A stretch of 64,000 nt of DNA, taken from contig CAVXWP010000016.1 of NCBI GenBank assembly GCA_963765495.1, positions 224,001 to 288,000 on the forward strand, written 5' to 3'. The translations under genes and the position numbers were made by a program. The notes below the pieces were generated by a model that made no database searches, was not told where the DNA came from, and worked only from the letters and a program-made list of their open reading frames with translations. This document shows positions 1 to 64,000 of the stretch, one piece after another; the stretch's first letter is position 1, and every line of letters starts with the position of its first letter. Source of the stretch: Blastocatellia bacterium. Its GTDB lineage: Bacteria; Acidobacteriota; Blastocatellia; UBA7656.

Positions 1-224
1 GCCGAGATCGTCTTCTCCAACTCCTCAATGCCTGAAAGATCTACCGGAACGGATGCCTGCGCCTGAGCCAGCACTTCACGTGCTTCAAGCGGAGGCAGGC
101 TCTCAATCGGCGGCCCGCCTGAAGAATTCAAGACTTTCAAGAATGCCTTCACCCCGCTTGAAAGACGCGGATCAATTGCAACTTCCAATGGTTTTTCTCG
201 CTCTAAATTTGTTGTACTGCTCAT
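1..224 (-). CDS. Alpha/beta hydrolase (esterase/lipase-like), N-terminal part; runs off the window start
   Basis: Manual translation MSSTTNLEREKPLEVAIDPRLSSGVKAFLKVLNSSGGPPIESLPPLEAREVLAQAQ resembles an HSL-type esterase cap region; GGAGGG RBS upstream. Not in the ORF track. Confidence 0.6.
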   Translation of the reverse strand, partial: MSSTTNLEREKPLEVAIDPRLSSGVKAFLKVLNSSGGPPIESLPPLEAREVLAQAQASVPVDLSGIEELEKTIS

Positions 225-287
225 CATCCCTCCTTTTCTGTAAACAAGTTGTCGGATATTTTGCCTTCGCAGAGAGACTCATCTTTC

Positions 288-797
288 TCAAGAAGGCCGC
301 TTTAAGGTGACGTGCTCACGATGATCCGGTCGGCTGATGGCGACGACCGGCGGTGAAGTCAGAATGATGATTTGCGTGCGCGGGCTGACCGGCTTGATCT
401 GGCGGACCGCTTCGCCTGCTCCGATTCCAGGCATCATCAGATCCATTGACGCGACATCGGGCGCACATTCCTGACAAAGCGCCACCGCCTCTTCCCCTGA
501 CGAAGCCTCGACCACGATCTTGAATTCAGGTTGTGTAGCCAGGAAAGCTGGCAAGCCCTGCCGCACGACGAGATGATCATTCGCCATAATCACTCTGATC
601 TTTTCGATGGATGTGCCAGTATCTCGATCTACATCTGTTTCGCTTATCGGTTTATCATCCATTGAGAGATTCGACGTGGGTTCGGCCATTTGGCTCGCGC
701 CACAGTAGCGACAGTACCTGAAGTTTGCCGTTACCTCGCCGCCGCACGTGCGACAACTCCTGATCTCCAGCGTCGGCATCTGATCAAATGTGTTCAT
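288..797 (-). pseudogene. Zinc-ribbon domain fused to a truncated NarL-type receiver domain
   Basis: CRTC...CRYC, then IRVIMANDHLVVRQGL...MDLMMPG...IIILTS; similarity stops before the receiver Lys and there is no HTH. Confidence 0.5.
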
Positions 798-834
798 AAT
801 CCGCCTTCTGGGCTTTGCTCCGCATCCTGGCCTT

Positions 835-1599
835 TCAGCGATAACTTACGCCTGCGGCATGGGGCCGGTTGAGCCAGTCCTCGAAATGTGTCGAGCCGAT
901 GCGCGGGTTATCGCCGGGGGTGAGGCTGTGATCGTTCACCTCTAAGCCGAAGTAGAGCGCGTGGTCGTCTGTAATCACCCTCCGTTCGTCTCGGGTTGCG
1001 CTCAAGAATCGGCGGACGAATTCGTCGAGCTGTAGCCGGTCGGGGCCTGCCAGTTCGATTGTGCCGTTCAATGGTTCTGCGACTGCGACCTCGGCCAGTG
1101 CAGCAGCGACGTCATCTGATACGATGGGCTGGAAAAGGGCAGATGGCAACCGAACCGTTTGCCCGTCAGTTGCTGATTGAGCGATGGCGCTCGCGAACTC
1201 GAAGAATTGCGTTGCACGGATAATCGTATAGGGGATACCGGATGCCTTGATCAGGTTTTCTTGAGCCATTTTCGCGCGGAAGTAACCGCTCGCAAGAAGG
1301 CGATCAGTGCCGACAACCGACAGCGCAACGTGATGTCTCACGCCAGCGGCGTCCTCCGCGGCAAAGATGTTACGCCCTGCCGTCTCGAAAAACTCCAGAG
1401 ATTTGTCGTCAAAGGAAGGCGAGTTCGCCACGTCGACGACGACCTGAGCGCCCGTAAGCGCTTCAGCCAGCCCCTCACCGGTCAGGATATTGACGCCCGA
1501 GGAGGGTGATGCCGCCACGACCTCATTTCCTTGCTGACGAAGGTTTCTCACAACCTTTGTTCCGATAAGCCCGCTGCCGCCGATAACTACGATTTTCAT
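835..1599 (-). CDS. NAD(P)-binding atypical SDR / NmrA-like oxidoreductase
   Basis: MKIVVIGGSGLIG Rossmann motif, YFRAK, RATQFFEF. Confidence 0.9.
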   Translation of the reverse strand: MKIVVIGGSGLIGTKVVRNLRQQGNEVVAASPSSGVNILTGEGLAEALTGAQVVVDVANSPSFDDKSLEFFETAGRNIFAAEDAAGVRHHVALSVVGTDRLLASGYFRAKMAQENLIKASGIPYTIIRATQFFEFASAIAQSATDGQTVRLPSALFQPIVSDDVAAALAEVAVAEPLNGTIELAGPDRLQLDEFVRRFLSATRDERRVITDDHALYFGLEVNDHSLTPGDNPRIGSTHFEDWLNRPHAAGVSYR

Positions 1600-1652
1600 T
1601 TTTGTATCCTACCTTTCCTTTCAATTTCGGATGAGGCGGCTCGTACCGCCGC

Positions 1653-1964
1653 CTAACGTGATTGTTCTCTGTTAAGCCACTCCCTCAGAAAGGGGGGACA
1701 ATTTCTAAGCTCGATGCCTCTCATCTCGCACACTGCGAGGTAACTCACCACATCGCGATCAACGAGCGTGAGTTCGCTCAGATCAATTGATACTCGACCG
1801 CCTTCGCGCGCAATCAGTTCTTCGATTGTGCTCACGTGTTCTGATTGAATATGTCCGGCTACACGCAAGACGATTCTTCCTTCCTCACCAGCAAGCTGTT
1901 CGATTTTGCAAATCATTGGCATCGCCTGCCCAAACAACACACTGGCGCGGCTTGTATCCTCCAC
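1653..1964 (-). CDS. Small STAS-like protein (start may be downstream, at MPMICKI)
   Basis: IVLRVAGHI...IDLSELTLVDRD...LRNCPPFLREW pattern. Confidence 0.65.
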   Translation of the reverse strand: MEDTSRASVLFGQAMPMICKIEQLAGEEGRIVLRVAGHIQSEHVSTIEELIAREGGRVSIDLSELTLVDRDVVSYLAVCEMRGIELRNCPPFLREWLNREQSR

Positions 1965-1996
1965 AGTTGCATTCGCCAGCTTGCGCCATATGGATG

Positions 1997-2012
1997 TGCA
2001 AGTTGGAAGCCA
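1997..2012 (-). promoter_or_regulatory. Sigma54 (-24/-12) promoter
   Basis: Minus strand TGGC-TTCCAAC-TTGCA has exact consensus spacing and lies just downstream of a sigma54 activator gene. Confidence 0.7.
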
Positions 2013-2113
2013 TTCGCAAACTTTTGAAAAGAAAGAGGTGAGGGGTCAGAAGTCCTTTGTGAATTTCGTGAAAGTCGTGAAAACGGTGAATTACACGAGT
2101 CGCGGAGAAAGAC

Positions 2114-4990
2114 TCAACCGAGCTTGAAGCGTCGCTTGCTGATCTTCAGTTTCTTAATGCGAGAGTCGAGGGTTGAGGGCGGTATTCCAAGTCTGGCGGC
2201 TGCTCCTTTCGGCCCTGATACCCGCCCCCGGCATTCGGCGAGCGCGGCCTCAATGATCTGCCGTTCATCGTTGGAATCCTCGGTAGCAGCCTCGGGTGCC
2301 GCTTCCCACCTGGTCGGGTTGCTGGCCCGTGACAACCAGGATTCGTCTACGCAGAAGGTATCGTCAGAACAGACGATCACCGATCTTTCAACTACATTCT
2401 GCAACTCGCGGATGTTGCCCGGCCAGTCGTAGGTTTGAAATTGCTTCAGCGTTTGTTTGTCGATCTTTGTGAAACTCTTGCCCACTGCTCTTGCATAACG
2501 ATGGACAAAGTATTCAAGCAACATGGGCACATCTTCCCTGCGCTGTCGTAGCGGCGGTACCTCGATTGGAAACACGTTAAAACGATAGAAGAGGTCGGAG
2601 CGAAAAGTTCCCGCCGCGATGGAGGCTTCTAAGTTGCGATTCGTTGCGACGATGATGCGGACGTCTACCTTAATGCGATCTTTGCCGCCAACTCGCTCGA
2701 ATTCTCGCTCTTGCAGCGCTCTAAGAAGCGCGACTTGTGTATCTAGAGGCAATTCGCCGACTTCGTCAAGAAATATAGTCCCCTTGTCTGCCGATTCAAA
2801 CCGGCCAATTCGCCGCTGGACTGCGCCGGTGAATGCTCCCTTTTCGTGGCCAAATAACTCGGAAGCGATAAGCGAGGGGGCAAGCGCCGCGCAGTTCACG
2901 CTGACAAAGGCTCGCTGCGCGCGCGGAGACTGCTTATGAATGGCGCGTGCAATCAGTTCCTTCCCTGTGCCTGTCTCGCCGGTAATGAGAACGGTGGAAT
3001 TAGTCGGAGCAACCTTGGCGACACGTGACAGGAGGGCGTTCAAGGCTGGCGAAGAGCCTACGATCTCTTCGAACATCGAGACGCGATCCACCTCTTCCCG
3101 CAACGCCACGTTTTCCTTCTGAAGCTGATCCTTGAGCGCCTGAATCTCAGCAAACGCTCTTTCCAGCTTCTCCCGAGCCTGCACCTGTTCGGTGACTTCC
3201 ATCGTCGTTCCGACAATCTCGACGAGGTCGCCAGCTTCGTTCAAAACCGGATGGCCAATCGAGTGATTGTGCTTGATAGTGCCGTCGAGAAGAACGATTC
3301 GGTAGTCTGCTTTGTAGTCAATCTTGAGGGCCACGCTTCTTTCAAAGAGATCTTGAACCATCTTCCGATCTTCGGGATGAACCCGATCAAACCAGAACTC
3401 AAGATTGGACGTCTCCTCATCCGGCTTGATGTCGAATCGCTGCAATACTTCGGGCGAGACAGTAAATTTCCCGGACGTAGCATTGAATCTAAAGCTACCC
3501 GTTCGAGTCAGTGCCTGCATTTCCAGTAAATGGGCTTCGTTCTCGCGGAGCTTTTCCTCGACTTGTTTTCGCGCTTCGATATCGGCACGCAGGGCTTCCT
3601 CAGCCCGCTTTTGGTCCTCGACATCATTGAGCAAGAAGTACCATCGGATTATCCGGCCATTTTCATCCCGAAGCGGAAGACCTCGTACATTGAACCAGCG
3701 GTACCCGTGAACACCGAGTAGACGCTGAGCGATTTCGTAGGGAACTCCGGTTTCTATAGAGCGGCGCCACATTGCTAAGACGTGATCGCGATCATCGGGA
3801 TGGATGAGAGGCGCCCAATCTTTCAACTCTTCGGCAGTCTTGCCAAAGAAGTCTGAGATTGGCTGATTTACAAATTCGACCTCTCCGGCTGTATTCATGG
3901 TGGCGATCAGACCGGGAAGGCTGTCAATCATCAGGCGAAGGTTGTGTTCGCTTGCGCGGAGTACATCCTCGACGTGCTTGCGCTCGATACCCTGAGCGAT
4001 GCCATCAGCAATGAAAGCAAGGGTGTCGAGTGTGCTCTGCATCAGAACTTTCTTGGAGAACATGCCCATAACGCCAACAATCCGATCCTCAACAACAAGA
4101 GGATAGCCAGCAAAGGAGATCATCCCCTCATTCCTTGCCCACTCCTTGTTGTGAATCCGAGGATCGTTTGGGACATCATTAGTCAAATGGGCTTTTCTTT
4201 CTCGCGCAATGAGACCGATCTTAAATTGGCCAAAAGGGATTCGACTGTAAAGGCCATCCAGACGGGTGTACATCCCGGCGCTCGCCTGCAACTCCAAATA
4301 GAGCCCATCACCGTTAAGCGTCCAGATACGCGCAAAGGCCGCGTCAAGGTGGCGCACCATTGCTTCGGCGCATGCATGCAACATTTGATTCAAAGTATCT
4401 TTACGCGCCAGAGCCATACCGACTTCTACACGGACAGCATCAAGGCGCACGCGCTCTGCCATTGAATCAAGCAACGCTTGCTCTGCGCGCCTCTTGTCTT
4501 CGAGATCGGTGTTCGTTCCGTACCACTTGACGACCTTCCCGGATTCATCACACAGCGGATTTCCGCGAAAAAGAAACCACCGGTACTCCCCATCAAAGCG
4601 GCGAAAACGGCCCTCTACTTCAAACGCCTGCGCCAAATTTACGGCTTCCTGAAATACCCCCAACACCCGGGGAAGATCGTCGGGATGAATAGCAGTTTTC
4701 CATCTCCAGTCCAGAGCTTGTTCCTGGGTGAGGCCGGTGTATTCCAGCCAGCGCTGATTGAAGAAATCGACGGAGCCATCTGGACGAGCAGACCAGGCCA
4801 GGGTGGGGATGGTATCGACTACAAGGCAAATGTCCTGCAGGCGTTCAGGCTGGCCAGCGGAAGGCACCTGTGCTGTACATGCTTTAGCTTCCATAGGACC
4901 CCTCGCTCCCGATTGTAAAGCATTCCACAGGTGTGCATTGGTTTCAAGTTGCATCCGTCTATTAATTTTAGTCGCGTGCGAAACTACCAA
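2114..4990 (-). CDS. Sigma54-dependent enhancer-binding protein (PAS-GAF-PAS-PAS-AAA+-HTH)
   Basis: GETGTGKE, ELFGHEKGAFTGA, FLDEVGE, WPGNIREL, C-terminal Fis HTH; several PAS/PAC motifs. Start uncertain. Confidence 0.95.
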   Translation of the reverse strand: MVVSHATKINRRMQLETNAHLWNALQSGARGPMEAKACTAQVPSAGQPERLQDICLVVDTIPTLAWSARPDGSVDFFNQRWLEYTGLTQEQALDWRWKTAIHPDDLPRVLGVFQEAVNLAQAFEVEGRFRRFDGEYRWFLFRGNPLCDESGKVVKWYGTNTDLEDKRRAEQALLDSMAERVRLDAVRVEVGMALARKDTLNQMLHACAEAMVRHLDAAFARIWTLNGDGLYLELQASAGMYTRLDGLYSRIPFGQFKIGLIARERKAHLTNDVPNDPRIHNKEWARNEGMISFAGYPLVVEDRIVGVMGMFSKKVLMQSTLDTLAFIADGIAQGIERKHVEDVLRASEHNLRLMIDSLPGLIATMNTAGEVEFVNQPISDFFGKTAEELKDWAPLIHPDDRDHVLAMWRRSIETGVPYEIAQRLLGVHGYRWFNVRGLPLRDENGRIIRWYFLLNDVEDQKRAEEALRADIEARKQVEEKLRENEAHLLEMQALTRTGSFRFNATSGKFTVSPEVLQRFDIKPDEETSNLEFWFDRVHPEDRKMVQDLFERSVALKIDYKADYRIVLLDGTIKHNHSIGHPVLNEAGDLVEIVGTTMEVTEQVQAREKLERAFAEIQALKDQLQKENVALREEVDRVSMFEEIVGSSPALNALLSRVAKVAPTNSTVLITGETGTGKELIARAIHKQSPRAQRAFVSVNCAALAPSLIASELFGHEKGAFTGAVQRRIGRFESADKGTIFLDEVGELPLDTQVALLRALQEREFERVGGKDRIKVDVRIIVATNRNLEASIAAGTFRSDLFYRFNVFPIEVPPLRQRREDVPMLLEYFVHRYARAVGKSFTKIDKQTLKQFQTYDWPGNIRELQNVVERSVIVCSDDTFCVDESWLSRASNPTRWEAAPEAATEDSNDERQIIEAALAECRGRVSGPKGAAARLGIPPSTLDSRIKKLKISKRRFKLG

Positions 4991-5051
4991 AAGCTTTTAG
5001 ATATTCTATTGACCCGTTTGATGAAAATAGCGCGCGCGAAAAAGTGAATGA

Positions 5052-5080
5052 TTGACTGTGAAAATGGGCTGTGCTACTTT
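5052..5080 (+). promoter_or_regulatory. Putative sigma70 promoter
   Basis: TTGACT-N17-TACTTT just upstream of the ATG at 5090. Confidence 0.45.
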
Positions 5081-5089
5081 CGAGTAAAG

Positions 5090-5914
5090 ATGATAACCGG
5101 ATTTAACACCGACGTTCAGCACGAGGGATGCCTCTATCATGTGCAAACCGAAGATGGAGGCGAGGGACATCCCTTTCTTGAATCCCTTGTATATATCGGT
5201 GGAACGATTATCGCCAAAAAGAGCACGCCCTACACCGAACAGTTGAGCCGGGGCGCGACCGAAGAAGTAATCGCCGGGCTGCTCAAACGGCAGCATCAGG
5301 TGATTATAGCGGCGATAAAGGCCGGACGTATCGAAGATCTCGCCCGTCATTACTCGGCCAAAATGTCGGAGGCGGAAAAACCGCCGGTCGCAATTGTCGC
5401 TCCTCTTCTACCGTCGGCGGAATCACCCGGTCTGAGAGAGAGCGCAACCGCCGATTCACCCGCCCTTGACGCCCTGCCGAGAACGACCGAGATGCTTTCA
5501 TCCGCCGTTGCCGGCCCGGTAAGGCCCGCTGTGCCGCCCAAAGCACCGCGCGCCGGTAAGAGCGGCATGCTTGACCTCAACGAAGTCATAGCCGATTACC
5601 TGAAACGCAATTCCGAACAGGCCAGGCTCGACCTCAAGGTGCTTACACCGAGCGGTTTCACGGCCGGGAAGACAATCACCTTAAACGTCCAGGTCTTCTA
5701 CGGCGTAAACCCCGAATCGCAGGCCGTGGTCACGGTCAAAGTGATAGGCACGGCCTTTCGCCCACAGGTCTTTATGGGGCGGGCGGGCCACGACGGCATA
5801 GCCGGGTTCAACCTCACCCTGCCTTCGTTTAGCACCGGCACCGCCGCTATCGTCATCGAAGCGCAGTCGAGCCGGGGCCGGGGCGAGCTGAAGCACCTGA
5901 TCCGAAGAGCATAA
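5090..5914 (+). CDS. Conserved hypothetical protein (MITGFNTDV...YHVQTED N-terminus, Pro-rich linker, beta-rich C-terminal domain)
   Basis: Long ORF co-oriented with the thi genes; start placed at the MITGFN Met. Confidence 0.75.
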   Translation: MITGFNTDVQHEGCLYHVQTEDGGEGHPFLESLVYIGGTIIAKKSTPYTEQLSRGATEEVIAGLLKRQHQVIIAAIKAGRIEDLARHYSAKMSEAEKPPVAIVAPLLPSAESPGLRESATADSPALDALPRTTEMLSSAVAGPVRPAVPPKAPRAGKSGMLDLNEVIADYLKRNSEQARLDLKVLTPSGFTAGKTITLNVQVFYGVNPESQAVVTVKVIGTAFRPQVFMGRAGHDGIAGFNLTLPSFSTGTAAIVIEAQSSRGRGELKHLIRRA

Positions 5915-5958
5915 TCTGAATCTCCGCCTGAGTGTGCCGCGCCAAAGGAGGAACCCCC

Positions 5959-6165
5959 TTGACCATAATCGTGAATGGAGAAGAGACCGAAATAGCAGAA
6001 GGGCTGGCTGTAGCCGATCTGATAACATCACTCGACCTGAAACCCGAACGCCTCGCCGTCGAAGTGAACCGTAAAATAATCAGACGCGCCCGCTGGGACT
6101 CGACATCTCTTTCGGAAGGTGACAAAGTAGAGATTGTGCATTTCGTAGGCGGGGGCCGCACCTAG
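5959..6165 (+). CDS. thiS: Sulfur carrier protein ThiS
   Basis: IIVNGE...LAVEVN...DKVEIVHFVGGG; AGGAGG RBS before TTG; adjacent to thiG. Confidence 0.93.
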   Translation: MTIIVNGEETEIAEGLAVADLITSLDLKPERLAVEVNRKIIRRARWDSTSLSEGDKVEIVHFVGGGRT

Positions 6166-6209
6166 CGCCGTCGCGCATTTTATTTGCGACCGTTTGAAGG
6201 GCTTTATAA

Positions 6210-7004
6210 ATGGATTATCAAGTTTCTGACTCTTTCGTTATAGCCGGACGCGAGTTCAAATCGCGTTTGATTCTGGGCACTGGAAAATATGAGAGCTTCG
6301 ACCTGATGGTCAAATCGCTTGAAGCCTCGGGCACAGATATGGTTACGGTGGCCGTGCGCCGGGTCAATATCAGCGACCGTTCGAAAGAATCTCTGCTCGA
6401 TCACATCGACCCGAAAAAATATCATCTGCTTCCGAACACCGCCGGGTGTTACTCGGCCGAAGAGGCAGTTCGCACGGCGATGCTGGCGCGAGAGGCGCTC
6501 GATACACCCTGGGTCAAGCTTGAAGTCATAGGCGATGAGAAGACCCTCTTTCCCGATAACGAGGGATTGCTTTCGGCAACGCGCGAACTGGTGCGTGAAG
6601 GCTTCATCGTGTTGCCTTATCTGAACGACGATCTCATCGTCGCCCGCAGGCTGATCGATGCGGGCGCAGCTTGTATCATGCCGCTTGCGGCTCCAATCGG
6701 ATCGGGCCTCGGTATACAAAATTTCACAAACCTTCGCATACTCAGGGAGATGGTGCGCGAGGTGCCCCTGATCGTAGACGCGGGCGTAGGCACGGCATCC
6801 GACGCGACGCTTGCGATGGAGATGGGCGTTGACGGCATCCTGATGAACACAGGAATAGCGGGCGCTCGAAATCCCGTGGCGATGGGCGAAGCCATGAAGT
6901 GCGCCGTGCGCGCGGGCCGGCTCGCATATCTTGCGGGACGCATACCCAGAAAACTCTATGCTACGGCGTCGAGTCCCGTCGAAGGTTTGATCAGTAATTC
7001 GTGA
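6210..7004 (+). CDS. thiG: Thiazole synthase
   Basis: [41 protein letters not shown]. Confidence 0.97.
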
Positions 7005-7088
7005 TGCGTGATGCGTGACTTTAGAAGTAGCTGACCGATAACAGATACTCACCTGTCTGAAAACTACAGATCACGCATCACGCATCAG
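7000..7088. repeat. Intergenic inverted repeat built from TGATGCG heptamers
   Basis: GTGATGCGTGATGCGTGA...TCACGCATCACGCATCA; same family near 11100, 35450 and 50570. Confidence 0.75.
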
Positions 7089-7093
7089 ACGCT

Positions 7094-7726
7094 ATGGCTT
7101 GTGACACAAAGTTAGAAACCGATCTGCTTCGCTCGGGCCAAAAGCTTATCGCGGGTGCCGACGAAGTCGGGCGCGGCGCTCTGGCGGGCCCTGTGGTAGC
7201 CGCCGCGGTCATATTGAATCTGGAAGACGTGCCCGAGGGGATTAATGACTCCAAGAAGCTCTCCCGCGCCGCTCGCGAACGGCTGGTCATCGAAATCGAG
7301 CGCCGCGCGATCTCGTTTTTTGTCGCCCGCATAGAGCCCGATGAGATAGACCGCATAAACATTCACAGGGCATCGCTTCGGGCCATGGCCCTCGCAGTAA
7401 AAGCATTGCAACCCGGTCCGGCTTATGTTTTAATAGACGGCAAACATAAGCTCCCCCATTTGGACTGCCCCCAATCGGCCATTGTTAAAGGTGATAGCCT
7501 TTCGGTCTCAATCGCCGCAGCATCAATTTTGGCAAAGGTAGCGCGCGACCGCTGGATGAGCGAATATGATGACGAGTACCCCGGTTACGGTTTCCGAAGA
7601 CACGTCGGCTATGCCACGCGCCTGCATCAGGAGGCCATTGCCCGTCTCGGCCCGTCACTCATCCATCGAAGGAGTTTTCAAGGCGTGCGGTCCTATCAAC
7701 CCCTGCTTGATCTCGGCGTCGAATAA
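7094..7726 (+). CDS. rnhB: Ribonuclease HII
   Basis: GADEVGRGALAGPV, DSKKL, KGD...IAAASILAKV, HRRSF. Confidence 0.97.
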   Translation: MACDTKLETDLLRSGQKLIAGADEVGRGALAGPVVAAAVILNLEDVPEGINDSKKLSRAARERLVIEIERRAISFFVARIEPDEIDRINIHRASLRAMALAVKALQPGPAYVLIDGKHKLPHLDCPQSAIVKGDSLSVSIAAASILAKVARDRWMSEYDDEYPGYGFRRHVGYATRLHQEAIARLGPSLIHRRSFQGVRSYQPLLDLGVE

Positions 7727-7861
7727 CAGAGTGCTTATGTCGCTTATGATATGAATCATCGCAAGCCTCGGGCTTGCGCTCCCCGTACAATTTGAGCACC
7801 CCGCGACTGCCCCCAAGGCAAAGAGAAGAGGAGTCAGGAGGCCTTAGCCTCGGGAGGGCTT

Positions 7862-10800
7862 ATGTCCTTAAATAAGTCTAAATCTTTACGCACCGCAGAA
7901 AAATACGTCCTTCAAGGCAAGATACCGGCCGCAATTGATGAGTATCGCAAGGTTGTTGATGCCGATCCGGCCGATCTCACAACGATCAACACTTTAGGCG
8001 ACCTTTATGTGCGCGCGGGCAAAATACAGGATGCAATAAATAATTTCTCTCGTATCGCGGAGAGCTATCGCGAATCGGGCTTCACATTGAAGGCGATCGC
8101 AATGCTCAAGAAAATATCCAAGCTCGATCCTACAAATGTCGAGACCTCGATGAAGCTTGCGAATCTTTATTCGCAACAGGGTCTGCTTGTCGAAGCCCGT
8201 CAGCAATACCTACAGGTGGCCGACTCTTACGCGCGAGCCGGACAGACCAGAAAGGCGCTCGAAGCTTATCAAAAGATTGCCGACCTCGACCCGTCCAACA
8301 CAAGCGTGCGGATGAAGCTTGGAGAGATATATTCGCGCGAAGCGATGATGGATCAGGCGCACGAATCTTTCCTGACGGCGGGCGCGGAATTTCTGCGCAA
8401 AGGCGATATGGAACAGGCCCTCAATGCCAACCTCAAAGCCATCTCTATAAACCCCGAAAGCCGTCAGGGGCTTACGGCCATCGCCACCATCTACACACAG
8501 ATGGGTCAGGCCGACCGCGCCATCAACATACTCTGCGATGCATTCGAATCAAACCCCGGCGATGTGGAACTGCTGACCATACTCGGTCGCACATATCTCT
8601 CGGCCGGTTTGATGGATGAAGCGGAGCGAACCTTCCTGAGCCTCGTAGAACTCGACCGCAATCGCTATCACTACCTGCTTGAGGTAGGCCGAAAGTTTCT
8701 TGAGATGGGCGAGCTTGACCGCTCGGCCGAGCAGATAGACGGCTGCCTCGACGTGCTGATCGCAAAGCGGGAAGAGGACAAGGCAATAGACTTTCTCCGC
8801 CGCGTGCTCGACCGCGACATGAATCATATAGGCTCGCTCAAGAGAATGGGGCAGATTTTTCTGCGCATACGCGAAGACCATAACCTGATCGCCACGCTCA
8901 ATTCTCTGGTCGAAGCCTCGATGCGCAAGGGTGAGGACGCGGAAGCCATAGAGGCTCTCAAAGAGCTTGCGCGACTTGAGCCGGACGAGCCCATGCACAG
9001 GCAACGGCTCTACAACCTCGGGGTGCAGGATATAGTGGAAGGTGATTCGCCCGACGTAATCCGCGCCACCGGGCCGCTCGATTTTCAGTCCGCAGCTTTT
9101 GACGACACCTTCGTCATCCGGCAAATCTCTGAGGCCGAGATACTGGCCGGGCACGGACAGGTTGATCACGCCGTCACGATACTGCGCGAGATACTCAACC
9201 ACGCGCCGGAAAATGTTCAGGTCCACCTCAAGCTCAAGGATATATATCTGCGCGCGGGAATCATGGACAACGCCGCCTCGGAGTGTCTTGAACTGGCCCG
9301 CATACACGAAGCGCGAGGCGAGTCTGCCCGAGCGAGTGATTACCTGGCCGAGGCTCGTCAGCTCAACCCCTTGATTGATGAATCTTCTCTCACGGCTAAT
9401 AATCAGGTTGCCGGGTGGTCTGGCAATGACGCAAATAGCTTCCACTCAGCCAGCCACAATGATCCGTTTATGAATGATCTGCACGGGGAAGAATCGGATG
9501 AACAGGAACCCGAAGGATTCGATCTGGCCGGCTATCAGACCGGCTCGCTCGGGTCGGGCAGTTTCGTGACCGTCCCCGAAGACGCGGCTCACTCCAACGG
9601 ACACGGCGGGTCGGATTTCAACAGAGAGACCGGATCGGGAGCCTCCGGCAACCAGGTCTTCCGCTATAGCGACACTCTCATCGGCGGACGCGATGAAATG
9701 CCGGAGGGCACAAGCATGATAGCCGATATGGTGTTCAACTCGACGGGCAATCTGCCCTCCGACACCATGACGCGCGTGCTGCGCGATGAACTCGAAGGCG
9801 TAGACTTTTATATAGCTCAAGGCTATCTTGAGATCGCCGAAGACACCCTCAACAGATTGCGCGAAGAACACGGCGATCATCCTGAGATCATGTCTCGGTA
9901 TAAACATTTCGGTGTGCTCGCAAACCAGCCCGAGATATTTGAAAAAGAAGAGGTCAAACGGGAGGCGAACGAAGCGATCAAGCCTGCCCCGGCTCAAACG
10001 GATTCCGGGTCTTCCGGGTTCCAGACCGTTACAGGCGACACCGGCCAGACAGGCTTTAATTCTTTTGATCAGCAAGTGGCTATGGCGCTTGAAGACGAAC
10101 TTGAGGAAGAGGCAGGCCCGGGCGGATTCGAAATCAGCATTCCGCAATCGCCCGCTGAGAGCGAGCGAAAGCATTTCGCGCCTATGATGATAACCAAAGA
10201 ATCCGGCCTGCTTGACCCGGACTTGCTGGTCCAGGTTAACACCAGCGATCTGTCGAAAAGCAAAGTACCTGATATGAGCGAGCCGGTGAGTAAACCGGTC
10301 AGCGAGCCGGTTAGTGAACCGGTCAGCGAGCCGGTCAGCGAGCCTGTTAATAACAGGGCGCTCGACACAAGCGATTTGCTCAATGACACGGCTTTCGATC
10401 CGTTGAGAGCGCCGACCGGCGGTTTGCCCTCCATCCCTCATGCGCCTATGGGTACGGGCGATTTGATGGCAGCAATCGTATCCGATTTCGATTCCTCTTT
10501 CGACGCGATCAAGGGTGAATCCGGCATCTTGCCTTCTGACGATGAGACACCCGAAGCCGAACCCCTTCAGGCAACCGAGCAGATGGAAGAGGTTCTTAAG
10601 ACATCGGAAGCGACCGGGTTGCCCGCTGCGGAAGTGATCGGAGACGATTTACAGGAAATATTCGAAGAGTTGAGCGAAAACTCGACCGAGCTTGAAAGTC
10701 CGCTCGATTACGAAACCCATTACAGTCTTGGTCTCGCCTACAAAGACATGGACCTTTTCGACGAAGCGATAGAGCAATTTCAGCACGCCTTCCGCCTGGC

Positions 10801-11096
10801 AAAATTCGAAGAGGCCCACGCAAACTATATGCAGTGCTGTCATATGCTTGGCGTATGTTTCAATCGAAAGGCCATGCCGAAGGTGGCCATCATGTGGTTC
10901 CAGCGAGGCATGAGAGTGCCGGGCCGCACCGAAGACGAGTATCAGGCAATGAGATATGAAGTAGGCCCTGTGCCACGAGGCCATAGGCGATATTGATAAG
11001 GCGCTCGATATCTTCAGCGAGGTTTACGGCATAGATGTAAACTACAGGCTCGCGGGCGACAAGATAAAGCAGTTGCAGTCGTCAAAGGACGCATGA
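7862..11096 (+). CDS. Large TPR protein; +1 frameshift near 10966-10968 (as given it ends at 10996)
   Basis: N-terminal TPRs, acidic linker, C-terminal TPRs (ETHYSLGLAYKDM). Removing one C gives YEVGLCHEAIGDIDKALDIFSEVYGIDVNYR...stop at 11096. Confidence 0.85.
10277..10348 (+). repeat. 12-bp coding tandem repeat (SEPV/SKPV x6)
   Basis: AGCGAGCCGGTN units inside the TPR gene linker. Confidence 0.85.
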
Positions 11097-11202
11097 ATGA
11101 TAAGTGATGCGATCTGGCGTGATGAGTGATGCGTGATTTGCAGATGGTGCTAATATCTACTCTCCGGTTCACCTTCACGAATCACGCATCACTCATCACT
11201 TA
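11097..11202. repeat. Intergenic heptamer-based inverted repeat
   Basis: GTGATGAGTGATGCGTGATT...AATCACGCATCACTCATCAC. Confidence 0.75.
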
Positions 11203-11205
11203 TTT

Positions 11206-11562
11206 ATGTCTGCCAAGCTAACAATAATATTCTTCATACTGATCTGTTTCGAGATCGGGGCGTTACTCGTCATTCTGCCCTGGCTAAACTATCCTTCCTG
11301 GAACGAGAACTATTTGCTGGTGCTTGCCTCTGAGCGATTGCACTCGCCCGCGCTTGCCCGCGTGATGACGAGCGGATATGCGCGAGGCGCGGTTACAGGT
11401 CTCGGCCTGCTAAACATTTTGCTGGGACTCTGGGAGATCAGAAATTTTAAGAAGACTGCTCGCGCTTTTCAGATAGAATGGCAGAGTGAAGAACCCGTTA
11501 TCGAGCCGCTCCCTGATATATCTGATAACCGACCGGCGAATGCTGCCCCCGGCGATAGATAA
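11206..11562 (+). CDS. Small membrane protein (two predicted TM segments)
   Basis: Hydrophobic FFILICFEIGALLVILPW and GYARGAVTGLGLLNILLG. Confidence 0.75.
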   Translation: MSAKLTIIFFILICFEIGALLVILPWLNYPSWNENYLLVLASERLHSPALARVMTSGYARGAVTGLGLLNILLGLWEIRNFKKTARAFQIEWQSEEPVIEPLPDISDNRPANAAPGDR

Positions 11563-12191
11563 AACAGAGAGAGAAAACCGACAGAGAAAAAGCCCGACAG
11601 AGAAAAGCCCGACAGAGAAAACCGGCCTCGCATCACTTTTAGATTTCATCGAACGCGCCCTCCGAGCCGGAGTGAATATGGTCCAGATTCGCGAGCGCGA
11701 TCTTTCGGCCCGCCGGTTGTTTTCTCTGACCGAAGCGGTTGTAAAAATCGCCCGCAACTACAACACTCGCGTGCTCGTAAACGACCGCGCAGACATAGCG
11801 GCCACCACAGGCGCGGGCGTACACCTTACTACACGTTCAATAAAACCCGATGTCGTGCGAAGCGTCTTTGGATCGGAGATGTTGATAGGCGTGTCTACGC
11901 ATTCGCTCGAAGAGGCCGTCGCGGCAGAAAAAGGCGGAGCAGACTTCATAGTCTTCGGCCCTGTTTTTGAGACGGAGAGCAAGAAAATATACGGCCCGCC
12001 CGTAGGTCTTGAGGCACTGGCCGAGGTCACGGCCCGGTTAAGTATTCCGGTGCTCGCGCTCGGAGGAATAAAGCTTTCCAATTTCAGGGAGGCGCTCGAG
12101 AGCGGGGCCGCAGGCATCGCCGCAATATCGTTATTTACAGGGGCAAGCGATCTCAGAAAGCGTCATGCGGATTATCAAAACGCGCATTTGA
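11486..12191 (+). CDS. thiE: Thiamine phosphate synthase; extra A at ~12155 extends the ORF to 12340 as given
   Basis: LIYLITDR, VQIRER, VNDRADIA, GVHL, GVSTHS, FGPVFET, ALGGI. The duplicate 3' end near 22640 lacks the extra A. Confidence 0.9.
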
Positions 12192-12576
12192 GAACGGGGC
12201 CAGATAACCGACAGGGTCACACGCAACCGGATTGCACCGTGCTCTATAGTTGCACACTGGTGCTGCCGAAACGAGGTTGCTGCGCAAGGTCCAGGTCCAG
12301 GCCTGCAAAGTCCTGGCGAGCCGCGCCGTCGAGTATGTAAACCTCCCGGCGTACGTTGCCGCAGGTGACAGGCCAGACCTCGCTTTCCAACGGCTCGCCC
12401 GCAGGCGTTGCTATTTTGTAATTGCCCCGAGCATCGGTCAGGGCGGCATAGTCAACGCCATTCTGGCGCAATTTCACCAGCGCGCCTTCAACCGTGAGCC
12501 TGCTCGTATCGGTGACCTTGCCTTCGACAACTGGCTGTCCCACGCAGGCAACCGGCCCTGCATAGGCGAAAATAAG
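12031..12576 (+). repeat. Duplicated segment A (copy at ~22520-23062): thiE 3' end plus the 3' end of the 22722-23969 gene
   Basis: Colinear diverged match by eye, e.g. CCCGGTTAAGTATT.CGGTGCTCGCGCT and TTGCCTTCGACAACTGGCTGTCC. Confidence 0.9.
12244..12576 (-). pseudogene. C-terminal remnant of a paralog of 22722-23969 (carboxypeptidase-regulatory-like domain)
   Basis: GQPVVEGKVTDT...YAALTDARGNYKIATPAGE is nearly identical to the 22722 ORF C-terminus; the 5' part is missing. Confidence 0.85.
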
Positions 12577-12589
12577 GGTCTTACTGAAA

Positions 12590-12716
12590 TTCGAATTGCG
12601 CTATGAAGTCCAGGAAGGGCTCAACGTCGTTGAACGTTGGAATGGCGCTAACGAGTTCATCTGTTATGGACGACAAGGCGTCTTCGCCACCAATAGCCGC
12701 GCGCAACAGGAGATGG
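12590..12716 (+). pseudogene. Tn3-family transposase internal fragment
   Basis: ELRYEVQEGLNVVERWNGANEFICYGRQGVFATNSRAQQE resembles the GLN.VE.WN.AN..I.YG segment of Tn3 TnpA. Confidence 0.7.
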
Positions 12717-13392
12717 CGAGGAAACTGGTTCGGCTGCTGCGGCCAGTGCACCCGGACTATTCTTACTTGAAGAAAGTCTTTCAGCACACCCGCGAACTGC
12801 TCCAAGTACGGCCCGGCAAAGTGGAGAAGCGCTTACCGGAGTTGCTGACGGATGAGGAACTATTGGCGTTTTACGAAGCGGTCTGGAACGCTCGCCAGCC
12901 CGTCCATATGGTGATGATCAAGTTGCTGATCTTCACCGGAGTCAGAAACGCCGAACTCGCTAGTGTGCGCCTGAAAGATGTGGACCTCAACAACTGTCAA
13001 CTGCGGATCGAGCAAGGCAAGGGGAAGAAGGATCGTAACGTGCTGTTTCCGAAAAGCTTTCGTGGCGAGTTGGCGCAATATCTGGGCAGCCAGAAAGAGA
13101 AAAGGCGACTCATCTGTTCGAGTCGAATCGCTTCCAGCCGTACTCGACGCGCCGCATTCGGCAGATCGTCAAGCAGTATGCGCTTGAAGCCGGCATTGAG
13201 AAGCGCGTCTATCCACACTTGTTCCGGCACCAAATCATCACCTATCTGAGCAAACGAGGAATCATCAGTCCGAAACTGCAACTGCTAAGTGGGCATGTAG
13301 AAGAAAAAAGTCTGGCGATCTATCGCGATCTAGCCTTGTCAGATGTGGCGGGTGAATATGAAGAGGCGATGCGGACGTTTCCGGTCCGGTAA
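12713..13392 (+). pseudogene. Tyrosine recombinase, frameshifted near 13103 and fused to the Tn3 fragment
   Basis: TGVRNAEL, GKGKKDR; the other frame continues HLFESN...PHLFRH...LSGH...LAIY...TFPVR*. Confidence 0.85.
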
Positions 13393-13437
13393 GAAGGTGC
13401 TTGTTGGGTCTTATCGCAGCTTCCCTCCTGTACGTCC

Positions 13438-13576
13438 TTAAAGCTTTTCGTACCTCTTTGGAGACGTAGCGGGCTTGATCGTAGGTAAGATGATATTTTC
13501 GCCGGAGCTTTGTTGTTGTTGAGATGAGCTCTTTGAGGCTTTTTTGAGATTTCGCTTTCGCGGATGGAGTACGCAT
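13438..13576 (-). pseudogene. Probable N-terminal remnant of a second tyrosine recombinase
   Basis: KLRRKYHLTYDQARYVSKEVRKAL resembles the N-terminal pattern of the adjacent recombinase (DYSYLKKVFQHTRELL). Confidence 0.4.
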
Positions 13577-13715
13577 AAGTAGGCCTTTTCAGGCTACTAC
13601 TTACCTGAAAAGCTGTCAAATCGGCTCGATAATTTCGCACTCCAGGCATTCTGCGAAATGATTTCTTTTGGTCTCCTTCCTTTCTCTGATGGTGAGGAAG
13701 CCGCATTCTAATGTC

Positions 13716-15085
13716 TCAACGGAAGTTTTCGACCAGCATTAGGCTGCCGTTGTGAGATCCCTCCGCTTGGGTAAAGAGGATGGAGCGACGATCGGGCGAA
13801 ACCGCAAAACTGTTAGAGAGGTTTTCTTCCTTCATCCCGGCGATCTTCGTAAGCTTGCTAGTCCGGTGTGTGGCAAAATTGAAGAAGCAAATACCAATGT
13901 CATTCTTCGCCCATGGGCAAAGGAAATAAATACCATCGCTCACTACGGCCCAATAGCGCGACATTCCCAGTGAATTGCAGGACTCACAAACCAGGGTTTC
14001 CTCGCCGCCCTCTATTGGTACACGCCAAAAGCCATTGAAGCGCTCCTTAGTGTAATAGACAAACCTGCCATCAGTTGACTCGAAAGCCGCCAATCCACCG
14101 TGCCTGGTTAGCTGCACGGCCCCGCCTCCCTGGGCTGGCATTTTCCACAGCTGATAATCTCCACTGCGCCTGGAAGCGAAGTAAATCCACTGCCCATCTC
14201 TGGACCAGCTCGGAATATTGTCATCGGCAGCATCGGTAGTGAGGCGGCGCGGTGGGCCACCTTCGGCGCTGGCCACGTAAATGTTCCAGTCACCATTTGC
14301 TTGACAGTCGAAAGCGATCTGCCGTCCATCGGGAGACCAGTGTGGGCTTCCTGCCCACTCGCTCAGGAAGGTGAATTGAGCCGGGTTTGAACCATCGCTA
14401 TTGCATGTCCATATCTCCGAGAACCCGGAGCGATCGCTCGCGAAGGCGACTCTTTGGCCATCAGAAGAGAATTGAGGGTCACGCTCGCCTTCCGTCGATG
14501 AGACGAAACCTACCGGTAGACTAGGCTGGCCTGTTGAAGCTGGTAGCTCAAGGCGGTAGATGCTTAACTTACCACCCCATTGGGTGTAGGCCAGGCGATG
14601 CCCTCTACTAGAAACGGCTACGGAAAACGCTCTGTCTCCGCCCACTGCAAGACGCTCGGGAGTGCCACCGACAATGGGAATTCTCCACAAGGCGCTATGG
14701 GAGATCGGGCTGGCGAGACGACTCGACGAGAAGATGATTTCACGGCCATCCGGAGTCCAGGCCGCTCTATCGATGTGCGCATTATCGAAGGTCAGCCGTT
14801 TGGGCTGGCCGCCCGTTATGGGCACCAGATAGAGATCTCCCAATCCTGTAGTGTCGACAGTTGTGTGGCGCACAAAGGCCAGCGTCTGACTATCTGGAGA
14901 GAAGACTGGAGAGGAATCTCCTGCAGACTGCGCGGGCGGAGATGTCAGAGTGCGCCTTTCTCCCGTCTCCAGCGAAAACAAGAGAATGCCGGCAGGGTCC
15001 TCCTGTGAGACTCGGTGCGAGGACGCGATGAACTTGCCATCAAGAGACCAGTCGAGTGTAGGCCACAAGTGCCAATTAACAGGAC
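13716..15085 (-). pseudogene. 3' part (TolB/PD40 beta-propeller) of a wHTH-TM-TolB regulator split by the IS110 insertion
   Basis: Repeated WSPDG/FSPDS PD40 motifs; rejoins 16888-17791 in frame. Confidence 0.9.
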
Positions 15086-15087
15086 CT

Positions 15088-15396
15088 GCTCTGAAAATAA
15101 AAGGGGTGCTAAATGTTGATAACGAGTAGATGAAGACAAACAACTCCGAGCCTGTGCGATATTACTTCTGCACAGCTTCATCAAACTGGTTGTCGGTAGG
15201 GCATTGGTTAATAAGCATGAGTCTGCTCTACGTGCTCAAAGGCAACAATTCGGGGTACCAGAAATATGCCCAGGTCAAACTGCTATACAGGCTCGAAGCA
15301 CCAAGGACCGTTCGACCTTCATACCGACATACAAAATTCTATCATGGCTCTCACACATTTTCATCATTCGAAGGTGAGCCGCAGGCTCATGATGAA
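15088..15396 (-). mobile_element. Non-autonomous IS110 satellite (bridge-RNA-only mini-element)
   Basis: Bounded by CT cores at 15086-87 and 15397-98; repeats the IS left-end scaffold and the right-end motif TTATTTTCA.AGCAG; no transposase. Confidence 0.8.
15200..15350 (-). ncRNA. Second bridge/seek RNA-like module (satellite); boundaries approximate
   Basis: Scaffold AGGTC...CCTTGGTGC...AGTTTGAC.TGGG...TTGTTGC...GAGCACG...CCAATGCC is shared with 16680-16840, with different guide segments. Confidence 0.7.
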
Positions 15397-15424
15397 CTGC
15401 TATGAAAATAAGAGTAGGTGTTGA

Positions 15425-16663
15425 TCAGGCAGCTTGCTCGACCTCTTCAACAGTTACTCTCAAGCCCGTCCCCTCAAGCTGTCGGATTAATCTTCGCCGC
15501 TGCTTCTCTACATTCCTTTTGTCCAGATAATCTACTCCCAACTCTTTGTAACCGGCTCTCTCTTCTAAGACGTGATATACAATCACAAGTATCGAATGTG
15601 CTATTGCTACCAGCGCCTTCTTCTTCCCCATTCTCTTGACCAGCCTTTTGTACTTCGCTGCAAGGAAACAATCCTTCTGATGCGTTGCTGCCCAGGCTGC
15701 CTGCACAAGGGCTGCTTTTAGATAGCTATTGCCCTTTTGGGTTCTTCCACTCTTTCGTTTTCCTGCCGATTGATTATTACTGGGACAGATCGAAGCCCAA
15801 CTTGAGAGATTCTTGTCTGTTGGGAAGCAGCTCATATCTACTCCAATCTCAGAGACAATGATCTGGGCTAAGGTCTTTGCGACTCCTGGAATAGAATCGA
15901 GAAGCTCAACAGCTTGCTTAACAAAAGGGTCTGGGGAAGTTTCGACCTCCTGGCTGATCTTCTCTTCAACCCTCTTAATAGAGGATTCAACCGAGTCATA
16001 CTGATCGAGGAGTTCTTTAAGAATCCAGCGTTGGGCAGAAGTGAGGCGACCGTGCAAAGCACGCTTCAAGTCAGCCTTCTTACGCTTCATCCTCCGACGA
16101 GCAAGGTCGCTGATCTTGTCAGCATCGGTTTGACCATCAGCCAAAGCTCTCAGCATCAGCCTGCCGCTAACCCCCAAAGCATCACTAGCGACTTGAGCGA
16201 GCTTGATATTGGCGCTTTCAATCAACTTCTGAATGCGATTGGCAAGAGCAGTCTGCTCACGGATAAGGCTCTGGCGGTAGCGAGTCAAATCCCTGAGTTC
16301 ACGGATATGAGGAGGAGGGATAAAGCTGGGACGAAGCAGACCGTGACGAAGCAGGTCAGCAAGCCACTCACAATCCTTAACATCAGTCTTTCTGCCAGGA
16401 ACAGCTTTGACGTGGCGGGCATTAACCAAAATAACCTCCAGGGAGGATTCGAGGATATTGAAAACAGGCTTCCAGTAAACGCCAGTACTTTCAATAGCGA
16501 CGTGAGTGCAGCCTTGAGAAGTGAGCCAGTCGAGCAGGGCAAGCAAATCATCAGTCATGGTTGAGAAAGTGCGAACCTCTTTGTTGCCGTCAGTGATGAG
16601 GCAGGCGACAACGGTGCGAGCGTGAACATCAATACCACAGCAAGAGTTGTAAAGAATCTGCAT
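15425..16663 (-). CDS. IS110-family DEDD transposase/recombinase (412 aa)
   Basis: GIDVH, AIESTG, KTDVKD, SIPGV, PSNNQSAGK (catalytic Ser region); AAAGGAG RBS before the ATG at 16663. Confidence 0.96.
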   Translation of the reverse strand: MQILYNSCCGIDVHARTVVACLITDGNKEVRTFSTMTDDLLALLDWLTSQGCTHVAIESTGVYWKPVFNILESSLEVILVNARHVKAVPGRKTDVKDCEWLADLLRHGLLRPSFIPPPHIRELRDLTRYRQSLIREQTALANRIQKLIESANIKLAQVASDALGVSGRLMLRALADGQTDADKISDLARRRMKRKKADLKRALHGRLTSAQRWILKELLDQYDSVESSIKRVEEKISQEVETSPDPFVKQAVELLDSIPGVAKTLAQIIVSEIGVDMSCFPTDKNLSSWASICPSNNQSAGKRKSGRTQKGNSYLKAALVQAAWAATHQKDCFLAAKYKRLVKRMGKKKALVAIAHSILVIVYHVLEERAGYKELGVDYLDKRNVEKQRRRLIRQLEGTGLRVTVEEVEQAA

Positions 16664-16679
16664 GATAGAACTCCTTTCG

Positions 16680-16840
16680 GCATTGGCGGGGAGCCTCAAA
16701 ACAAAAGAGACTGCTATGCGTGCTCGAAGCAACAAGTTGTGATGCCTGAAAAGGCTCCCCAAGTCAAACTAACGACCGGGCTAAAGGCACCAAGGCCCGA
16801 CGACCTATCAGCCAATGACCAGAAGGAAGGATACATAAAC
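16680..16840 (-). ncRNA. Bridge/seek RNA of the IS110; boundaries approximate
   Basis: Non-coding region upstream of the transposase contains TCGTTAG (matches the target flank) and CATAGCAGT (matches the element's own right end). Confidence 0.78.
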
Positions 16841-16887
16841 TCTCAGACATTTTCATCCGTCGTGAAGAAGCCTTGCTTCATGGATGC

Positions 16888-17791
16888 CTAACGAGAGTAA
16901 TTTGCGCTCAGTGCCGCCGGTTGCGGGCACGGTGAAGATGGTCCACTCTTTTTCCCAATTGCGCACAAAAGCGATTTGCTGACCATCGGGTGACCAAGTT
17001 GGATATAGGTCTAACCCTGGGAAGGTGGTAAGTCGCAATGCTCTTTCCCCACCGATTGATTTGACGTAGATGTCCCAGTTGTCGTTCTTCTCGCCGAACC
17101 AACGAAAGGCTATCTGGTTACCATCCGGCGAGAAAGCAGCGGCGTCATGGTCACCGATCTCGGTCGTGAAGGGTAGAACCTTCATCGGCGGCAGCGGGGG
17201 GACGAAATTATGCCGGGAAAAGTAGAGCCCTACTATGCTGCTGATGGCTAACAGCAACCCTATAGGCCATATGAAGGTCTTCGCCCGCCACCAAGGACGA
17301 CGGTACGAGGTTGAAGGCGCCTCGTTAGCAACGACTACGGCTTGTGGTGGGATCAATACCGTGTGTGGTAAGACGCCCTCTTCCGTTTCAGCAGTTGTCT
17401 CCTCTTCAATAATGACGCTTGCTCTGGTGAGTCTTTGCAATAACACCTCAGTCACTTCCTCCGTAAGCTCTCTCACGCTAGCCACAAATCGGTAGCCTCG
17501 CTTGGGAACCGTTTCAATGTATTGCGCAGTGTTCTTACTCTCACCCAAAGCCTTCCTCAGCGTCGAGATATTGTTGGCCAGATTGTGCTCTTCGACAAAG
17601 CTATCCGGCCATAGAGTCTTCAGCAGTTCCTCCTTTTCAACCAAGTGGCCGCGGCGCTCGACAAGCACCACGAGGGTTTCAAAGGCCCTCGGAGTCAGCG
17701 CCACAGGCCCGCCATCGCGCAAGAGCAGGTGTTCTGCGACGTCTAAGCGAAAAGGGCCGAATTCATATAAACACTTTGATTGATTTCTCAT
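16888..17791 (-). pseudogene. 5' part (CadC/OmpR-type winged helix, TM segment, first PD40 repeats) of the IS110-split regulator
   Basis: YEFGPFRLD, LWPDSFVEE.NL...LRKAL, IETVPKRGYRF, hydrophobic helix, FSPDG. Confidence 0.9.
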
Positions 17792-17807
17792 ACCGCCTCT
17801 CCGAAGG

Positions 17808-17850
17808 TCTGGAGAATTTTTGGACACTTTTTGGATAACTTTCTGAAGAC
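17808..17850. promoter_or_regulatory. 11-bp-phased direct repeats, putative wHTH operator
   Basis: TGGA at 17810, 17821 and 17832 with T-rich spacers, between divergent genes. Confidence 0.5.
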
Positions 17851-17985
17851 TTCCAAACTGCCTTTCGATTACTGTCGTCCGCGAGGTGAACAATGACAGG
17901 AAGTGATGTTCAGTTCAGTAATCCTTGTGCTACCCGCATTGTACTGCAAAGCGGAGCGTGGGGCAAAACATTCGGAGGTGGGGTG

Positions 17986-18240
17986 ATGAGAAAGACGAGG
18001 ACCGAAATCAGAGTCGAGACATACGAGCTTTTAGCAATAAGAAAGCGCGGCGGGTTGGCGCAAGGCTGGTGTGAGCAATGTGCCAAGCTCGTTGGATTGA
18101 TCTCCCTGGAGGAGGCATTCCGAGCCGGTCTTGGCCAGAGTGCTGTTTATCGGCAGGTTGAGGCCGGTAGGCTCCACTTCATCGAACCGACCGGACCGTT
18201 ACGTTTCATTTGCCTGGACGGATTAAGGATTGACGACTGA
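17986..18240 (+). CDS. Small hypothetical protein (CxxC plus HTH-like segment), divergent from the wHTH-TolB gene
   Basis: GGAGG RBS; RTEIRVETYELL...WCEQC...VYRQVEAGRLHFIE...ICLDGL. Confidence 0.7.
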   Translation: MRKTRTEIRVETYELLAIRKRGGLAQGWCEQCAKLVGLISLEEAFRAGLGQSAVYRQVEAGRLHFIEPTGPLRFICLDGLRIDD

Positions 18241-18245
18241 GATGA

Positions 18246-18395
18246 TCATCCACAATTGGGAATGTCCGCTTCTATCAATAAAATGCGTCGCAGTTCTTGA
18301 TATACAATCGGCATCAACTTATCGAGCGCTGCCTTGTCGCCTCTCCTCCAGTCCACCAGCAGTTGAGTCAATTCACTTGTAGGAGGTGTTGTCAT
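18246..18395 (-). pseudogene. Truncated ECF sigma factor (TIGR02999-like N-terminus)
   Basis: Manual translation MTTPPTSELTQLLVDWRRGDKAALDKLMPIVYQELRRI, then similarity is lost. Confidence 0.8.
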
Positions 18396-18742
18396 ACCGG
18401 GCCATCCAGAAGCTTTGATGAGCAGCAGGCGGAGCCGATTATATCGCTTTCGCGCATCCCCAACTCAAAAAACCTGATCGGATGTGGGAATCTCCGCGCA
18501 GTTCCCGCCTAACATAGTGAGGGCAGGAAGATATTCACCTTAAACGAAGCGGGCTCATCACAATATAAGCAGGTGACCACCTCGGCAGTTGACTAGATCC
18601 AATCCGAAGTCGAGCGCCGACGCGAGTCTTAAGACCTGCACAAACGCTAACAAGACTGAGCAGACCACAAGCCAGGCTTCCCTGGTCATAAACCGGTGGT
18701 GTGCCTAAGCAGAGCTCGAACGGCTGCGCAAAAGGAGAGATC

Positions 18743-19483
18743 ATGTTTAAGAACGTCACCACACCTGCAATTCTATTCCTGATACTGACGACCGCCTCTA
18801 TCGCACAACCCAATAAGACCAACGTCTCCTTCGGTGGCGCAGGCACGTCGGCGCTTGCTTACTTTGGGAGGATTCCTCCTCAGAGCTTCGATAGATACCT
18901 TAAGAGCATCCGCCCCAACAAGCTTTCGCCCGAGTTAAAGGCCAGGCTCATCGCCATACTCCCGAAGCAGGATATAATCAGCCCGTCGGCTCAAGGGCGG
19001 GATAAATTGGCCTCTCTTGAGCCTATCCTTAAGTACTTTGACCGCAGCTCAGTCATTGACCTTAAGGTCATCAGAATGGGGCAGGCGGTGGTTCTATTCC
19101 TGGCAGGGGCTGCCATTTTGATTTCGGAGGAAGCTCTCGACCTGCTTACTGCAAAAGAATTGCAGGGAATAGTCGCTCACGAGCTGGGGCATGAGTATTT
19201 CTGGAATGAATTGCAGCAGGCTCGCCTGAACAAGCAATACGAAAAAATACAGGAGATAGAACTACGTTGCGACGGAATTGCTATTATCACGATGGAGCAG
19301 CTCGGACTTGACCCATTACACTTCATATCAGCGATAACTAAGATGACAAAAACGCACGGAGGTACGCTGCTAAATAAGGGGTACTACCCGCCTTTTGAAG
19401 AGCGGATCAGGTTCATCCATGCGATGATTGAAATGGTGAATTCGAGACGCGAAGTGTTTGGACCTCTCGTCAGCAAGAGTTAA
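18743..19483 (+). CDS. Exported M48-like zinc metallopeptidase
   Basis: Signal peptide, ELQGIVAHELGH, E.RCD, YPPFEERI; AGGAG RBS. Confidence 0.85.
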   Translation: MFKNVTTPAILFLILTTASIAQPNKTNVSFGGAGTSALAYFGRIPPQSFDRYLKSIRPNKLSPELKARLIAILPKQDIISPSAQGRDKLASLEPILKYFDRSSVIDLKVIRMGQAVVLFLAGAAILISEEALDLLTAKELQGIVAHELGHEYFWNELQQARLNKQYEKIQEIELRCDGIAIITMEQLGLDPLHFISAITKMTKTHGGTLLNKGYYPPFEERIRFIHAMIEMVNSRREVFGPLVSKS

Positions 19484-19968
19484 AAGGGATTGGTGGTCGT
19501 CAATTGGAAGATGAATACGTATGGAGACGAAAGAATGACTATCCAGGTCCGATAGTCCAGCATTTGCTGTCGCACTATGACAATGACCTGACACACATTA
19601 TGACTCATCTGCTTAGTAGTATAACATCTTACCTAAACCGGGGCACAAACCTGCATTTCGTATTCTGCCTATTGCTGCTTAAGTCCTACAGTAAGTGGAT
19701 GACAACAGCAATGGATGAAAAGGGTCTAAATTTAATTGAGACGTGGTCATAAATTAAAACCTTTACATCTAGCAGTTAGAGGGTCTGACAAGACCGGCCG
19801 CAAGCTGTGTCAAATTATGTTACATCTGTAAATGTTGCATCTGGGCCTTAACTGTTTCTGAATTATGACCACGCCTCAATTAATTCCTGTTTTGCCTGGA
19901 TCACTCATTTTTCTCCTTAATCGTTCGATTTCTTCCCATTCGGGGGGTGCTTTGGAAGTGACTTGAAA

Positions 19969-20601
19969 CTACTTAACCTGCTCATATGTTCCCTCCATGA
20001 AAAACTTGTTCTGATCTAATGCGCTTTTGGTAGTGTAAAAGTCCACAGTCACAGAATCCTCATTAAATACCATCTTGATATAGCGACATCTGTCACCATC
20101 AAAGTTTGGAGCAGACAACAGACGAATGATGGTTCCGTCCTCATCCTCCGAAATAGTTTCGTATGCAGAACTTTGCCCGCTTCGCCAAGTGATCTTTTTT
20201 GAATTTCGATTTTCATACATCGTCATCCTCCCAAAACTCATATTAGAAGTACTGACCGGCTCCCACCGCGTAACTGAATCCTGAAAGATAGCGCAAAGGT
20301 CTGAATAACCAGTCCCGTTAAACTGATTTATCGCCGCCTCACCTTCCTCGCAGCTCGCCATCACAACAAAACCGAAACCTCTCGACCTTCCGGTTTCCTT
20401 ATCCTCACCGACTTCCGCACTCTCGACAGGGCCAGACTGTAAAAAAAGTTCACGCAACGTTTCGCTGCTAGTTTGAAAACTTAGATTGCCCACATATACC
20501 TTCATCTGCTCGGCTATTGGGTTTTGAGCTTCGGCAAAAGGCGCGTCGCCCGCGACCAGCACGATAAGCGAGATGATTACGATAAGCCCTATTTTCTTCA
20601 T
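19969..20601 (-). CDS. RRM-domain protein with an N-terminal signal peptide and an unrelated C-terminal domain
   Basis: MKKIGLIVIISLIVLV...AEA; RNP2 VYVGNL; RNP1 RGFGFV. Confidence 0.75.
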   Translation of the reverse strand: MKKIGLIVIISLIVLVAGDAPFAEAQNPIAEQMKVYVGNLSFQTSSETLRELFLQSGPVESAEVGEDKETGRSRGFGFVVMASCEEGEAAINQFNGTGYSDLCAIFQDSVTRWEPVSTSNMSFGRMTMYENRNSKKITWRSGQSSAYETISEDEDGTIIRLLSAPNFDGDRCRYIKMVFNEDSVTVDFYTTKSALDQNKFFMEGTYEQVK

Positions 20602-20882
20602 GGTTTCTTTGTCTCCCTTTTCCTGAGGGGATTGCTCCAAATCTGCTTGATTGATGGCCCGATCCGCCAAGGCTTGTTTGTTGCAGTCCGTATCTAACTC
20701 TATGAAAGCAACGTCCAGTAGTTGATGAGTTTCAAGGCTGCCTCAACTCCTGCCGAGTGCTCTCAGTAGATAAGGGGGAATTGGTGGGCGAAAGTGTTCA
20801 CGCCACGAGAAAACTCAGGGGAAAATCGTTCTGGCTTAGCCTGCCCGGATGTGCCCCCGGATCGGACCTGTCCCGCGGCAAG

Positions 20883-21210
20883 CGTTAGGCTCTCCTCATC
20901 GTCGCTCAAGCCACCAGTGAGTGTTTCTGCCTGTAGCCGATCAGGCTCTGATACCCAAGTGCCTGATGCGGCCTTGCCTCGTTATACCACCTGATCCACT
21001 CGCGCACCTTCTCGCTGGCTGCTGCGAAACTCTCGAAGTTATGCTGCCACACGCATTCTTCCTTCAAGCGCGGAAGAATCGCTCGATCAAGCCATTCTGC
21101 TCCGGTGATTAGGGCGTGATGTACTCCTTCTCATTTTTCATAGCCTACCTCCTGAGAAAGCATTCTCTGATATGTCTTATTAGTGGTCTACTTCTTAAGG
21201 AGAGCACGAT
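20883..21210 (-). mobile_element. Internally deleted IS3-family remnant
   Basis: Minus-strand EYITP*SPEQNGLIERFFR/LKEECVW...YNEARPHQALGY; imperfect terminal inverted repeats sharing GCTCTCCT. Confidence 0.7.
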
Positions 21211-21297
21211 ACTTTCTTACTAAGCAAAATAACACTTATGTAGATAATCCAACCCGACTTCCATAACCTACATAGAAGATTTCGGGAGGATTTCACC

Positions 21298-21981
21298 ATG
21301 TATTGTCTACTTCCTTCTCGCCTCATTCAGGAGCTCGCTTTCCTACAACAGTCCAGCAAAAACCAGTTGATTGCTTTCCTGAGCCTGTTGCAAGCGCGTA
21401 ATTATGCCCTGGCAACTCTGGAGGCCATCGTAGTCGCCGTACGCTCCCTGGTGCTTTCTTCGCCAGATCAGCGCAAGACCCTTCTTGCCTGTGATCTCAC
21501 ACAATCAACCTCTGCAGATATCGACCGCCTCATTGATGCGGCCCGATCACGAGGACTTGCCGCCTCGACCATTAATGGCCATCTCAGTATGCTCAAGGAA
21601 CTTTTCGACTTCCTGCATGAAAATGGTCAGATGCAAACTCAGCCCGTTATTCGTCGCCGCCATCGCTTACCTGCGCCGATGACACTGCCAAAACCGATGG
21701 CCGAAGCCGACCTTGCAGCCTTCTTCAAAGTTATCGATTCCATCCGAGATCGGCTGCTGTTTCTACTCATGCTGCGTTGCGGATTGCGCGTTTCTGAAGC
21801 CTGTTCTTTGACCTGGAATGACGTTGATCTCGAAGCCTCAAGCATCCGCGTCAATAACGGCAAAGGCCAGGTTGACCGCGTCGTCTATATTGCCCCGGAT
21901 GTCGAGAAGGCGTTGCAACTCGCTAGGCGCATCAGGGGCAGCGCATTCCGAGAATTGAGATTTGAGATGAGCGAGGGGTAA
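21298..21981 (+). pseudogene. XerC/D-like tyrosine recombinase, C-terminally truncated
   Basis: ASTINGHLS, RDRLLFLLMLRCGLRVSE, GKGQVDRVV; lacks HxxR and the catalytic Tyr. Confidence 0.85.
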
Positions 21982-22027
21982 AGAAAATTAAATGAGCAAG
22001 AGATGACTTTTCGGCAGATAGGAAGGA

Positions 22028-22060
22028 AGAGGTGCGGCGATTGTTCCGCCGCACCTCTTC
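22028..22060. terminator. Hairpin terminator, duplicated copy
   Basis: GAAGAGGTGCGGCG-ATTGTTC-CGCCGCACCTCTTC. Confidence 0.6.
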
Positions 22061-22068
22061 AGCATTCG

Positions 22069-22520
22069 TTAATTCTTCTTCTCTTCCGCTTTTTTCGGGT
22101 TCTTTAATTGATTTATCACATTCATGATGAACCCTCTGGCAAAAGAGGGCAGATCATCCGACTTGGCCAGCTTCTCAAGCGCCGGTATGGCGCGCGGGTC
22201 GCCCATTGCCTGAATCGCCTGAATCGCAGTGAATCGCACCTGTAGCGATGACTCGTCGAGGGCCGAGATCAATATATCGAGCGCCTGTTTATCTCCCTTG
22301 CCCGCGCTTGCAAGCAGTTTGAAGGCCGCTCCCCGCACGGCTGGCGGGTTTCCGGGCGCGGCATATTTCAAACCTACATCTAGCGCCTTCGGGTCGCCCA
22401 GCGCCGCAAGCCCTGAAATCGCGCCCGCGCGAATCGTGCCGTTCCAGGACTCCTGCTTCAGGGTTTCGGCCAGGAGAGCGTAAGCCTTAGGAGCGCCGGT
22501 CTGCCCGAGCGCGGTCGCCG
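22069..22520 (-). pseudogene. HEAT-repeat C-terminal remnant of the M1 aminopeptidase
   Basis: Near-identical to the last ~150 aa of 31754-34273; the remainder of the track ORF is antisense thiE. Confidence 0.88.
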
Positions 22521-22678
22521 CCCGGTTAAGTATTTCGGTGCTCGCGCTTGGAGGGATAAAGCTTTCCAATTTTAGAGAGACGCTTGAGAGCGGGGCCGCA
22601 GGCATCGCCGCAATATCGTTATTTACAGAAGCAAACGATCTCGAAAGCGTCACGCGGATTATCAAAATCAGGAATTGA
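22520..22678 (+). pseudogene. Duplicated 3' end of thiE
   Basis: RLSISVLALGGIKLSNFRETLESGAAGIAAISLFTEANDLESVTRIIKIRN*. Confidence 0.85.
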
Positions 22679-22721
22679 AAACGGGCTAATAACCGACAGA
22701 CTCACGCGCAACGGGGCTAAA

Positions 22722-23969
22722 TCATCTATATTCTCGCAGGCTGGCGCTGCCGAAACGAAGTTGCTGCGCAAGGTCCAGGTCTACGCCTGCAAAGTCCTGG
22801 CGAGCTGCGCCGCCGAGTACGTGAACCTTCCGGCTCACGTTGCCGCATTTAATAGGCCAGACCCCACTTTCTAACAGCTCGCCCGCAGGCGTTGCTATTT
22901 TGTAGTTGCCTCGCGCATCGGTCAGGGCAGCATAGTCGGTATCATTCTGGCGCAATTTCACCAGCGCGCCTTCAATCGTGAGTCCGTTCGTATCGGTGAC
23001 TTTGCCTTCGACAACTGGCTGTCCCGTGCAGGCAATCGGTCGCCCCGCGTCGGCGAAGATAAAGCACTTAAAGACTCGATCCCAGTAGACCTTGATGACT
23101 CCGGGTACCACCCGCTCAAATGAAGTCTCGACCCTGATTATTTCATCTGAGACGAACTCCTGAGAGGAGTGAAAAATCAGCTTTAGCTCGCTGCCGGTTT
23201 CAAACGCCCGCTTGATGGCGGGAGAATTGAAGCCGGTTCGCTCCACTATTTCAGCCGTTGTAAATCCTGTCACAGCCTTTGGATTGGCGATGTTCCCGCG
23301 TTCGGAAAAGGTGAAGATGCGCCTGATTCCGCTCTCAAGCGAGAGGACGGCTCTAAGACCGAAGCGAGGTTCTATAAATGCGCCCGGGTCGGTGGCTGAT
23401 TGAGCGATCAGCGAGTTGAGCGTGCCCGATTTGAAGGAATCTCTCACTAAAGAATCGCCGCCTTGAAGCGCCGATACGCCGAAAAGGAAGATCGACTCTG
23501 CTTCAAGGAAGCGAAACCGCAATACGGTATCATTACCTTCGAATTGCAGTCTGGGTCTTCGCAATCCATAAACCACAGTGTTATCAGCGATGCCGGATAC
23601 CAGAGCAACTATGCTCTCCGTCTCTCCGCTGATAAGGTCGCGGCGTAGCGTGATACCGTCTTTGACAATTCCGCTGCTGAATTGTTTGAAATCGGGTTGA
23701 CCGAATCTCTCGTTGCCGACCTCGACGCTTCCCTTGAGCGATAAGGCAGGCGAGGCGAGCGATTCGAGGCAAAACGTAGTGGCGTAAGATTCGTTGATAA
23801 TCCATGAAGAAGGTCCGAGCGTGCCGGGCGGCGCGCTGAAATAAGTGAGCATCAAGGCATCAAGCGTAACCTGCCCGACCTCGGATTTTGCGGCCCCTGT
23901 ATCTGAAACGGCGGGAGCCGCGCCGTCGGCTCCCGCATTAAGGTTATGTTTGGAGCGACGGCGCGGCAT
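22722..23969 (-). CDS. Hypothetical protein, paralog of 25883-27193, with a C-terminal carboxypeptidase-regulatory-like domain and no clear signal peptide
   Basis: Shared motifs GQVT.D..LL.Y..AP.G, NTV..GLR.P..QF.G, RFRFL.A, KVYWDRVFK.F, YAALTD..GNY.I. Confidence 0.85.
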   Translation of the reverse strand: MPRRRSKHNLNAGADGAAPAVSDTGAAKSEVGQVTLDALMLTYFSAPPGTLGPSSWIINESYATTFCLESLASPALSLKGSVEVGNERFGQPDFKQFSSGIVKDGITLRRDLISGETESIVALVSGIADNTVVYGLRRPRLQFEGNDTVLRFRFLEAESIFLFGVSALQGGDSLVRDSFKSGTLNSLIAQSATDPGAFIEPRFGLRAVLSLESGIRRIFTFSERGNIANPKAVTGFTTAEIVERTGFNSPAIKRAFETGSELKLIFHSSQEFVSDEIIRVETSFERVVPGVIKVYWDRVFKCFIFADAGRPIACTGQPVVEGKVTDTNGLTIEGALVKLRQNDTDYAALTDARGNYKIATPAGELLESGVWPIKCGNVSRKVHVLGGAARQDFAGVDLDLAQQLRFGSASLREYR

Positions 23970-24005
23970 TGTTTTTCTTCCTCATATATCTTGTCAGGCG
24001 TATAT

Positions 24006-24257
24006 TTATCGTGGTCGCTTGAAGTAGTAAATCGCGTTCAGAGTATCACTTCGAAAAACGTTTGTCCGAACCCCGGTCATTTCCCACCCCTGCGCTCCAA
24101 GTTCATCGAGTTTCTTCTCGTCAATTGGCCCACCCGAATGGACTATCTTGTACTCCCATGTAACCGGCGACGCGGTTTGACTCTCTCCCTTCGAGCCAAA
24201 TGCGGCAAGTAGAGCAAAGATCAAAAAGAAAGCGAGCAAATAAGCTTTGAATTTCAT
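24006..24257 (-). CDS. Small exported DUF4177-like protein
   Basis: Signal peptide, WEYKIV...LDELGAQGWEM...YYFKRP; GGAGG RBS. Confidence 0.8.
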   Translation of the reverse strand: MKFKAYLLAFFLIFALLAAFGSKGESQTASPVTWEYKIVHSGGPIDEKKLDELGAQGWEMTGVRTNVFRSDTLNAIYYFKRPR

Positions 24258-24318
24258 CAGTTATACCTCCCGACTCAAATGCGAATTGACGGCACGGGTT
24301 CACGCACGATCAACACAA

Positions 24319-25722
24319 CTACTCATCAAAAAGACCTTCCATCACATACAACCCTTCGCGGGCAAGATCGCCTTCGCCGGTCGTCGCGCGCACAAGCAAC
24401 GTACCTGTATTTGTGAGCTTGACCGGGACCATCGAGCGCAGCACGACCTCTTGTCCGTCAATTGTGGCGCTGCCACCTATCATCAGCAGGCTTGTGTGAC
24501 CAGATAGAGCAGGAACCTTGTGTGAAAACACTCCGAGCCACAGCGCCTCGCGCCCACTGCTCAGCCGCACCGGAGAGACTATTCCAAAGGGTTTATATTC
24601 CTGGCCAAACTCGTCAAAGTATCTGACCTGAAAGGGGCATGTTATTGGAGGGCCAAAGCTCTGAATCACATCACCGGATGAATCTATGCTCTCGGTGCCG
24701 GATCGGATAATGATCTCAGAACCACCGTCAATGTCCCTTGTCGCAAGCGCGCTCACTCCGTTCTTGAACTCTATGGCCGCGTAGCCTTGCTGAAAGTTCA
24801 TGGCAGGCGAGTCGAATATGCGTTTTACTTTCCCCAGCGTAGGGTACTTCACTCCTTCTTTCAACGCATCTCCGAATGCGATGAAGCCATCGAGTGTGAT
24901 GACCTTTCGGTAGCGAACTTTTTTATTCCCTTCGCGATGAACCAGAGCGACACAACTCAAGGAATAGCCAAGCCGGGAAATGGTGAAGTCGTCAATCACT
25001 TCATTAACGGCTCCATTTGGTTTCGGTCTGCTCAACACGTCACCGATTCTTAGATTCTCATAGGCATATGTTTGGTAAGACGCCTTGAGAATCACTGACT
25101 TATTTCCATCTTCCGTTGCTGCGATGAAGGCGGCTTTATACTGTGGGGCCGTGGGGTGTACGCTGGCTATAGTGAGGTTGGAAAACGATTTATAGACATT
25201 ACCGCGTGGCGAAAGCTCACCGGCCAGCGCGAACGCTTCTACCCCATCAGACTGCCAGATAAACACGCCTTCTGAGGCCGCCCCGTCGCTGATCTCTGCG
25301 CGAAACAGCAGAATCTCTTCTCCGCCGTTTTCAGGCTCCAACAGCGCAAGGTCCAGGTCGCTGAACGCCTTGAATCTACCGCCGCCGGGAGCCTCATCGC
25401 CTGATCGCAGCAAGACGCGAGTCGTCCCGCCCGACGAAAGAAAGATGGCGCTGTCGGCTGATGAGCCGGAAAGTGTTGCGCTAAAAGCGATCTTGCCCGC
25501 ATCATTTACGGCGCTTGCAAGTATCTTTGTTATCGTCCCGCCGATTTGGTCGGGCGCGGCTTCGGACTCCTGCGCGATCAGGCGAATCGCGGTTTCAGAA
25601 TCCGTTTGGGAAAAACACGGCATTGCTGCTGCTGTCATCAATGTGCTCATGATTATCACCCTCAGAATGAAGTTGAAGTTGAATCGCCGTTGGCGATTTT
25701 GCGCTAATTGTTTCGCTTGCAT
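24319..25722 (-). CDS. Exported beta-repeat protein (NxxGxxAF-type repeats)
   Basis: NDAGKIAF, GDEAPGGGRF, hydrophobic N-terminus; GGAGG RBS. Confidence 0.7.
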   Translation of the reverse strand: MQAKQLAQNRQRRFNFNFILRVIIMSTLMTAAAMPCFSQTDSETAIRLIAQESEAAPDQIGGTITKILASAVNDAGKIAFSATLSGSSADSAIFLSSGGTTRVLLRSGDEAPGGGRFKAFSDLDLALLEPENGGEEILLFRAEISDGAASEGVFIWQSDGVEAFALAGELSPRGNVYKSFSNLTIASVHPTAPQYKAAFIAATEDGNKSVILKASYQTYAYENLRIGDVLSRPKPNGAVNEVIDDFTISRLGYSLSCVALVHREGNKKVRYRKVITLDGFIAFGDALKEGVKYPTLGKVKRIFDSPAMNFQQGYAAIEFKNGVSALATRDIDGGSEIIIRSGTESIDSSGDVIQSFGPPITCPFQVRYFDEFGQEYKPFGIVSPVRLSSGREALWLGVFSHKVPALSGHTSLLMIGGSATIDGQEVVLRSMVPVKLTNTGTLLVRATTGEGDLAREGLYVMEGLFDE

Positions 25723-25793
25723 AAACTAACCTCCGAGGCCAGCCAGGTCTTCTCACCCGGGTTGGGGCTGGCTTTAAATTGCGCTTCATAAGT

Positions 25794-25813
25794 GGGGCTG
25801 ACTTCTCAGCCCC
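25794..25813. terminator. Hairpin downstream of the Tat-signal gene
   Basis: GGGGCTGA-CTTC-TCAGCCCC. Confidence 0.5.
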
Positions 25814-25882
25814 AAATCAAAAAGCATGCTGCATCCAGCGACGGAAAAAGTCTTCCAGTTTTTACCGCCGCTTAACTTGCAC

Positions 25883-27193
25883 CTAGTTCAAATTGTACAA
25901 CTCCCCGTTGAAGACCAAATTAGTTGCGCCGCTGCCCGGTTCAAGGTAAACCGACGGAGCGGGAATTCCGCTTCCGGCAAAGGCATTCACGCTGTCATCC
26001 CCGCATACTACTGCATAGGTGCCGGAAGACAAGTTTTCTCCTGAAGGCAGTTTTATGGAATAGTTGCCATTGTTATCGGTCAGCGCCGCATATTCAGCGC
26101 CTGCTATCATTCTTACCAACGCTCTGGCAATTGGAAGCCCGGTTGTGGGATTAGTTATTCTGCCTTGAACAATCGTCGCAGCATCAGGAGGACCTGCATC
26201 AATGATGGTGAAGGTCTTGAATACCCGGTCCCAGTAGACCTTGTTAATCCCAAGCGATGTGCGATTGAGCACTGTCGAAGAGGTGATAATGTTTTCCGCA
26301 GTGAACTCCTGAACCGAAGTGTGAGTCACTTCTATCCTTGCGCCGACCTCGAATGACAGTCCTAACGAGCTAAAGCCAAACTTCTTAGTTATTTCGACGC
26401 TTGTGGTCGCGGTCTTTGATGTAGAGTATGTGCTGCCTGTCGCTTTGGTGAAAGAGAAGGTATTTGTTACGCCCGCCGACAGCAATATGCTTGATTTGAG
26501 CTTGAATCGCGGCGTGACCAGTAGCGCAGGATCGGTAACATACTTGCTGAGGAATGAAGTGACCGTTGCAGGCTTAATTACGCCCCCGCCATTTAGTTGT
26601 AGATCGGAATACTTAATCCCGAATCTGTCAGTAGCTTTAAGGAACCTGAACCTTACACGGCTGGGGGTGCCGTCGAACTGCATCTCAGGCTCTCGTAACC
26701 CAACAAACACAGTGTTATTTATATCTCCAGGGGCTGGAGTAGTAAAGCTCTCTGTTATGGAGCGCCGTATCGTTATGGCGTCCGTAACCTGTGTGCTATC
26801 GGTTTGCTTGTAGGTTATAGAGCCTACGTTGAAGCCTAATATGGTAGCACTTACCCCTATTGAGAGAGATCGGTTCGACTCCGCTATCATTTTGAAAGTT
26901 GATGCGTGATTCTTAGTATAGGAATTAGTTGTGCTGGCGACAGAGCCAAGCGGCGCAGCGACATAACTGAGCAGGATGCCGTCAACCGTCACCTGCCCGG
27001 ATTCGCTCGACTGCGCCAAGACGTTATTACCGCCTTTGAGCGCGTAAGCCGCTCCGACAGCGGCTGCTCCAAGCGCCGCATTGCGAAGGAATTTCCTGCG
27101 CGTCATGCCTTGTTTCCTCGTTTCGCGCTCTAATGTTTCCGGTGTTGCTTCATCATCCTTGATGATCGCGTCTTTTTCGTGATAATCTTCCAT
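25883..27193 (-). CDS. Tat-exported Ser/Thr-rich beta protein with a carboxypeptidase-regulatory-like C-terminus; candidate beta-pore-forming protein
   Basis: MTRRKFL twin-arginine motif, h-region and VLAQ cleavage; two alternating-polarity hairpins flanked by S/T strands. Confidence 0.8.
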   Translation of the reverse strand: MEDYHEKDAIIKDDEATPETLERETRKQGMTRRKFLRNAALGAAAVGAAYALKGGNNVLAQSSESGQVTVDGILLSYVAAPLGSVASTTNSYTKNHASTFKMIAESNRSLSIGVSATILGFNVGSITYKQTDSTQVTDAITIRRSITESFTTPAPGDINNTVFVGLREPEMQFDGTPSRVRFRFLKATDRFGIKYSDLQLNGGGVIKPATVTSFLSKYVTDPALLVTPRFKLKSSILLSAGVTNTFSFTKATGSTYSTSKTATTSVEITKKFGFSSLGLSFEVGARIEVTHTSVQEFTAENIITSSTVLNRTSLGINKVYWDRVFKTFTIIDAGPPDAATIVQGRITNPTTGLPIARALVRMIAGAEYAALTDNNGNYSIKLPSGENLSSGTYAVVCGDDSVNAFAGSGIPAPSVYLEPGSGATNLVFNGELYNLN

Positions 27194-27399
27194 CGTTCTA
27201 TCTCCTTTTGCTGCTTAAAGGTAGCAGGGGGAACTCAGGGGCAGGCGGTCTCGACGCTTGCCCCCTACTGTTTTAAACTCGATTGTCAAATGGTTACGAC
27301 ATAACCGGATGTCAAAAATCCGGCTCAAATCTGGCTGAAATTCATCGGCCTGGAATGCTGCTGATAATCGAATACCAGCAACCTTCTACAGGCAGGCTC

Positions 27400-27467
27400 A
27401 CTATACCAAACTACTCTTACAGAACTCTTACAAAACTCTTACAAGCTATAAGTGTGACTTGTAAGAG
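27400..27467 (-). promoter_or_regulatory. SARP-type operator/promoter
   Basis: ACTCTTACA x3 at 27413, 27424 and 27435 (11-bp period), an inverted copy at 27460, and a minus-strand TATAGT -10 box at 27400-27405. Confidence 0.75.
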
Positions 27468-27506
27468 ACGCGCCCAGGTAAGTTGCTGATGCTATGGATT
27501 AGGAGG

Positions 27507-30500
27507 TTACGAGCCTGTTTCCCCTGTTTCTTCAAGCAGATAAGCGGTCGCCTTCTCCCAGTCCAGAGCCTCACCGGACTGCCAGGCTGAGGCATATTCT
27601 TTCTCTGAAAGAAGCCGGTGCAGCGCATCGAGATATTTATCCTGTCTTCGCTGCTCGGTTGGGGGTAAGGGAATACCTATTTTTTTGCGAAGCGCCGCAG
27701 CCGCACCGAAAAGCCTCGCGCTTCTCTCGGCTTTGCCTTCTGCCAGGGCCAAGACCCCAAATGATTCCAGCGAGAGAATGAGTCCTTGCCTGCCTTCCAG
27801 TTCTATTCTTATGGCCAGAGCCTCTTCAAACAAGGAACGCGCCTTATCATAATCGCCTTCTTCATATGCAATCCTCCCGAATCTGTCGAGACAATCAGCG
27901 ATGCCGTTGGCATGTTCCAACTCCCGGTAAAGTGCCAGGGCCTCTTCATAGGCTGTTCGCGACCCAACGAGATCGGATTCCTCCTTGAGCGCGTCACCTA
28001 GATTCAATAACAGATGCGCGATACTGAATTTATCCCCAAGCTGATTAAGGATATCCAGACTTTCTTCATAAAGAGAACGTGCTGTGGCTATATCTCCCTG
28101 CGAGTAGAAATCTGTTCCCAGGTTGAGCAACGAATTGGCAATTCCCCATTGATCTCCAATCTCTCGATAAAGTGCTATGGCTTCCTCGTAAAGTGGGCGC
28201 GCTCGCGCGTAATCGCCCTGATCATCAGCTACGCAAGCAAGATTGTTGAGTAAGAAAGCAGTATTTTGCTTATCGCCCAACTCTCTATGTATCGTCAAAC
28301 TTTCCTCGTAAAAGGTTCGTGCCGCAACAAGGTTAGATTCATAGTAGGCCACCGCGCCAGCGATATTGAGTGCTTTTGCCCTTGCAATCGTGTGTTCTGA
28401 TGTCAATGCCAGCACATCCGCAAGTTGTTTCCGCCCTTCGCTCAGATGACCCCGCGCATACCAGAATCGCCACAGCGCGTATCCGAATCGCAGCCCTGTC
28501 TCCTCGTCGTCCACGTTTGACTTGCTCCATTCCAATGCAGCCCGCAGGTTGTCGTGATCTGCTGAGAGCCGGTTCAGCCAGGCTACTTGCTCTGGGCCTC
28601 GCAACTCCAGATTTGCGCGCTCGGCAAGCGCCAGATAATACTCGGCGTGTCGCCTCTCAAGCCTTGCGCGCTCGTCGGAGTCGAGACCTTCCATCGCAAA
28701 CTCGCGCATCGTCTCTAACATCTGAAATCGCATCTCAGCTTCGACAACTCTTCCCTGAATTATCGAGCACTCCCGCAACTCGGTCAGAAGATCGAGGGCC
28801 GAAGGTACTTCGCAAACCGCCTCTACCGCCTCAAGCGTCCAGCCGCCGCGAAAGACCGAGAGCCGCGCGAAAAATTTCTGTAACTCCGGCGTCAACAGTT
28901 GATAGCTCCAGTCAACTGCCGCCCGCATAGTGCGGTGGCGCGCAGCTATGCCTCGTTGTCGGCTCACAAGCAGATCAAAGCGTTGCACTGATCGAGCCAG
29001 CATCTGCGCCGAAGTCAACACCTGCGCCCGGGCGGCGGCCAGTTCCAGCGCGAGCGGTATCCCTTCCAGCCGTCTGCATAGCTGAGCCACGGCTGAGGCG
29101 TTCCGCTTCGTCACCTGGAAATCGGGCCTGACGGCCTGCGCCCGATCAAGGAACAGCCGTACGCTCGCATTCAAAACCAACTGTTCGGGCGAGTTTGTCT
29201 CTTCGGGCGGAGGCAGGGGCGATAAAGGAAATTCGCGTTCGCCTTCCAGATTCAGAAGCCTGCGCGAAGTCACCATACACTTCAGCAACGCGGCCCTTTC
29301 CAGCAGCGCCTGTATGACGGGCGCGCCTTCCGTCACAAGGTGCTCGAAATTGTCGAGCACAAGCAGAGCGGGCTGACGCGAGCTTGCCTCGACAACCTGC
29401 TCGACCGGCTCAACCCCCACCGTCCTCTGCATCCCGATGGCATCCAAAACGCTCTCTATAATCAAATCGGGATCGCGGATTTCAGCCAGAGGCACAAACC
29501 AGACCGCGCCTTGCAGGGGCGCAAGCAATCGCCTGGCCGATTCAAGCGATAATCGCGTCTTGCCGGTTCCCCCCGGCCCGGTAATCGTCACAAGTCGCGT
29601 CTCGGTCCCAAGCACTATCTCTTGTAATTCGGCAAGCTCCGGCTCCCGGCCAAAGAAACGCGTAACTTGAAACGGGAGCGTACCGCTGTAACCGTGCTCT
29701 GCGGCAGGAGGCGGAAACTTCCGCTCAGGCACCCCCGGATAGTTCACCTGAAATAATCGCTCAGGGTTTTCCACGCCGCGCAGTCTGTATATGCCGAGGT
29801 CTATGAGTCGCGGGCCGGGCTCAAGGGCGTGAGAGAGCAGGGCGGCGGTCGCCTCCGAACACAGGAGTTGCCCGCCGTGGGTCGCCGCAAGCAATCTTGC
29901 CGCGTGGTCCAGGTCTGATCCGAAAAAGCCTTCTCCCTTCGATCCGACTTCTCCGGTGTGCAGCGCCGAGCGGGCTCGTAGCGGCAGGAGTTGAATCATA
30001 CCCGGCTCCGAAGACCCGTGATGTGTGTCCAGCCACTGATGGCTTTCTATGGCGGCTGCAATCGCGTCGCTGGCTCGCGCAAAGGCCGCCCAGAGCACCT
30101 CGCCCGCTTCCCTTACCACCTGCCCGCCGTGTTTTTGGATGGTCTTGCGCGTCTGTTTATCGTAAGCCTCAAGCGCCTGCTTTAGCGCCTCTTCTCCCTG
30201 CTGTCTGAGCGCGGACGAATCTTGTATATCGAGCAGGAGAAAAGTCACCGTGCCGAAGGGAGGTATGACGAGCGTTTGAGGGGCGCGAATCGAAGAGAAA
30301 GGCCGACGAGGTCCGGCTGTGATGCTCATATCGCCTTCGGCATCGGCATCAGTTGAAATTTCGCTATCTTGTGTCTCGCCTGCTGTCTGGCGTTCTGCCA
30401 TTATTTCATCTGCGAGTTTGCGCGACTCGGCATTGGGCGCAATGTCGAGTTCTTCCCTCAGTATCCGCTTCAATTCGTTGTACTGGCGCAAGGCGGTAGA

Positions 30501-31136
30501 GTGCCGGCCGGTCGCTCGATAGAGATGCATCAAATCACGATACGACTGCTCGCGCAAAGGGTCGGCACCGAGCGCGCGGCAAGCAAACGCGATTGCCTGT
30601 TTGAAATCGCCTTCGCTTTCGAGATGCGCGATCAGCCTTTGCAATGCTCCAAGTAGCGATTCGGCAAGCCGCTCTCTTTCGGCAAGAACCCAGTCTTCAT
30701 AAAACCCCGGCAGAAATTCACCCCGATATAAATCTGCCGCTTCTGTCAACAGCCTCCCCTGTGCTGTGTCGTCGCCTGTCTGTGAGGCGCGTTGAAGCGC
30801 CGATTCAAAATCCGCCACATCCGTCATCACGAGGGCAGAATTCAATCGTATTGAAATCCGATCAGCCGCGATAACTGCGCCCACAGTCACACCAGGCGGC
30901 TCCATCTGATGACGCAATGAAGAGAGCGCCACGCTCAGACTGCGACGCCCCGCTTCCGGGTCGCAGTCCGGCCAGAGCATATTTATCAACTCTTCACGGG
31001 GATGAGAACGGTCGCGGTAATAAGCCAGATAGGCAAGCAAAACGGCGGTCTTCTGTGTTCGAAATCGAGTGATGATGCGGTCTTCCTGCTCCAGCCGCAG
31101 CCACCCGAAAAATTCGATCTTCCAGCCTGATGTCAT
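27507..31136 (-). CDS. AfsR/SARP-like regulator: wHTH-BTAD, cyclase-like domain, STAND ATPase, TPRs
   Basis: LLAYLA, LYRGEFLPG...WVLAERERL, TVTFLLLDI, GPGGTGKT, LVLDNFEH, GIPLALELAA, TPRs. Confidence 0.92.
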   Translation of the reverse strand: MTSGWKIEFFGWLRLEQEDRIITRFRTQKTAVLLAYLAYYRDRSHPREELINMLWPDCDPEAGRRSLSVALSSLRHQMEPPGVTVGAVIAADRISIRLNSALVMTDVADFESALQRASQTGDDTAQGRLLTEAADLYRGEFLPGFYEDWVLAERERLAESLLGALQRLIAHLESEGDFKQAIAFACRALGADPLREQSYRDLMHLYRATGRHSTALRQYNELKRILREELDIAPNAESRKLADEIMAERQTAGETQDSEISTDADAEGDMSITAGPRRPFSSIRAPQTLVIPPFGTVTFLLLDIQDSSALRQQGEEALKQALEAYDKQTRKTIQKHGGQVVREAGEVLWAAFARASDAIAAAIESHQWLDTHHGSSEPGMIQLLPLRARSALHTGEVGSKGEGFFGSDLDHAARLLAATHGGQLLCSEATAALLSHALEPGPRLIDLGIYRLRGVENPERLFQVNYPGVPERKFPPPAAEHGYSGTLPFQVTRFFGREPELAELQEIVLGTETRLVTITGPGGTGKTRLSLESARRLLAPLQGAVWFVPLAEIRDPDLIIESVLDAIGMQRTVGVEPVEQVVEASSRQPALLVLDNFEHLVTEGAPVIQALLERAALLKCMVTSRRLLNLEGEREFPLSPLPPPEETNSPEQLVLNASVRLFLDRAQAVRPDFQVTKRNASAVAQLCRRLEGIPLALELAAARAQVLTSAQMLARSVQRFDLLVSRQRGIAARHRTMRAAVDWSYQLLTPELQKFFARLSVFRGGWTLEAVEAVCEVPSALDLLTELRECSIIQGRVVEAEMRFQMLETMREFAMEGLDSDERARLERRHAEYYLALAERANLELRGPEQVAWLNRLSADHDNLRAALEWSKSNVDDEETGLRFGYALWRFWYARGHLSEGRKQLADVLALTSEHTIARAKALNIAGAVAYYESNLVAARTFYEESLTIHRELGDKQNTAFLLNNLACVADDQGDYARARPLYEEAIALYREIGDQWGIANSLLNLGTDFYSQGDIATARSLYEESLDILNQLGDKFSIAHLLLNLGDALKEESDLVGSRTAYEEALALYRELEHANGIADCLDRFGRIAYEEGDYDKARSLFEEALAIRIELEGRQGLILSLESFGVLALAEGKAERSARLFGAAAALRKKIGIPLPPTEQRRQDKYLDALHRLLSEKEYASAWQSGEALDWEKATAYLLEETGETGS

Positions 31137-31471
31137 ATTCCTTTGGCCTTACGAGAAATATTATTCGGCAATCAAGTAAATTATCTTATACGCTGAACCG
31201 GACCGCTCTTTTTTCATTTATGCAGCGTTAACAGTCTATACGGTGGAACCTTCTCTATGTCGGACGCTCTACCTTTTTAGCTTTAACTCAGGTTCAGTAT
31301 TATAGTCACAACGCCTTTCTATAGGCAATGCGTAACCCACACCACGAACAATCAATCTACTTTGTCTATTGCATTGGAACGTTTGTTGACTCGTCAGGCG
31401 GCAGCAATCTACGAGATTCGAGTTCTCAGATGAGCTAGAGCGGATTTCAATTGGGCATACCAAAAGGGAGA

Positions 31472-31540
31472 CCACGAATTACACGAATATTCACGAATAT
31501 TCATCAATTTTTCGTGGTTATTCGTGCAAATTCGTGGCTA
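31472..31540. repeat. Intergenic inverted repeat of CACGAAT units
   Basis: CACGAATTACACGAATATTCACGAA...TTCGTGGTTATTCGTGCAAATTCGTGG. Confidence 0.65.
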
Positions 31541-31578
31541 AATCCAGGTGCTATTTGCTCTAGGGAGAAAGAAAAATG

Positions 31579-31651
31579 AAACTCCTCGCAGCAAGCTGCG
31601 AGGTATCACAGGAGAGAGAGGAAAAGGAGCCACAGCAAGCTGCGGGGAATT
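31579..31651. repeat. Pair of REP / IS200-605-end-like palindromes
   Basis: CCTCGCAGC-AA-GCTGCGAGG and CCACAGC-AA-GCTGCGG. Confidence 0.55.
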
Positions 31652-31713
31652 GCCTGACCCTCCTCAGATTAAATAAATTTGCAGTAGATGGCTTTTCGGC
31701 AGGTAGGAAGGGA

Positions 31714-31745
31714 GAGGTGCGGCGATTGTTCCGCCGCACCTTTTC
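31714..31745 (-). terminator. Hairpin terminator of the aminopeptidase gene
   Basis: AGGTGCGGCG-ATTGTTC-CGCCGCACCT. Confidence 0.6.
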
Positions 31746-31753
31746 AGCAATGG

Positions 31754-34273
31754 TTAATTCTTCTTCTCTTCTGCTTTTTTCGGGTTCTTTATCTGATTGA
31801 TAACATTCATAACGAACCCTCTGGCAAAACCGGGCAGATCATCCGACTTTGCCAGTTTCTCAAGCGCCGGTAGGGCGCGCGGATCGCCCGTCGCCTGAAT
31901 CGCCTGGAGCGCATTGAATTTCACCTGTAGCGATGGCTCTTCGAGGGCCGAGATCAATACATCCAGAGCCTGTTTATTTCCCTTGCCTGCGCTTGCAAGC
32001 AGTTTGAAAGCCGCTCCCCGCACAGATGCCGGGTTTCCGGGCGCAGCATATTTCATCCCTATTTCGAGCGCCTTCGGGTCGCCCAGCGCCGCAAGCCCTG
32101 AAATCGCGCCCGCCCGAATCGTGCCGTTCCAGGACTCCTGCTTCAGGGTTTCGGTCAGGAGAGCGTAAGCCTGAGGAGCGCCCGTTTGCCCGAGCGCGGT
32201 CGCGGCCTCAGATATTGCGAAATAGCTCGGATCGGAATTTATGATCTTTACAAAGAGGTCGGCCAGATTCGGATCTTTGAATTTAGCCAGCCCCTTGATC
32301 GCTTCGCGCCGGATGCGCGAATCTTTGTCTTTAACCGCCTCAAGCAACCCCTGGCGAGCCGGGTCGGTGTTGAATCCTGCCAGCGCCTCGGTAGCCTCGA
32401 TACGCACGCCCCAGAAGGCATCCGACCGCGCGGCTTCCGAAAGCGCTTTGGCGGCAGTGTCGCTGTGATTTGCCGCAAGCTGGCTTGCCGCAAGCACGCG
32501 CCCCATCGAATCCTTGTCGTGCAGCAATTGATAGGCAAGCTCTTCTTCCGTGCGGTCAAACTTCACCTTCTTTATAAGGTAATTGCCACGGTCGAAATTC
32601 ACTATCAGAGGTTTAGAGTCTACGTCGAATGTGAACTCCTTTTCCGGTTGATCTATCCATACGCGATGGACATGCTCGCCCGAGAGGGTCGTGACGGCGA
32701 TGTCTACGGGCATGGTGAAATATTCGGGCTGTTCAAACCACGGATGCTTGTCGTCTTTTGAGACCGTCTGTTTGACCGTCATCTTGAGCGACTTTGCCGA
32801 CGGATCGAAATTTGACGTAATGGTGAATTCCGGGTGGCCCATCTTGTAGACCCACTCATCGAAAAACCACCCGAGGTTTTGCCCCGTGGCCTCTTCTATC
32901 GCGACGACGAGTTGCGACGTCTCCACATTCTGCCACTGATACTTTTTGACGTAATGATTTATAGCCTTCCAGAACAATTCCTCGCCGAGCGTAAAGCGCA
33001 GCATGTTGAGCACTGCGCCGCCGCGCGGATAGGCGTATGTGTCAAACAAAGCGTCCGGGTCTCCGTAGCGCTTTGTGACTATGGGGCGGCGGTTGCCCTG
33101 ATCCCATGTCTGGTAATAGCCCTTTTGATTTCCGAGCATCTCGTAGAGGTATGCGTCTTTGCCTTTGTCGTGCTCGGTCCACAGAGCTTCAAAGAAGGTG
33201 GCGAAAGATTCGTTCAGCCAGATCTCGCCCCAATCGCGACACGTCAGCAGGTCGCCAAACCACTGATGCGCCAGTTCGTGCGAGGCTATCTCGTCGCTCG
33301 ATAAATCCAGATGGGCTCGCTCGTCGTGGAGGGCGTTGTCGGTCATCGTCGTCGCGGTAACGTTCTCCATCGCGCCGCCGAAATCCCGCACAAGCGTCTG
33401 CGCATATTTATTGTAGGGGTAATCATAGCCGATCTTTTCGGAAAAGAATGCGACCATATCAGGCAGCTTTCCGAAGGAGACGCGCCCTTCTTCGAGGTGG
33501 CCCGGGTAGACGTTTGAAACCACAGGGATGGATTTAAACTGCCCTTTGACCTGCTCGTACTGGCCTACGATTATTGAAACCAGATAACTCGAAAACGGCC
33601 TATCCATCTTCCAGTGCCAGGTCTTTGTCTTCTTCCCCGCATCACTTGTGACGCCGACAAGCTCTCCATTCGAGACGACCTGATACTTGTCTTCGACCGT
33701 GGCGATCATTTCCGACGTAGCCTTATCGTTTGGATAGTCATAGCAGGGGAACCAGTAATGGTTTGTCTTTGCCTCGCCCTGCGACCATATTTGATAAGGA
33801 CGGGTCGGGTCGGCCTCAGACGGCGTGATAAAGGTCAGCCCCTGAGTCGGCGTTGCAGTGTAGTCAATTACGACTGCGACATCCTGAGCAGGGTTGTAGC
33901 CGTGGTCGAGTGTGACATAGAGCTTTTCATCGCCTTCGTATCTGTACTTGAGCGCGTTGCCGGAAGCGAGCTTTACCGATTTGATCTGCATATGACCGGC
34001 GTCTATCTCAAGCTCTGTCAAACCGTCTTTGAAAGGGCGGAAAGTGATAGTGGTTTCGCCCGTCACCGATCTTTTTACCCAGTCGAAACTCAAGGCTATC
34101 TTGTAGTGTTGAACATCATAATCGTGACTGCGGGGCCACTGGTAAGGCGGCGCTTCGGGGGCTTTCGCCGGAGCGGGCGCCTGAGCCCAGCCCCCGAGCG
34201 GAGCCGCTACAAGTAGAAAAGCGAGCGCAAGCGCCCGCGTGAATCTGAAGAGATTATGTCGAGGTTGAGTCAT
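31754..34273 (-). CDS. M1-family (PepN-like) aminopeptidase with C-terminal HEAT repeats, exported
   Basis: GAMEN, HELAHQWFG...WLNESFA, AYPRG, signal peptide. Confidence 0.95.
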   Translation of the reverse strand: MTQPRHNLFRFTRALALAFLLVAAPLGGWAQAPAPAKAPEAPPYQWPRSHDYDVQHYKIALSFDWVKRSVTGETTITFRPFKDGLTELEIDAGHMQIKSVKLASGNALKYRYEGDEKLYVTLDHGYNPAQDVAVVIDYTATPTQGLTFITPSEADPTRPYQIWSQGEAKTNHYWFPCYDYPNDKATSEMIATVEDKYQVVSNGELVGVTSDAGKKTKTWHWKMDRPFSSYLVSIIVGQYEQVKGQFKSIPVVSNVYPGHLEEGRVSFGKLPDMVAFFSEKIGYDYPYNKYAQTLVRDFGGAMENVTATTMTDNALHDERAHLDLSSDEIASHELAHQWFGDLLTCRDWGEIWLNESFATFFEALWTEHDKGKDAYLYEMLGNQKGYYQTWDQGNRRPIVTKRYGDPDALFDTYAYPRGGAVLNMLRFTLGEELFWKAINHYVKKYQWQNVETSQLVVAIEEATGQNLGWFFDEWVYKMGHPEFTITSNFDPSAKSLKMTVKQTVSKDDKHPWFEQPEYFTMPVDIAVTTLSGEHVHRVWIDQPEKEFTFDVDSKPLIVNFDRGNYLIKKVKFDRTEEELAYQLLHDKDSMGRVLAASQLAANHSDTAAKALSEAARSDAFWGVRIEATEALAGFNTDPARQGLLEAVKDKDSRIRREAIKGLAKFKDPNLADLFVKIINSDPSYFAISEAATALGQTGAPQAYALLTETLKQESWNGTIRAGAISGLAALGDPKALEIGMKYAAPGNPASVRGAAFKLLASAGKGNKQALDVLISALEEPSLQVKFNALQAIQATGDPRALPALEKLAKSDDLPGFARGFVMNVINQIKNPKKAEEKKN

Positions 34274-34406
34274 ATATTGGTCCTTTGCACGTTGTCATTT
34301 GTCCGTCGTACATCGTTGAATTCTTCGCCTGTTGCTTCAGGGCTTCATACGACTGCCGGGATTCAGTGTTCCGAACAACGGGCAAATGACAACGGACTAT
34401 TGCGGT

Positions 34407-35432
34407 CTAATTTCCTTTCATCTCATCATAAACCGCTCCGATATTGGATTGAAAGCGCTGATCGTAACCGTTATAGGCTGTGTACTGAGGAAGCCTGACA
34501 GAATCAAGCGCCTGTTGGCGCGATTTGCCCGCATCTATTGCCTGTTTAACGGCGGCGCGCAGATCGATGAAGTATTGCTTGAAGGCCTTCAAATCGTTTA
34601 CGCCCGTGACCTCGCCGTGGCCCGGAATGACTTGAGATGCGGGGTCCACCCTCGCAACCACGGCGTCTATCGTCTCGATCCATTCGGCGGTCGAAGCGCC
34701 GTGATCCCGATCTATGAAGGGGATCATTTTATTGAAAAACAGATCGCCCATGTGAACTATCTTCTGTTCGGGAAAATAGATAATGGAGTCACCGTCCGTG
34801 TGGCCGCGCTTGACGTGAAAGACCTGAATCTCTTTGCCGCCGAGATACAGATTGATCTGGTGATTGAAGGTCAGATTGGGAGCGGGGATTTCGGCGACCT
34901 TTACGGCGCGCGCGGTCTCGACATTCTTTTTCCAGCTTTCAAGTTGAAACCGCAATCCGTCGAGGTCGCTTGATTGAGGATTATCTTTTTCGAGTTGAGC
35001 GATCTTCGCCTCAAGCTCGCCGATTCTCTTCGTTCCCACCTCAATAGTTTCCTCGGGCTGTGCGAGCATGTGTTTTCGGACGTTTTCGTGAGCGACGATT
35101 GTAGTCATCTTGATAAAGTACGCGTTGCCGCCCGTGTGATCGCCGTGATGGTGGGTGTTGATCAGAAAACGAATGGGCAGGTTTGTGACCGATTTGATCT
35201 GCTCGCCTATGCCGGGCGCAAGATCGGCAAATTGATCGTCTATTACGACCACGCCTTCTGCGGTCACGGCAAAGCCTATGTTGCCGCCGCGCCCGTATAA
35301 CACATAAACATCTTCGGAAAGCTTCTTGAGCGTAAAGGGCCCTTTGTCCTGCGGCTTTCCGTCGTGACCGTAGCCGGGTTCGCAGAGCGAGAAGAGGAAA
35401 AAGATCAAGGCCAGGGAAACGAGTCTTTTCAT
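34407..35432 (-). CDS. Exported MBL-fold metallo-hydrolase
   Basis: INTHHHGDHTGGN, GHTDGD, MGDL, IPGHG; signal peptide. Confidence 0.92.
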   Translation of the reverse strand: MKRLVSLALIFFLFSLCEPGYGHDGKPQDKGPFTLKKLSEDVYVLYGRGGNIGFAVTAEGVVVIDDQFADLAPGIGEQIKSVTNLPIRFLINTHHHGDHTGGNAYFIKMTTIVAHENVRKHMLAQPEETIEVGTKRIGELEAKIAQLEKDNPQSSDLDGLRFQLESWKKNVETARAVKVAEIPAPNLTFNHQINLYLGGKEIQVFHVKRGHTDGDSIIYFPEQKIVHMGDLFFNKMIPFIDRDHGASTAEWIETIDAVVARVDPASQVIPGHGEVTGVNDLKAFKQYFIDLRAAVKQAIDAGKSRQQALDSVRLPQYTAYNGYDQRFQSNIGAVYDEMKGN

Positions 35433-35450
35433 GAAGTTCACTCCGTACAG

Positions 35451-35554
35451 GTGATGCGCGATGCGTGATTCGTGATTTAGCAGTCCTGCAAGACCGCTTA
35501 AACCTGCGGCCTGCCTGAAAGTCACGGATCACGTATCACGCATCGCGCATCGCG
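35451..35554. repeat. Intergenic heptamer-based inverted repeat
   Basis: GTGATGCGCGATGCGTGAT...ATCACGCATCGCGCATC. Confidence 0.75.
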
Positions 35555-36124
35555 TTATGGTTTTTTAGCGCCGTCGTGATCGTGGTCGCCGTCGCTGTGC
35601 TCGTGCGGGGCCAGATAAGGAACCTTCGCCTCGGCCCAGGCGCTAAATTTGCCGAGTCGGCCTTCAAGCACGAACGTGTCGGTATCGTTATTCGGGCGCA
35701 GGTCGAAGCTCAGATAATTGACCGTAGATGCGCCCGTGCTTGTCTGCAAGGGAATCTCTATATCCTTTCCTTCGCCGCTCAGAACAAGTTTGAAATCGTC
35801 GTTTGCGCCAAAATTTATGCCCATACCATAAGAGCCTTTTGGCACATTCACGCCACCGATTACGATATCGAATTCCGTATCGAACATGCCGATCTTTTTC
35901 CACAATACCGAATTGAGACGTGTGCGTAACTGGTCGTTCTTCTTGGCGGCCATATAGCCGGGCTCGTTCCAGTGAAGCGATTTGTAGGTCATCGTGAGTT
36001 TGCCCGCACCCTCTATACTGAGCGCGTGGGTGAACTCCTTTGCGGTTGTGCGCGGATCGTGGGCGAATACGATTTGAGATGCCGTCAGAAAAATCATCAG
36101 AGCCGAAAAGAGTATCTTCTTCAT
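35555..36124 (-). CDS. Exported hypothetical protein (DUF2911-like) with a His-rich tail
   Basis: Signal peptide, IVIGGVNVPKGSY; GGAG RBS. Confidence 0.7.
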   Translation of the reverse strand: MKKILFSALMIFLTASQIVFAHDPRTTAKEFTHALSIEGAGKLTMTYKSLHWNEPGYMAAKKNDQLRTRLNSVLWKKIGMFDTEFDIVIGGVNVPKGSYGMGINFGANDDFKLVLSGEGKDIEIPLQTSTGASTVNYLSFDLRPNNDTDTFVLEGRLGKFSAWAEAKVPYLAPHEHSDGDHDHDGAKKP

Positions 36125-36634
36125 TTACTAATCTCCTTGTTATGCGCGCCCTTCACCCGAAGCGTGGTGGATGAGGTCGAAGCGGCGCGATTGGTTTGGC
36201 CTTGCGGCCTGTACAAACGCTGATAGTTCCAAGCAGGTCTCGCCCGATAAGCTATAACCGTGCTTTGACTGATGCTTTAACAATCAGGGCCTCGCCGGGC
36301 GAAGCGAAAATTATATCTTCCAGCCAGCAATGTTACAACGCGAGCGGGATAACTGCGACGAGGGCGGCGCGAAGTGGACGGGCTTGATGATGAATTTGTT
36401 TATCGTCCGTTTTGCGTCTCAGCGGGCAACTATTCCCCGCAACGTCGCAAAGTAGGATAAAGCACGTTATGGATTCCCTGAAAATTAAATGGCCCTGCAA
36501 CCGATAACGGGTAAAACCTAATGTTGACTTGGATTGATTGCCTAACCTACTATTGATGAGAGCGATGAAACGGTGAAGCTGATCATAAGCTTATCTCCCT
36601 CAAAATTCGCTGGAGTACGGGTGAGGAAATAGTT

Positions 36635-36979
36635 ATGGGTAATCTTGGATGGACTGAGATTTTAGTTATTCTCGTCATTGCATTGATCATATTCGGCCCG
36701 CGCAAGCTGCCGGAACTGGGAAAGAGTCTGGGGCAGAGCCTGGCTCAATTCCGCAAGGCAAGCGACGACTTTAAAGCTACGTGGACGGCGGAGGTCGAAA
36801 CCGAAAGGCAAAAACTGGAAGCGCCGCCCAGGATCGAGCCTGCCGCCGACACTACCGCCAGAGCCTATCAGGAGGGAGAGAACGATTTTCTTCCTTCTAT
36901 CACACCTGTTGACGAGATGCCTGCTACAGTTTCCCGCGACGATTCAATAACCAAACAGGCCAAAAGCGACTGGATGTAG
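36635..36979 (+). CDS. tatA: Twin-arginine translocase TatA/B subunit
   Basis: LGWTEILVILVIALIIFGPRKLPELGKSLG; directly upstream of tatC. Confidence 0.88.
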   Translation: MGNLGWTEILVILVIALIIFGPRKLPELGKSLGQSLAQFRKASDDFKATWTAEVETERQKLEAPPRIEPAADTTARAYQEGENDFLPSITPVDEMPATVSRDDSITKQAKSDWM

Positions 36980-37052
36980 AGTACAGAGCAAAGGGGCTAA
37001 GGGCTAGTGGCAAATGGCTCTTTGCTCTTTGTTCTTAGCTCCGTAACCTTAT

Positions 37053-38117
37053 ATGAGCACAGCTACCGAGACATACGAGGAAAAAGACCTGCACCAGGAA
37101 GAAGGGGGCATGTCGTTTCTCGAACATCTGGACGAGTTACGCACGCGCCTCATTCGCAGCGCACTGTTCGTGCTCGTGGCGTTTGCCCTTTGCTGGGCAT
37201 TTTCCGACAGGATTTATGATTTCCTGCAAGTGCCGGTTCGCGCCGCTATGACCGAGGCCAACCGGGAGGCGAGAACCCCTCTGCCGGGGAGTGTTACGCT
37301 CCTGTCCCTGGTGGACCTTCCCGACGGCACGCTGGTCAACTTCACATTTCCTACAGAAACCAGAATAGATCAGGCGCTTATCCCGGCCGGGACTACGATC
37401 ACTGTAAAGGTACAGCTGGGAGCGGACGGCGTACCCGATCTGGTTACCGACAAACCCTGGGTGATAAACAACCGGGCGGTAATACCGGAAGGTTACAGGG
37501 TGCCGCGCGAAATGATTGCGCCCACAGCCGCCACGATGGGGTCAGACACCCGGCTCGTAGTGGGAACCGTGCAGGGAGCCTTCAATCTATATATCAAGGT
37601 CTCTTTCTATGCGGCGCTCTTTTTCGCCGTGCCGTTTCTGCTGGTTCAGGTCTGGGGATTTGTGTCGCCGGGACTCTATCCGCACGAGAAGAAATATGCC
37701 GCGCCCTTCATCATAATGGCTTCGGCATTCTTCCTTCTGGGTTGCGCCTTCGCATATTACATCGCATTTCCGCGCGCGGCCAATTTTCTGCTGGGAGTGG
37801 CGGCCGAAGGCAACCTCAGACCGCTTGTGACCGCAGACGATTATTTCGATCTTATAATCACGATAATGCTCGGGCTCGGGCTGGTCTTCGAGATACCGGC
37901 GGTGACGCTGTTTCTGGCGCGGATGGGTCTTGTGACGCCGCGATTGCTGTTAAAGGTCTGGCGCTTTGCCATAATCGGCATATTCATAGTGGCGGCGGTG
38001 TTATCGCCCACGACCGATATACCGAATCTGCTGGTCTTTGCCGCACCGATGCTGTTGCTCTACTTCCTGAGCGTAGGCATCGCCTGGATTTTTCACCGTA
38101 AGCGAGAGGCCCGCTAA
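37053..38117 (+). CDS. tatC: Twin-arginine translocase TatC with an enlarged first periplasmic loop
   Basis: MSFLEHLDELRTRL, WGFVSPGLYPHEK, FEIP, SPTTD. Confidence 0.95.
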   Translation: MSTATETYEEKDLHQEEGGMSFLEHLDELRTRLIRSALFVLVAFALCWAFSDRIYDFLQVPVRAAMTEANREARTPLPGSVTLLSLVDLPDGTLVNFTFPTETRIDQALIPAGTTITVKVQLGADGVPDLVTDKPWVINNRAVIPEGYRVPREMIAPTAATMGSDTRLVVGTVQGAFNLYIKVSFYAALFFAVPFLLVQVWGFVSPGLYPHEKKYAAPFIIMASAFFLLGCAFAYYIAFPRAANFLLGVAAEGNLRPLVTADDYFDLIITIMLGLGLVFEIPAVTLFLARMGLVTPRLLLKVWRFAIIGIFIVAAVLSPTTDIPNLLVFAAPMLLLYFLSVGIAWIFHRKREAR

Positions 38118-38318
38118 GGACTGTCGAAGTTGTGTCGCAAGTTTAAGATTCGGTTTCATTCTATGGGTGTCTGAAAGGAAGACCGGGCACGCAGAGAGAG
38201 TACTTGACCGGCTGGAAGCGCTCCACGTAAACTTAGATTTCAGATTTTTCAACGCTCACTTTATGCACAACCTTTGAGAGACAAGGTTATAGCCACTCAG
38301 GCGAAAGGAGTAGTAGTA

Positions 38319-39980
38319 ATGAAGAGTGATCTTAGCCTCTTCAAAAAGGTTTTCGGCATCACCATGATTTTGATCTTGGTAGCCGGAGTGGTCCCCGCAG
38401 CGCTTGCGCGTGATGGCCAGCAAAAAGACCCTAATGAAAAGAAGAAACGGCAAGAGCTTAATAGCGTCTACAAAAAATGGATCGATGAAGATGTCAATTA
38501 CATCATCACCGATCAGGAACGCAAAGCCTTCAAGGCGCTCAAGACAGACGAAGAGCGCGACCAGTTTATAGAGCAGTTCTGGCTGCGCCGTGACCCCGAT
38601 CCCGATACCCCCGAAAACGAGTACAAAGAGACATACTACGAACGCATACAATATGCCAACGAGCATTACGCTTCGGGGATACCGGGCTGGAAGACTGACC
38701 GGGGACGCATTTATGTGATGTACGGCAAGCCGGATGAGCTTGAGTCTCACCCGTCGGGCGGCTCTTATGACCGCCCCACATATGAAGGCGGCGGGTCTAC
38801 GACTACCTATCCTTTCGAGATATGGTGGTATCGCTATATCGAAGGCATAGGCTCCGACATCGAGATAGAATTTGTTGATCCCACAGGCACAGGCGAATAC
38901 CGCATAGCTCGCAGCCCTGATGAAAAGGATGCTCTGCTTTATGTGCCAAATGCGGGTCTTACGCTTGCCGAAAGCCTCGGCCTAAGCTCCAAAGCCGACC
39001 GCATCGGCGGAAACGGGTTGTATGGACAGAGCAACGGCGTTTTCGGCACCAGAGCCAAGGACAGCCCTTTCGAGCGGTTGCAATTGTGGAACGATCTGCA
39101 AAAGCCGCCCACTATAAAATTCCGTGACCTCCAGATCCAGGCCGATCTTCCCGAAATCGCTACCGATATTTTGCCGTTTAGCGTGCGCACCGATTTTATG
39201 CGTATTACAAACGACGCGGTCGCCACCTCCTTTACCATGCAGTTCGATCACACGGATCTCTCTTTCAAGAATGTAGGCGGCATATATTCGTCCTCAGTGA
39301 ATATTTTTGCGAGGATAACGAGCCTGACAGGCCGCCGCGAAGGTAAGTTCGAAGATGTGGTCGAGACGGCGCGTTATACCGAGGACCAGCTTGCAGTAGG
39401 CCAGCTTCAGCGCTCGGTTTATGAAAAGAATGTTGTGCTGCCGCCGGGCCGCTACAAGCTCGATGTCGTAGCGCGTGATGTGGTCAGCGGCAAGACCGGA
39501 ATACTTCATCACTCGTTTGAAGTGCCCCGGTATCAGGAAAAGCAACTCGCAACAAGCACGCTGATACTGGCTACCTCTATCGAACCGCTCGACAATCGAA
39601 CCATAGCCGCGGGCGCGTTTATCAAAGGCCGCTACAAGGTCAAGCCTTTTGTGAGCGGCGTCTATAAACCCGGGCAGAATCTTGCGCTGTTCCTTCAGGT
39701 CTATGACGCGCAGATGGATCAGGCTACGCTACAACCGGCCCTCAAAGTCGAATATATAATCACAAAGGGCAATCAAGAGGTCCTGCACATCGTAGAAGAT
39801 GGAAAGACCAAACAGGGCATCATGGATCTCAAGGGGCAACAGTTAGTGCTTGCTCGGGCCATACCCTTACAGGAGCAACTGGCGCAACCGGGCACCTACA
39901 CGCTCACGGCCAAAATCACCGATCTGGTCTCTCAAAAGGTGGTCACACCACAGACCCAGTTCACCGTCGTGAATCGGTAG
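38319..39980 (+). CDS. GWxTD domain-containing exported protein
   Basis: [25 protein letters not shown]; signal peptide; AAGGAG RBS. Confidence 0.93.
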
Positions 39981-40007
39981 ACGCACTCTTTTTCCGCGTC
40001 CCCGTTT

Positions 40008-40042
40008 GAAAAGGGCTTGCTCACGCAGGCCCTTTTTCTTTT
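40008..40042 (+). terminator. Rho-independent terminator
   Basis: GAAAAGGGCTTGC-TCAC-GCAGGCCCTTTTTCTTTT. Confidence 0.8.
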
Positions 40043-40176
40043 GTTTCGACCGGAAATTCGAGCATCCCGAAATTAATATTCACCGGGCTGATGCAGTCGT
40101 ATGAATTTATCTTTCCGTTTCAGATTCATCTTGATATTATCTGTCACTAGCGTAGGTGCGACAGGCTAAAGGATCC

Positions 40177-41211
40177 ATGAAATTCTCAATCAGTAATCCA
40201 TTCACAGAAGACATGGCCGTTGATCTCGGCACGGTGTACACATTTATCTACACTCGTGGGCGAGGCCAGGTAGTAAACGAACCCTCTCTGGTAGCGATAG
40301 ACCGGGTCAGCGGCGAAGTCATCGCCGCAGGCAACGAAGCGCTCGAAATGCTCGGTCGCTCGCCCGAAGATGTAGAGGTCGCCTATCCGATGCGCGACGG
40401 GGTGGTAGCCGATTCCGAGCTTGCGCAGGTGATGCTTGGTAAATTCCTGCGCAAAGCGCGAGGCGGTCGCGCCTTCTTTTCACGTCGCATAATCATGAGC
40501 GTTCCTTCCGGCATCACTTCGGTCGAACGCTTTGCCATCCGGGAAGTAGTAAAAGGCATAGGCGTCAGCCGCGTATATCTGGTAGAAGAAGGGCTGGCCA
40601 CGGCGCTCGGAGCCAACCTGCCCATAGATCAAATGAAAGCCTCTATGGTCGTAGACATAGGCGGAGGGACTACCTCTATCGCCGTGATTGCCAATGCCGG
40701 TATCGTAGAGTCTGAAACGCTCAGAATCGGCGGATTAGACCTCGATCTCGCCATCACCGATTATATAAAGCATCATCACCACATACTGATAGGCGAGCGA
40801 ACGGCTGAGAGGTTGAAGATGGTGCTCGGTTCGGCTACCGATCCGGTCGAAAATCACAAGAGTGTGGTCAAGGGGCAGAATATCAATGAAGGCGGCCCGG
40901 AAGTGTCCGAGGTGGCTGCGATAGAGATTCACAAAGCCATAGACAGCGTCATAAAGCAGATGGTCGAAGCCATTCGACAGGTTCTCGAGCGCGTGCCGCC
41001 CGAGGTTGCAAGCGATATACACGACCGTGGATTGGTTCTGACGGGTGGAATGTCGCTGATGGCCGGCATGGATGAACGTATCAGCGCCGCTACGCGCCTG
41101 AAAGTTATTATCGCCGAAAGCCCGAAACAAACACTGGGGCAGGGCTTGATTGCGCTCTATGAAAACCCGCTCCTGCTTCGGCGGATCGCTCGCAATGTCG
41201 AATTGTCCTGA
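40177..41211 (+). CDS. mreB: MreB/Mbl-family rod shape protein (divergent, no mreCD neighbours)
   Basis: AVDLGT, NEPS, PMRDGVVAD, VVDIGGGT, IGERTAE, LTGG. Confidence 0.85.
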   Translation: MKFSISNPFTEDMAVDLGTVYTFIYTRGRGQVVNEPSLVAIDRVSGEVIAAGNEALEMLGRSPEDVEVAYPMRDGVVADSELAQVMLGKFLRKARGGRAFFSRRIIMSVPSGITSVERFAIREVVKGIGVSRVYLVEEGLATALGANLPIDQMKASMVVDIGGGTTSIAVIANAGIVESETLRIGGLDLDLAITDYIKHHHHILIGERTAERLKMVLGSATDPVENHKSVVKGQNINEGGPEVSEVAAIEIHKAIDSVIKQMVEAIRQVLERVPPEVASDIHDRGLVLTGGMSLMAGMDERISAATRLKVIIAESPKQTLGQGLIALYENPLLLRRIARNVELS

Positions 41212-41315
41212 GCAGTAAACAGTAGGCAGTTACGGAGGTGGATACCTACTATTCATATATATACCCCGCGTTCTCTTTAGCAGTAGTCATCAGTTCAGCA
41301 TCAACTGCCTACTGC

Positions 41316-43874
41316 CTACTGTTCCTTCATCGTTTTTCCGGCCGCGATCAGGTTTGCCAGCACGCGATAAGCTCCCGCCTTACCCGCAAGCGCCTGCCTG
41401 CGCCAATCAAAACTCGTAAAGACGTAGGTACCTTCTCCAAATCGAGCAAACAACAGCCCTCCTCTTTGTGGATCATCTCCGGGATCGTTTGACTCAAGAA
41501 GCGAAACATATTCGCTCGCCCATGCTCCGGGGAGGTTTGTGGCCCGATCCGCGACCCAGCCCTCAAAATCTCCGGCTGAAATCTTGTTCGGTTTGTCGAA
41601 GAGCGGATGGTCTTCGACAAGGAGCTTCACAGGCGCAGTCTCAACGACGATTGGATTGTCTGATAATCTGATCAGAAAAGGCGCTGCCGGACGTTTTTCA
41701 AATACGAGATTCCAATCCTTCGGTTGTTGAGAAAGCATGATTACGTTTCCCCCGTGTTTTGCGTAATCAAGCAGGCATTCGTTGATCGTGGCGAGACGGG
41801 GCCAGGCCGTATAAGCGCGCTCGTCTATTATTACAGTGTCGAATCGAGCAAGACCCGCGCACTTGCTGTTTATTTGCCCGGCTGTCTGATCTCCGTTCCC
41901 GTGTTCGAATGTTTTGATTTCATCAATCGTCAACTCTTCGTGTTCGATGCCAAGCTCAGTAAGCGCGAGATCAAGCCAGCGGTCGAAGCCTCGAATGTAC
42001 CCGACTCTGAGATTTTCAGCGATTCTGGAATCAATGGCGCGGACAGGTATCTTCGCCGAACCAAGCGCATCGGGCGGGGCGGGTTTTTCGCGCCGGAATT
42101 CGAATAAGAGATCGGGCGCGAGCGGAGGCTTGAGGATCGGCAGCCGCAGCCGCAGCTTCACAGCGATCTCTTCATCCTCCTCGGTAAAGCGAATGTGAAC
42201 CGGCTCATAGCTGTCTTCGGTTATGGCCAGAGGAACTACCCAGAGCGCCCCGGCAAGCTCGCCCGGCGTCCGGTTGCGAACCCGCGCGATAAACTCGAAA
42301 TCGCGCGTCTCTGCCCAATCCTTTATTAGAGCAAATGGTATGGTCGAAATCTCTACCGCAGGGACAATTTCACATCTGGCCAGCGCGGGCAGAGTGAGGG
42401 TCGTCTGACCGAGACTAACCTCCGCAAAAGCGATCAGGCGGGCACCAAACGCACTTGCAGGCTGTGAACCCGGCAGGGCCGATGCCACCGGATAATAGTT
42501 CTCTTCATAGAGATGATCTGAATCAGGCACAGAGAGCGAAGCATCTTTCGGCACTTCATATTCAATCTCTTTTGTGACCGATGTTTGCGGAGCTACGCGA
42601 ATCACATCCGATGGTTTGAATGAAGGTTTCTGTTGCGAAGCAGGGAAAGATTCCGCTGCGTGAAAGATTACCGGCAATGACTGTTCGCTTGAATTGCGCA
42701 TATTAAGCCGGGCGGTGAATTTCTGGCCCGGCACGAGCGTGAGATCAGAGACAGTAATCTCAAAACTGATGCCGAGGGCTAGCGCGAGCGCCCGCTCAAG
42801 CTCTTCAATGTATCGGATCATGCGAAAGAATTCTTCGCCGTAACGATTATAAATATCCGAGGGCGAGCCTTCGGCGCGTTTCTCGATCAGTTTTTCCTTA
42901 AGCGCTTCAATCAATCGCTCGTCAAGCCCTATGGCTTCAAGCGAAGTCATATCGCCCACGTGAGGCGGCAAAATGGCGTGTGCTATGTTGTCGGGGAGTT
43001 TCAAGCCCTCGAACAACGTCTTTCCAAAAACGAATTTCTCATCCGAAGCCGAGCGCAAAAGTTTATAGTATATTTTCTCAGTATTCGGAGCATCCCTGTG
43101 CGCCCCGTATCCGAGAGACGCCAGCTGGCCGTAGGCCGTAATTGCCATCTGCGCGTAAGTGCTGCCGTGAACGTGATCATACTCGGTAAGGTCCACCAGA
43201 ACACCTACGGTAGATATATCTGATCTTTGAAATATGCGCCGCACCTGCCAGGGTTGAGAATCATTTCCCACAAAACGCTTCGGGTCGGCAGCCGCCTCAA
43301 AGGCCTCAAGATCAAGCCGCGCAAGAGCCTGATCCTGTCCATCGCCCGCCTCGCTGTCGTGGTTTGTGATGATAACATCCGGGCGCAATGATCTGATTGC
43401 GCGCACAAGTCTTTGGAGAGCCTCGTCGTGCCCCCAGATGCTGAAGGTCTCTTCGACCGACTGCGACTCTCCAAAGTCGCGCAGGTTTAGAAAATAAACA
43501 TCCGCCCCGACGACTCGCGCAGCGTCGAGCGTTTCACGCGTACGGGTAACTCCCGGATCTTCGTCCAGGTTGTGCTCGATCCAGAGTTGCCTGCCCTCCG
43601 CACGGGTCGCCAGAAGAATCACAACCCGAGCGCCCAGTTTTTTGTGATAGTAAGCCAGAGTGCCGTAATCCACATCATCGGGACGCGCAGCCACCGACAC
43701 AACCGTAAACGGATTGTTTAACTCCCTCAGGCTTTGATCGAGCAGCGCCAGGCCCCGACCATCAACAGTCGGTTCGTTTGCGCTGTCGCCCCCTGCGCAC
43801 GAAGCCACCACGCTACGAGGGAGAGCGCCGGTTAAAATGCAAAGCGTTGCCAGCAGTGACAGGGCTTGTCTCAT
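41316..43874 (-). CDS. Exported PIG-L/LmbE-family deacetylase-like multidomain protein
   Basis: VAARPDDVD (HPDD replaced by RPDD), LRDFG, IRSLRPDVIIT; the His ligands look degenerate. Confidence 0.85.
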   Translation of the reverse strand: MRQALSLLATLCILTGALPRSVVASCAGGDSANEPTVDGRGLALLDQSLRELNNPFTVVSVAARPDDVDYGTLAYYHKKLGARVVILLATRAEGRQLWIEHNLDEDPGVTRTRETLDAARVVGADVYFLNLRDFGESQSVEETFSIWGHDEALQRLVRAIRSLRPDVIITNHDSEAGDGQDQALARLDLEAFEAAADPKRFVGNDSQPWQVRRIFQRSDISTVGVLVDLTEYDHVHGSTYAQMAITAYGQLASLGYGAHRDAPNTEKIYYKLLRSASDEKFVFGKTLFEGLKLPDNIAHAILPPHVGDMTSLEAIGLDERLIEALKEKLIEKRAEGSPSDIYNRYGEEFFRMIRYIEELERALALALGISFEITVSDLTLVPGQKFTARLNMRNSSEQSLPVIFHAAESFPASQQKPSFKPSDVIRVAPQTSVTKEIEYEVPKDASLSVPDSDHLYEENYYPVASALPGSQPASAFGARLIAFAEVSLGQTTLTLPALARCEIVPAVEISTIPFALIKDWAETRDFEFIARVRNRTPGELAGALWVVPLAITEDSYEPVHIRFTEEDEEIAVKLRLRLPILKPPLAPDLLFEFRREKPAPPDALGSAKIPVRAIDSRIAENLRVGYIRGFDRWLDLALTELGIEHEELTIDEIKTFEHGNGDQTAGQINSKCAGLARFDTVIIDERAYTAWPRLATINECLLDYAKHGGNVIMLSQQPKDWNLVFEKRPAAPFLIRLSDNPIVVETAPVKLLVEDHPLFDKPNKISAGDFEGWVADRATNLPGAWASEYVSLLESNDPGDDPQRGGLLFARFGEGTYVFTSFDWRRQALAGKAGAYRVLANLIAAGKTMKEQ

Positions 43875-43904
43875 AATAGAACTATCCCAAGAACATAAAC
43901 GCCG

Positions 43905-45950
43905 ATGACGCGCTCTGGGTTATTCTATCAAAAGCAATCAGCCGCCGCCTCAAATCACAAGCTCGCTTATAATCGTGTAGTTTCCTCTCGGGCGCGAGCT
44001 ATGGTAGGATTGCTGCCTGTTGGTGATTTCTTTAAAGCCCATGTGGAACCGAATAACTCAGGTCACGGACATAGATTATATTTGATGCTTACCAAGTCTA
44101 AAGTTCCTGTTACAGTTGAAAAACCTCGGGCAACACGAAGTCTAAAAGCAAAGCTTGCCTTAACACTTTTGTGCGTCAGCCTATCGGCCATAGCCACGGT
44201 TCCCTTCTTTTTCATGGGCAAATACCCGGAGGGCAAGAGCGGCCCTATCTTTCGCATGCCCACTACTCACGACATGCATTTGCACCGCGAGCAGATGAAC
44301 TCATTTTATAACGGGCTACGGTCGGGCGAAATTTATCCGCGATGGGAAGAAGACACAAATCGAGGTTATGGAGCACCAACGACCAGTTATTATCCACCGG
44401 GAGTCTATTATCTGACATCCTTCTGTTACCTGATTTTGCGCGACTGGTTGCGCGCGCTACTCGGAACGCATCTGATACTGATGATAGCCTCCGCGGCAGC
44501 CATTTATGCCTACGCTCGTCAGGTAATGTCTCGCCGGGGCGCGGCGGTGGCGATGGCCGCCTACATATTTCTGCCCTATCATCTGATAGACCAGTATCAG
44601 CGCGGTGCTCTGGCAGAATTGACCGGATTTGTCTGGATGCCGCTCATGTTGCTGTTTGGCGAGCGCCTTTTCCGCGATTTCAGAAATGTTGCCCCGGAAG
44701 AAGAAGACCACCTGGAAACTACGGAAAAGGATATGGAATCGTATGGGTCGGCAAGACCCGGTTCCAGAAGTTTGTCGGACAGACTGCTCAATGCATCGGG
44801 GCTTGCGGTAAGTTACTCTGCGTTTGTATGGTCGCACCCACCGACCGCTTATCAATTCACGCTCACCTTCGCCATCTTTGTTCTCTTGTTTTTTCTTGTG
44901 CGCCGCGACTGGAAAGGCTTGCTCTACCTGGGGGGGGCGATGGCAGTTGGACTTGCATTATCGGCTTATTACCTTTACCCGGCAGCCATCGAACAGAATT
45001 TGATTCGCCACGAATATATAGCGCAAAGCTGGCCCTATCACGATAGTTATGTGTTCGTCTATTCCGAGCCTTATGCGACCATACATCGTGGTTTTTTTGC
45101 CTTGATTGACGGTACCTGGACCTTTAACGCCGTGCTTATCGTTGTAGCGGCGGGAGCAATTTTGCTGAAATCAAAATCAGTAAGCCTGTCTCTCAGACAA
45201 CACGCTTTGGTGTGGCTGGTTCTGGGGTGCTTCGCAAGCTTTATGATGACGAAATATTCTTATCCTCTAGGGCGTTTTATACCCGAGATAGAGATTGGTG
45301 TATTCTCGTGGCGTATGCTTGCCATAACAACCCTGATGCTTGCCCTGCTCGCAGGCGCTTTGATGCAAGCGGCGCTAAACGCTCGCCGTCAAGTGCGCAG
45401 GGCCGCCCGTATAGCCTTCACGTCTTTATCGCTATTTATAACTATCGGCAGTGTAATCTTCAGCGCGGCGGCCGTGGCAGCGCCTATGGCCACAATGCCG
45501 GCCTTCGTACGTTCGCTGGAGCATTGGAACGTGGCTACGATCCCAAGCACCGCGCCCGAAAACATAGAGGACTTGACCCGGGGCGATCAAGCCGAGCTTA
45601 CCTCGGGCAATGGTCGGGTTTCGATTGACCGCTGGGACCCGGAGCACCGACATCTATCGGTTGAACTGATCGCACCTGATCAGTTGCATATACGTACATT
45701 CAAATTCCCCGGCTGGACAGCTAATATTGACGGGCACCCCGCTGATATCCTCATGGGACAGCAATCAGGCGAGATAGTTCTCGATTTAGAGGCGGGCACC
45801 CATCAAATAACGCTGGATTTTCTCGACACACCGCCAAGGCGCGAAGCTCGATGGGTGACGATCTCTGCTTTTCTTTTTTTGATGTGTGTGGTTATACTCT
45901 CATTCGCAAGAAGAGAAACAAAAATAGAGAGGGAACGCACGACAATCTAG
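43905..45950 (+). CDS. PTPS-related / GT-C-like integral membrane protein (true start probably ~44085)
   Basis: YPRW...GYGAP...YYPP, YIFLPYH...RGALAE, many TM segments, FPGW. Confidence 0.85.
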   Translation: MTRSGLFYQKQSAAASNHKLAYNRVVSSRARAMVGLLPVGDFFKAHVEPNNSGHGHRLYLMLTKSKVPVTVEKPRATRSLKAKLALTLLCVSLSAIATVPFFFMGKYPEGKSGPIFRMPTTHDMHLHREQMNSFYNGLRSGEIYPRWEEDTNRGYGAPTTSYYPPGVYYLTSFCYLILRDWLRALLGTHLILMIASAAAIYAYARQVMSRRGAAVAMAAYIFLPYHLIDQYQRGALAELTGFVWMPLMLLFGERLFRDFRNVAPEEEDHLETTEKDMESYGSARPGSRSLSDRLLNASGLAVSYSAFVWSHPPTAYQFTLTFAIFVLLFFLVRRDWKGLLYLGGAMAVGLALSAYYLYPAAIEQNLIRHEYIAQSWPYHDSYVFVYSEPYATIHRGFFALIDGTWTFNAVLIVVAAGAILLKSKSVSLSLRQHALVWLVLGCFASFMMTKYSYPLGRFIPEIEIGVFSWRMLAITTLMLALLAGALMQAALNARRQVRRAARIAFTSLSLFITIGSVIFSAAAVAAPMATMPAFVRSLEHWNVATIPSTAPENIEDLTRGDQAELTSGNGRVSIDRWDPEHRHLSVELIAPDQLHIRTFKFPGWTANIDGHPADILMGQQSGEIVLDLEAGTHQITLDFLDTPPRREARWVTISAFLFLMCVVILSFARRETKIERERTTI

Positions 45951-46737
45951 TCCCCCCAGGTGTTTTAGGACTTATTGCGTGGGTTCCCTCCCGGTCGGCT
46001 AAAGGAGGAACCGGCTAACTGAGTACCCGCCCCTTTAGCGGGCTTTTATAATTCGGCATTGCGACTGTCATCTGCGGCCCTGGAACGGGACAGTGATTGG
46101 GCGCACAGTTTGTTTCTCCTCTTCCAGAATCAGATCTCGAATTTTCAGGTCTCTATGACATAATCACTCTTGTTTGTAATCAATCGTATAGTGAATTAAT
46201 GTTCCGACTTGTCGCCGGCGCTATTGAGCGGTAACAGCCCCTATGATACAAAAGCACCTTGATCGGAAGAAAAACCACGCGCAACCATAATGCGTCGTTG
46301 CCAGCTCGTGTCAGTTTGGTTGGACCCGATTGCTGAACAATCTGTAAGCCGATTGTAAGCCCGTAGCCAACAACTGGCGTATAGATATGCTCAGGTGGTT
46401 GCGCGTGGAGCAGTTGAGTTTCCATCTGGGCAGGCGAGCCGCTCTCGACGCACGATTCCGGCAGGTCACAAGAGCGGGGTCGTGAGAACCTGTCGCTCCC
46501 GGTTTTACACGTGACCTGACGGTCAAAAAGTGTGGCATGGCTTACCACACAGACACGGTACAACGGGCCCTCTGGGCAGTTGAGTTTCCGATGCACCGAA
46601 CTTTTTATAGCATTACCAGTCATAAATATATATTATGGCAACCTTCAATATATTGACAGACGCGAATATTATTACAAAACTTATCTCGTGTCAATAATTA
46701 TTTTTTAATAAACAATAAAATAATTTAAGCCGGTTAT

Positions 46738-47232
46738 TTGAGCTTTGCCCAGACCACAACAAGTTATGCGAAAACAGGGAGAGATATGGACAAATCGAGC
46801 GAAAGAAGTTTGAGTCAGTACATCAGTCAGATTATGAATCTCAAAGGATTTTCAGCGGCCGATGTGGCCGAGCGTTCCGGCAAAGAGATAACAGCCGGAT
46901 ATGTGACCGGATTGATGAAGGGCACGGCTAAGAATCCTTCGGTGGAAAAGATAAACGCTCTGGCTGGCGGACTCGGCATAGACAATGTTGAGTTATTCCG
47001 AGCAGCTTGTAAGCTTCCGAGCGAACAGCAGGAGGGTAAACAGGTCGTAGACCCCTCTTACACGCTCGTGATACTGGAGTTAATGCGCAAGGTGGCGGTA
47101 GAGCCTGTTCTGGCGGAGATGCTTAATGAGATGGTCAGGCTATCGCCAGAGGAGCGTCTGGTCGTGCTCGATTCCTTGAGAGCGCTAAATAGAAATCGTC
47201 CCGTCTCAGGGAGGAGCAAAAAAAATGGTTAG
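46738..47232 (+). CDS. XRE-family HTH regulator (start probably the ATG at 46786)
   Basis: FSAADVAERSG..ITAGYV..L..G..KNPSVEKINALAGGLG. Confidence 0.85.
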   Translation: MSFAQTTTSYAKTGRDMDKSSERSLSQYISQIMNLKGFSAADVAERSGKEITAGYVTGLMKGTAKNPSVEKINALAGGLGIDNVELFRAACKLPSEQQEGKQVVDPSYTLVILELMRKVAVEPVLAEMLNEMVRLSPEERLVVLDSLRALNRNRPVSGRSKKNG

Positions 47233-48374
47233 TTCTTCATTTTTCTTTTTTGAGCGATCTTTTCGACCGCCGACAACATGGCGCTCAAATCATTTTTTGT
47301 AAGCGACTCATCTGAGATCAACTGTATGATCTTCAGCATCATTTGTCTGTGGTCCAGTTCCTGTGAGGAGCTTTGATTCTGGGCCGGGCTGTTTGATTCT
47401 TTTGCCATCTTCTTTTTCCACTCCAGATAATCTAGTATACGCCCCGGTTTTTGAGGGGAGCCAATACCTGTTTCTCCTGGACCAAAGGAGTTGACGAAAT
47501 TCTGCGCCGGTAAACGCAAAATATTATTCACCTCGAAATCTCTCTGACTTAAAGCGACCACTGAATGAGAGGCGCGTCGTCCCTTACAGATGATTTCATT
47601 GCGCGTCTCGTGCCACTCAGGATACGCATTTGCGTAAGGTGAAGCAAGAGCTATCTTTGAGGCACTGAACGCTTCTTCGAGCCGTCCCACTTCGGCAAGC
47701 TCCACGGCAAGGCTGTTGAGGTAATCATAATAGACGTGCGGGTGCCTGCGGCCAACAGCGCAAACGAGTGGAAACATCTTCTCAAGATGGATAAGAGCCC
47801 CCTCATGATCTTCGTCCATGCTTTTGAGGACCGCTATCATCTTCTGTGTATGAACCGCAACTAACGGGTCTCGTCCCCAATCACTTACAGCAGCCCTGTT
47901 CGCCTGTAAGTAAAGTGCCAAAGCGGATTTATAGTCTCCAGAATCAAATTTTATAGCTCCTAAAGACATAAGAGCTTTAGTCCTGTACTTAGCCGGGGCT
48001 TTTTCTATGACATACTCATACAATCTGCCTGCTTGAGAAAATTCCATCCTTCTACCCAAATATAATGCCTGATAATAAAGACCTATACTTCGATGCTGAT
48101 GAGATAAATCTGCATTTAATAAATCTGCATTTAATAGGAAATGACTTATCTGTCCTACGGTTTCCATCTGACGCCGTTCGTAGCTGTATTCGGCCAAAGC
48201 AAGCAGGTTATCTCCCAAAGTGCTGGATACGCGTGTTGTCCAGGCCGCTTTAGTGAGTGCCATAACTAATTGCTGATAAAATCCACCCTGGCTAATTGTT
48301 TTTTGTGCGTCATCAACCTGAACTATGGAGGAACTATCTGTGAGTAAAAAACTTGTCTTCGCAACGGTTTGCAT
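47229..48374 (-). CDS. TPR-like helical protein
   Basis: KALMSLGA...GDYKSALALY, YLNSLAVELAEVGRLEEA; GGGAGG RBS; internal LLNAD duplication. Confidence 0.8.
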   Translation of the reverse strand: MQTVAKTSFLLTDSSSIVQVDDAQKTISQGGFYQQLVMALTKAAWTTRVSSTLGDNLLALAEYSYERRQMETVGQISHFLLNADLLNADLSHQHRSIGLYYQALYLGRRMEFSQAGRLYEYVIEKAPAKYRTKALMSLGAIKFDSGDYKSALALYLQANRAAVSDWGRDPLVAVHTQKMIAVLKSMDEDHEGALIHLEKMFPLVCAVGRRHPHVYYDYLNSLAVELAEVGRLEEAFSASKIALASPYANAYPEWHETRNEIICKGRRASHSVVALSQRDFEVNNILRLPAQNFVNSFGPGETGIGSPQKPGRILDYLEWKKKMAKESNSPAQNQSSSQELDHRQMMLKIIQLISDESLTKNDLSAMLSAVEKIAQKRKMKN

Positions 48375-48654
48375 ACTGGCCCTCCCAATTTGGTTTTCAC
48401 CTTCTCAAGGTAAAAACCAAACAAACGTGTTGCCCTTTACTACAACCGCATTAGCCGGGCATACAACTAGCGGTAACTGGTGCGATTGCGGCACACCGGA
48501 CTGCATAGATGGAAACTCTTCTAACATTACCTCGGATAAGGATAATACCACTCTTGATCAAAATGGTACTCCGGGCAGCGTATCTGATTCTTTCGGTTCA
48601 GAAGCGCTGCTGTTTGAGCTTGCTTTTATGATCTGGGCCAGGGTTCGCGTTTAG
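48340..48654 (+). CDS. Small exported Cys-motif peptide precursor with a C-terminal membrane-anchor-like tail
   Basis: GGAGG plus GTG; MSKKLVFATVCILALP; ALA-GHTTSGNWCDCGTPDCID; ALLFELAFMIWARVRV. Confidence 0.75.
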   Translation: MSKKLVFATVCILALPIWFSPSQGKNQTNVLPFTTTALAGHTTSGNWCDCGTPDCIDGNSSNITSDKDNTTLDQNGTPGSVSDSFGSEALLFELAFMIWARVRV

Positions 48655-49025
48655 GCTTTAAGCCTGTTCTAGCTCGACTTAAATTACTCCGATTGTGTAA
48701 GCCGCCGGGATGCATGACGGCTCAGGGGACTTGTACCTCTCACAGAGCGAGTATTGTACTATAGTTTACTCTCGATTGCACCGGAAAATATCCGGCAGCA
48801 TCAACATTTTGAAGATGAAAGTGAACCTGAGGCGACCGCCAATAGCCCACGGATTTGACGAGCGAGGCGGATTTACATTGATCTGACCCAAATGATCCAA
48901 CCTGTATTGACCCGTTTAATCCGTGTCATCCGTGGCCTGTAAATGTCGCTCTCATCTACGTTTCAGAGATAACGGGTGGACCCCGAAAAATCGCTCTTGC
49001 CTACAATCGCCCGGGGGCCTCCTGC

Positions 49026-49054
49026 TTGACAGTCCCGCCTAAGTATCTGACAAT
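49026..49054 (+). promoter_or_regulatory. Sigma70 promoter
   Basis: TTGACA-N17-GACAAT. Confidence 0.6.
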
Positions 49055-49095
49055 GCGATCATTGAGATAAGCCTTGCAACCCCCTTGGAGGATCT

Positions 49096-50571
49096 ATGCC
49101 ACATAATTTTATAAACCTGGCGGTCCTGGAGGAGATCAGAGAAGCGGGAGATTATGATAAGCTCGCCGCCGAGTTGTCTGATGATTGGCGCGATATGCCT
49201 GATTTCGAAGATCGCGCTATAAGGTTACGTATGCTTGCCGCAGAGATAGCCGGACGCTCCAGCCGCCTCGATGAAATGGAAGAAGCACTCGCTCCTTACC
49301 TGAACAACGTCAATAGAGTGCCTTTCGGGCTGGCTGCTCGCGTGTTGTTGATGCTTGCGCTTTATCATTATCGTAGAACCGAGCCGAGTGAGGCATTGAA
49401 ACTCGCCATCCAGGCAAGAGACATCGCCTCCGTGCGCGAGGATGAGTTCGTTATGGCCGAGGCGGTACAGTTGGAGGGACAGTCTCTCTGGTCTTTGGAA
49501 AGATGGGACGAGGCGGCCAGATCATTTGAGAAAGCGATCTCCGTTTATGGTTCTCAATGTCGCCCTTACAGGCTTGGGCTGGCTTACACATGCCTCGGCG
49601 GCGTATTGAATCGAATGGGCAATGTAGAAGAAGGCCGCATCTCGCTCGAACGCGGCATCAAGATATTGCTCAAGTGCCCGGATGATTACAATCTCGCCGT
49701 GGCAAGAGTCAATGTGGCGCAGGCGCTCAATATTATCGGCGAACACGAAACGGCGCTGAAGTATCTGCTCTTTGCCCACGAGGCATTTGACCACATAGGT
49801 CATAGTCAGTACCAATACCTGACGCTCAACAGTATCGCCGCCACTCTGGTTTCTCTTAAAGAATACGACCGGGCCGAAGAGTATGTAACTCGCGCGCTGG
49901 AAAAGGGGGTCGTAGCGCGCAGCACGCAAATAGCTTCCAATTACGAGATAAAAGCCAGGCTCTGTCTGGCACGTCGCGAATGGGACAGGGCAGAGAGGGC
50001 GCTGCTTGTGGCGCTCGAAATTGCCGATCAGGCTAACAGCCTGTCGCAGAAGGCCGAGGCCCGGCGAACCCTCGGCAGGCTCTACGTAGCGCAGGATCGC
50101 CAGGAGCAGGCGGCTCGCGCCTTGTGGCAGGCACTCGATATTGCTCAGGACCTTCGCGCATCGCTTCTTGAGCTTGAGGTCAAGGCGCTGCTCGCTCAGG
50201 CGCTGTGTATGGCAAACCCCGTCGAGGCGTGCAGACTGCTCTCGGATGTTGAAACCTCGCTTGGCGAGCGCCCGTTGCCGGATTTGAGGAAGGACGCCCA
50301 CGCCGCGCGCAAATGCATCAACTCGCTCGATCAAGAGCACTTCTTCATACTTTCCGATGCCGGGATTCCACTGCTTGCAGAGGCCAAAGTCGGATTGCTC
50401 AAATGGCTCTGGTCGCGGGCGCTCTACAAAGCAAGGGGAAACGCGCGCGATGCGGCTACAATACTCGGCGTCACCCCAACCTATATTCGCAAACTGACAA
50501 AAGTCATTCCGCGCGATCTATTGCGACCGGGGAGAAAACGGCCAAAGAAGAGAAAGGCGCAAGCGCAGTGA
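49096..50571 (+). CDS. TPR-repeat protein with a C-terminal Fis-like HTH
   Basis: MalT-like ~40-aa TPRs; RALYKARGNARDAATILGVTPTYI. Confidence 0.85.
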   Translation: MPHNFINLAVLEEIREAGDYDKLAAELSDDWRDMPDFEDRAIRLRMLAAEIAGRSSRLDEMEEALAPYLNNVNRVPFGLAARVLLMLALYHYRRTEPSEALKLAIQARDIASVREDEFVMAEAVQLEGQSLWSLERWDEAARSFEKAISVYGSQCRPYRLGLAYTCLGGVLNRMGNVEEGRISLERGIKILLKCPDDYNLAVARVNVAQALNIIGEHETALKYLLFAHEAFDHIGHSQYQYLTLNSIAATLVSLKEYDRAEEYVTRALEKGVVARSTQIASNYEIKARLCLARREWDRAERALLVALEIADQANSLSQKAEARRTLGRLYVAQDRQEQAARALWQALDIAQDLRASLLELEVKALLAQALCMANPVEACRLLSDVETSLGERPLPDLRKDAHAARKCINSLDQEHFFILSDAGIPLLAEAKVGLLKWLWSRALYKARGNARDAATILGVTPTYIRKLTKVIPRDLLRPGRKRPKKRKAQAQ

Positions 50572-50710
50572 TCACGTGATGCGTGATTGGTGATGCGTAA
50601 TTCGTGATTAAGCAGGCTTACAAATAGTCTTTTTACAGACAGACTCTCCAAAAGTCACGCATCACCAATCACTCATTACCAATTACTCATTACCAATTAC
50701 TCATCACGCA
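50569..50710. repeat. Heptamer-based inverted repeat between convergent genes
   Basis: GTGATGCGTGATTGGTGATGCGT...TCACGCATCACCAATCACTCATTACCAATTACTCATTACC. Confidence 0.75.
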
Positions 50711-50714
50711 GGAT

Positions 50715-51875
50715 TTAGACGCCCCCGGAAATCCACAGAGGATCGGTTTGAGCGGCGAGGTCTTTCTTTATCGCTTGAAAACATCGGGCAAATTCGCGGC
50801 CTTCTTCACTGGTGAGCGCGGGCGTACCCTCTGCCACTCTATCCGATTCGATAACGCCTTCGAGTTTGAGCGCATGTTTTATGCACGCGATGGTCTTATC
50901 GACCGGACGCCCTGCTGATTTGAAAACGCAGGCGGCGCTGAACCGGTCAAAGGCCCGTTTGTAAATTGCCATCAATCGGTCGTCGCCTGCGAAACAGGCG
51001 CGCCAGGCACGCTGCCACTCTCGCGGCAAAACATTTGCCGGCCCCGACACCACGCCTACGGGCAACTCGTTGTGCAGCAGATAACGATTCCAGTATTCGC
51101 GCACGCGGCCCGCCAATCCTTCTTCAAGCCTGAAGACCTGAAACATCAACATGGCGTTGCCTATGTAAACACCAAACCCTTCTCTGGTTTTGTAATGCAG
51201 CGCGCCTCTTGTGTAATTGCCCAGAACGCGGCGAGAGGCGCTGACCTTAAGCCCGTAGATAAACGGCAGACGACTGAGCCTTTTTACTTCGCGGGTACGA
51301 ATATGAGACCTGCGCGGGTCGGCGGCTATATCGGCATTGTCATATAAAAAGAGCGGAATCCACCCGCCCCTGCGATCAAACAGATCGCTCACCTCGCGTT
51401 GAAAGAAAGAGACTATATCGCCAAGATCGCCGATAGAGAGCGGCGCTACGACGGCCGCATCCGCTCCGGCTTCAATCGCGCATTCCAGATTTGCGAGCGT
51501 CTCGCTTCTGGTCGAGGCTGTCACGCCCGTCCAGGCTTCGAGGGGCCGTTGGCCGCATCCGGCAAGCTCTTGATTTATGCGCGCGATCTCGTCCGCTTCG
51601 ATCTCTATAAGCCGCTGTCGCTCGCCGTTCGAGATGCGGTTCCACTCGCCGGTTGTGCCTATGCCGAATATTATGTCAGCGCCCGAGGACTGCTGCGCGT
51701 TGTAGCGAAAAACGCGGCGCTGCTCGTCTTCAACCACGCGCCCTGCGCCGTCAAGCACCGTGATTGATGGAATGCTCAGACCGCTTCGCACGCGATAGCT
51801 CCAGCCAGCCCTCGGCGAGGCGTCAGGCTCTTTATCCGGCTTTTCGGCGTCGATCTGTTTATAGACGGATTCCAT
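50715..51875 (-). CDS. Dihydrodipicolinate synthase-family (class I aldolase-like) protein
   Basis: GIGTTGEW, GADAAVVAP, LFLYDN, GLKVS. Confidence 0.85.
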   Translation of the reverse strand: MESVYKQIDAEKPDKEPDASPRAGWSYRVRSGLSIPSITVLDGAGRVVEDEQRRVFRYNAQQSSGADIIFGIGTTGEWNRISNGERQRLIEIEADEIARINQELAGCGQRPLEAWTGVTASTRSETLANLECAIEAGADAAVVAPLSIGDLGDIVSFFQREVSDLFDRRGGWIPLFLYDNADIAADPRRSHIRTREVKRLSRLPFIYGLKVSASRRVLGNYTRGALHYKTREGFGVYIGNAMLMFQVFRLEEGLAGRVREYWNRYLLHNELPVGVVSGPANVLPREWQRAWRACFAGDDRLMAIYKRAFDRFSAACVFKSAGRPVDKTIACIKHALKLEGVIESDRVAEGTPALTSEEGREFARCFQAIKKDLAAQTDPLWISGGV

Positions 51876-51904
51876 CGCTTCGGGCCCGGTCAGATTCGCT
51901 CAAG

Positions 51905-52282
51905 TCAGATTCGCTCAAGATCGGCGACTGTTCTTTCGTTTTGCGTATTGCCTGTGTTCAGCGTGCTCCTGGGTTCGAGCAACAAAACATGCGCTTCTTC
52001 TTCGGCCACAGGCAGATGTTCGACGCCTCTGGGGATGATGACGAACTCGCCTTCTTCCAGATTTATGTCACGGTCGCGCAACTTGATTTGCAACCTGCCT
52101 TTCACGACCAGAAAAAGCTCGTCTTCCTGCTCGTGATGATGCCAGACGAATTCGCCTTTGAGCTTTACAAGCTTGACGAGCGAATCGTTTATTTCGCCTG
52201 CTATCTTCGGACTCCAGTAATCCTGAAACAGACCGAGTTTTTCAGAGAGATTCACTTTTTCAATCGTCTGTCTTTCCATCAT
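51905..52282 (-). CDS. Cupin domain protein
   Basis: WSPKI, GEFVWHHHEQEDELFLV, IPRGVEHLP. Confidence 0.92.
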   Translation of the reverse strand: MMERQTIEKVNLSEKLGLFQDYWSPKIAGEINDSLVKLVKLKGEFVWHHHEQEDELFLVVKGRLQIKLRDRDINLEEGEFVIIPRGVEHLPVAEEEAHVLLLEPRSTLNTGNTQNERTVADLERI

Positions 52283-52560
52283 CGAACCGCCTTGAATGAT
52301 TATCTTTATCGGAGCGTAGGTGGAGCGCGGCTCGATTGTCAAGGCACCGCCCCCTGAGATTTGAGATTTGAGATTCGAGATTCGAGATCTCATATGAGTG
52401 GGTGGGAATGAGAGTAACCTATGGCTTGCGTTGATTGCCTCCGAGCCGTTGTGTATAGTTTTTCTAAGGCAGCATTTGAGGACGCTTACCCGCTGCGTCT
52501 GTGGCTTCACGTAAGACCACCTGGGAAATCATAAATAATCCTGATTGAGGAACCTGTGTC

Positions 52561-54447
52561 ATGGAAAAACCTGCGAAAATAAATCAAAGCATAATTCAAT
52601 CTCTGGAAGCGATGGGCAACAAACTGCGCATAGACTCGATCCTTGCCACGTCCGAGGCCGGGTCGGGACATCCCACTTCCTGTATGTCGGCAGCCGATCT
52701 GGTTGCCGCGATATTTTTTTACGCGATGCGCTACGATGTGGCCAATCCTAAGAACCCCGTCAATGACCGCTTTGTGTTATCAAAGGGGCATGCCGCGCCT
52801 TTGCTTTACGCCGCGTGGGCCGAAGGCGGCGCGTTTGCGGTAGACTTGCTCAAGACCTTGCGCGAATTCGGGAGCGACCTCGAAGGGCATCCGACGCCTC
52901 GACTGCCATGGGTCGAAGTCGCAACCGGCTCGCTTGGTCAGGGGCTTTCCTACGGGCTTGGCATGGCTATCAACAGCAAATATCTCGACGAGATTGATAA
53001 CCGCATATTCGTTTTAATGGGCGACGGCGAGGCGGCCGAAGGTTCGGTCTGGGAAGCCGCAGAGCTTGCCGCTTACTATAAACTCAATAACCTCACAGCC
53101 CTGGTCGACGTTAACGGTCTGGGCCAGAGCCAGCGCACAATGTACGGCCACGACACAGAAGTTTATCGCCGTCGCTTTGAGGCGTTTGGCTGGCACGCCT
53201 TAGCGATAGACGGTCACGACTGCCTACAGATCGTCAACGCGCTCGATGAAGTGATGGCCGTAAAAGACAGACCTTCGGTCATCGTGGCCGCTACAAAAAA
53301 AGGGAAGGGCGTTTCGTTTGTCGAAGACAAGAACGGCTGGCACGGTAAGGCATTCAAGAAGGGTGAAGAGATGGAGCGCGCGATTGCCGAGCTTGAAGGC
53401 GTGGCGCAAAATACCGGCGGGCTGAAAATCTCGCCGCCCGAAGATCGAAGCAGTCGGGCCGAAACGAATCCCGAGACCGCTACAAAAAAGGAGAACTTCA
53501 AAAGCGAATACAAAGAAGGGCAGGAGGTCGCTACACGCCAGGTCTACGGCGAGGCGCTTGCCCGGCTCGGGGACGAAAACCCGCTCGTCGTGGCCGTTGA
53601 CGGCGATACGAAGAATTCGACTTACTCGATAAAATTCATGGAGGCGCACGAAGGCCGCTTCTTCGAATGTTTCATCGCCGAGCAGAACATGATAGGCACA
53701 GCCGTGGGGCTTGCCGCGATGGGCAAGATTCCTTTTGCCTCGACCTTTGCCTGTTTCCTCACCCGCGCATACGATCAAATCCGAATGGCTGCCGTCTCGC
53801 AATCGAATTTAAAACTTTGCGGCTCGCACTCGGGCGTTTCGATAGGCGAAGACGGCCCCTCGCAAATGGGGCTTGAAGACCTTGCGATGATGCGCGCCAT
53901 CATAGGCTCGTCGGTCATCTATCCGAGCGATGCCGTATCGGCAGAACACGCCGTCAGGCTTGCAGCCGCTCATCGCGGAATCGTCTATATTCGAACGAGC
54001 CGCCCAAAGACGCCCGTGATCTATTCGGGCGATGAGGAATTCAAACTGGGGCAGGCAAAGATAATCAGACAAAGCGAAGGCGATAAGATAACCATAGTCG
54101 GAGCGGGCATCACTTTGTTTGAAGCGCTTGCGGCATACGAGGAGCTTAAGTCCGAAGGAATACCTGTCAGAATCATAGACATTTTTTCAGTAAAGCCGAT
54201 AGACGAAGATACGCTTCGCGAGGCCGGGAGCGAGACCGACAACCTGATACTTACTGTCGAAGATCATTCATCGGAAGGCGGGATAGGCGACGCCGTGGCA
54301 AGCGCCGTAGCTCCTGCCGGTATTCGCGTCCACAAGCTTGCGGTCTCGGAGGTGCCCCGGTCGGGCAAACCCGAAGAGTTGCTTGCCGCCTACGGCATTG
54401 ATCGTAAGGCGATTATCGATAAGGTGAAATCCTTGCTCGAAAAATAA
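52561..54447 (+). CDS. tkt: Transketolase
   Basis: SGHPTSC, LSKGHAAP, TGSLGQG, GDGE..EGSVWEA, IAEQNM, GEDGPSQ. Confidence 0.96.
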   Translation: MEKPAKINQSIIQSLEAMGNKLRIDSILATSEAGSGHPTSCMSAADLVAAIFFYAMRYDVANPKNPVNDRFVLSKGHAAPLLYAAWAEGGAFAVDLLKTLREFGSDLEGHPTPRLPWVEVATGSLGQGLSYGLGMAINSKYLDEIDNRIFVLMGDGEAAEGSVWEAAELAAYYKLNNLTALVDVNGLGQSQRTMYGHDTEVYRRRFEAFGWHALAIDGHDCLQIVNALDEVMAVKDRPSVIVAATKKGKGVSFVEDKNGWHGKAFKKGEEMERAIAELEGVAQNTGGLKISPPEDRSSRAETNPETATKKENFKSEYKEGQEVATRQVYGEALARLGDENPLVVAVDGDTKNSTYSIKFMEAHEGRFFECFIAEQNMIGTAVGLAAMGKIPFASTFACFLTRAYDQIRMAAVSQSNLKLCGSHSGVSIGEDGPSQMGLEDLAMMRAIIGSSVIYPSDAVSAEHAVRLAAAHRGIVYIRTSRPKTPVIYSGDEEFKLGQAKIIRQSEGDKITIVGAGITLFEALAAYEELKSEGIPVRIIDIFSVKPIDEDTLREAGSETDNLILTVEDHSSEGGIGDAVASAVAPAGIRVHKLAVSEVPRSGKPEELLAAYGIDRKAIIDKVKSLLEK

Positions 54448-54454
54448 AGACTTT

Positions 54455-54528
54455 AACAGGATTGACAGGATTCAGGAGGATTTAGAAAAATCATGTTGAA
54501 TCGCCTTGAATCCTGTTAATCCTGTCAA
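54455..54528. repeat. Intergenic inverted repeat of ACAGGATT units
   Basis: AACAGGATTGACAGGATT...AATCCTGTTAATCCTGTC. Confidence 0.65.
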
Positions 54529-54673
54529 AAAAGATCTGAGGTCATGCTCTTGTGCACATATCTCCGCTTCGGGTGATTTCGGATTGCCGATTTTGGCTCG
54601 CTGGTATAAATTGTTGGCGCACACGGCTGTGACGAATTGAGCTTACATTCCTAAACAAGGCGGCAACAAATGA

Positions 54674-55729
54674 ATGGTGAAAAAGTGGTCGGCCAAGATC
54701 GACACACTACTTGAGCCTCTATTGTTGGAGGCCAGTGACGAAGAGGCTGACAAGCTCCTCTTAAGCCTGATCACCCTCCATGCCGATCCTGTGATCAAGG
54801 GCATCATTCGCTATAAACTCCATCTCAGTTCTCATCACGCGGACGGGCGATCTGAGACTGATGACGTTTATCAGGATGTGTTGCTGCAATTACTGGCGGA
54901 ATTGCAGCAACTTCGCAAACAGCCCGACGAGCATCCGATTACTGATGTGCGAGGGATGGCGGCCGTCATCGCGCATCGGACCTGTTCCCGCTGGATGCGC
55001 CGCCAATTTCCAGAACGGCACGCGCTCAAAAACCGACTTCAATACCTGCTGACGCGGCAGGCGGGTTTCGCGCTCTGGCAGGACGAGGAGAGAAAACTCG
55101 TGGCTGGTTTTGCCGTGTGGCAGGGACAAAAGAAAGCTGTGTCAGCGGCGCGACCCGGTCAACTGTCAGATGACGAGGGGTTGCGGGCACACATACGAAT
55201 GCTCAAAAGCGGCAGACAGCAAGAGTTGGGCGACGCCCTGGCCGCGATTTTCAATCACCTCGGCAGCCCCGTTGAATTCGATGAACTGGTGAGCGCCCTG
55301 GCCGCGCTGCTGGGAATAAGAGATCAGCCTATTGAATCGATCTCTGAGGACGAAGACGCCGTTGCGTTTCAAACCGCTGCCGGAGGGCCAGACCCGGCAT
55401 GGCAGGTCGAAAAACGAATCTTTTTGCAAAGGCTTTGGGAAGAGTTGCAACAGCTTCCTTCAAACCAGCGCGCGGCGCTGTTGCTTAACCTGAAAGACGC
55501 TGAGGGGCGCGGTTGTATTGCACTGTTCCCCGCGACGGGGATCGCGACTCTGCGCCAACTGGCAGACGCGCTCGAGATGAACGCGGAGAGTTTTGCCCAG
55601 TTGTGGAATGATTTACCGATTGAGGACGCGAGAATAGCTGAACTGCTGGGGCTGACCAGACAGCAGGTGATCAACGCGCGTAAATCGGGGCGTGAACGGT
55701 TGACGCGTCGTTTGAAAGGGTTTATTTAA
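54674..55729 (+). CDS. ECF-type sigma factor with a long region 2-4 insertion
   Basis: ETDDVYQDVLLQL (region 2); LWEELQQLPSNQRAALLL; IAELLGLTRQQVINARKSGRERL (region 4). Confidence 0.8.
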   Translation: MVKKWSAKIDTLLEPLLLEASDEEADKLLLSLITLHADPVIKGIIRYKLHLSSHHADGRSETDDVYQDVLLQLLAELQQLRKQPDEHPITDVRGMAAVIAHRTCSRWMRRQFPERHALKNRLQYLLTRQAGFALWQDEERKLVAGFAVWQGQKKAVSAARPGQLSDDEGLRAHIRMLKSGRQQELGDALAAIFNHLGSPVEFDELVSALAALLGIRDQPIESISEDEDAVAFQTAAGGPDPAWQVEKRIFLQRLWEELQQLPSNQRAALLLNLKDAEGRGCIALFPATGIATLRQLADALEMNAESFAQLWNDLPIEDARIAELLGLTRQQVINARKSGRERLTRRLKGFI

Positions 55730-55737
55730 ACGTCGGT

Positions 55738-55764
55738 GCTAATAATCGGTGTCTTTCGTCAACT
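55738..55764 (+). promoter_or_regulatory. Putative ECF promoter, copy 1
   Basis: GCTAATA-N15-CAACT. Confidence 0.6.
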
Positions 55765-55815
55765 TATTCATGTGAATAGAAAGCCGGAATCCGGCCTGAG
55801 GGGATTATAAGAGAC

Positions 55816-57108
55816 TTGAGCGAACACTTGACTCAAAAACAGATTGAGGATTACTGTCGGCAACATCTGCGCGCTGCCGAACTGTTAGCGGTATCCGATC
55901 ATCTGGGCGAATGTGAAACGTGCCGGTTGGGGACCGAATGTGCTATGAACGGCGACGCAGTATTCCTCGCCTTGCGATCCGAAGTCTTTGGTGAGGCAAC
56001 AGCAATCTCTTCCTCGCACCTCGTGCGGTCACATCTAACCGCAGAACAGACGGCTGATTATGTTGATAGAAACCTGTCGGGCGAGGAGTTGCAACTTGTC
56101 ACCGATCATTTGACCCGTTGCGAGCAGTGCGCCCTGGCCGTTGATGACCTGAACGAATTCAGAAATCAGATCGCGCCCGCACTCGAGCGCGAATATCATC
56201 CGGCCTATGCTCCACCTCCAACCGAAGGCTGGTGGCACCGAACGGTCGGTTTTCTACCCGTTCTCTTCCGCAGGTCTCCGGGACTGGCCTTTGGCGCGGT
56301 GCTGACTCTCTTTTTGCTGATGATGACCGTCTGGTGGATTTCGCGTACGCCGCAAGCAAGAGAGCCGGAACAGGAGGTAGTCATTACACCCGCGCCCTCG
56401 CCGCAACCCGCACCCGCACCAGTGCCCGTGGTCGCGCAACTCAAGGACGGTGAAGGGCAGTTGGCGCTGGATCAGGAAGGCAAGCTTTCGGGTGCCGGCG
56501 ACCTGCCGCCAGCTTACCAGAGCAAGCTGAAGGAAGCGCTCGCCTCAGGGCGGATCGAAAGATCATCACAACTCAATGGACTCACGCGACCGCCGAGTTC
56601 GCTGATGAGTACGGACAAACAGAGCAACGAATTTTCCGTGATCGAGCCCGCCGGAACTGTGCTGATGACCAATCGCCCGACTTTTCGCTGGTCGCCGATG
56701 GAGGGGGCAACAGGCTACGTCGTTGAAGTTTACGACAACAAGTTCAACCTTGTGGAGACCAGCCCGCAACTCACCGGCAATTCGTGGGCAGTGTCGGCGC
56801 TCGCGCGCGGCAAGGTCTATACGTGGCAGGTAAAAGCTATTAAGGACGGTCAGGAATTCACATCACCACGCCCGCCAGCGCCGCAGGCGAAATTCCGCAT
56901 ACTCGATCAGGCGAAGGCGAATGAACTGGCGAAAGCGAAGCGAGCTTACCCGTCATCTCATCTGACGCTGGGGCTGCTGTACGCCGAAGCCGGGTTACTC
57001 AAGGAGGCCGAAGAGGAACTGCGCGCATTGCAAAAAGCAAACCCCGATTCGGAGATTGCTCGCAGTCTGCTCGGACAGGTTCAGGCGTTACGACGCCGAA
57101 GCGAATGA
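55816..57108 (+). CDS. Zinc-finger anti-sigma-like membrane protein (two HxxxCxxC motifs, TM segment, periplasmic domain)
   Basis: HLGECETC, HLTRCEQC, hydrophobic helix, PTFRW, C-terminal TPR-like helices. Confidence 0.85.
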   Translation: MSEHLTQKQIEDYCRQHLRAAELLAVSDHLGECETCRLGTECAMNGDAVFLALRSEVFGEATAISSSHLVRSHLTAEQTADYVDRNLSGEELQLVTDHLTRCEQCALAVDDLNEFRNQIAPALEREYHPAYAPPPTEGWWHRTVGFLPVLFRRSPGLAFGAVLTLFLLMMTVWWISRTPQAREPEQEVVITPAPSPQPAPAPVPVVAQLKDGEGQLALDQEGKLSGAGDLPPAYQSKLKEALASGRIERSSQLNGLTRPPSSLMSTDKQSNEFSVIEPAGTVLMTNRPTFRWSPMEGATGYVVEVYDNKFNLVETSPQLTGNSWAVSALARGKVYTWQVKAIKDGQEFTSPRPPAPQAKFRILDQAKANELAKAKRAYPSSHLTLGLLYAEAGLLKEAEEELRALQKANPDSEIARSLLGQVQALRRRSE

Positions 57109-57229
57109 TCGGCAAGTATCAGAAAACTGCGAACAGGTGAGAGCCGCAAACCGTCTCATCTTCCATCACCCACCCGCACCAATCCCGCCCATTAAACCGA
57201 ATGTCAGGGTTCAACATTTCTTTATCATT

Positions 57230-57320
57230 CGAGCCCGGACGGGAGGGATGAGGCTCAAGCTCAAAGCCAGTAACACAGCGATACGCGGGACGCGAACGAC
57301 ATAAAACATATCTCCTTCCA
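57230..57320 (-). pseudogene. Remnant of the 5' end (signal peptide and RBS) of a CHAT-gene paralog
   Basis: GATGAGGCTCAAGCTCAAAGCCAG...GACATA.AACA...CCTTCCA matches 63420-63510. Confidence 0.7.
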
Positions 57321-57355
57321 TTTACACCACACACGCCAAGAAATTTCGAGCGGGC

Positions 57356-57382
57356 GGTAATATCCCGGAAAGTTCGGCAACT
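57356..57382 (+). promoter_or_regulatory. Putative ECF promoter, copy 2
   Basis: GGTAATA-N15-CAACT. Confidence 0.65.
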
Positions 57383-57774
57383 TCTCATCCTTCGGTGTTT
57401 GAAAACGGTGGAGTAAATTCCCGTCTAAGGGCCGTGGCCCGCGTCGGGGTTTATTCCGCTCCGCTGAAATTGCAAGGCTTGAAAATTTCGAGCGGACGGT
57501 AATAGGGGGGAACGATAGACTGACAAACGACCTCTCGATCAATTCCTCGTCGTCAGGTTGCAAGACCTGAGATCCAACCTTTGGAGATGATTACCCACCG
57601 AATTGTTTGTGATCAGGTAAACGCAAGCCAAGAAAGAAATCGAAATCAGCCCACGGATTCGGCAACGGGTTGAAGCTGCCACTGCGCCAGATGTGAGGCG
57701 TCCGTCTGTCGGCAGTCTAAACAAATCCATGCTCGCAGGCGGACGCGGGCACAACAGAATAGAAGGAGAGTATT

Positions 57775-60282
57775 GTGAACTTAAAACAGATATTTCGGGT
57801 CGCGGTGTGTGCGGCCCTCATTGCGGTGTTCATCGGCGCGGGATTCTTTCCGGCGCAATCGGCAGCCGGGCAGGTAATCGGGCAAGTAACCAGCCCTCTC
57901 ACCTTGCAAGGCGCGGCGGCAATCGATCAATTGAAACAGGACGGCCAGTACGATTTATTGCAAACAGCGCTGGATCAGGCGCGCTTGAGCGTAAGCCGCG
58001 CAGAGAATACGCCGCTTGGACGTTGGGCCTGGCACGCGCCCAACCAGGCGGCGGGTTATGACGCTTACATCACCGAAAAGGGTGTGAGCATCGCCGTAAA
58101 CGATGGGGCGTATGTCAGCCTCAGTCTGCACAGCCTCGGTTACGGCGCGGCGTTGCGAGAGGTCGCGCCCGGCGAAGTCAGCGGCGACAAACAGACGATC
58201 AACATCGCACGCGACGGTGGCGTGAGGGAATGGTACGTCAACGGACCGGACGGGTTGGAGCAGGGCTTTACACTAGCGGAATCGCCGGGTGCGCAGCAGG
58301 CGGGCGAGCCGTTGCGTCTGACCTTGCAAGTAAGCGACGACTGGCGGGCGGCGGCGAGCGAAGACGGACAGGGGGTCACGTTGCGAAGCGCGGACGGGCA
58401 GGCGGTCGAATACAGCAAACTGGTCGTGCGCGACAGCCTTGAGCGCACTATCCCTGCGCGGCTTGCGGTCGCCAAAGAAGGGGTCGTCATCGAGGTGGAA
58501 GACAGCGATGCCACATATCCGCTGACGATTGATCCGACTTTCACCTTGCAACAGAAACTGCTCGCGCCGGATGGGGCGGCCCGTGATGCCTTTGGCCTTG
58601 CGGTCGCGGTCTACGGCAACACGGTGGTGGTCGGCGCGTACGCGGCCACTATTGGCGCGAAATTCTATCAAGGAGCGGCCTACGTCTTCACGCGCAGCGG
58701 CACTACCTGGACGCAACAACAGAAACTCACGGCCAGCGACGGCGCATCGGGTGATCAGTTCGGCTCTGAGGTCGCGATCAGCGGCGACACGGTGGTGGTC
58801 GGCGCTAACCGCGATACCATTGACGGGAGGGCAGATCAAGGTTCGGCCTATGTCTTCACACGCAGCGGCACTACCTGGACGCAACAACAGAAACTCACGG
58901 CCTTCGACGGCGCGGCGTCTGAGTTCTTCGGCTCTGCGATCGCGATCTACGGCGACACAGTGGTGTTCGGTGTGGCCCATACTGAGATCAATCAGCACGT
59001 CCATCAGGGTTCGGCCTATGTCTTCAAACGCAGTGGCACGACCTGGACGGTTCAACAGAAACTCACCGCCAGCGACGGCGCATGGGATGATTGGTTCGGC
59101 ATCTCGGTCGCGATCTACGGCGACACGATAGCGGTGGGCGCATATAGCGACTTTATCACGTACGTAGATCAAGGTTCGGTTTACATCTTCACGCGCAGCG
59201 GCACCTACTGGACTCAGCAACAGAGAATTACCGCCAGCGATCCCGCGGAGGCTGATTTTTTCGGCAGATCTGTCGCGCTGAGCAATGACACGCTGGTAGT
59301 CGGCACGCCTGATCACGACAATGGCACGAACTACTATCAAGGAGCGATCTACATCTTCACGCGCAACGGCGCGGGCTGGACGGAGCTACAGGAACTCAGG
59401 GCCGCCGATGGCGAGGCGTTTGATAGCTTCGGCATCTCGGTTGCGATCAGCGGCGACACCATGGTGGTTGGCGCTGATGGTGACGGCAATGGCTTGAACA
59501 CCGATCAAGGTTCGGCCTATGTCTTCACGCGCAGCTACGGGTACTGGTCGCAGCGCCAGAAACTCACGGCCAGCGACGGCGCAAAGGATGATACCTTTGG
59601 CATCTCGGTCGCGATCAGCGACGATACCCTGGTGGCGGGCGCCTTCAGCGACGACATCAACGCGAATATCGATCAAGGCTCGGCTTATGTCTTCTACCGC
59701 GCACCCTGCTCGACCTTTGTGTTCTCGCCAGCCTTTCTTTCTGATGGTCTCAAAGGTCAACCGTATCAGCAATGGGTGACGATCTCCAACGGCGGAGGGC
59801 CATATCATTTCGCCCGCAGCAGCGGCACATTGCCGCCCGGCATATCACTATCATCCTCCGGCTTTCTGTCGGGCACGCCGACGACGGCGGGCACGTATCA
59901 ATTCACGCTCACCGCGACCGACTTGAACACCCTTTGTTCCGGCAGTCGCACTTACACTCTCACGGTCGCATCCTGCCCCACGTTGGTCCTCGATCCGCCC
60001 GACATACCCAATGGAGCGATGGGCACGCCGTACAGCTATACGCTGGCGGTGCTGGGCGGCAGGCCGCCTTACACCTTTGCCGCGAAGGGCAAGACACCCG
60101 GGCTGAGCATGAGCGCGGACGGCGTCCTTAGCGGCACGCCCACAATGGTGGGTAATTTCCCCTTCACTCTAGTAATCAGTGACGTGAATGGCTGTTCCTC
60201 GACGTTGGCTTGCGCCATCACGATCACAGAATCGGACGGCGGAAGCTCCGTCGCGTCGCGCCCCGGGAGCGGCAAGCGGTAG
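57775..60282 (+). CDS. Exported FG-GAP repeat beta-propeller protein with C-terminal putative Ig domains
   Basis: Seven QQKLTASDG...FG.SVAISGDT.VVGA...QGSAYVF repeats; GTLPPGISLS..GTPT; GAAGGAG RBS. Confidence 0.93.
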   Translation: MNLKQIFRVAVCAALIAVFIGAGFFPAQSAAGQVIGQVTSPLTLQGAAAIDQLKQDGQYDLLQTALDQARLSVSRAENTPLGRWAWHAPNQAAGYDAYITEKGVSIAVNDGAYVSLSLHSLGYGAALREVAPGEVSGDKQTINIARDGGVREWYVNGPDGLEQGFTLAESPGAQQAGEPLRLTLQVSDDWRAAASEDGQGVTLRSADGQAVEYSKLVVRDSLERTIPARLAVAKEGVVIEVEDSDATYPLTIDPTFTLQQKLLAPDGAARDAFGLAVAVYGNTVVVGAYAATIGAKFYQGAAYVFTRSGTTWTQQQKLTASDGASGDQFGSEVAISGDTVVVGANRDTIDGRADQGSAYVFTRSGTTWTQQQKLTAFDGAASEFFGSAIAIYGDTVVFGVAHTEINQHVHQGSAYVFKRSGTTWTVQQKLTASDGAWDDWFGISVAIYGDTIAVGAYSDFITYVDQGSVYIFTRSGTYWTQQQRITASDPAEADFFGRSVALSNDTLVVGTPDHDNGTNYYQGAIYIFTRNGAGWTELQELRAADGEAFDSFGISVAISGDTMVVGADGDGNGLNTDQGSAYVFTRSYGYWSQRQKLTASDGAKDDTFGISVAISDDTLVAGAFSDDINANIDQGSAYVFYRAPCSTFVFSPAFLSDGLKGQPYQQWVTISNGGGPYHFARSSGTLPPGISLSSSGFLSGTPTTAGTYQFTLTATDLNTLCSGSRTYTLTVASCPTLVLDPPDIPNGAMGTPYSYTLAVLGGRPPYTFAAKGKTPGLSMSADGVLSGTPTMVGNFPFTLVISDVNGCSSTLACAITITESDGGSSVASRPGSGKR

Positions 60283-60317
60283 ACAGTTTGTTTTAAGCCC
60301 ACCACGCGGCGACGTTA

Positions 60318-60345
60318 AGTCCCACCACCATTGGGTGGTGGGACT
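60318..60345. repeat. REP-like palindrome
   Basis: AGTCCCACCACC-ATTG-GGTGGTGGGACT. Confidence 0.6.
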
Positions 60346-60367
60346 CCTCCTCGCCAACTTAGCGTTT

Positions 60368-60544
60368 GCACAACGGGTTGAATCCAAACAAATCCATGCT
60401 CGCAGGCGGACGCGGGCACAACAGAATAGAAGGAGAGTATTGTGAACTTAAAACAGATATTTCGGGTCGCGGTGTGTGCGGCCCTCATTGCGGTGTTTGT
60501 CGGCGGCGCGGAATTGTTCCCGGCGCAATCGGCGGCCGGGCAGG
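60368..60544 (+). pseudogene. Duplicated leader and signal-peptide fragment of the FG-GAP gene
   Basis: AAACAAATCCATGCTCGCAGGCGG...MNLKQIFRVAVCAALIAVF...FPAQSAAGQ is near-identical to 57719-57873. Confidence 0.85.
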
Positions 60545-60555
60545 AAACCTCGGAA

Positions 60556-63492
60556 TCACCTGCCGTCGCCTACCAGCACGAACCCCGCCCAGTAAAATGG
60601 ATGGCGGGTATCTGCCTTCTTCATCAGCTTCAATGCTGCTTGTCGCAAGGCCTCTGTCTTTGTTGGTTTTGCCTTCCCGGCTACTGGCTGGGTGATCAGG
60701 GCGCGATGGAAACTCACCATCAGGTCCCGTGTGCCAGCGGATTCGACCTTCCACTGACTGACAACGATTGAGGGCACACCGGCGATAAACATCGCCCAGC
60801 TTAACCCGATCATGCCTTCGCCCGCGCCGATGCGTCCGCGCGCCGTTTCGCAGGCGGAGAGCACGGCCAGTTCGGCTTTCAAATCAAGCTGCATCAGTTC
60901 CCAGGCTTCGAGCAACCCATCTTCATTTGGGCCGCCCTGCGCAAGCACGAGATGTGAATACATCGGCGAGGCATTATTGAGCGTGCCGTGCGTGGCGAAG
61001 TGAAGGATTCTTGCCTGACCCGCCTCGCTCTTGACGCGGTCTTCGCGGGCTTCCGCGCCGATGTAGACCTTGCTTCGCGACGTACCATACAATTGCCTCA
61101 GCGCCTTGACTTCCTGTTCGGCCTCCGGCAGCGGGTCGAGTTTTCCATCGCGCAGCGTGAGCGCCGCGCGGTTAATCGTCTCTTTGTCGAGCAGCGGGTT
61201 GCCCAGCGCCAGCAATGTTGCGGAAGCCGCATCCCGGTCCTGATACTTCGATCGCCTCGTCATTTCACGAAGCACCGTAAGCGATGGCGCATAAGCGATA
61301 GCGGCGTCCTCGATCAGAAAGCGATTTGGGCCCGCGAGCAGCGCCTGAAACGGCAGGTCCCACAAGGTATCGTCCGGCGATATGATGAGATTGGTTTTGC
61401 CCCGAAGCTGCGCCTCGGCCGGTTTGAGCAGTAGTTTGTATAGCTTGCCGGCCGAATTGCGAAAGCCCAGATCGCGTCCGGCAAGTTGGCCGCGAAAGGT
61501 TTCAATCTGTCGGGCGAGTTCATCCCGTTTGATCGGCAGTGTGTAGACCCTGACATCCGCTTCCGCATTCGCGTCCGCCTTTGTGACGGCAAACAGATAT
61601 GTCTGGTCATTGCCGACTACGTATTCAAAAAGCGCGCTCGCCCCGTCTGGCAGCAAGGTCGCGAGTTCTTCCGCTTTTATGATCGGGGCTTCGCCACGGT
61701 GGACCTTCAGTTCAGGATGCGCTACGTAGAGCGTGGTCTCGAAGTCTTCGAACCCCAGTCGGGCCTTCTCAATATTTGCTCTCAACTCAGTCACGCGCGA
61801 GGAATCGGACTTCTCTTGCCGGAGTTCGCTCGTGAGTTGCGAACTGAGCGAAACAAGTTGGAGACGCTGCTCCTCTTCAGCTTGCTGCTCCTGCGGTGAA
61901 AGCGATTTGTGAAGGCTTGTGCGACCCGCCTGAAGCGCGTCGAGCAGCACTCGCGCCTTTGACTGTTCAGCAAAGGTAAGGGCTTCGGCGTATTCTTTTT
62001 GCGAGACGAGCAGATCAATCATGCCGAGCCACGGCGAGAGTCTGTTTTCAAGAAAGCTTTGTTGCTGTTGTTCGCCCCCGGCAACCTCGCGGCGCAGATA
62101 TTCGATGGTGGCGATGGCGGCGAGAAAATTCAGGCGAGCTTCTACGGGCTGGCCAAGCGCCCAAAGGGCTCTGCCGATGCGATCCTGGGCGGTCCAGAGT
62201 TCTTCGCGGCCGTTGATCTCCTCGGCAAGGCTTGCGGCGCGGCGACTCACATCAAGCATGTCTTTGTATCTGCCCTGATCCTGATAGAGCTGACCGAGGT
62301 TATTCAGCGTCAGTGAAATCCCTCCCCGGTCGCGGTTCTCCTCGCGTAACCGGAGGCTTTTCTGGAGACATTCCAGCGCCTCATCATAGCGCCCCTGCAT
62401 ACGATAAACATCGCCGATATTATTCAGACTCCTCGCTTCGCCCCCCCTGGCATGCATTTCCTCGTAGCGTTGCAGGCTTTTTTGCAGCCATTCCAGCGCC
62501 TGATCATAAAGTCCCTGTGACTTATAAATGACCCCGATATTGTTCTGTAAATTGGCGACTCCGAGCTTTTCGTCGTTACCTTCCAGTATCTCCAGGCTTT
62601 TGCGAGCGTATGCCAGAGCCTGATCAAGATTGCCCTGATGTCTGTAGACCATACCGATGTTTTGCAGTCGGTAGGCCAGACTTCGCTGATCACCGGCGCT
62701 CCCCATCTCTTCGATAATCTTGCGGCTCTTCTGAAGGTAATCCAGCGCCTCGGCGTAGCGCCCTTGAGAGATATAATGCGTTGCGATGTTGTTTAAGGCC
62801 AGGCTCAGCGTCGTCTTATCGTTTTGTTCTTCACTGAGTACCCGGCTCTTCTGGTAAAACTCCAGGCCGAGTTTATAATGCCCCGCTGATGTCTGAGCCA
62901 GCCCAATGTTGTTGAAAATCACTGGGACCAGGGTTTTATCTCCCCCCTCTTCGCTGAGCGCGAGACTCTTATCGTAGTATTCCAATGCCAGTTCGAAGCG
63001 GCTTTGTGATACGTAGGCAACACCTATCGCGAGCAGCGTACGCGCCTTTCCCTTCTTGTCACCGATCTCTTCAAAGATAGCGAGGCTCTTCTGAAGGTAA
63101 TCCAGGGCCTCCGTTGCGCGATTCTGACGGTTGTAGATTGACCCAAGATCAAACAAGGCACCACCCAGTGCCAGTCGATCTCCGATCCTTTCCGCGACCC
63201 GGACCGCGATATTAGAGATTCTAATCCCCTCGGCATAAACGCCTTTCAGAACCAGTGGACCGGCAAGCGCCTTCAGCGCGGCGAAGAGCGAGTTGTTTAT
63301 CAGGTCTTTTCTCTGCTCGAGCAGTTGGTCCTGCTCCTGCTCGGATTCGGCCCGCACCAGCGCCGCAGCCAGTTCGTTTACCTCTGTCGAGACGGGAGGA
63401 TCGGGGACTGCTTGCGACCGAGCCGGGGCAGGGATGATGAGGCTCAAGCTCAAAGCCAGAAGACAGAACGACACGCGGGATAGCGATGACAT
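60556..63492 (-). CDS. Exported TPR-CHAT (caspase-like) protease
   Basis: Signal peptide, ~10 TPRs, EQSKARVL, HFATHG and LSACET catalytic dyad, HPFYWAGF. Confidence 0.95.
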   Translation of the reverse strand: MSSLSRVSFCLLALSLSLIIPAPARSQAVPDPPVSTEVNELAAALVRAESEQEQDQLLEQRKDLINNSLFAALKALAGPLVLKGVYAEGIRISNIAVRVAERIGDRLALGGALFDLGSIYNRQNRATEALDYLQKSLAIFEEIGDKKGKARTLLAIGVAYVSQSRFELALEYYDKSLALSEEGGDKTLVPVIFNNIGLAQTSAGHYKLGLEFYQKSRVLSEEQNDKTTLSLALNNIATHYISQGRYAEALDYLQKSRKIIEEMGSAGDQRSLAYRLQNIGMVYRHQGNLDQALAYARKSLEILEGNDEKLGVANLQNNIGVIYKSQGLYDQALEWLQKSLQRYEEMHARGGEARSLNNIGDVYRMQGRYDEALECLQKSLRLREENRDRGGISLTLNNLGQLYQDQGRYKDMLDVSRRAASLAEEINGREELWTAQDRIGRALWALGQPVEARLNFLAAIATIEYLRREVAGGEQQQQSFLENRLSPWLGMIDLLVSQKEYAEALTFAEQSKARVLLDALQAGRTSLHKSLSPQEQQAEEEQRLQLVSLSSQLTSELRQEKSDSSRVTELRANIEKARLGFEDFETTLYVAHPELKVHRGEAPIIKAEELATLLPDGASALFEYVVGNDQTYLFAVTKADANAEADVRVYTLPIKRDELARQIETFRGQLAGRDLGFRNSAGKLYKLLLKPAEAQLRGKTNLIISPDDTLWDLPFQALLAGPNRFLIEDAAIAYAPSLTVLREMTRRSKYQDRDAASATLLALGNPLLDKETINRAALTLRDGKLDPLPEAEQEVKALRQLYGTSRSKVYIGAEAREDRVKSEAGQARILHFATHGTLNNASPMYSHLVLAQGGPNEDGLLEAWELMQLDLKAELAVLSACETARGRIGAGEGMIGLSWAMFIAGVPSIVVSQWKVESAGTRDLMVSFHRALITQPVAGKAKPTKTEALRQAALKLMKKADTRHPFYWAGFVLVGDGR

Positions 63493-63653
63493 ACAACACA
63501 CTCCCTTCCAGTTGGACTGCGCACCCGAAATCAAACCCTGCGGGAAGTAATAATACAAGTCTGCCGCGTGAAAAGAAAAGGCAGGCATCGACAGGCTGTC
63601 TTTTCGATTATTGGAGGCGATTCTCCGATCACAAAAAAAATATTCCAGCCAGC

Positions 63654-63680
63654 GGTAATATCGCGGCTAGTTCAGCAACT
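63654..63680 (+). promoter_or_regulatory. Putative ECF promoter, copy 3
   Basis: GGTAATA-N15-CAACT. Confidence 0.65.
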
Positions 63681-63860
63681 TTCCCTTTTTGGCACTCATA
63701 GCGAATGCCGATTCGGTGAAAAGGGATAAGTTGATATGGTCGGATTTCCATTGATTGTTCTCTTCGTTGCCAGGTTAGCCGCTCACAACTATGAGCATCT
63801 TCAGCGAATTGATTCGTTGCTTAGCCCTGATCCCATTTAATCATTTTAGAAGGAGAGAGA

Positions 63861-64000
63861 ATGAGTACAGGAATCACTTCCGTTACGGAACTGTCAGCTT
63901 TGAAGGCCCGGCTGAAGGCCACCTGGATGTCGGGCGATTTCGACAAAATCGCCCAGGTCATTGTGGCGGGCGGCGAAAATTTCATCGCCCGCTTACGGCT
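63861..64000 (+). CDS. Probable class I SAM-dependent methyltransferase, N-terminus; runs off the window end
   Basis: GAAGGAG RBS; LKARLKATWMSGDFDKIA...FIARL. Confidence 0.7.
   Translation, partial: MSTGITSVTELSALKARLKATWMSGDFDKIAQVIVAGGENFIARLR

Follow-up and report, generated by a model that had tools for sequence, protein, structure and literature searches.

ISPpu9 of Pseudomonas putida KT2440 is accompanied by MITEPpu9 (ssr9), which has been termed a selfish, hitchhiking, MITE-like unit that uses the transposase of the IS (PMC12288879). Circles have been detected of the IS alone, of the ssr9 unit alone, and of both together (PMC12288879). Tandem non-coding units beside IS110 elements, with matches to the left donor only, have also been described (bioRxiv 10.64898/2026.08.14.744561).

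An initial sequence-only reading of the locus reported here knew of no description of such an arrangement. This has to be corrected, as ISPpu9 with MITEPpu9/ssr9 shows the same architecture (PMC12288879) and the 2026 preprint contains the tandem non-coding units. The idea is thus partly in print already. A retargeted target loop was not found in the available text of these sources, and no description of one was found in the literature searched.

The insertion and its two units

The window is a stretch of 64,000 nucleotides from a Blastocatellia bacterium (contig CAVXWP010000016.1, positions 224,001 to 288,000). A host gene coding for Trans_reg_C and PD40 domains is interrupted by an insertion of 1,802 bp (window 15086-16889) made up of a full IS110-family element, IS-A, and, head-to-tail behind it, a 309-bp unit, SAT (Table 1). 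CT (on the element strand, AG) is the core dinucleotide at all three joints. When the two host halves are joined across one AG core, the frame is continuous (...RKLLSLGPVNW...), and thus 1,802 bp have been gained while nothing else has changed. The sequence-only reading had delimited a full IS110 and a 309-bp non-coding unit by the three CT cores, and its coordinates and strings all proved correct. This includes the four guide strings, which on the + strand are CTAACGA (16769-75, equal to 16888-94), ACTGCTATG (16710-18, equal to 15396-404), AACTGCTAT (15278-86, equal to 15395-403) and CTGCTCT (15223-29, equal to 15086-92).

Table 1. Features of the interrupted host gene and of the two inserted units (window positions; guides in RNA sense).
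Feature	Position	Strand	Details
Host gene 3′ half, PD40 beta-propeller repeats	13716..15085	-	Pfam PD40 E 1e-32; frame continues from 5′ half
Core CT (AG), outer right joint, SAT right end / host	15086..15087	.	
SAT, 309-bp non-autonomous IS110 derivative (by sequence)	15088..15396	-	6 genome copies, 99.4-100% identity
SAT right end (left donor, LD) ...TTTTATTTTCAGAGC, then core AG	15088..15102	-	equals SAT slot 2
Tail hairpin, stem CTGTGC/GCACAG, downstream of SAT bridge RNA	15150..15176	-	
SAT bridge-RNA scaffold: closing stem, target loop, donor loop (predicted)	15184..15333	-	R1 match 1-162/162
SAT slot 2, left donor guide TAGAGCAG	15223..15230	-	equals SAT own right end TTTTCAGAGCAG
SAT slot 1, left target guide ATAGCAG + handshake dinucleotide TT	15278..15286	-	
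Predicted sigma-70-like promoter of SAT: -35 ATGAAA, 17 nt, TG-n-TAGAAT	15336..15364	-	9/12 matches
SAT left end with hairpin TTCATCATGAGCCTGCGGCTCACC	15373..15396	-	
Core CT (AG), common to IS-A right end and SAT left end	15397..15398	.	
IS-A, complete IS110-family insertion sequence (1,489 bp, cores excluded)	15399..16887	-	5 genome copies, one interrupted
IS-A recombinase gene (tnp), 412 aa	15425..16663	-	PF01548 E 1e-34, PF02371 E 8e-21
IS-A bridge RNA	16675..16821	-	R1 104.6 bits (member of R1 training set)
IS-A slot 2, left donor guide CATAGCAG	16711..16718	-	equals IS-A right end TTTTCATAGCAG
IS-A slot 1, left target guide GTCGTTAG	16769..16776	-	equals left flank + core at 5/5 copies
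Core CT (AG), left joint, host / IS-A left end	16888..16889	.	
Host gene 5′ half, Trans_reg_C and first PD40 repeats	16890..17893	-	Pfam Trans_reg_C E 2.7e-18, PD40 E 2.2e-15

The recombinase of IS-A has both the DEDD (RuvC-like) and the Tnp domain (Pfam). In all five copies the AG core is found at both joints and the left flank is ..GTTAG (TCGTTAG at four, TTGTTAG at one), and the host frame is restored over one core. With its recombinase domains and site-specific insertion at a common core dinucleotide, IS-A is a member of the IS110 family. The layout of IS1111 elements does not apply, as the bridge RNA lies upstream of tnp. One copy carries a 1,096-bp insertion, which turned out to be an unrelated degenerate element.

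The target repeat of IS-A, TCGTCGTTAGGC, occurs 58 times in the genome and is grouped in arrays, three of which are next to integron-integrase genes (475-487 bits, cut-off 265). As three of the five IS-A copies are inside attC-type repeats, integron attC sites are the target of this element. A left guide ending in GTTAG and attC-type insertion sites are common to IS-A and many members of its clade.

SAT is built from a left end, a promoter-like site, a bridge RNA, a tail hairpin and a right end. None of its three ORFs matches a Pfam family. Its left-end hairpin and box recur in IS-A, as does the right end TTATTTTCA(G/T)AGCAG. The promoter-like site is weak when taken alone (2 sites found by the promoter scan versus 1.3 expected), is the sole minus-strand site called, and its box, together with a TAnnnT element 17 nt downstream, is seen again in related left ends. 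No terminator was called by the terminator scan, also not at the tail hairpin; the stem of the latter is conserved in a SAT copy from another genus (genome G002) while the loop is different. With no transposase gene, but with IS-A-like ends and six near-identical copies at five loci, SAT appears to be a MITE-like non-autonomous IS derivative. The sequence-only reading had seen in it a transposase-less satellite, and this is borne out insofar as the 309-bp unit is a multi-copy mobile derivative with a promoter-like site and a full predicted two-loop scaffold.

The evidence for the scaffold comes from a covariance model (R1) that was trained on 20 IS-linked bridge RNAs with SAT left out. This IS-only model recovers SAT end to end (162/162 positions, 95.7 bits, E ~1e-23 genome-wide) and scores the SAT copy from G002 with 92.1 bits. 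Among 79 aligned RNAs, 92.9% of the cells are paired, versus 72.4% upon shuffling and 32-46% upon sliding, and compensatory changes occur at 26 of 29 pairs in this alignment, which was fitted to the R1 model. Two long stems were overlooked by RNAalifold on MAFFT alignments; they were seen by eye and upheld on the model-based alignment. In both of these stems, compensatory pairs preserve the helices between SAT and the bridge RNAs of IS-A and of IS-B, an autonomous element in this genome with 69% aa identity to IS-A. The units of SAT and IS-A are alignable over ~200 nt (alignment A1, mean column identity 69%), and identity of SAT to the bridge-RNA regions of IS-A and IS-B is 60-65% (about 60% to IS-A). 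SAT is thus predicted to code for a two-loop RNA whose scaffold is homologous to those of the RNAs that accompany IS110 recombinase genes. No bridge-RNA family of Rfam matched in the region 14500-17500; a eukaryotic lncRNA model gave the sole match there (below the gathering cut-off, E 0.044), which is attributed to chance.

Guides, insertion sites and relatives

In about 30 related IS110s, slot 1 spells the left flank plus the core and slot 2 spells 'TTC' plus the right end of the element. The ends of IS-A, IS-B and SAT had been set independently of the guides, by copy comparison and from an empty site. Of 37 elements, 81% repeat their first two bases immediately after slot 1, as the handshake dinucleotide (z 6.4 and 7.4), and SAT follows this rule. 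A column-against-flank covariation test on the 37 elements gave high left-half scores, which are circular, since the guides had served to locate the ends. For the right half, the guides proposed in the sequence-only reading could not be confirmed, either by eye or in this test, where no right-half column exceeds z ~4. The candidate right target guide of SAT, GGTCCT, predicts AGGACC and fits poorly to the flanks encountered (GTCC, GCTC, GCCC and others), which counts against guide-directed insertion of SAT.

Slot 2 of SAT (AGAGCAG) equals its own right end in five of the six copies; in the sixth, the end is mutated. Slot 1 with its handshake dinucleotide (ATAGCAG+TT) equals the right end of IS-A, ...CATAGCAG, plus the first bases TT of SAT itself. 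When compared to the end of the left neighbour, ATAGCAG is identical in three copies, has one mismatch in two and does not match in one. Five of the six SAT copies are located directly behind an IS110-type right end, which belongs to IS-A (twice), to a micro-element with CATAGCAG, to a micro-element with CAGAGCAG, or to SAT itself (once each). The IS-A/SAT joint is present twice, on contigs C16 and C9. While ATAGCAG occurs 545 times in the genome, all three perfect-match SAT sites are among the six TTTTCATAGCAG right ends. The claim that slot 1 of the satellite equals the right end of the IS thus stands, in that the left target guide spells a helper-type right end, and the suggestion that such minis abut IS110 right ends was found to apply to all SAT copies except the one at C2:561583. 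That copy is at an attC-type site, which fits the guide of IS-A and not that of SAT, and this counts against retargeting by the SAT guide. IS-A is found at ..GTTAG (5/5), the guide-less micro-elements at ..CGTTAG (2/2) and SAT behind right ends (5/6), so that within this genome the insertion sites of each element appear to follow its own guide.

Two autonomous elements are independent parallels to SAT. Slot 1 of IS-B is ATAGCAG followed by CC, the first bases of IS-B, and its candidate right guide AGCCT is compatible with GCT, the right flank of 3/3 copies. One copy of IS-B is behind a SAT right end; the other two of the three copies have no recognisable right end ahead of them, which counts against the preferred explanation. 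In an Entotheonellaceae MAG (locus L026), a second IS is located directly behind the right end TTTTCAGAGCAG of a first. Slot 1 of the second IS is CAGAGCAG followed by TG, and its own donor guide is different.

A DNA search for SAT in 61 genomes gave matches in three (G000, G002 and, restricted to a 41-nt left-end match, G026). The G002 copy, 79% identical, is inside a gene, and an ORF of 418 aa is restored when 312 bp are removed. Slot 1 of this copy, TATAAGCAG, fits only partially to the flank, GTCATAGTAG, which again counts against guide-directed insertion. No helper was found by matches to the IS-A protein or PF01548 in the fragmented assemblies of G002 and G026, and the G002 assembly (98% complete, 160 contigs) yielded no IS110 recombinase.

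Searching 53 genomes of the family with R1 gave matches in 12. Twelve R1 loci were inspected (11 from other genomes plus C9:33553), of which seven, besides the SAT copy of G002, have no downstream recombinase match. Five of these were rejected as SAT-like: in two, tnp is reduced to its start; in one, another IS interrupts the locus; and two have no right end. The other two are L100 and L104. By a scaffold regular expression that detects just 35 of 82 loci, a second scaffold within 1.5 kb was found only in L071. A SAT-specific gapped pattern had no matches in a metagenome scan, while a 20-mer within the left-end hairpin of SAT marks 69 metagenome loci.

Proposed mobilization of SAT and rival explanations

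The match between slot 1 and the neighbouring right ends suggests that the target loop of the transposase-less SAT aims it at the end of another mobile element. We favour, with moderate confidence, the explanation that SAT is a recombinase-less IS110 derivative which is inserted behind IS right ends via its own retargeted bridge RNA, with the recombinase being supplied in trans. SAT would be a MITE-like descendant of the IS110 family that has lost the recombinase gene and has retained both ends, the promoter-like site and the complete bridge RNA. Its donor loop carries the guide for its own right end (AGAGC-AG), its target loop that for the right end (ATAGC-AG) characteristic of attC-targeting IS110s in this genome, and its handshake dinucleotide matches its first bases. 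With recombinase from IS-A or IS-B in trans, a SAT circle would integrate at the AG core directly behind such a right end, either of a chromosomal IS copy or at the circle junction of the helper, leading to head-to-tail trains such as IS-A::SAT. Among the contigs of one DNA run, no circle joints were seen. Later, SAT could travel with its helper, be left behind when the helper is excised, or stack on itself. The layout of SAT, its copy number, the positions of its copies, the guide-flank matches and the scaffold fit are observed; transcription of SAT, recombinase supply in trans, and choice of the site by the SAT target loop rather than by a donor half-match are what we infer. For the locus in the window, SAT may have been inserted behind a resident IS-A or into an IS-A circle, IS-A may have been inserted before a resident SAT, or the pair may have arrived as a unit.

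The main rival, since relatives devoid of a bridge RNA stack as well, holds that SAT copies arise by donor-loop half-match stacking or by modular co-mobilisation, the SAT target guide being inherited or secondary and not choosing the site. We consider this unlikely. With a half-match, two donor loops would mediate recombination between the left-donor/core/right-donor joint of a circle and a right end already in place. Recognition of the donor-only (DBL-DBL) type is reported by Xie et al. to be enough for excision, with half-matches explaining many off-target insertions, and the tandem non-coding units beside IS110 (n = 468) of Hu et al. show left-donor matches almost exclusively. Among the metagenome loci with a SAT-type left-end hairpin, a right-end-like TTTTCnnnnCAG is directly ahead of 15 of 65 (0.14 expected), and R1 matches only one of 69; stacking thus appears to happen also without a resident bridge RNA, which counts against the preferred explanation. 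However, a half-match leaves unexplained why slot 1 of SAT, of IS-B and of the second IS in L026 spells the right end of a neighbour while elsewhere it spells the left flank, and in L026 the donor guide of the stacked element is unlike the end ahead of it. It also predicts that IS-A and the micro-elements stack, but none of the five IS-A copies and neither of the two micro-elements is behind a right end. With co-mobilisation, SAT would be the tail of an IS-A::SAT composite and stay behind after excision of IS-A. The solo SAT at the attC site is compatible with this, as are the ISPpu9 circles, which contain tnp alone, ssr9 alone or both. As SAT has four kinds of left neighbour, one ancestral composite is insufficient.

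It is clearly improbable that SAT is retained chiefly as an RNA regulator, a recombinase-titrating decoy or a sponge for an antisense RNA of the IS leader, with mobility as a side effect. Such a role would agree with its predicted complete recombinase-binding scaffold, with its promoter-like site being the best among the three elements, and with ISPpu9, whose sRNA Ssr9 shows complementarity to the antisense RNA Asr9 and has been suggested to act against it (PMC12288879). However, for an antisense sponge an identity of 60-65% is low, the guides of SAT are set specifically to actual DNA ends, and its presence at new loci and in G002 represents transposition. A regulatory role and RNA-guided insertion are compatible with each other.

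An assembly artefact, or local duplication plus deletion of one IS-A copy, is hardly credible: the assembly, of 17 contigs, contains the elements as repeats, and a Logan contig of 1,839 nt, which is independent of it and probably derived from the source sample, has a loose end reflecting repeat-graph ambiguity at the SAT right end, but this separately built contig spans 15086-16894 and thus crosses the IS-A/SAT joint with 0 differences, so that the chimera considered in the sequence-only reading is not indicated; moreover, the joint occurs twice, SAT is found at five loci with different flanks, a diverged copy exists in another genus, and a SAT only ~60% identical to the IS-A bridge RNA is not a recent deletion product.

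As a broader and more tentative proposal, on which we remain slightly on the doubtful side, some natural bridge RNAs may be programmed against other bridge-RNA elements, so that insertion behind a resident IS110 is seamless and trains result, SAT being the minimal form. If the target loop chooses the site, bridge-RNA elements would parasitise one another in an RNA-guided manner. The end of another element would serve as a safe landing site, at no further cost to the host, for one guide-only element and for at least two autonomous ones. SAT, whose ~310 bp hold hardly anything beyond two ends, a guide RNA and a promoter, would exploit the recombinase of its helper and its landing site alike. This would provide a testable mechanism for the growth of IS110 loci by addition behind the right end, a guide-based account of left-donor-only boundaries at expanded IS110 loci, and natural cases of a bridge RNA that is supplied separately from the recombinase gene. 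The findings also place an IS110-type clade and its short derivatives inside chromosomal integron cassette arrays, with trains accumulating at attC sites.

Comparison with described systems

Elements of the IS1111-attC group (ISKpn4, ISPst6; PMC11187229) are found at integron attC sites, as are IS-A and many members of its clade. The RNA is downstream of the recombinase gene in IS1111 while in IS-A it is upstream, the IS110-type layout. In this, IS-A agrees with IS621, where the RNA precedes the DEDD/Tnp recombinase gene (PMC11208160, PMC13626964). IS621 also has a two-loop RNA with the target loop followed by the donor loop, left guides that are top-strand sense and include the core, and a handshake dinucleotide. 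The core is CT in IS621 and AG on the element strand here, and the scaffold sequences differ (PMC11208160, PMC13626964). SAT, unlike IS621, has no recombinase gene whatsoever.

ISPpu9/MITEPpu9 resembles IS-A/SAT in having a transposase-less small-RNA unit directly downstream of an IS110-family element. Like SAT, MITEPpu9 is bounded by copies of the end boxes of the IS, with an AG dinucleotide common at the joint, and it occurs in linked, solo and tandem copies, the solo copies being at the type of target used by the IS itself (PMC12288879). The target is a REP sequence for ISPpu9 and attC for IS-A. Unlike the predicted SAT RNA, Ssr9 is treated as a partner of Asr9 and not as a bridge RNA with guides of its own, and the available text of that report describes no retargeting to the IS right end (PMC12288879).

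At expanded IS110 loci, DNA accrues stepwise directly downstream, as in IS-A::SAT, and tandem non-coding units, left-donor matches kept at the boundaries and circles of sub-elements are described (10.64898/2026.08.14.744561; 10.64898/2026.08.31.748434). The pattern is ascribed there to one-sided recognition by the resident donor loop. Here, in the added unit and in two autonomous elements, the target loop spells the neighbour's right end.

Structure of the composite insertion and its RNA scaffold

Read on the element strand (minus), the insertion in the window runs host 5′ half, AG, IS-A (a full IS110-family element), AG, SAT (a 309-bp non-autonomous unit), AG, host 3′ half. The host frame is unbroken when read over a single AG (...RKLLSLGPVNW...), so the 1,802 bp entered at a single core. 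The strings and coordinates of the sequence-only reading were all correct when the sequence was read again. That reading had also considered an assembly chimera, which is very unlikely because a separately built Logan contig covers window 15086-16894, including the IS-A/SAT joint, with 0 differences; the Logan run is probably the source sample.

Coordinates of the elements and of related features (C, contigs of the source genome; L, foreign loci)
Feature	Location	Strand	Remarks
Host gene, 5′ half	window 16890-17893	-	Trans_reg_C and PD40 repeats across the host halves
IS-A	window 16887 down to 15399	-	bounded by an AG core on each side
SAT	window 15396 down to 15088	-	bounded by an AG core on each side
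SAT behind IS-A right end (2 copies)	C16; C9:39272
SAT behind first micro-element (1 copy)			right end ...CATAGCAG
SAT behind second micro-element (1 copy)			right end ...CAGAGCAG
SAT behind another SAT (1 copy)	C9:46133-45515		tandem pair
SAT at attC-type site (1 copy)	C2:561583		...CTCCTCGTTAG
Micro-elements (two, ~89 bp each)	C9:30166-30254; ~C9:46222-46134
Train of elements	C9:30166-32056		micro-element, SAT, IS-B
IS110 remnant cut by IS3-like element	C9:33553
Weak scaffold match	C9:47790
IS-B copies with common right flank	C2:5331-3841; C1:176315-174825		flank GCTCGCG
Integron-integrase genes	C6:263576-264514; C3:315777-316718; C17:4162-5100
Cassette arrays	C2:6-60 kb and 570-604 kb; C3:319-326 kb; C6:265-277 kb; C9:7-47 kb
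Weak tyrosine-recombinase-like matches flanking the finding	window 12773-13326 and 21385-21924 (C16:236773-237326 and 245385-245924)		52-59 bits, under the integron-integrase cut-off
Scaffold downstream of recombinase gene	L065:2479-2631; L066:2737-2887		IS1111-like layout
IS110 inside another's recombinase gene	L045:1700-1935 (MAG contig CAZUFQ010000472.1)		at GTGTACTGGAAG
Short element with SAT-like hairpin	L003:1499-1770 (G026:C148)		~270 bp

The 412-aa product of IS-A matches PF01548 (E 1e-34) and PF02371 (E 8e-21), and a Pfam search of the three ORFs of SAT gave 0 family matches. SAT aligns with the leader of IS-A over ~200 nt (alignment A1) with a mean column identity of 69%; beyond this part it continues for ~100 bases to the terminus TTATTTTCAGAGCAG, the terminus of IS-A being TTATTTTCATAGCAG. 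Five helices could be read from the alignments. Besides a closing stem, these are GGTC/GACC round the target loop, a long stem round the donor loop and two apical hairpins, TGG(T)GC/GCCCG and TGT(T)GC/GCACG, the latter with a variable insert. That SAT shares this scaffold, as had been claimed, was borne out by a covariance model (R1) built from 20 IS-linked RNAs with SAT left out, which matches SAT over all 162 positions with 95.7 bits; SAT-G002, a 79%-identical copy in another genome (G002), scores 92.1 bits. Among 79 RNAs aligned by R1, 92.9% of cells are paired, compared to 72.4% upon shuffling and 32-46% with slid partners, and both-side changes occur in 26 of 29 pairs, although the alignment is fitted to the model, which favours these results. 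The SAT RNA has 60% identity to that of IS-A, 65% to that of IS-B (a second autonomous IS110 of the genome) and 83% to that of SAT-G002, and its closing and donor-loop stems are kept via compensatory pairs (GTCGGT/ACCGAC, GGGCAT/ATGCCC). SAT is thus predicted by the model to carry a complete bridge RNA.

The conserved GATGAAAAT box corresponds to the -35 part of a sigma-70-like site; many relatives also have TAnnnT 17 nt downstream of it. The SAT version, TG-n-TAGAAT, is the only sigma-70-like site called on the minus strand in the window and, as a pattern match, is a putative promoter. In two distant relatives (L065 and L066), the scaffold is located downstream of the recombinase gene, where it is still recognised by R1.

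Guide slots and target loops

The slots were read from the leaders of 80 loci with genes for related recombinases. A variable 7-8-mer comes after the motif GAGCCCG (slot 1, the left target guide) and a second one after (G/A)AGCACG (slot 2, the left donor guide). Slot 1 equals the left flank plus core (TTAGTTAG in L015-L017, GCTGTCAG in L026, TTTTGTAG in L033, TGCGACAG in L052 and TGCACCAG in L071-L074) while slot 2 equals the right end of the element, regularly as TTC plus that 8-mer. This layout agrees with the guide definition for IS621 in the accessible text of PMC11208160, where left guides are in top-strand sense and include the core, with the target loop first. At most foreign loci these identities are partly circular because the ends were located using the guides themselves; those of IS-A, IS-B and SAT are not, since their ends come from copy comparison and the empty host site. 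For 81% of the 37 distinct elements compared (z 6.4, 7.4), the two bases after slot 1 (the handshake) equal the first two bases of the element, and this agreement is one independent check on the meaning of the slots. The rule fits the dinucleotides named 'handshake guide' for bridge RNA in the available part of PMC13626964. IS-A itself violates it, with TT after the left target guide and GC as its own first bases (window 16767-16776, 16882-16887). TT are the first bases of SAT, and the joint TCGTTAG|TT of the solo SAT at attC fits the target loop of IS-A in 9 of 9 positions.

The right target guide is likely the 5′ strand of the target loop. The candidate of IS-B (AGCCT) predicts AGGCT, and GCT is seen at all three copies. 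For IS-A, GGGCCT predicts AGGCCC (flanks seen: GCTC, GCGC, GCCC) and for SAT, GGTCCT predicts AGGACC (GTCC, GCTC, GCCC and others). Clade-wide, the covariation of candidate right guides with flanks is weak.

In IS-A, slot 1 (GTCGTTAG) equals its own left flank and slot 2 (CATAGCAG) its own right end. Slot 2 also equals the own right end in IS-B (CATAGTAG) and in SAT (AGAGCAG). Slot 1 of both, however, is ATAGCAG, followed by the first bases of the respective element (CC in IS-B, TT in SAT); therefore, both target loops carry the type of right end that IS-A shares with much of the clade. The full predicted target of IS-B, ATAGC-AG-GCT, is exactly the right joint made by IS-A at an attC site. 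Among the 79 aligned RNAs, a right-end-like slot 1 occurs only in IS-B, SAT (plus a duplicate row), SAT-G002 and the second element of L026, a locus from an Entotheonellaceae MAG. There, the first IS terminates with ...GATTTTCAGAGCAG and is directly followed by a full second IS, which has CAGAGCAG in slot 1, followed by its own first bases TG, and the donor guide AAGGAGAG. L026 is a further, independent instance of a target loop that matches the end of another IS110. Right ends were located in ~50 foreign elements, and only here does another left end follow immediately.

One IS110 was found within the recombinase gene of another (L045), at a sequence that encodes the conserved GVYWK motif. Slot 1 of the inserted element is CTTGGAAG. 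The element appears to be aimed at the coding sequence of its own family.

Genomic copies and the origin of stacking

Elements were located by BLAST against the 7.3-Mb assembly and their flanks were read. Four kinds of element were found: IS-A with 5 copies, one of them broken by an unrelated 1,096-bp element; the autonomous IS-B with 3 copies (~67.5% DNA and 69% protein identity to IS-A); SAT with 6 copies (99.4-100% identity); and two micro-elements, which consist of the left-end hairpin, a GA(T/C)GAAAAT box and the right end, without the RNA scaffold. The C9:20-48 kb array is crowded with two IS-A (one interrupted), IS-B, four SAT and both micro-elements, in addition to an IS110 remnant and a weak scaffold match; it contains the trains micro-SAT-IS-B and micro-SAT-SAT. 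The left flanks of the C2 and C1 copies of IS-B listed in the table (GCAACAG, ACCACAG) do not fit the IS-B guide, and the C2 copy lacks ~8-10 bases of the left-end hairpin. Upstream of these copies there may be short, decayed pieces of older elements.

The left flank of IS-A is part of a ~60-bp repeat ...GCGCGCCGCTGAA(C/T)TCGTCGTTAG|GC... The 12-mer TCGTCGTTAGGC, the end of this attC-type repeat, occurs 58 times, clustered on C2, C3, C6, C9 and other contigs. Three integron-integrase genes (475-487 bits, cut-off 265) adjoin repeat clusters on C6, C3 and C17, and large chromosomal arrays of integron cassettes are present in the genome. The GTTAGGC motif of the repeat fits the attC core consensus. 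The attC-type repeats harbour three of the five IS-A copies as well as the solo SAT and at least one micro-element, the IS-A copy in the window is found at a look-alike site in the host gene (CTCGTTAG|G), and slot 1 ends with GTTAG in many relatives. By these sequence matches, attC is the primary target.

All 5 IS-A copies are located at ..GTTAG and both guide-less micro-elements at ..CGTTAG. The expectation that SAT units always abut IS110-type right ends holds for five of the six copies, the exception being the solo copy at the attC-type site. The genome has 545 ATAGCAG sites; SAT is found at 3 of 6 TTTTCATAGCAG right ends and at 0 of the remaining sites. That each element of this genome is located where its own guide points supports a target-loop mechanism, as do the location of five SAT copies and their restriction to right ends among ATAGCAG sites. 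We consider it most likely, from these sequence data, that insertion of SAT behind right ends is guided by its own target loop, with the recombinase acting in trans. SAT RNA from its own putative promoter would be loaded onto the recombinase of IS-A or IS-B, its donor loop holding the SAT circle joint and its target loop ...ATAGC-AG, located either where a resident element ends or at the helper's circle joint; exchange at AG would place SAT seamlessly behind that right end. The solo SAT could have been left when IS-A excised precisely from a composite, or been inserted with the use of the IS-A RNA. SAT-G002 is integrated within a gene at GTCATAGT-AG-AAGTAG, and because its removal restores a 418-aa ORF, the right-end look-alike at this site is native host sequence. 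The site fits the guides of that copy only in part.

Alternatively, stacking may occur via helper RNA or two donor loops, so that a retargeted guide in the stacked unit is unnecessary. A metagenome scan with a 20-mer of the SAT left-end hairpin resulted in 69 loci (L122-L190), of which 54 have the ATGAAAA box, many with a right-end-like TTTTCnnnnCAG 70-260 nt downstream, but only one has an R1 match. A right-end-like motif lies immediately before the left end in 15 of 65 loci (13 distinct contexts), compared with 0.14 expected at random positions. As these short relatives stack head-to-tail without a bridge RNA, a retargeted guide is not required for stacking. This agrees with the tandem non-coding units with left-donor-only boundaries of Hu et al. 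(10.64898/2026.08.14.744561) and with the donor-only 'half-match' recombination reported in 10.64898/2026.08.31.748434, as far as the accessible parts of both texts describe them. However, half-match stacking leaves unexplained why three lineages carry the end of a neighbour in slot 1. Target-loop guidance and half-match stacking may act together.

The scanned loci belong to a widespread, short, MITE-like family with a left-end hairpin TCATGAGCCTGCGGCTCACC, the ATGAAAA box and TTTTCnnnnCAG right ends, which often occurs in head-to-tail stacks. The L003 element, whose left-end hairpin resembles that of SAT and whose right end is TTTTCATAGCAG, has no scaffold match; it is found at ...AAAAGTTAG in a genome (G026) in which no IS110 recombinase was found.

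Relation to known systems

SAT-type units are rare among the genomes searched: of 61 genomes, 3 contain matches to SAT DNA, one of them to only 41 nt of the left end, and R1 matches in 53 family genomes revealed compact SAT units only in the source genome and G002. In the literature searched, which included few subscription journals and no supplements, we found no description of a bridge-RNA-only element with a target loop set to the end of its helper, nor of autonomous IS110s programmed against the end of another IS110. The sequence-only reading knew of no description of such a satellite at all. Within the literature searched, this stands for the retargeted target loop but not for the architecture, which is that of the closest precedent, ISPpu9 with MITEPpu9/ssr9. 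For this pair, the accessible text of PMC12288879 describes solo and tandem copies, as found here, circles of each module, and a reading as 'selfish element'. Targeting of attC is likewise known, from the IS1111 members ISKpn4 and ISPst6 (available part of PMC11187229); the elements described here share this target but have an IS110-type layout.
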